Source: an archaeon | GTDB lineage: Archaea; Undinarchaeota; CAZHTU01; JBDRCC01 | NCBI GenBank assembly: GCA_043822065.1 | Contig: JBDRCC010000018.1 | Coordinates: 1 to 11,893, forward strand | Direction of reading: 5' to 3' | Length of the DNA: 11,893 nt | Shown here: piece after piece, positions 1 through 11,893 of the stretch | Layout of the letters: every line of letters starts with the position of its first letter | Position numbering within the stretch: the first letter of the stretch is position 1 | Made by a program: the position numbers and the translations under genes | Notes under the pieces: model-generated | Database searches by the model: none | What the model saw: the letters and a program-made list of their open reading frames with translations, nothing else | What the model was told of the DNA's origin: nothing

Positions 1-537
1 CACCTTTATGCCAAACTGCTGGAGTGCGAGCGCGATTTCCTGCCGGATCGCGGATGCCAGGTCCCGCGGGGCGTAGTCGAAGTATCCAGCAACGTCCTGC
101 GGAAGCGGCTTCGGGACGCCGCCGTCAAGCTTGAAGAGGAAAAACTCAAGCTCGGGGCCGGTGTTGAATGTGTAGCCCATTTTTTCGGCTTCCGCCATTG
201 TGCGCTTCAGAATGTGCCTGGGGTCGCCTTCGAATGGCTTCCGGTCAGGCATGTAGACATCGCAGATGACCCGCGCAGTCTTTGGATGGTTAATCCAGGG
301 TATGACTGCATAGGTCTCAGGGTCGGGCATGAGATACATGTCGCTCTCGTGTATTCTAGCAAACCCCTCTATCGAGGAGCCGTCGAACCAGGTCCCGTCC
401 TTGAGCGAGCCCTCGAGCTGGTCCGCAGGGATTGTGAGGTTTTTTATCGTCCCATAGATGTCGATAAACTGCAGGTTGACAAATTGCACACCGGAAGAAC
501 TCACAGACTGTATGGCCTTCTCTTTCGCACTAACCAT
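1..537 (-). CDS. glnA: Glutamine synthetase type I (N-terminal part; runs off the window edge)
   Basis: Not in the ORF track. Manual translation from ATG at 537: MVSAKEKAIQSVSSSGVQFVNLQFIDIYGTIKNLTIP...WFDGSSIEGFARIHESDMYLMPDP...ICDVY...PFEGDPRHILKR...GPELEFFLF...GYFDYAP; open to base 1. FDGSS, ESDM and GPELEFFLF are GSI motifs; the GSI-beta insertion is absent (GSI-alpha-like). Confidence 0.96.
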   Translation of the reverse strand, partial: MVSAKEKAIQSVSSSGVQFVNLQFIDIYGTIKNLTIPADQLEGSLKDGTWFDGSSIEGFARIHESDMYLMPDPETYAVIPWINHPKTARVICDVYMPDRKPFEGDPRHILKRTMAEAEKMGYTFNTGPELEFFLFKLDGGVPKPLPQDVAGYFDYAPRDLASAIRQEIALALQQFGIKV

Positions 538-541
538 TTTG

Positions 542-547
542 ACCTCC
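542..547 (-). promoter_or_regulatory. Shine-Dalgarno site of glnA (GGAGGT)
   Basis: Minus strand reads TTGGAGGTCAAAATG, with GGAGGT 4 nt before the ATG. Confidence 0.75.
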
Positions 548-587
548 AACTGGTAACTTAAGGGTAACAGAAGAAGAATGGTTGAGC

Positions 588-602
588 GGTATTAATACCT
601 TT
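588..602 (-). promoter_or_regulatory. Candidate BRE/TATA promoter for glnA inside a 12-bp palindrome
   Basis: Minus strand AAAGG-TATTAATA; GGTATTAATACC (588-599) is a perfect palindrome in the 65-bp gatE-glnA gap. Confidence 0.45.
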
Positions 603-2450
603 CTATCCGAGCTGCTTCTTGAGCTCTTCCGCGATTAGCTTGCCGTCGATTCTGCCGCGGACTTCCTTCATGACGAGGCCCATCAGCGGCTGGAAGGCGC
701 GGCTGCCCTGGGACTTAACAAAGCCTGACTTTTCTTTCAGGACCTTTGAGACGACCTTGCTGAGCTCTTCCCTGGTCATGCCCCCGCCAAGCGAGGGAAG
801 GACCTGCTCTAGGGTTTTCCCTGAAGCAAGGGCGGACAGGACAGTTTTTACGCCTTCTTTTGAGATTATGCCTTTGGCAAGCACATCAAAAACCGAAAAA
901 AGGTCCTCGTCGGGAAGGGAATCGACGTTGAACCCTTCGCGCCGCAGGGCAGGCAGCTCTGAGACCAGTGTGTTGGCTACGACAGTTGGCTGGAGCTTTA
1001 GCTCGCCGACCACTTTCTCAAACAGTATTGAGTAGCCCTCGCCTATAACCTCCATTGCCATCTGCTTCGGAAGCTTGTACTGGCTTTGGAACCTTACGAG
1101 CTTCTTGTCGATTACCTCTGGCAGGCTGGCTTTTATGTCAGTTAGCATGTGGTCGGTCACCTGAACAGGAGGGACGTCTGTTTCAGGGTACATCCTTGAC
1201 GCACCTGGCAGGGGGCGCAGATAAGTGGTTGTGCCATCATCCTTCGCCTGGCGGGTCTCTTCCGGCACGCCCTCGATTGCGAGCTCAGCACGCCGTGATG
1301 CCTCGAGGAGCCCGTTGCGGACCTTGCTTACAGGACCGGCGGCGATTGCAAATGACTCGCCAAGCTCTTTTTTTATGCCGGCGACTTCAGAATCAGTGAT
1401 GCCGTAACCAGGAAGCTCGTCTGAGTGGAATATCCCTGCGAGGTATGGCTTTGCATAGTCTGCGAGCTCGGTGCCAAGCCTGCGGTTTGGCTGGACCTCC
1501 TTCCCAAGAAGGCCTGCGAAGCCGGGAAGCGGGACGCCCATGACTATTCCGCCTTTTTCCAGCGCGCCCTTGATTACCTTTGACTCTGATTTTTTGAGTG
1601 TGTCTGAGACGTCCTTGAGCTCGCCGACCTTAGCTTTTTTCTTCTTGAGCTCCTTGGAAATCTCAACGAGCGCAATCTGCCTTTGCGCTTCGAGCTCCAC
1701 AAGCAGGGGTATTGAATCCAGCTCCTGGACACCCTTTATCTCAACCCGTGCACCGTCGCGGGTCGAGATGTTCACGTCCTGGCGGATTGTGCCAAGCCCG
1801 CGCCGTACTTTCAGGCTCCTGAGGAAAGAGCCTATCTTGTAAGCCGCCTCGCGCACCTGGTTCGGGGTCTTCATCTGGGGCGCGGTGGCGAGCTCTATGA
1901 GCGGGATGCCGAGGCGGTCAAGGTTGAAGGTGTTCTTTCCCTCCTCCTTGGAGATTATTCTTGCCGAGTCCTCCTCAAGGCAGATAGCGGGTATCAGCAC
2001 GGGGCCCTCCGGCGTTTCAACCACGCCGTCAGTGGACACGAGGCAGGTGCGCTGGAAGCCGCTGGTGTTTGAGCCGTCGATGACAGTCTTCCGCATGATA
2101 TGAACTTCGTTGACAAGCTTCGCCTTGAGAAGCAGGGAGAGCTGGAGGGAAATCTTCAACGCCTCGGAATTGAGCGGGTGGGGCGGTTCCTCGTCAAGCT
2201 CGACTAGGCAGGCGGTGTCCGGCTCGAAGAGGTATTCGAATACCATCTCTTTTTTTGTCTCGTGGAGTGCAGCCTGGTCGTACTCGCCCATCTCAGAGGC
2301 TGCGACGCGCATCTTTCTTATTACTGAGAACTGCGGCTCTGAGTTCAATATCTTTGAGTGGCAGTCGCAGAACAGCTTTCTGGTATCGAGCTGCTGGTGT
2401 ATCTCTATTCCTGCCTTCAGCCCGATTTTGACGTAATCCATCTGTGCCAT
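603..2450 (-). CDS. gatE: Glu-tRNA(Gln) amidotransferase subunit E
   Basis: 615 aa; GLKAGIEIHQQL..KLFC, CLVELDEEPP, MRKTVIDGSNTSGFQRT, LEEDSAR, DRLGIPLIE, RGLGTIRQDVN, RPLPGASRMYPETD; AspRS-like insertion (GIFHSDELPGYGI) and Yqey-like C-terminus; adjacent to gatD. Confidence 0.98.
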   Translation of the reverse strand: MAQMDYVKIGLKAGIEIHQQLDTRKLFCDCHSKILNSEPQFSVIRKMRVAASEMGEYDQAALHETKKEMVFEYLFEPDTACLVELDEEPPHPLNSEALKISLQLSLLLKAKLVNEVHIMRKTVIDGSNTSGFQRTCLVSTDGVVETPEGPVLIPAICLEEDSARIISKEEGKNTFNLDRLGIPLIELATAPQMKTPNQVREAAYKIGSFLRSLKVRRGLGTIRQDVNISTRDGARVEIKGVQELDSIPLLVELEAQRQIALVEISKELKKKKAKVGELKDVSDTLKKSESKVIKGALEKGGIVMGVPLPGFAGLLGKEVQPNRRLGTELADYAKPYLAGIFHSDELPGYGITDSEVAGIKKELGESFAIAAGPVSKVRNGLLEASRRAELAIEGVPEETRQAKDDGTTTYLRPLPGASRMYPETDVPPVQVTDHMLTDIKASLPEVIDKKLVRFQSQYKLPKQMAMEVIGEGYSILFEKVVGELKLQPTVVANTLVSELPALRREGFNVDSLPDEDLFSVFDVLAKGIISKEGVKTVLSALASGKTLEQVLPSLGGGMTREELSKVVSKVLKEKSGFVKSQGSRAFQPLMGLVMKEVRGRIDGKLIAEELKKQLG

Positions 2451-3799
2451 TATAACAGAAATGTCCTGTTGTCTGTCTTTTCAGTCAGTTCACCTGAATA
2501 GTTGGTAAGCATTATTTTCTTGGCCTCTTCCTGCGTTTTTGCCTGGGGCAGCGCCCATCCTAGCTTTACATAGGCAGTTTCAGGGAGCATGTCACCAAGC
2601 GGCACGACCCCTATAGACTGCAGGTCCCTTGCAGGCGAATATACATTCATCTGGACCCTGCCGTAGATGCACTGCGAAGCCATCCCAACAAAGCCCCCTG
2701 AGTCGATGAATTCTCGTATATTCTCGAAAAGCTCGGCGTTCTTTGTCGTATGCTCGTCTATCTTTGTGATGGGCAGCTGCCCTAAGCCGGTCCCTTCAAA
2801 GATTATACCCTTGTAGCCAAGTTTTGACAAATTGGAGATGCACGCCGGGTCAAAGCCAGGGTAGGATTTTATGAGGGCGACTTTCTCCTCGAATTTGTCC
2901 TTTGTGTCCACTTTTCGATTTTTGTCCCTTTTCTGGTAGTCGCTGCGGAGGAACTCTATCTTTCCGTCAGGCCAGACCTTTGCGAAAGGCCTCTGGTTCA
3001 CTGAGCGGAACGCATCCCGCCTTGAGGTGTGGAGCTTGCGGACTTTAGTCCCTTCGTGGATGTAGCAGTACTCGTCTGACTCGTTGGCGTGCATGCAAAC
3101 GACGACCCCTGCAAAGTCGGCTTTTGCTGCGAAATGCGCCGCGCAGATGAGATTTTGGGCGGCATCGGACGAGCCGCGGTCAGATGATCTTTGGGACCCG
3201 ACGAGGACGACAGGGACGGGCAGGAAACGCAGGGCGAATGCGAGGGCGGCGGAGGTGAAGTGAAGTGTGTCAGTGCCATGAGGCACGACTACTCCGTCGA
3301 CGTTTTTTGAGAGCTCCTTGCAGATCTCCTTAGCCATTAAGGTATAGTGGATTGGCCGGATATTCTCTGAAAACACGTTTAGGGGGGCCCGAGCATCTAT
3401 ATTGGCGATTTCATTAAGCTCGGGGACCATGCTGACCAAGTCCTCCGGCGTGAATTGGGGGAGTACGCCGCCAGTCCTGTAATCTACCTTTGAGGCAATT
3501 GTTCCCCCCATGTGGAGGATGCTGATGGTTGGCTTTTTAGGGTCTTTCTGGAGCTCTATCCGGGAGGATTTCTTCAAGAGCTTAGACTCCAGCTTTTCAA
3601 TCTTTTCGTTTCCGCTTATCTCGATGCCCCGGTTATACCCGCTTTTGAGCTTTAGGACTATGTGGGCGTCGTCGCTGAGCTCTGTCCGCGGCATTATGAT
3701 GCCTTCGTAGGCGTCCTTCCCGGACTTTAGGAGTATTTTGTCCCCCACTGAAACCTTGTATTTTTCAAGAATTTTCTTTGACAAGCCAGCGTAAGCCAT
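2450..3799 (-). CDS. gatD: Glu-tRNA(Gln) amidotransferase subunit D (asparaginase-like glutaminase)
   Basis: KLKSGYNRG N-terminal domain, GGTIASKVDYRTG, HGTDT, GSQRSSDRGSSD, VRKLHTSRRDAF, GTGLG, DMLPETAYVKL. Start placed at ATG 3799 (449 aa) rather than TTG 3853. The stop overlaps the gatE start (TAATG). Confidence 0.97.
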   Translation of the reverse strand: MAYAGLSKKILEKYKVSVGDKILLKSGKDAYEGIIMPRTELSDDAHIVLKLKSGYNRGIEISGNEKIEKLESKLLKKSSRIELQKDPKKPTISILHMGGTIASKVDYRTGGVLPQFTPEDLVSMVPELNEIANIDARAPLNVFSENIRPIHYTLMAKEICKELSKNVDGVVVPHGTDTLHFTSAALAFALRFLPVPVVLVGSQRSSDRGSSDAAQNLICAAHFAAKADFAGVVVCMHANESDEYCYIHEGTKVRKLHTSRRDAFRSVNQRPFAKVWPDGKIEFLRSDYQKRDKNRKVDTKDKFEEKVALIKSYPGFDPACISNLSKLGYKGIIFEGTGLGQLPITKIDEHTTKNAELFENIREFIDSGGFVGMASQCIYGRVQMNVYSPARDLQSIGVVPLGDMLPETAYVKLGWALPQAKTQEEAKKIMLTNYSGELTEKTDNRTFLL

Positions 3800-3822
3800 G
3801 GTGAAACCAAAGCTCAGGTGAG

Positions 3823-3829
3823 TAATAAA
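3823..3829 (-). promoter_or_regulatory. Candidate TATA box for a near-leaderless gatD transcript
   Basis: Minus-strand TTTATTA 24-30 nt upstream of ATG 3799; no SD before gatD. Confidence 0.5.
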
Positions 3830-3830
3830 G

Positions 3831-3854
3831 CTTGTGGAAAAAGTTTTCCACAAG
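3831..3854. promoter_or_regulatory. Perfect inverted repeat, probable operator (core GGAA-N6-TTCC)
   Basis: CTTGTGGAAAA-AG-TTTTCCACAAG, with 11-bp perfect arms; GGAA 3836-3839, TTCC 3846-3849. An extra half-site TGGAAAAA lies at 3876-3883. Confidence 0.7.
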
Positions 3855-3906
3855 AAATATAGGTTATATATTTTCTGGAAAAATTACGAAAAAAGGCGCA
3901 AAATGT

Positions 3907-3922
3907 GAGAAATGTTTAAATA
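3907..3922 (+). promoter_or_regulatory. Candidate distal BRE/TATA promoter of ftsZ
   Basis: GAGAAATG-TTTAAATA (TATA 3915-3922); predicts a start near 3944, about 177 nt before the ftsZ ATG. Confidence 0.55.
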
Positions 3923-3944
3923 GTACTTCCCGTATTGAGATAAG

Positions 3945-4070
3945 TGCCCAAGAATAATCCGAACTTTGCCCAAAGTTTGGTTATTTCGAACGTGTATTGA
4001 AACATCATAGCCCTTGAAGATTTTTGCCCAATCCAATCAAAGGACTAATCAATTTCTATTTGCCCAAGAA
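3945..4070 (+). repeat. Four direct copies of TGCCCAA upstream of ftsZ
   Basis: TGCCCAA at 3945, 3967, 4025 and 4061; copies 2-4 are TTTGCCCAA; copies 1 and 4 are TGCCCAAGAA. Confidence 0.85.
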
Positions 4071-4086
4071 AGAAATGACACACCAG

Positions 4087-4113
4087 TATATAAATCTAAC
4101 GGTGGGGGAGTGA
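4087..4113 (+). promoter_or_regulatory. Proximal TATA-like box and SD-like site of ftsZ
   Basis: TATATAAA at 4087-4094; GGGGAGTGA at 4105-4113, 7 nt before ATG 4121. Confidence 0.5.
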
Positions 4114-4120
4114 AGAAAAA

Positions 4121-5356
4121 ATGAGCTTTGCATCGTTCCTAGAAAGGGTATCGGATGAAGTTGAGGCACCGCCTCATCTTAGTCCGCAACAGCCTGTTTC
4201 TGAGCCGTCGCACGAGACGGCTGAGAGGAGGCCAGAATCCACGCAGCCGAAACCGCATGTCGAATTTAAATCTGAGGACAATTTTGACGGTTTTGAAACG
4301 CCCGACGCAAGGATAGTAATAGTCGGGGTTGGCGGCGCTGGAAACAACACCGTGACGCGGCTCGTCAATATGGGCGGGGCTCACGGCGCAGAAACTGCCA
4401 TACTCAACACTGACAAGCAGCACCTTAAGGTCTCAAAGGCTGACAAAAAGCTCCTTATCGGCTACGAGCTGACAAAGGGCCTTGGCGCCGGCGGATTCCC
4501 GAAAATAGGCAGGGAAGCTGCCCTTGAGAGCAAGGATGAAATACGGGACCTAGTAAGGAACGCAAACCTCTGCTTCCTGTCAACCGGACTTGGCGGGGGC
4601 ACGGGCACGGGAGCCGTGTCAGTCGTCGCGGAGCTTGCCAAGAAAGAGGGTGCGATAGTAATTGCAGTCTGCACCATGCCTTTCAACATGGAAAAAGCCA
4701 GAATCGAGAAAGCTGAGGAAGGCCTTATCCAGCTGAGGGAGCTGGCAGACACAGTAATAGTCATAGACAACAACAAGCTGGTCGAATACGTCCCGGACCT
4801 GCCCCTGAACAAGGCATTCGCCGTGGCGGACGAGCTGATTGCAACTATGATTCGGGGGATATCTGAGACGATAACCAAACCGTCTCTCGTAAACCTCGAT
4901 TTCGCCGACATAAAGGCGACCATGAGCAACGGCGGCGTTGCCATGATTGGAGTAGGAGAATCAAACACCAAAAACAGAGCTGAAGAAGCTGTGCAGGACG
5001 CATTGCGCCACCCGCTCCTGGACGTGGACTTTAAGGGCGCCACTGGCGCGCTTATCCACATAACGGGTGGAGAAGACCTAAGCCTGTCGGAGGCCACAAA
5101 AGTAGGTGAGATGGTTTCCAACCACTTAGACCCGCATGCGCAAGTAATATGGGGAGCAAGGATTGACCCAGGCTATACCGGGAAACTGCAAGTGATGTGC
5201 ATCCTGACCGGAGTAAAATCCCCGCAGATACTGGGCAGGCTGCCAATGGGCACGGCACGCAGCGTAGCGATGCGCAGTGAAGAGCTGCCGCTGACGCCGT
5301 ATGTCCCGCGGAAACCGCCACTGCTCAGGGAGATGAACATAGACTACATCTACTAA
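4121..5356 (+). CDS. ftsZ: Cell division protein FtsZ, archaeal FtsZ2-type
   Basis: VGVGGAGNN, NTDKQHL, GLGAGG, tubulin signature GGGTGTG, T7 loop NLDFAD, VIWGA. RIVIVG, KAEEGL, ISETITxPSLxNLD and HPLLDVD resemble haloarchaeal FtsZ2 as I recall it (paralog call less certain than family call). C-terminal NIDYIY resembles the archaeal GID-type tail. Confidence 0.97.
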   Translation: MSFASFLERVSDEVEAPPHLSPQQPVSEPSHETAERRPESTQPKPHVEFKSEDNFDGFETPDARIVIVGVGGAGNNTVTRLVNMGGAHGAETAILNTDKQHLKVSKADKKLLIGYELTKGLGAGGFPKIGREAALESKDEIRDLVRNANLCFLSTGLGGGTGTGAVSVVAELAKKEGAIVIAVCTMPFNMEKARIEKAEEGLIQLRELADTVIVIDNNKLVEYVPDLPLNKAFAVADELIATMIRGISETITKPSLVNLDFADIKATMSNGGVAMIGVGESNTKNRAEEAVQDALRHPLLDVDFKGATGALIHITGGEDLSLSEATKVGEMVSNHLDPHAQVIWGARIDPGYTGKLQVMCILTGVKSPQILGRLPMGTARSVAMRSEELPLTPYVPRKPPLLREMNIDYIY

Positions 5357-5600
5357 ACCAACACCAACAAACCCGAACTGGGCCGTCCGGAAGGGCGGCC
5401 CTCACACTCCCCGAGAGGAAATAACGCTATAACAACAAACCAACAAACCCCAAAAAACAAAACCAACCCCCTGGGCTGCCTTAACTGGCAGCCCTTCATA
5501 GTCCTTATTTCATAAGGACGCGCACCAACCAACCCCAATATATAACCCCTAAAAACCTCCTGCCTTCTGATTTTCGGGGGGCTTCGGCCCCCTGGAATCC
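5357..5600 (+). ncRNA. Putative structured 3' UTR / small RNA: four hairpins separated by A/C-only linkers
   Basis: Hairpins at 5380-5401 (9 bp, one G-U, GGAA loop), 5473-5494 (8 bp), 5501-5519 (8 bp) and 5569-5599 (cUUCGg loop, G-U pairs). A/C-only runs at 5355-5374, 5431-5471 and 5523-5538. The tetraloops and G-U pairs work on the + strand. Confidence 0.5.
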
Positions 5601-5646
5601 AAAAAGCCCACGGCTAAGTCTGCTTGTCTAATTCGCTAAGTAAAGT

Positions 5647-6114
5647 CTATCTTTCGCGCTTTTCCCACTCGATAACTTCGCCCTTCTCGTCAAGGGTTAC
5701 TGAGTGGATGACGCCTCTGTCCTTGAACTCGAAATAGTAGCCGCCGGCATCGCGCTTCATGGCTTTTATCGGCTCGATGTTGTTCGGAAGCAGCGCGTGG
5801 GTGATTAGGTACTTCTTTGCGATTGAGGTTGCATGCGGAAGGTTTAGTGTGACGGATTTCGCGGAGAACTGGTAGTCCTCATCTTCCTTTTCCGCCTGCG
5901 CGCCAAAGCCGGAGAGCGCAGAGAATGACGTTGCAGCTACCTCTTTTTGCGCTTCGACTGATGAGTAGTCAAGCTCGTGGATGTCCTCCTTGCGGAGCTT
6001 GGCGCCCTTTTGAGGGGCTGGCGGCTTTTTTCCTGACGTAGCGTATGGGTCGCGGAACGGCCCTTCGGTCAGCTCCTCTTTTTTCTTGAAGTGCTTTAAG
6101 ATGTCAAATTTCAT
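5647..6114 (-). CDS. Hypothetical protein, 155 aa (amphipathic N-terminus, low-complexity linker, small alpha/beta PepSY-like C-terminal domain)
   Basis: C-terminal part of the 414-aa track ORF, from MKFDILKHF (ATG 6114). It fills the gap after the permease stop and has a TATA box at the usual distance. The fold guess is by eye. Confidence 0.8.
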   Translation of the reverse strand: MKFDILKHFKKKEELTEGPFRDPYATSGKKPPAPQKGAKLRKEDIHELDYSSVEAQKEVAATSFSALSGFGAQAEKEDEDYQFSAKSVTLNLPHATSIAKKYLITHALLPNNIEPIKAMKRDAGGYYFEFKDRGVIHSVTLDEKGEVIEWEKRER

Positions 6115-6137
6115 GCCTGTAGTAAATGGGGGACGGG

Positions 6138-6152
6138 TATATATTTCTTTCC
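6138..6152 (-). promoter_or_regulatory. Candidate BRE/TATA for the 155-aa gene
   Basis: Minus strand GGAAAGAAATATATA, with the TATA about 24-30 nt upstream of ATG 6114. Confidence 0.55.
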
Positions 6153-6164
6153 AAGGCGGCTGAG

Positions 6165-6914
6165 TTATACCTCTATTTTCGAGAATGCGACGGCGCTGAG
6201 TGTGAAAATGATGATTATGGCGCCTACCAAGACGGCCAAATCTGTGCCGAGACCGAAGAGGGTGGACGATGCAAGGGTGCCGCGCAAGCCGTCGACGCCG
6301 TAGGACAACGGGTCGATGCGCGCGATAAATCCAATTGACGGCGGCAGGTTTTCGATGGGAAACAGCGCACCTGAGAGGAAAAACATGGGCATCAGGAGGA
6401 AGTTCATTATCAGCGGAAACGCGTGCATGTCCTCCATTACTGAAGCAATAGCAGTCCCCATCGCAGTGAAGAGCATGCCGACGAGGAACATAAAAAGCAG
6501 GGCAAGCGGAATCATTGAAGGATTCAGCGGCCTGAAGCCTACGACAAGGGTTATCAAAAGGACGACAATGCCCTGCGCAAAGGCAACGGTCGCGCCGCCG
6601 AGGGTCCTGCCAACGACAATTGTGAGCCTTGAAACCGGTGCCACAAGGGTCTCTTTGAGGAAGCCAAATTGCCGGTCCCATATGACCTCTATCCCCATGA
6701 ACATCGCTGTGAAGAGGATGCCCATCGCGATTATGCCCGGCGCGAGAAAGTCCAGGTAGTTTCCGCCCCCTGCTTTCTGGAATATCGGGCCGAATCCAAA
6801 CCACAGGGCAACAAGGAAAAGCAGAGGCTGGCCGAGCGAGCCAATCATGCGCGAACGCGACCGCACGTACCTCTTCAGCTGGCGTATCCAAAGGATGTAT
6901 ATCTCTTCGAGCAT
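6165..6914 (-). CDS. ABC-2 type exporter permease (DrrB-like)
   Basis: 249 aa with about six hydrophobic segments; YLDFLAPGII, DRQFGFLKETLVAPVSR, PMFFLSGALFPI and DPLSYGVDGLR are ABC-2 membrane motifs; directly follows the ATPase (TAAATG). Confidence 0.95.
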   Translation of the reverse strand: MLEEIYILWIRQLKRYVRSRSRMIGSLGQPLLFLVALWFGFGPIFQKAGGGNYLDFLAPGIIAMGILFTAMFMGIEVIWDRQFGFLKETLVAPVSRLTIVVGRTLGGATVAFAQGIVVLLITLVVGFRPLNPSMIPLALLFMFLVGMLFTAMGTAIASVMEDMHAFPLIMNFLLMPMFFLSGALFPIENLPPSIGFIARIDPLSYGVDGLRGTLASSTLFGLGTDLAVLVGAIIIIFTLSAVAFSKIEV

Positions 6915-7718
6915 TTAGTGCCTCCGCATCGCCCTGTGCACCTGCATTGACATGCCGGGTGAAACTAGCTCGTCCCGGAGTGACCTTCCAGTCAGTTTGA
7001 GGAAGGCATCCTCCAGCGAGGTGGATTTTGTCGATTTCTTCAGCTTGGCAGGGGTGCCCTGGGCCACTATTTTTCCGCCGTCGATTATCGCCACCGCATC
7101 GGCAATCTTCTCAGCCTCTTCGATATGGTGGGTAGTCAGGAAGATTGTGGTGCCCTCCTGCCGCTTCATTTCCAGCAGGTAGTCCCATATCTTGTTCCGC
7201 GTCTGCGGATCAAGCCCGAGAGTCGGCTCGTCAAGGAACAGTATCTTCGGGTGATGGACGAGCGCCCTCGCAATCTCAAGGCGCCGCTTCATGCCGCCTG
7301 AAAAGTGCTTGACCAAGTCGTCCCTTCGGTCCCACAACCCTACAAATTTGAGCAGATGCTCCGCCCGCTCCCTCCGAAGCGCCTTTGGGACTTTATAGAG
7401 TGCACCGTGGAATTCGAGGTTTTCATCGGCAGTCAGGTCCTCGTCCAGGCTGGGGTCCTGAAAGACTATGCCAAATGATTTCCGGACTGCGTCTTTCTGC
7501 GTTAGGACGTCGAAGCCGTTCAGCCTGACCTCGCCAGAGGTTGGCTTGAGCATGGTTGTGAGCATGCGTATGGTGGTTGTCTTGCCTGCGCCGTTCGGGC
7601 CGAGAAACGCAAAGACTGAGCCGTGGAGGACCGAAAGGGAGATTTTGTCAACGGCAGTAAGCCCATTGAATTTTTTTGTCAGGTTCCTTACCTTAATAAT
7701 CTCGGTCTGATTTGCCAT
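6915..7718 (-). CDS. ABC exporter ATP-binding protein (DrrA-like)
   Basis: Walker A GPNGAGKTT, Q-loop VFQD, signature FSGGM, Walker B ILFLDEPT, H-loop LTTH, terminal SLEDAFLKLTG. Confidence 0.96.
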   Translation of the reverse strand: MANQTEIIKVRNLTKKFNGLTAVDKISLSVLHGSVFAFLGPNGAGKTTTIRMLTTMLKPTSGEVRLNGFDVLTQKDAVRKSFGIVFQDPSLDEDLTADENLEFHGALYKVPKALRRERAEHLLKFVGLWDRRDDLVKHFSGGMKRRLEIARALVHHPKILFLDEPTLGLDPQTRNKIWDYLLEMKRQEGTTIFLTTHHIEEAEKIADAVAIIDGGKIVAQGTPAKLKKSTKSTSLEDAFLKLTGRSLRDELVSPGMSMQVHRAMRRH

Positions 7719-7740
7719 TGCGAAACACTAGTCAGGGCGG

Positions 7741-7755
7741 TTTATTAGCTTTCGG
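7741..7755 (-). promoter_or_regulatory. Candidate BRE/TATA for the ABC operon
   Basis: Minus strand CCGAAAG-C-TAATAAA, with the TATA-like part 23-29 nt upstream of ATG 7718. Confidence 0.5.
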
Positions 7756-7760
7756 TTAAT

Positions 7761-8957
7761 TCAGCCCGCAATGTACTTAACCTCGCTTTCGTCGAGCTTC
7801 AGCTCAGCTGAGATTTTCTCGGCAAAGCCTTTGTCCCTTGCGAGAATGCGGTAGTAGGGGAGGGCGCGTATCACGTCCTGGGACGACGAATGGGTTGCGG
7901 CTGCAATTTTCCTGGCAAGGCCGTCCCTGGCAGCCCTCGTGAAACGGTATCTGCCGTACTTCAGGAGAAGGGTTGGAGGCTTGTATTTGATGTAGTTTGG
8001 ATTCTTCTGCGACTTTGATACGCTGACGCCTGCGGAGATGAGCTCAAGGGTGTACCTCAGGTAGCCCCAGTACTGCTGGCGCATAATCCGCGAGCGGAAC
8101 ATGTCGGCGCGCGAAAGGACGGCATATGCCCTTGCAAGGTCCACACCGGAGTACTCAAGTGGCAGGTTTTCTCTCACCCAAAGGAATAGGTCATCGGGGG
8201 ACTTGTCGCTCTCGTTCATTGCCTGGATTGCAGTCTCGATTGTGGATGACTTGAATATCAGCTTCAGCGTCTCGAATATGTCGCGGACCTGGTCGCGAGA
8301 GGAGAGGAGGTCGACGTCTTTTTGCGAGACCTCTTTTTTGCCTGCGGCAATCGACTGGAGGTCGAGTATTGCGGAGCGCATGTCCCCGCCGGAGCGCTGG
8401 GCTACGGACTGGAGCACCTCTTTGGATGCGGAAATGCTTTCAGCCTTGCATATTTCGGCAAGGCGGCTGGCGATTGAGCGCGAGTCTAATTTCTGGAAGT
8501 GGACTGTGACGCATTTGTCCCGGAGGCTTCGGATGTTCTGCCGGTAGGGGTCGTTTGCAGTAAGAATTATTGGGTATCTCGCCTTTTCTATAAGCTCGAC
8601 TATTGTCGGGATTGCGCCCCGGTCCTTGGTACCGTAAAGCCCGTCGATTTCGTCTAGAAGGATTATTTTCTTGTTTCCGAAGAGGCTGGCCTGGGTTGCG
8701 GCTGAGACTGCTTTGGAAGAAATGGCTGCGGCGTTCCGCTCGTCTGAGGCGTTAAGCTCTACGAGCTCGTACCCGCCCTCCTTGGCGGCTGCCTCAACAA
8801 CCGCAGTCTTGCCTGTGCCGGGGCTCCCATAGAGCAGGACTGGCTTCATGCGCGGGCGCCAGTTCTTGAGGTAGCTAATGACGGACTGGACTGCCTTGTC
8901 CTGGCCGTATATCTCCTTAATAGAAGGCTTGTACTTCTTAGTCCATGGCTCGGACAT
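7761..8957 (-). CDS. rfcL: Replication factor C large subunit
   Basis: WTKKYKP, Walker A GSPGTGKT, ELNASDER, ASLFG, ILLDEIDG, PIILTAND, GDMRSAILDLQ, WVRENLPLEY, LSRADMF; rfcS is nearby. Confidence 0.95.
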   Translation of the reverse strand: MSEPWTKKYKPSIKEIYGQDKAVQSVISYLKNWRPRMKPVLLYGSPGTGKTAVVEAAAKEGGYELVELNASDERNAAAISSKAVSAATQASLFGNKKIILLDEIDGLYGTKDRGAIPTIVELIEKARYPIILTANDPYRQNIRSLRDKCVTVHFQKLDSRSIASRLAEICKAESISASKEVLQSVAQRSGGDMRSAILDLQSIAAGKKEVSQKDVDLLSSRDQVRDIFETLKLIFKSSTIETAIQAMNESDKSPDDLFLWVRENLPLEYSGVDLARAYAVLSRADMFRSRIMRQQYWGYLRYTLELISAGVSVSKSQKNPNYIKYKPPTLLLKYGRYRFTRAARDGLARKIAAATHSSSQDVIRALPYYRILARDKGFAEKISAELKLDESEVKYIAG

Positions 8958-8980
8958 AATTAGGGTAAGGAAAAGTGGGC

Positions 8981-8986
8981 TTTATA
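8981..8986 (-). promoter_or_regulatory. Candidate TATA for rfcL
   Basis: Minus-strand TATAAA 24-29 nt upstream of ATG 8957. Confidence 0.45.
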
Positions 8987-8993
8987 GTTATCT

Positions 8994-9425
8994 TCACGTC
9001 GTATCCCTCTTCGCGAGTTTTTTGCATATTTCCTCGATAGAGAGCCATGCTTCTGAAAACTTGTCTTTTTTCGCCCCGCCCTTGTGTTCTCCAATCTCGT
9101 GCTGGATGAATGCTAAAAGGTAGTCATTAAGCTCGAACGCAGGAGTTCTACAGGCAACTGCCACGGAATAAAGAACAGTATAAAGCTGGTCTGCGTCCTT
9201 GAGCTGGACGGACCCCATCGCAACAGGATACAGGAGAGGCATCCAGACTATACAGGAGCTGAAGGGGTATACCTTGCCCTGCCTGAGGCAGGAGCATCCG
9301 CTCGTGCTGCCATCCTCGCCGAAGTCGGCACAGACCTTTTCTATGCCTTTGGCAACCTGGCGCCCTATGTCTGCAAGAAGCTCGTCGTTGGATTTCTTTA
9401 CGCCTATTTTTGGTATTAGTTCCAT
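8994..9425 (-). CDS. Hypothetical protein, 143 aa, Cys-rich with HEIGEH
   Basis: ATG-initiated ORF filling the rfcS-rfcL gap on the same strand, with its own TATA-like box; no family recognised. Confidence 0.75.
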   Translation of the reverse strand: MELIPKIGVKKSNDELLADIGRQVAKGIEKVCADFGEDGSTSGCSCLRQGKVYPFSSCIVWMPLLYPVAMGSVQLKDADQLYTVLYSVAVACRTPAFELNDYLLAFIQHEIGEHKGGAKKDKFSEAWLSIEEICKKLAKRDTT

Positions 9426-9447
9426 GTGTAGATAGTGTATGCGTCAA

Positions 9448-9460
9448 TATTTAATGTTTT
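9448..9460 (-). promoter_or_regulatory. Candidate BRE/TATA for the 143-aa gene
   Basis: Minus strand AAAACA-TTAAATA, with the TATA 23-29 nt upstream of ATG 9425. Confidence 0.5.
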
Positions 9461-10405
9461 TTATGCTGCAAACTGCGCGAGAAGTGCGTCAAGCTGTATC
9501 TGCGGGTTTCCGCCCTCGGCTATCCGGAATTCGTACTCGCCGAGCCTGTCGAGGAGGTGGATTTTCCGCTGGTCAGGGATGTCGAGCTTCAGTATCTGGG
9601 AGTGCATCGACTTGAGTATGTCAATCGGAGGTATGCCGTCGCGGATTAGGAGGGTCTCGAGCTTGTCGCGGGCGTCAAGGAACTTCTTTGCGAGCGCGAG
9701 CTTGAGGATTTCGTCGACCTCCTTCGGCTTTGCCTTCGCCGCGACATCATAGATTGTCTCCTCAGTTATTTTTTTCTTGAGTGATGCTGCAGACTGGAAA
9801 ATATTTACGGAGTTCCGCATGTCGCCATTTGCTATTTTGGTTATGGCGTCAATTGCCTTGGCGTCGACTGTGAGCTTTTCAGATTTTGCGATTTTCTGGA
9901 GGAACTCCTTGATTTCAGACTCCTTTAAGGGCCTGAAGCGGAAGACGGAGCACCGCGACTGTATGGGCTCGATGATTTTTGAGGAGTAGTTGCAGGCAAG
10001 AATGAACCGGCAGGTAGCGGAGTAGTTCTCCATTGTCCGCCTGAGGGCTTGCTGCGCCTCCTGGGTCAGCGCATCGGACTCGTCCAGATAAATGAGCTTG
10101 AATGGCGCGCCGCCGATTGACATTGTGCGGGCGAAGTTCTTGACCTTGACGCGGACTACGTCTATCCCGCGCTCGTCCGATGCGTTGAGCTCGAGGATGT
10201 TCTGGCGCCAGCTGTCGCCGTAAAGCTCGTATGCAATGCAGAGGGCGGCTGTGGTCTTGCCAGTGCCGGCTGGGCCTGAAAAAAGGAGGTGGGGAAGCGA
10301 CTTGTCCTTGACAAACGCCCTGAGCCTTGCGATAACTGCCTCCTGCCCCGCTATGTCGGACAGCTTTTTAGGGCGGTATTTCTCAGTCCAAACAAGCTCG
10401 GTCAT
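9461..10405 (-). CDS. rfcS: Replication factor C small subunit (no intein)
   Basis: WTEKYRP, PHLLFSGPAGTGKTT, LELNASDERGIDVVR, LDESDALT, AQQALRRTME, IIEPIQSRC (SRC arginine finger), GDMR; 314 aa. Confidence 0.98.
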   Translation of the reverse strand: MTELVWTEKYRPKKLSDIAGQEAVIARLRAFVKDKSLPHLLFSGPAGTGKTTAALCIAYELYGDSWRQNILELNASDERGIDVVRVKVKNFARTMSIGGAPFKLIYLDESDALTQEAQQALRRTMENYSATCRFILACNYSSKIIEPIQSRCSVFRFRPLKESEIKEFLQKIAKSEKLTVDAKAIDAITKIANGDMRNSVNIFQSAASLKKKITEETIYDVAAKAKPKEVDEILKLALAKKFLDARDKLETLLIRDGIPPIDILKSMHSQILKLDIPDQRKIHLLDRLGEYEFRIAEGGNPQIQLDALLAQFAA

Positions 10406-10483
10406 AGGCGTGGATAAGGCGGATTAATACTTAAGCTTAGTGGGGAAAATATATTTAAATAGCGCGGGGGTTAAAGTGAATCC
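10406..10483. promoter_or_regulatory. Compact divergent promoter region rfcS/uppS
   Basis: + strand GGAAAATATA-TTTAAATA (TATA 10454-10461, 23-30 nt before the uppS ATG); - strand TTAAGTA (10434-10428) 23-29 nt before the rfcS ATG. Confidence 0.55.
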
Positions 10484-11194
10484 ATGAAGCTGGAGATATA
10501 TCCCCGACATGTGGGCATAATACCTGACGGCAACCGCAGGTGGGCCCAGCGGGAGGGCGTCCCAGTCGACGTAGCCTACGCCAAGGGGATACAGGTGATG
10601 GAGGACATCGCAGAGTGGGCGCTTAAAGACACTCCAATTGAATACCTCACGCTTTATGGATTCTCTACCGAGAATGTCACTAGAGGGAAACGGGAGCTGA
10701 AGGCACTTTTTGACCTCTACCAAAAGGAGTTCTACCGGGTCGCAGACAGTGCAAAGGTCCAGGGGAACAAGATAAGGATAAGGGCAATAGGCAACCTTGA
10801 CCTCCTTCCGCAGAAGGTGCAGGAGGCGGTCAGGTATGCGGAAGAAAGCACAAAAAAGTTTGGTAAGAAGACGCTCTGCGTCGCAATCGGGTACGGCGGG
10901 CGCGAGGAGCTCCTGCACGCGATAAAGGAAATTGCAGGCGAAGTCAAGAGAGGCAAGATAGACCTTTCAAAGATAGATGAGAACCTCGTAAAGGAGCACC
11001 TGTACACAAACGGGATACCCTACCCGGAACTCATAATACGGACGAAAGAGCAGAGGCTGAGCAATTTCCTGACCTGGCAGAGCGCATATTCTGAGTTCAT
11101 CTGCATAGACAAGTACTTCCCGGAGATGACGATTCGGGATTTCAAGGGGGCGTTGCTCGAGTACCAGAATAGAGACCGGAGATTCGGAAAGTAG
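10484..11194 (+). CDS. uppS: cis-prenyltransferase (polyprenyl/undecaprenyl diphosphate synthase)
   Basis: PRHVGIIPDGNRRWA, YGFSTEN, YGGREE, IIRT..QRLSNFLTWQSAYSE, C-terminal RRFG (RXG motif). Confidence 0.96.
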   Translation: MKLEIYPRHVGIIPDGNRRWAQREGVPVDVAYAKGIQVMEDIAEWALKDTPIEYLTLYGFSTENVTRGKRELKALFDLYQKEFYRVADSAKVQGNKIRIRAIGNLDLLPQKVQEAVRYAEESTKKFGKKTLCVAIGYGGREELLHAIKEIAGEVKRGKIDLSKIDENLVKEHLYTNGIPYPELIIRTKEQRLSNFLTWQSAYSEFICIDKYFPEMTIRDFKGALLEYQNRDRRFGK

Positions 11195-11283
11195 GAGCAG
11201 TTATTTTCTTTTGGTCGAGCTTTTCTTTCCCACGGAAAAGGTCGTTGGAGTACCAGAATAGAGGCCGGAGATTCGGGAAATAA
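11159..11283 (+). repeat. Direct repeat, 36-nt core (32/36 identical), period 89 bp
   Basis: 11159-11194 GAGTACCAGAATAGAGACCGGAGATTCGGAAAGTAG versus 11248-11283 GAGTACCAGAATAGAGGCCGGAGATTCGGGAAATAA. Confidence 0.95.
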
Positions 11284-11893
11284 GCCGGATTATTTTTTCT
11301 GACTTGAGAAGGGTCGTAGGCTTGTCCATGTTTCCGTATTGCTCAAGCAGTTTTGGCACATCCTCCTGTACCGCGACGTCAAAGAGCAGGTCAAGCTGGG
11401 CGTCAGAAAGCTTTGACGCAAATTCACGTATCATAAGCCCCATCTGCAAGTCTTTCTCAAGCTCCGCCCTCCAGCGGGTTTCATAAGAAACGCCGTTCTT
11501 TAGGCAGTCGGCAAGGATTTTTGCAGACTTCATGCCAGTAATGACGCCTCCGCCAGTAGTTGGCTTGACCTGCCCTGCGGCGTCCCCGACGAGATATGCG
11601 TTACTGGATTGGGTCCTTTTGAGGGCTCCTTTTATCGGTATCACGCCTGCAAACTTGGACTCCGGCTTTGCACCAAGCTTTTTCAGGAATGCATCAAATT
11701 TCTGGGGCGCATCGGAGAATGAGCCGACTCCAACCCGGACAAAATCACCAGCAGGTATTGTCCATGCGAAAAAGCCGTCAGTATACTCCCTTGAGAAGTA
11801 AAGTGCGACCTTGTCTCGTTCAGAAGGCATTCTGCAGTCTGCCTGGATTGTCTTTAGCAGGTTTTGCGGCTTGTAAGGCTCAAACCCGGCTTG
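11201..11893 (-). CDS. Geranylgeranyl reductase family NAD(P)/FAD-dependent oxidoreductase (C-terminal part; starts outside the window)
   Basis: Frame is open from 11893 (QAGFEPYKPQNLLKTIQADCRMPS...). GFFAWTIP (YxWxFP-like), VRVGVG and LVGDAAGQVKPTTGGGV (GD and PxxGGG motifs). Confidence 0.9.
   Translation of the reverse strand, partial: QAGFEPYKPQNLLKTIQADCRMPSERDKVALYFSREYTDGFFAWTIPAGDFVRVGVGSFSDAPQKFDAFLKKLGAKPESKFAGVIPIKGALKRTQSSNAYLVGDAAGQVKPTTGGGVITGMKSAKILADCLKNGVSYETRWRAELEKDLQMGLMIREFASKLSDAQLDLLFDVAVQEDVPKLLEQYGNMDKPTTLLKSEKIIRLISRISGLYSGTPTTFSVGKKSSTKRK

Follow-up and report, generated by a model that had tools for sequence, protein, structure and literature searches.

An array of hairpins ahead of ftsZ2 in an undinarchaeal genome: a possible RNA-level control region of archaeal cell division

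Introduction

In Archaea, ftsZ2 may form an operon with cdrS, whose product CdrS is, together with CdrL, a ribbon-helix-helix regulator (PMC7439475, PMC8406309); the cited part of the first of these reports places cdrS in all archaeal clades except DPANN (PMC7439475). This raises the question of what is found ahead of ftsZ2 in a genome where cdrS is missing from that position. The question is addressed here on a window (i.e., the whole stretch of 11,893 bases that was analysed) from the undinarchaeal genome G000, whose relevant features are the following:

3909..3926, plus strand: distal promoter P1, BRE and TATA, the latter being TTTAAATA at 3915-3922; matrix score 11.2 bits, predicted start at about 3945
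3945..3951, plus strand: motif copy 1, (G)TGCCCAA, unpaired, at the predicted P1 start site
3959..3980, plus strand: hairpin 2, CCGAACTTT / GCCC / AAAGTTTGG, carrying copy 2 (3967-3973) in the minimum-energy fold
4009..4031, plus strand: best-conserved block, AGCCCTTGAAGATTTTTGCCCAA, aligning with AGCCCTGAAGTTTTTGCCCA of the relative G001
4052..4076, plus strand: hairpin 4, ATTTCT ... AGAAAT, with copy 4 (4061-4067) at its tip
4083..4100, minus strand: proximal TATA element P2, TATATAAA at 4087-4094 (plus-strand letters); matrix score 10.1 bits
4101..4110, plus strand: G-rich Shine-Dalgarno-like stretch GGTGGGGGAG, read from the sequence
4121..5356, plus strand: FtsZ2, 411 aa, with Pfam Tubulin and FtsZ_C domains

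A first-pass annotation had interpreted the motif copies as a binding array for a division regulator acting in trans, either on DNA or, with a CsrA-like logic, on motifs exposed in RNA loops.

Results and Discussion

The Gene Downstream of the Array

The protein encoded at 4121..5356 finds its best match in the cdrS-adjacent FtsZ copy in all four genomes possessing one (G023, G040, G026, and G033), and the other paralogue of G000 (C22:53383-54378) best matches the other copies of those same genomes. As far as sequence comparison goes, this supports the assignment of the gene to the cdrS-linked paralogue FtsZ2, as it had first been annotated. The accompanying statement that no cdrS precedes it also holds, since no ATG-started open reading frame of at least 20 aa exists on the plus strand between 3800 and 4120. 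The closest matches to CdrS were found elsewhere in the genome (E-values of 1e-3 and 1.4e-2), and the two ribbon-helix-helix proteins that were found adjoin PIN-domain genes. Two downstream open reading frames (61 and 414 aa), considered as possible partners, gave neither a Pfam match nor a tblastn match in the fetched loci and look spurious.

The region studied here sits in the place of the cdrS cistron of other archaea. According to the cited parts of the work on the cdrS-ftsZ2 operon, the two arrangements share the same paralogue and the same distance of about 170-250 nt between promoter and ftsZ2, and the arrays described below occur in DPANN, the clade reported without cdrS. They differ in that hairpins are found here instead of a protein-coding cistron, and in that the motif is restricted to one locus, whereas CdrS is described as binding a symmetric DNA motif at 18 sites (PMC7439475, PMC8406309).

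Clustering of the Motif

The window contains exactly four copies of TGCCCAA, all on the plus strand and, as first noticed, all within 126 bp (starts 3945, 3967, 4025, and 4061); three of the four share the exact 9-mer TTTGCCCAA (at 3965, 4023, and 4059). By itself this count is ordinary, at least four copies being present in 23 of 200 shuffles; it is the clustering that is unusual. The genome (1.03 Mb, 82% complete) holds 111 copies on both strands, from which only about 5.4e-6 same-strand runs of at least four copies within 126 nt are expected genome-wide. One other close group exists (C6:41730-41865), in a minus-strand open frame that is hydrophobic and about 110 codons long. Crudely defined intergenic DNA holds 15 of the 111 copies, four of these being the array itself, and neither a second intergenic cluster nor a complementary target was found in the 82% complete genome. 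The motif is also absent upstream of ftsZ1 and sepF in G000. These data speak against the trans-acting regulator with several division targets that had been suggested at first.

The sequence GTATTGA does recur as had been described, at 3932 and 3994, and the units starting there are identical at 28 of 49 aligned columns. Such GTATTGA...TTTGCCCAA units might suggest that the array is a functionless, decayed tandem duplication of an AT-rich spacer, all the more so as the whole leader folds no better than its shuffles (z -0.38, with 68 of the 200 folding equally well). However, the elements are retained, with compensatory changes in the stems, in a relative of a different family, and the same design recurs in three phyla (see below), which leaves this explanation extremely improbable.

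Hairpins in the Leader

The GCCC-loop hairpin originally drawn for copy 2 was recovered in the minimum-energy fold (stem 3959-3967/3972-3980, 9 bp with one G-U, -8.4 kcal/mol). The ATTTCT/AGAAAT hairpin of copy 4 also folds (stem 4052-4057/4071-4076 plus three inner pairs, -3.8 kcal/mol). Copy 3 lies in a weaker hairpin 3 (4008-4047, -6.3 kcal/mol), within the best-conserved block, which also contains an additional GCCC (4010) and a T5 run (4021-4025) ahead of copy 3 (4025-4031). Copies 2-4 are therefore displayed at hairpin tips, as had been proposed for copies 2 and 4, and it is the stems that vary and the tips that stay. Considering G000 and its relative G001 alone, five of ten GCCC sites lie in stems of at least 5 bp, against 1.97 in shuffles (P 0.03). 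Genome-wide, GCCC is not enriched in hairpin loops (84 per 1000 sites, the 15 remaining G/C tetramers ranging from 77 to 92), so that the display on hairpins is local to the array and not a habit of the genome.

The complementary strand folds as well. The overlap region reaches -19.7 kcal/mol in the sense and -29.4 kcal/mol in the antisense direction in G000 (-17.8 and -27.2 kcal/mol in G001), and mirrored hairpins 2 and 3, with complementary loops, appear in the minimum-energy folds of both strands. A pairing of the loops with the Shine-Dalgarno-like stretch was discarded, as it would involve only 3-4 bp in G000 and 3 bp in G001, being too weak and not conserved.

No known RNA family was recognised: Rfam 15 returned for positions 3700-4300 (E up to 10) only three matches at chance level (10.6-14 bits, against cut-offs of 50-100), and none for the loci of 15 relatives and five further loci. 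CsrA/RsmE-binding RNAs are known to expose GGA in hairpin loops, and the array resembles them in having a short motif repeated at the hairpin tips of an RNA that is predicted to be untranslated. The loops are, however, GCCC / TTTGCCCAA rather than GGA/ANGGA, no regulon was detected, and the tip orientation flips between lineages. A search for CsrA (PF02599) gave no match at E up to 0.1 in the genome, whose 82% completeness leaves the absence unproven. The CsrA-like logic invoked at first is thus disfavoured.

Conservation in the Undinarchaeota

Within the same order, G001 is the only relative with ftsZ2; it belongs to a different family, and its FtsZ shares 75% identity with that of the window. 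Conservation in relatives had been named as a check on the array, and the G001 leader does keep five GCCC in the same order as the window. The spacings are nearly the same in G000 and G001, i.e., 31 and 31 nt from the first TATA to GCCC, 25 and 26 nt from GCCC to the second TATA, and 34 and 34 nt from there to the ATG; those between the motif copies differ (22, 58, and 36 nt in G000; 44, 48, and 34 nt in G001). The counterpart of hairpin 2 in G001 has 8 bp, with a different outer stem (GTCC/GGAC) around the same GCCC loop, and that of hairpin 4 has TTCTGT/ACAGAA around AAGCCC. All this supports the view that the array is under selection and linked to ftsZ2.

Two other relatives gave a different picture. 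A metagenome protein scan disclosed 470 stretches encoding a relative, of which 80 were kept; L033 (71% identity) is the only close one among these, and leaders were read for L033-L035. In L033, both TATA elements are present (14.5 bits for its P1 element by the G000 matrix) and the leader has no GCCC. In G002 (same order, 72% complete), no FtsZ2 orthologue was found with the window query, and a pattern search gave four isolated TGCCCA pairs and no chain.

Recurrence in Other Phyla

The same succession of a TATA, hairpins sharing a conserved GC-rich tip, a second TATA, and ftsZ2 was found in Undinarchaeota, in Nanohaloarchaeota, and in a third phylum, with a strict linkage of the array to ftsZ2 in all three. 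No published description of such an element before ftsZ2 was found in the literature searched, and this class of hairpin arrays is apparently undescribed. In Nanohaloarchaeota, 96 of 134 motif sites lie in hairpins, against eight in shuffles, and in five complete genomes all five matches of the hairpin model at E up to 1 fall in the ftsZ2 leader. Consensus pairs changed on both sides amount to 16 of 28, compared with 7.7 +/- 1.5 in shuffles, none of 500 shuffles reaching 16; the hairpins are thus under selection.

Within a phylum, one orientation of the tip strongly prevails. The loops of 30 nanohaloarchaeal leaders are 87 of the G-class and one of the C-class, and the corresponding figures in the third phylum are 29 and 2. 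In Undinarchaeota, TTGCCG is found in six leaders and its reverse complement CGGCAA in four, the flanks staying in place, and the GCCCA tip of the window is the complement of the tip in the two other phyla. The inversion of a whole cassette was ruled out as the cause of the flipped undinarchaeal tips, since asymmetric inner loops keep their orientation, as does the flanking block GCCCTATTCAGGA..TATCCAT.

A bias was also observed among the base pairs. Among 39 hairpins, selected by a criterion that treats both strands alike, 269 pairs are Watson-Crick, with six G-U and nine A-C outside the loop-closing pair; at the loop-closing pair, the sense strand shows 18 G-U and no A-C. In addition, G-U pairs are common in the helix around P2, which encloses this element in Nanohaloarchaeota.

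It is conceivable, though rather unlikely, that the tips are repeated sites (IRE-like or Csr-like) at which a dedicated RNA-binding protein reads the sense leader RNA, controlling translation or decay of a long ftsZ2 mRNA, with only P1 being of importance. Such a protein would account for tips conserved on covarying stems, for the near-uniform orientation per phylum, and for the excess of G-U at the sense-strand closing pairs; moreover, the G-U-rich helix enclosing P2 indicates a sense RNA spanning P2 in Nanohaloarchaeota, and a Shine-Dalgarno-like stretch stands between the P2 TATA and the ATG. On the other hand, with tips of opposite sense between the flanks of sister families, and a window tip complementary to that of two other phyla, one protein would not read both. 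Nor did a candidate emerge, CsrA being without a match and the ribbon-helix-helix proteins being neighbours of PIN-domain genes, and a motif without any other target is unusual for a global RNA-binding protein.

Promoters on Both Strands

The matrix used to search for promoters had been built from 384 upstream regions elsewhere in the genome, the start being placed at the match plus the modal 36 nt. For P1 this gives 3909 + 36 nt = 3945, in agreement with the previous placement of the transcription start on copy 1, although the start remains a prediction. Both P1 on the plus strand and P2 on the minus strand exceed the 90th percentile of the gene-best scores (9.56 bits), and only 99 matches of at least 10 bits exist genome-wide on both strands. 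The matrix discriminates orientation: of 69 strong gene promoters, only 1.4% score as high or higher when read in reverse. P2 scores 10.1 bits on the minus strand against 3.6 bits on the plus strand, which points to an antisense RNA rather than to a CsrA-like protein; its predicted minus-strand start (about 4064) falls inside copy 4. P1 and P2 are hence two strong predicted promoters facing each other, with starts on copies 1 and 4.

This arrangement is found again in the relatives. In G001, P1 (plus strand, 13.8 bits) has a predicted start at -188 with a GCCC at -187, and P2 (minus strand, 11.8 bits) a predicted start at -58 with a GCCC at -61. Minus-strand matches of at least 9.3 bits between hairpin and ATG occur in 12 of 13 other undinarchaeal leaders, and of at least 7 bits in 21 of 30 nanohaloarchaeal ones, the matrix being that of G000 and foreign to the latter phylum. 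What the DNA itself shows is the array with its hairpins, which are conserved through compensatory changes, the confinement of the motif to one locus, and a set of promoter-like elements at these spacings.

Between the P2 TATA and the ATG there are also 34 nt, a distance typical of this mostly leaderless genome: in 15 of 22 cases, TTTATATA has its start 29-36 nt upstream. P2 may thus be no more than the promoter of ftsZ2, or one active in both directions. Given this distance, the "long ftsZ2 leader" of the first-pass annotation need not be the sole transcript. The Shine-Dalgarno-like stretch, whose equivalents are GGGGGAG in G001 and GGGGGG in L033, is transcribed only if the mRNA starts upstream of P2.

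The position of P2 bears on another explanation, namely that a factor encoded elsewhere binds GCCCAA/TTGGGC boxes in duplex DNA, as an operator array upstream of the leaderless core promoter P2. Such an array would be similar to the sites of CdrS, or to the MraZ repeats that precede the division operon in bacteria. Counted from the predicted P2 start, the boxes are found about 50-175 nt upstream, the range given for CdrS sites in the cited part of PMC8406309 being 41-110 nt. Either tip orientation is tolerated between lineages, the stems are nearly all Watson-Crick, and in Ca. Naiadarchaeum (G004) P1 is preceded by two GGGCAA boxes. As described in the cited part of a preprint, MraZ repeats (GTGG[A/T]G) precede the bacterial dcw/mra operon as a triple repeat unique in the genome (bioRxiv 10.1101/2022.02.09.479790), and the array likewise is a private set of 3-4 short G-rich repeats (TTGGGC/TGGGN, on one strand) before division genes. 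Those repeats, according to the same source, are spaced by a constant 4 nt, lack hairpins, and are recognised as DNA by the MraZ of the same operon. Here, the motif is at hairpin tips, the spacings are irregular and differ between G000 and G001, and there is no fixed register of about 10 bp; over 104 nanohaloarchaeal spacings, no 10.5-bp helical phasing was detected (R 0.12, p about 0.22). The best match to MraZ (PF02381) in the genome remains below the cut-off (18.5 against 23 bits) and is an AbrB-like N-terminus in an open reading frame adjoining a PIN gene. A conserved centre between covarying palindromic arms is the reverse of what a dimer operator would show, and a duplex-binding model has no use for it. 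The uniform orientation within arrays and the low forward score of P2 add to this, so that a DNA operator appears unlikely.

A third possibility is that P1, or P2 on the minus strand, belongs to a separate gene for a short trans-acting non-coding RNA, ending in or just past the array. The T5 run at copy 3 is kept in both G000 and G001, a T6 run exists on the minus strand (3889-3894), and the G-rich strand folds about 10 kcal/mol better; in the cited part of PMC8406309, the cdrS position of haloarchaea is also described as giving a separate transcript of about 250 nt. Nevertheless, the 82% complete genome disclosed neither a complementary target nor a second array, the array is strictly linked to ftsZ2 in three phyla, and in the leaders of family f29 P2 is not preceded by a T run. 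A small RNA gene of this kind is therefore quite improbable.

A Possible Sense/Antisense Pair

The reading favoured here, with a probability of roughly 0.4, is that a structured ftsZ2 leader RNA is opposed by a cis-antisense RNA, the two pairing via complementary GCCC/GGGC loops; what we infer, then, is a pair of transcripts, their pairing, and an effect on ftsZ2. The array would be the core of an RNA-level control region with both strands transcribed. P1 would start the sense RNA at copy 1, followed by hairpins 2-4, the Shine-Dalgarno-like stretch, and ftsZ2, and P2 would start the antisense RNA at copy 4, running back through the array. Each palindrome would fold in both RNAs, exposing GCCC(AA) at the sense tips and (UU)GGGC at the antisense tips, and the unpaired 5' end of each RNA would be the complement of the loops of the other. 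Loop-loop and end-loop contacts might nucleate the pairing, as in plasmid copy-control RNAs, and pairing and/or polymerase collision would set the amount of translatable ftsZ2 mRNA.

Kissing-loop antisense RNAs are well known from plasmids and transposons, such as RNA I/RNA II of ColE1, CopA/CopT of R1, and RNA-OUT/RNA-IN of IS10. The likeness consists of a leader and a cis-antisense RNA from face-to-face promoters (predicted here), several stem-loops on both strands with short, GC-rich, complementary loops, a free 5' end able to pair with a loop, and a sequence confined to one locus. The host is, however, an archaeon, the target a chromosomal cell-division gene, and the transcripts are predicted ones.

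A tip found in either orientation between lineages, with fixed flanks, and a motif without other targets count for sense/antisense pairing, and almost purely Watson-Crick stems are expected if both strands must fold. Other data count against it. Sense and antisense RNA could pair whatever the sequence of their loops, whereas whole phyla have kept the tip, a conservation that the plasmid and transposon systems do not need; all hairpins carry identical loops, unlike those of the classic plasmid systems; and L033 has both TATA elements but no GCCC. Furthermore, one preferred tip orientation per phylum calls for a strand-specific reader, and the G-U pairs at the closing position and around P2 favour the folding of the sense strand alone.

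A broader proposal, to be taken as tentative, is that DPANN without cdrS control ftsZ2 by an undescribed RNA device present in at least three phyla, consisting of an array of near-perfect hairpins with UGGGN/NCCCA tips, face-to-face promoters, and recognition of leader and antisense RNA through the loops; the window would carry its inverted form, with C-rich tips on the ftsZ2 strand. It has also been considered, by analogy with the T-box bulge, that UGG-N tips might base-pair with the NCCA ends left free in uncharged tRNAs, which would tie division to the nutrient supply from the host, but this is hardly credible. A different relation to tRNA, with the loops corresponding to an acceptor-stem strand, was rejected, a GCCCAA/TTGGGC acceptor stem being present in none of 32 predicted tRNAs.

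Conclusions

What is known of the regulation of FtsZ-based division in Archaea comes from CdrS and CdrL alone. The array adds a concrete, conserved cis-element at ftsZ2, with hairpins defined well enough for covariance models. It occurs in no fewer than three phyla of archaea with small genomes, and two of these are named DPANN phyla. If the DNA reading were true, the array would be the operator of an unknown division regulator; if the RNA reading is true, it would represent the first RNA-based control of archaeal cell division, in which the place of a protein regulator is held by RNA.

The TGCCCAA Array in the ftsZ2 Leader

The array lies in an AT-rich gap of 320 bp that separates a pair of divergent genes. 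The features of this region (window positions; energies refer to hairpins, bits to a promoter matrix) are the following:

ATG at 3799, minus strand: gatD, then gatE
3909, plus strand: P1, predicted distal promoter, one of the two best matrix matches in the gap (11.2 bits)
3945, plus strand: TGCCCAA copy 1, unpaired
3967, plus strand: copy 2, hairpin of 9 bp with a GCCC loop (-8.4 kcal/mol)
4025, plus strand: copy 3, weaker hairpin (-6.3 kcal/mol)
4061, plus strand: copy 4, hairpin of 6+3 bp (-3.8 kcal/mol)
from 4100, minus strand: P2, proximal TATA element, the other of the two best matches (10.1 bits; 3.6 bits when read on the plus strand)
4121-5356, plus strand: FtsZ, 411 aa

These four copies are the only ones in the window; three of them share the exact 9-mer TTTGCCCAA, and a fifth GCCC is found at 4010, within the block AGCCCTTGAAGATTTTTGCCCAA. 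Their number alone is ordinary (at least four copies in 23 of 200 shuffles); their clustering is unusual: with the 111 copies that the genome contains on both strands together, about 5.4e-6 runs of four on one strand would be expected in a span of 126 nt. The array described in the first-pass annotation is confirmed, far beyond chance, and the GTATTGA repeat with its unit of about 60 bp is also present, the two units being identical at 28 of 49 columns. The hairpins proposed for copies 2 and 4 were recovered, and copy 3 lies in a weaker one. Since the whole leader folds no better than its shuffles (z -0.38 and -0.52), and the display of GCCC sites in this genome and its relative G001 alone is of modest significance (5 of 10 in hairpins vs. 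1.97 in shuffles, P 0.03), the fold evidence in the window deserves limited weight.

A perfect palindrome with 11-bp arms, CTTGTGGAAAA-AG-TTTTCCACAAG, lies at 3831-3854, between the gatD start and P1, and looks like an ordinary operator or a gatD leader hairpin; a second, looser inverted repeat is found at 3841-3885. Downstream of ftsZ2, two minus-strand ORFs of odd composition (5353-5538, 61 aa, and 5647-6891, 414 aa) have no match in Pfam or in the loci of relatives; as called, they probably do not represent genes.

The FtsZ Paralogue and the Lack of cdrS

The genome contains two FtsZ genes. The best match of the window's FtsZ is the copy located directly after a small ribbon-helix-helix ORF of the cdrS type in four other genomes (G023, G040, G026 and G033), while the other paralogue best matches the other FtsZ copies of those genomes; therefore, the name ftsZ2 is correct. 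The statement that no cdrS ORF precedes it was also borne out, no ATG-started ORF of at least 20 aa existing on the plus strand of the gap. CdrS-like matches elsewhere in the genome are limited to weak ones (E 1e-3 and 1.4e-2), which belong to ribbon-helix-helix proteins encoded beside PIN-domain genes. According to a published survey (PMC7439475), cdrS accompanies ftsZ2 in every archaeal clade but DPANN. In the records compared here of Haloarcula, Marine Group IV and Archaeoglobaceae, a cdrS ORF stands in place of the array.

In cdrS-bearing lineages (loci L015, L016 and L021), three (A)TTCAC direct repeats, possibly boxes of the CdrS/CdrL type, directly follow the TATA upstream of cdrS or ftsZ2. 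The genome of the window also harbors two similar cassettes (contigs C6:62840-64600 and C2:22100-22800), in which a PIN-domain gene is convergent with a ribbon-helix-helix gene carrying a C-terminal extension; the one on C6 adjoins an AbrB-like gene, likewise with a C-terminal extension.

Distribution of the Motif in the Genome

Crude gene calling (1009 ORFs) leaves 8.8% intergenic and places 15 of the 111 TGCCCAA copies in this fraction; the array accounts for four of them. The sole other close group (C6) falls inside an open frame of about 110 codons, hydrophobic in character. Upstream of ftsZ1 (C22) and sepF (C22:63856-64077), there are ordinary promoters without the motif, so that the suggested regulon of division genes failed its test; no CsrA-like partner was found.

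The only other intergenic site with an inverted motif pair is C7:10020-10090, where TATTGGGC and TTTGCCCAATTTGCCAAAT lie on either side of TATAAAAA between divergent genes. In its non-coding DNA, contig C11 carries two copies (11760 and 12297), 537 nt apart, of the palindrome ATGCCCAAA(G/A)T(A/G)TTTTGGC(A/G)TG, which is about 22 nt long. In another Undinarchaeota genome, G009, one 27-nt string with three GCCCA(A) inside occurs four times, mostly at contig ends (C27:7, C30:6035, C47:1356 and C82:56), and represents a repeat family.

Conservation in the Closest Relatives

The genome is the sole member of its family, and two genomes belong to the same order. In one of them, G001, the orthologue lies at a contig end (75% identity over residues 48-227), and its upstream DNA was compared; in the other, G002, no FtsZ2 match was found. 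The G001 leader has its parts in the same order: TATA, GTGCCCAA 31 nt on, a GCCC-loop hairpin, AGCCCTGAAGTTTTTGCCCA, a hairpin around AAGCCC, GTATATAAA, GGGGGAG and the ATG. The distances in the window's genome and in G001, respectively, are 31 and 31 nt from the distal TATA to the first GCCC, 25 and 26 nt from the last GCCC to the proximal TATA, and 34 and 34 nt from there to the ATG. The stems of hairpin 2 (CCGAACTTT/AAAGTTTGG vs. (T)GTCCTTT/AAAGGAC(A)) and hairpin 4 (ATTTCT/AGAAAT vs. TTCTGT/ACAGAA) have changed with pairing retained. The check on conservation that the first-pass annotation called for thus came out in favor of the motif. Against universality stands L033, the single close orthologue from metagenomes (71%), in which both TATA elements and a long gap are present without any GCCC.

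Hairpin Arrays before ftsZ2 in Three Phyla

The 300 nt upstream of FtsZ2 orthologues in relatives were compared. The phylum of the window, Undinarchaeota, comprises 17 of the genomes available, Ca. Naiadarchaeum limnaeum included. Ten of its leaders contain a long irregular hairpin with a 6-nt tip (the conserved loop motif): six, from families f7 and f8, have TTGCCG, and four, from f6 and f9, have CGGCAA, its exact reverse complement. Covariation is seen in the stems (CATGAG, CATCAG, GCCAG, ACCAG, GTCAG), and the orientation of the asymmetric inner loops and of a flanking conserved block is constant.

In the Nanohaloarchaeota (70 genomes), all 30 leaders compared show the same order: TATA, three to six hairpins whose tips are TTGGGC or closely similar, the palindrome TTCTA-N3-TAGAA without variation, a second TATA-like element inside a covarying helix, and the ATG. 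Motif sites fall in hairpins of at least four Watson-Crick pairs in 96 of 134 cases (7.8 in shuffles). In the alignment of family f29 (20 leaders), both sides changed at 16 of 28 consensus pairs vs. 7.7 +/- 1.5 in shuffles, none of 500 reaching 16. A model of 40 hairpins, selected for pairing from 93 unique windows, was run against five complete genomes and gave five matches at E<=1; three of the genomes have them, always in the ftsZ2 leader, and the other two have none.

In a third, large phylum of small genomes (61 sampled), 19 of 30 leaders compared have hairpins tipped TGGGG, TGGGC, TGGAC or TGGTC. No array was seen in Altiarchaeota (three records) or Iainarchaeum (one record), Rfam holds no matching family, and the literature searched yielded no description of such an element before ftsZ2.

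Predicted Promoters Facing Each Other

The genome appears largely leaderless: of the 22 occurrences of TTTATATA, 15 start 29-36 nt ahead of the start codon. An 18-nt matrix was trained on 384 upstream regions, ftsZ2 being left out (consensus GAAAAGTTTATATACTAC; modal distance from motif start to start codon 36 nt). P1 on the plus strand and P2 on the minus strand both score above the 90th percentile of gene promoters, and only 99 matches of at least 10 bits exist in the whole genome; for strong gene promoters, the reverse reading reaches the forward one in 1.4% of 69 cases. The predicted starts, 3945 and 4064, coincide with copies 1 and 4. The same is true of G001 (13.8 bits on the plus strand, 11.8 on the minus), with predicted starts on the first and last GCCC. 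In 13 other Undinarchaeota leaders, a minus-strand match of at least 9.3 bits lies between hairpin and ATG in 12, and a plus-strand match of at least 8.9 bits upstream of the hairpin in 10; with this matrix, foreign to their phylum, Nanohaloarchaeota leaders show the minus-strand match, at 7 bits or more, in 21 of 30 and the distal plus-strand one in 22 of 30. Since P2 stands at a leaderless distance from the ATG in both the window's genome and G001, it may also, or instead, drive ftsZ2.

A GTG, at the usual place of a leaderless start codon in the window's genome, occurs 28-29 nt after the distal TATA start in the window (3944-4000), in G001 (locus L032, 5655-5687) and in L033, opening short frames of 18, 10 and 13 codons, unlike in sequence; it could be the start of a leaderless micro-ORF or simply an initiator.

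Level of Action and Possible Mechanism

The array probably acts at the RNA level, in whatever way. Its hairpins have a conserved centre and covarying arms, the reverse of a dimer operator; an operator array read in the DNA is unlikely. Operator-like elements do adjoin the arrays in Nanohaloarchaeota (L116-L144): the proximal TATA-like element is immediately preceded by TTCTA-N3-TAGAA, with invariant arms, and upstream of the distal TATA there are TGTTCA..TGAACA palindromes, with conserved arms; being unlike the array hairpins, they also argue for RNA. The same holds for the irregular, unphased spacings, for the near-uniform tip orientation within a phylum (87 vs. 1, 29 vs. 2), for the loop-closing pair, which in all 39 hairpins is either Watson-Crick or U-G (18 U-G, no A-C), and for the helix that encloses the proximal TATA, which has a loop of 15 nt and passes through A-U, G-U and G-C. 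RNAalifold gave 28 pairs on the sense strand and 18 on the antisense, all a subset of those 28; the sense pairs hold 37 G-U vs. 9 A-C cells, although a structure derived from the sense strand is by itself biased toward G-U.

Other observations point to a level at which both strands matter: apart from the pair closing the loop, nearly all pairs in the array stems are Watson-Crick (6 G-U vs. 9 A-C; an earlier count of internal stem mismatches gave 8 vs. 17), sister families accept either tip orientation, and the tip in the window is complementary to the one seen in two other phyla. Both strands fold to mirrored hairpins, the G-rich one (antisense in the window) about 10 kcal/mol better.

The reading that would account for most features, to which we assign a probability of about 0.4, is that the array is transcribed on both strands from the predicted face-to-face promoters, and that sense leader and cis-antisense RNA meet via loop-loop and end-loop contacts. 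It would cover the private motif, the palindromes folding on either strand, the GC-rich complementary tips, the tolerated tip inversion, the two conserved TATA elements and the Shine-Dalgarno-like stretch, expected only in a long mRNA; its support lies within sequence, conservation and promoter-like scores. A separate small RNA is improbable. A bare antisense model does not account for how strongly the tip is conserved throughout a phylum, nor for the orientation it prefers; both leave room for a protein reading the loops or the kissing complex. That a protein reads the sense hairpins is, on the whole, possible but doubtful.

Leaving aside the regulon and the CsrA-like partner, what stands of the first interpretation is a selected, hairpin-displayed array tied to ftsZ2 in a lineage lacking cdrS. 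The array of the window belongs, in inverted form, to a class of hairpin arrays linked to ftsZ2 that appears to be undescribed and occurs in no fewer than three phyla of archaea with small genomes.

Follow-up and report, generated by a model that had tools for sequence, protein, structure and literature searches.

The gap behind ftsZ2

The window, the whole stretch of 11,893 nt analysed here, belongs to contig JBDRCC010000018.1 of an archaeon of the Undinarchaeota and carries an ftsZ gene encoding an FtsZ2-type paralogue of 411 aa (4121-5356, + strand; Pfam Tubulin and FtsZ_C, TIGR00065), called ftsZ2 below. Its product ends in ...NIDYIY at a stop position common to relatives. Another ftsZ paralogue is found on contig C22, where a secE-like gene comes next. 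Downstream of ftsZ2, a gap of 290 nt separates it from a convergent gene, probably of 155 aa (5647-6114, - strand), which matches nothing in Pfam or NCBIfam; it belongs to a 414-aa ORF whose upstream part looks like translation in the wrong frame. According to a crude ORF map of the genome (1,026,769 bases, 82.35% complete), which is small and ~92% coding, the 201 convergent gaps have a median of 5 nt and a 95th percentile of 265 nt. The gap therefore exceeds that percentile, which bears out the view of the first-pass annotation that it is unusually long for a non-coding interval. Neither ATG nor GTG occurs on the + strand of the gap. A 61-aa TTG ORF on the - strand (5353-5538) was rejected as a G/T-codon artefact lacking a start context.

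The gap is built from tracts consisting of A and C alone and from GC-rich hairpins. Tract 1 (5355-5374, 20 nt) begins within the TAA stop and contains CCAACAAACCC; it is followed by hairpin 1 (H1, 5380-5401, 9 bp), GGGCCGTCC-GGAA-GGGCGGCCC, with a GNRA loop and one U.G pair, and by CACTCCCC (5405-5412, + strand), the complement of GGGGAGTG in a purine-rich stretch upstream of the ftsZ2 start. Tract 2 (5431-5471, 41 nt) is the longest in the genome, and on the - strand its A6 and A4 become U-runs. Behind it come hairpin 2 (H2, 5473-5494, 8 bp), GGGCTGCC-TTAACT-GGCAGCCC, and hairpin 3 (H3, 5501-5519, 8 bp with a 3-nt loop), whose arms and flanks (TCATAGTCCTT ... GGACGCGCACCAA) are common to the nearest relative, the metagenome contig L032. 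Tract 3 (5523-5538, 16 nt) runs into a putative TATA-box-like word found by eye, AATATATAA (5537-5545), which by eye resembles the (G)TATATAA(A/G) upstream of ftsZ2 in the window and in many, not all, orthologues. Then follow TTCTGATTTTCGG (5565-5577, + strand), the putative ftsZ2 termination site, which holds the only U4 tract of the + strand and is also common to L032 (with T5 there), and hairpin 4 (H4, core 5577-5592, extended 5569-5599). The core of H4 is GGGGGC-TTCG-GCCCCC, with a cUUCGg loop, and two G.U pairs lie in its extended stem. The first-pass annotation had listed A/C tracts of 20, 41 and 16 nt and four hairpins, among them GGGC...GCCC hairpins, a TTCG-loop hairpin with an extended stem and an 8-bp hairpin at 5501-5519; all were recovered where it had placed them.

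These features exceed chance by a wide margin. Pure A/C or G/T tracts of at least 16 nt number 17 in 1,026,769 bases and three of them fall within the 290 nt of the gap, including the 41-mer, the longest such tract of either kind genome-wide. Eleven regions of the genome contain 100-nt segments with an A+C fraction of at least 0.74 or at most 0.26, and the ten others all overlap called ORFs, two of them straddling gene starts. There is no general A/C enrichment 3′ of stop codons (A+C ~0.51, 1052 called genes). The hexamer ACCAAC is not over-represented (207 in the genome vs ~500 expected), while CCAACAAACCC occurs four times against 0.52 expected, and the three non-coding occurrences all lie within units of A/C tract and hairpin. 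In the 175 of 189 surveyed ftsZ loci that offer 150 nt or more of downstream sequence, the longest A/C tract there has a median of 8 nt and a maximum of 25 nt (genome G005), compared with 41 nt in the window. The + strand of the gap folds at -82.4 kcal/mol against -63.3 +/- 4.6 kcal/mol for shuffled sequences (z = -4.18; 0/200 shuffles as stable), whereas the - strand is ordinary (z = -0.22; 84/200 shuffles as stable).

Tandem units and their relatives

The gap is a tandem triplication with a period of 76-85 nt, and in each unit an A/C tract with the core CACCAAC[A/C]AACCC precedes a GC hairpin. The 16 nt of CACCAACAAACCCGAA are directly repeated, with 88% identity, at 5362, 5438 and 5523, hence 76 and 85 nt apart, which makes the modules of the first-pass annotation tandem duplicates. 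A fourth copy, of unit 1, lies directly 3′ of the stop of another gene, which encodes a DUF7523 protein; it comprises a 27-nt A/C tract ending in CCAACAAACCC and a hairpin (G000:C1:21758-21777), and is located 44 nt from, and outside, a tRNA-Pro(CGG) gene on the opposite strand. H1, H2 and this copy all match GGGCYGYC-N3-7-GRCRGCCC, a pattern with three sites in the source genome and none in 16 other genomes of the phylum. A scan of the source genome for an A/C tract with a hairpin returned 26 hits, three of them convincing. Both genomic sites of the unit are convergent, ftsZ2 facing the 155-aa gene and the DUF7523 gene facing tRNA-Pro(CGG). Homologues of the DUF7523 protein are present in 8/17 genomes (25-33% identity), and the unit is absent behind them. 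An att-site or mobile-element origin of the C1 and C18 copies was rejected by eye, as they share ~85% identity over ~45 nt and only three copies exist.

To compare species, we define an ftsZ2-linked 3′ unit as an A/C-only tract of at least 9 nt, then a GGGC/GGCUCC hairpin, directly after the stop codon, a definition that covers units 1-3 of the window. Among orthologues, an A/C-only tract of at least 9 nt lies just 5′ of such a hairpin in G006, G015 and G007 (one genus), in G016 and in L032, and G005 has its 25-nt A/C tract 17 nt ahead of its hairpin. Judged by eye, A/C tract and hairpin thus stand behind ftsZ2 in 6/14 usable flanks from four lineages. The tract is absent from the other eight, namely G004 (and its identical metagenome copy L033), G009, L034, G003, G011 and the f8 family (three shown). 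The single unit of the relatives directly follows the ftsZ2 stop and is usually succeeded by a U-run, with a C/U box between hairpin and U-run; by eye, the units of G006, G015, G007, G004 and G016 have the stem and T-rich tail of an intrinsic terminator. The words ACCACCCAC, CACCAAACC and CACCAACC recur ahead of the hairpin in several lineages. Outside long ORFs, the combination of A/C tract and hairpin occurs in 237 kb of G006 only at the ftsZ2 site, and nowhere in 138 kb of G005, a sample without the ftsZ2 contig.

Primary sequence is shared with only one relative, L032, whose FtsZ is 71% identical. The 3′ half of the gap aligns to L032 with a local score of 29 (shuffles 17.2 +/- 2.2; 0/300 reach 29), and behind the homologous part of L032 come a T-rich terminator and then a co-directional gene. 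A BLAST search with 5490-5612 against 17 genomes of the phylum gave, besides the window itself, only chance-level matches (best E = 0.18). The presence of the unit behind ftsZ2 in several families of the phylum, together with the L032 stretch preceding a T-rich terminator, strengthens the tie to ftsZ2 that had been proposed from the window. For compensatory change, the alignments at hand lack statistical power: in two three-sequence alignments, all cells were paired (24/24 and 27/27) and one position in each showed CG, UA and UG pairs, but 318 and 326 of 500 shuffles equal such values. A MAFFT alignment of eight units across families lost the stem register.

Strands, termination signals and known RNA classes

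Most hairpins are more stable on the sense strand of ftsZ2 because of their G.U pairs. This applies to H1 (sense -20.9, antisense -15.8 kcal/mol), H4 (-20.6 and -14.4), the C1 copy (-18.3 and -9.8) and four of five related hairpins (G005 -22.0/-16.0, G006 -17.4/-13.6, G015 -19.5/-14.3, G007 -20.4/-15.9), in line with the + strand structure suggested at first. H2 and H3 are strand-neutral in folding energy, and the antisense is favoured in G016 (-18.5/-22.0) and in the outer stem of L032 (-41.0/-43.6). Seven of the 11 hairpins therefore favour +, two are neutral and two favour -, a count that is biased by the stems having been picked for + strand pairing.

The + strand of the gap has a single U4 (5571-5574, then C), about 215 nt after the ftsZ2 stop, and in H4 it precedes the stem core, within the 5′ arm of the extended hairpin. 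The - strand has runs of at least four U at 5605-5601, 5555-5551, 5462-5459 and 5457-5452. A consensus scan (GC stem, T-rich tail within 0-2 nt) returned no site on + and four on -; the four are formed by alternative stems with G.T pairs, and shuffles average 1.0 site (sd 1.1). By the sequence criterion alone, the archaeal U-tract terminator feature is thus present on both strands.

In Methanococcus, termination follows a rule of U4 tracts and aCPSF1, more tracts giving stronger termination (PMC8716108). Under this rule, the lone U4 is a weak terminator, and the T5 at 5601-5605 (- strand), 42-46 nt after the stop of the convergent gene, likely ends that gene. For Haloferax, PMC7237163 describes a termination motif of a T-stretch ending at C (T5C) and cites the sequence behind the Haloferax ftsZ2 as one case of it. 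The paper also reports 503 termination sites with a hairpin shortly before them, one tested hairpin that terminated 59%, and a median 3′ UTR of 58 nt. Compared with these accounts, the likenesses are TTCTGATTTTC at 5565-5575, a T-stretch ending at C whose L032 counterpart is T5C, the hairpins near putative ends and a 633-aa beta-CASP ORF of aCPSF1 size in the source genome. The differences are the distance of about 215 nt before the first U4, compared with the median of 58 nt in Haloferax, three hairpins without trailing U-runs, and A/C-only linkers, which do not belong to the archaeal signals described.

Bacterial-type intrinsic terminators are resembled by the units of relatives, for example GGCUCCUAG...CUGGGAGCC-UCCCUCU8 in G006 and AAGGGGGAA...UUCCCCCUU-CUCU8 in G004; unlike them, no hairpin of the window has a trailing + strand U-run. 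The C/U box TCCCWCYYTTT, tried as a general terminator word, shows no clear enrichment (5-23 per genome vs 2-16 for the reversed control).

No RNA class that was searched for matched the gap. Rfam 15 gave no match at the gathering threshold in the whole window, none for the C1 copy and none at E <= 0.1 for five related loci (L032, L013, L009, L008 and L178). The best result of a permissive Rfam search of 5000-6000 was CrcZ positions 338-366, a terminator stem, covering H4 only at 13.7 bits (gathering threshold 95; E = 0.33). ARAGORN found no tRNA or tmRNA gene in the window, the C/D-box motif RUGAUGA was absent by eye from both strands of 5357-5646, and the stems are perfect, without the pocket of an H/ACA layout. 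Searches of the literature on archaeal UTRs, terminators and DPANN non-coding RNA, mostly at the level of abstracts, brought up no account of a 3′ element of ftsZ2.

Three further systems invite comparison. REP/BIME elements are bacterial GC-rich imperfect palindromes at gene 3′ ends and between convergent genes, several standing in tandem with linkers; they number tens to hundreds per genome, and weak termination as well as protection of mRNA against 3′ exonucleases is ascribed to them. The window likewise has GC-rich imperfect palindromes, in tandem, with linkers, at a gene 3′ end and between convergent genes. It differs in its archaeal host, in the uniform orientation of the units and in copy number, since REP/BIME implies many dispersed copies of one palindrome, and here there are only three sites in the source genome and none in 16 relatives. 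The A/C tracts have the composition of rut sites (Rho utilisation), which are C-rich, G-poor, unstructured RNA. Use of Rho is not known in Archaea, and the Rho RNA-binding domain (PF07497) had no match in the source genome (82.35% complete), the control genomes being positive in 9/14. Haloarchaeal translational control requiring both the 5′ and the 3′ UTR was reportedly described by Brenneis and Soppa in 2009, and with that system there would already be one archaeal 3′ UTR with a function; unlike it, the window has no 5′-3′ complementarity signal beyond generic pairing of G-rich with C-rich sequence.

Readings of the gap

We consider it about an even bet (probability roughly 0.5) that the gap is a long structured 3′ UTR of ftsZ2, derived from a duplicated end-of-gene module, through which sense transcription passes and in which convergent transcription is halted. 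The module, an unpaired A/C-only tract and then a GC hairpin starting with GGGC, would have been triplicated, the copies diverging and the U-runs behind the hairpins being lost. RNA polymerase on ftsZ2 would then meet no U-tract for 214 nt and would end at or after the conserved UUCUGAUUUUC (5565-5575), so the mRNA tail would be about 215 nt long with three stable hairpins, or four on read-through. Such hairpins would be expected to block 3′-to-5′ decay, and linkers free of U and G would keep them independent of one another. Because the A-rich linkers are U-runs on the opposite strand, convergent transcription would be stopped before it enters ftsZ2 as antisense. The sequences themselves show the build of the gap, its repeats, the difference between its strands and, in relatives, the association with ftsZ2; transcription of the gap, its 3′ ends and any stabilising effect are what we infer from this layout. 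The single unit of the relatives resembles an ordinary end of a gene, a hairpin plus a U-run, and for this reason an enlarged terminator or 3′ UTR is more parsimonious than a new control system.

A regulatory role goes further. The gap could be a regulatory 3′ UTR or RNA scaffold whose single-stranded CACCAAC[A/C]AACCC sites bind a protein or a G/U-rich sRNA, setting the synthesis of FtsZ2 or the location or half-life of its mRNA, with the DUF7523 gene as second target. This is unlikely on the present sequences, and yet it is the alternative to which we give the most weight. The A/C tract, at 41 nt the maximum of the genome, is purer and longer than a spacer requires, several lineages have related words ahead of the hairpin, the unit does not serve as a widespread type of terminator in the source genome or in what was scanned of G006 and G005, and a copy has been kept behind a second gene. 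On the other side, the binding partner is hypothetical, the DUF7523 homologues of relatives do not have the unit, and about half of the ftsZ2 orthologues in the phylum have no A/C tract. Pairing between the two ends of the transcript also argues against it: the duplex of 5′ leader and 3′ region (-28.9 kcal/mol) was equalled by 82/100 mononucleotide shuffles, and across 14 orthologues the region before the start codon paired with its own 3′ flank no better than with those of others (self -13.0, cross -12.9 kcal/mol), with no covariation, so the complementarity of CACTCCCC and GGGGAGTG is of doubtful significance. Given these results and the ordinary look of the relatives' single unit, the new post-transcriptional control system that the first-pass annotation had favoured is not supported. 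Its widest form, in which A/C motif and GGGC hairpin are a dedicated, phylum-wide cis-regulatory RNA of ftsZ2, read by a factor to set the level of the constriction-type FtsZ, amplified here to three sites and copied to the DUF7523 gene to form a small division regulon, strikes us as improbable.

Equally improbable is that only the - strand matters, the G/U-rich complement with its U-runs and hairpins being a fail-safe terminator array for the convergent operon (for tRNA-Pro at C1) and the + strand composition a by-product. The four U-runs on - against one on +, the four terminator-like scan sites against none, and the convergent setting of both genomic locations speak for it. However, a T5 42-46 nt past the stop and a second one at 5551-5555 would let little transcription through to units 1 and 2; terminators require U-runs, not a total lack of A and C on that strand; the hairpin energies mostly favour +; and the gene downstream in L032 is co-directional. 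We think that the sense tail and the termination of the convergent gene by the G/U tracts hold at once. One or more independent small RNA genes, with a + RNA starting ~25 nt after AATATATAA and containing H4, or a - RNA running from AATATATAA via H3 and H2 to the U-runs at 5462-5452, seem a good deal less probable. The TATA-like word does resemble the one ahead of ftsZ2 and many orthologues, and stable hairpins followed by - strand U-runs are a typical sRNA end, but the word is missing in L032 although the flanking blocks are common to both, Rfam gave no match, and the unit of relatives stands so close to the stop codon that a promoter would not fit between them. Neutral expansion, where a terminator unit was duplicated by slippage or unequal recombination and the added copies serve no purpose themselves, is to our mind just as doubtful. 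It would explain the tandem layout, the 76-85 nt period, the divergence of the copies and the finding of a triplication in the source lineage only; it fits poorly with a gap in the top 5% of convergent gaps of so densely coding a genome, with A/C purity held across 41 nt, and with stems that are all intact, changes between copies keeping the pairing (C-G, U.G and U-A at one position). We rejected a coding extension, in which read-through of the TAA would add 52 residues (TNTNKPELGRPEG...) as a long low-complexity tail of FtsZ2 and which has next to no likelihood. The frame is open for 52 codons past the stop, but A/C-only sequence is stop-free in every frame, which makes an open frame uninformative, and the ...IDY-x-x end and stop position are conserved in relatives with different downstream sequence.

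Post-transcriptional control of archaeal division genes is scarcely explored and experimental RNA biology in DPANN archaea is almost nil. What emerges is a 3′ element of defined sequence that is linked with a single ftsZ paralogue in several families and whose dose varies naturally: relatives have one unit, G005 has two hairpins and the window has three units. Should the region be no more than an enlarged terminator, its biology would be ordinary and its form unusual. If the one-way design is true, with a U-free sense strand and U-runs on the antisense, it would be a way for a compact genome to keep convergent transcription out of an essential gene, and the ftsZ2 mRNA would also gain a long protected tail.

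The ftsZ2 gene and the gap behind it

The host assembly comprises 1.03 Mb in 22 contigs and is 82% complete; the window is one entire contig (C18, 11,893 bases) whose genes are archaeal, including GatD/GatE, the small and large RFC subunits, an ABC transporter and FtsZ. The FtsZ gene at 4121-5356 (+) matches Pfam Tubulin and FtsZ_C and TIGR00065, with Candidatus Naiadarchaeum limnaeum as its best named relative (64% identity). A second ftsZ paralogue, on contig C22, is 54% identical to it and is followed directly 3' by a secE-like gene. Since ftsZ-secE linkage is typical of archaeal ftsZ1, it is reasonable to name the window gene ftsZ2. Relatives have the same FtsZ2 C-terminal ...NIDYIY and stop position, thus the A/C region truly lies 3' of the gene. 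The convergent 414-aa ORF (5647-6914, -) is probably not one gene, the likely real gene being the 155 aa encoded at 5647-6114, which had no Pfam or NCBIfam match; the first ~259 residues of the ORF are Arg/His/Cys-rich, like off-frame translation, and a 249-aa ORF read in a different frame (6165-6914) overlaps it. Upstream of ftsZ2, GCCCAA (mostly TGCCCAA) occurs four times on the + strand (3946, 3968, 4026 and 4062, within 3946-4068); elsewhere the window has no + strand copy and one reverse copy at 3155. This cluster is the 5' array of the first-pass annotation, and it was not found in the 398 nt upstream of the orthologue in L032, the nearest relative.

The A/C tracts and hairpins placed in the gap by the first-pass annotation are present in the sequence, and the unusual size that it noted also holds: in length the gap exceeds 95% of 201 convergent gaps (median 5 nt), gene calls behind it and intergenic counts being taken from crude ORF maps. 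Pure A/C or G/T tracts of at least 16 nt number 17 in the genome, about the random expectation by our own arithmetic; three of them, among them the 41-mer that is the genome's longest, lie inside the 290-nt gap. Against dinucleotide shuffles, the + strand fold is more stable by 4.2 sd (0 of 200 as good), and the - strand has z = -0.22 (84 of 200 as good). Across the genome, sequence after stop codons was not in general enriched in A and C.

The gap is a tandem triplication. The 16-nt word CACCAACAAACCCGAA stands at 5362, 5438 and 5523 with 88% identity and spacings of 76 and 85 nt, and a GC hairpin lies 3' of each copy: H1 (5380-5401), H2 (5473-5494) and, further on, H4 (5569-5599). H3 (5501-5519) is an additional stem within unit 2. 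Both H1 and H2 match GGGCYGYC-N3-7-GRCRGCCC, which has one more site in the genome (C1:21758-21777) and none in the 16 other genomes of the phylum. The C1 copy is strikingly similar to unit 1: a 27-nt A/C tract that starts at a DUF7523 gene's stop codon ends in CCAACAAACCC, followed by the hairpin GGGGCUGUC-GAAA-GGCGGCCCC with two G.U pairs, and it too lies between convergent units, with tRNA-Pro(CGG) facing it 44 nt away. The 11-mer CCAACAAACCC occurs four times in the genome vs 0.52 expected, at three unit sites and one coding site, and when the host genome was screened outside long ORFs for A/C tracts next to a hairpin, the three units were the only convincing sites among 26 hits. In the C1 locus (L212, G000:C1:21451-22488), a gap of 307 nt precedes an HMG-CoA-synthase-like gene and contains a TATA-like word, ACATATAAACCCCTCC, that resembles window 5540-5561.

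Comparison with relatives

The collections searched held no close relative. The best was L032, a 2-kb metagenome contig whose FtsZ is 71% identical, and it is the only relative comparable at the sequence level. Its flank shares with window 5497-5600 the collinear blocks TCATAGTCCTT, GGAC-R-CGCACCAA, CTCCTGCC, TTCTGATTTT(T)CGG and GAATCCA (local alignment score 29 vs 17.2 +/- 2.2 for shuffles, 0 of 300 reaching 29). In L032 the blocks begin 8 nt past the stop, so units 1 and 2 are an insertion in the window by comparison; T6 to T8 runs and then a co-directional gene follow the blocks. At 5555-5561 (+) the window reads ACCUCCU, identical to the anti-Shine-Dalgarno sequence at the 3' end of 16S rRNA; the homologous place in L032 is GCUCCUG. 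UCCCUCC or UCCCACCC is frequent after the hairpins of orthologue flanks.

The phylum sample comprises 17 species genomes, with the host genome the sole member of its family; orthologue flanks, compared by eye, have a layout that recurs. Three genomes (G006, G015 and G007) have TAA-AACCACC[C/T]AC-GGCUCC...GGAGCC-UCCCUC-U7-8, and G016 has ACCACCCAAAC...CCGGGCCC-loop-GGGCCCGG-CCCUCCCCUUUU. In G005 a first hairpin is followed by a 25-nt A/C tract and then GGGCUGC-GAAA-GCGGCCC, with stem and GNRA loop type as in unit 1 and the C1 copy. Hairpins and/or T-runs occur with no A/C tract in G004 (identical to the metagenome copy L033), G009, locus L034, G003, G011 and the f8 family. The layout of A/C tract plus hairpin is not a general terminator type. 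Outside long ORFs, the same scan found the ftsZ2 site alone in 237 kb of G006 and no site in the 138 kb sampled from G005, which did not cover the ftsZ2 contig. The C/U box showed no enrichment over a reversed-pattern control. In the 175 of 189 ftsZ loci with enough downstream sequence, the longest A/C tract measures 8 at the median and 25 at most. Beyond the 3' hairpins of the G005 locus (L013), ~200-300 nt after the ftsZ2 stop, lie head-to-tail ~37-nt units, CCGTACTACCAGTT[C/T]GAATAA[C/T]TCAAATAGT...

Strand of the structure and termination signals

G.U pairs form in RNA only and become A-C mismatches on the complementary strand. Sense and antisense energies (kcal/mol), a comparison biased by the choice of stems on the + strand, were -20.9 and -15.8 for H1, -20.6 and -14.4 for H4, -18.3 and -9.8 for the C1 copy, -22.0 and -16.0 for G005, -17.4 and -13.6 for G006, -19.5 and -14.3 for G015, and -20.4 and -15.9 for G007; H2 and H3 are strand-neutral, and for the G016 hairpin and the outer stem of L032 the antisense fold is the more stable one. 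Given these energies and the L032 context, the structured molecule would, by roughly two to one, be the ftsZ2 sense RNA. In the three paralogous copies, and likewise in three sequences of the G006 genus, all cells pair and one pair shows C-G, U.G and U-A; with only three sequences in each set and shuffles doing equally well, these pairing-preserving changes are anecdote, not proof.

Archaeal termination is based on U-tracts. An account of Methanococcus attributes termination efficacy to U4 tracts and their number, together with aCPSF1 (PMC8716108). For Haloferax, another report gives 95% termination by a T-stretch ending at C, a motif that it exemplifies by the stretch behind ftsZ2, and a median 3' UTR of 58 nt (PMC7237163). 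A beta-CASP ORF of 633 aa is present in the host genome, whereas a Rho domain was not found in this 82% complete assembly. The + strand of the gap contains just one U4 (5571-5574), with C after it, in a block common to L032, where the counterpart is T5C; the U-runs of the - strand are U5 (5605-5601), U5 (5555-5551), U4 (5462-5459) and U6 (5457-5452). Sense transcription would therefore meet no signal for 214 nt and convergent transcription four, an asymmetry that arises because the linkers consist of A and C only.

Elsewhere in the host genome, near-identical intergenic families of T-run/A-run palindromes, TCAGCTTTTTT-AG-AAAAAAGCTGA and CCTTTCTTTT...AAAAGAAAGG (e.g., C3:23025, C7:121589, C8:18401, C20:22386; C1:28683, C7:2270, C7:100342), are probably the terminators that it commonly uses in both directions. 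The density of perfect hairpins is ~12-fold higher outside ORFs than inside (1.27 vs 0.10 per kb), and two long intergenic regions (C3:17077-17099 and C6:74982-75004) hold the same 23-nt GC-rich palindrome, TCATGCGGGCG[C/G]AGCCCGCATGA.

A candidate structured tail of the ftsZ2 mRNA

From the observed anatomy and comparative pattern of the gap, we consider it about an even bet (probability near 0.5) that it is an enlarged ftsZ2 gene end, with a ~215-nt structured mRNA tail on one strand and a multi-U-run stop on the other. An ancestral unit of spacer, hairpin and U-run would have been duplicated twice with loss of the U-runs, leaving a tail of ~215 nt with stable hairpins and linkers unable to pair with one another or to terminate transcription. 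Here we infer transcription of the gap and its RNA ends: the ftsZ2 mRNA tail would end near the conserved U4C, and the opposite strand of the same DNA would halt transcription of the convergent gene at its several U-runs. An effect on stability is likewise inferred: from general knowledge of 3' stem-loops, the hairpins would hinder 3'-to-5' decay.

Binding of a specific factor to the A/C motif, the scaffold idea of the first-pass annotation, would account for the purity of the tracts, the recurrence of the motif and its second copy behind the DUF7523 gene; however, no partner was identified, there is no 5'-3' signal and half of the orthologues lack the tract, which makes it doubtful. A purely minus-strand terminator role, slightly more doubtful still, agrees with the number of U-runs and with the convergent gene arrangements; it is at odds with the strand asymmetry of the hairpins and with L032. 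Independent sRNAs, for which one TATA-like word (5537-5545) speaks, are improbable, neutral expansion of the units is just as unlikely, and read-through coding past the ftsZ2 stop is very unlikely indeed.

The Rfam search gave no match to the element, and in the literature searched no 3' element of ftsZ2 is described. Its closest functional likeness is to archaeal U-tract terminators whose 3' UTRs are long or alternative, and it has a likeness to the REP/BIME stem-loops at the ends of bacterial genes. Its copy number sets it apart from the REP family, and its missing U-tails set it apart from intrinsic terminators. In Nanohaloarchaeota, six ftsZ loci (L178, L080, L174, L177, L179 and L180) have one or two long hairpins in the first 200 nt after the stop, with C-rich loop words such as CCCCUCCCCC(C), and their flanks have an A+C fraction of 0.60-0.65. 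It may be that C-rich, structured sequence 3' of this ftsZ paralogue is a wider trait among DPANN archaea.
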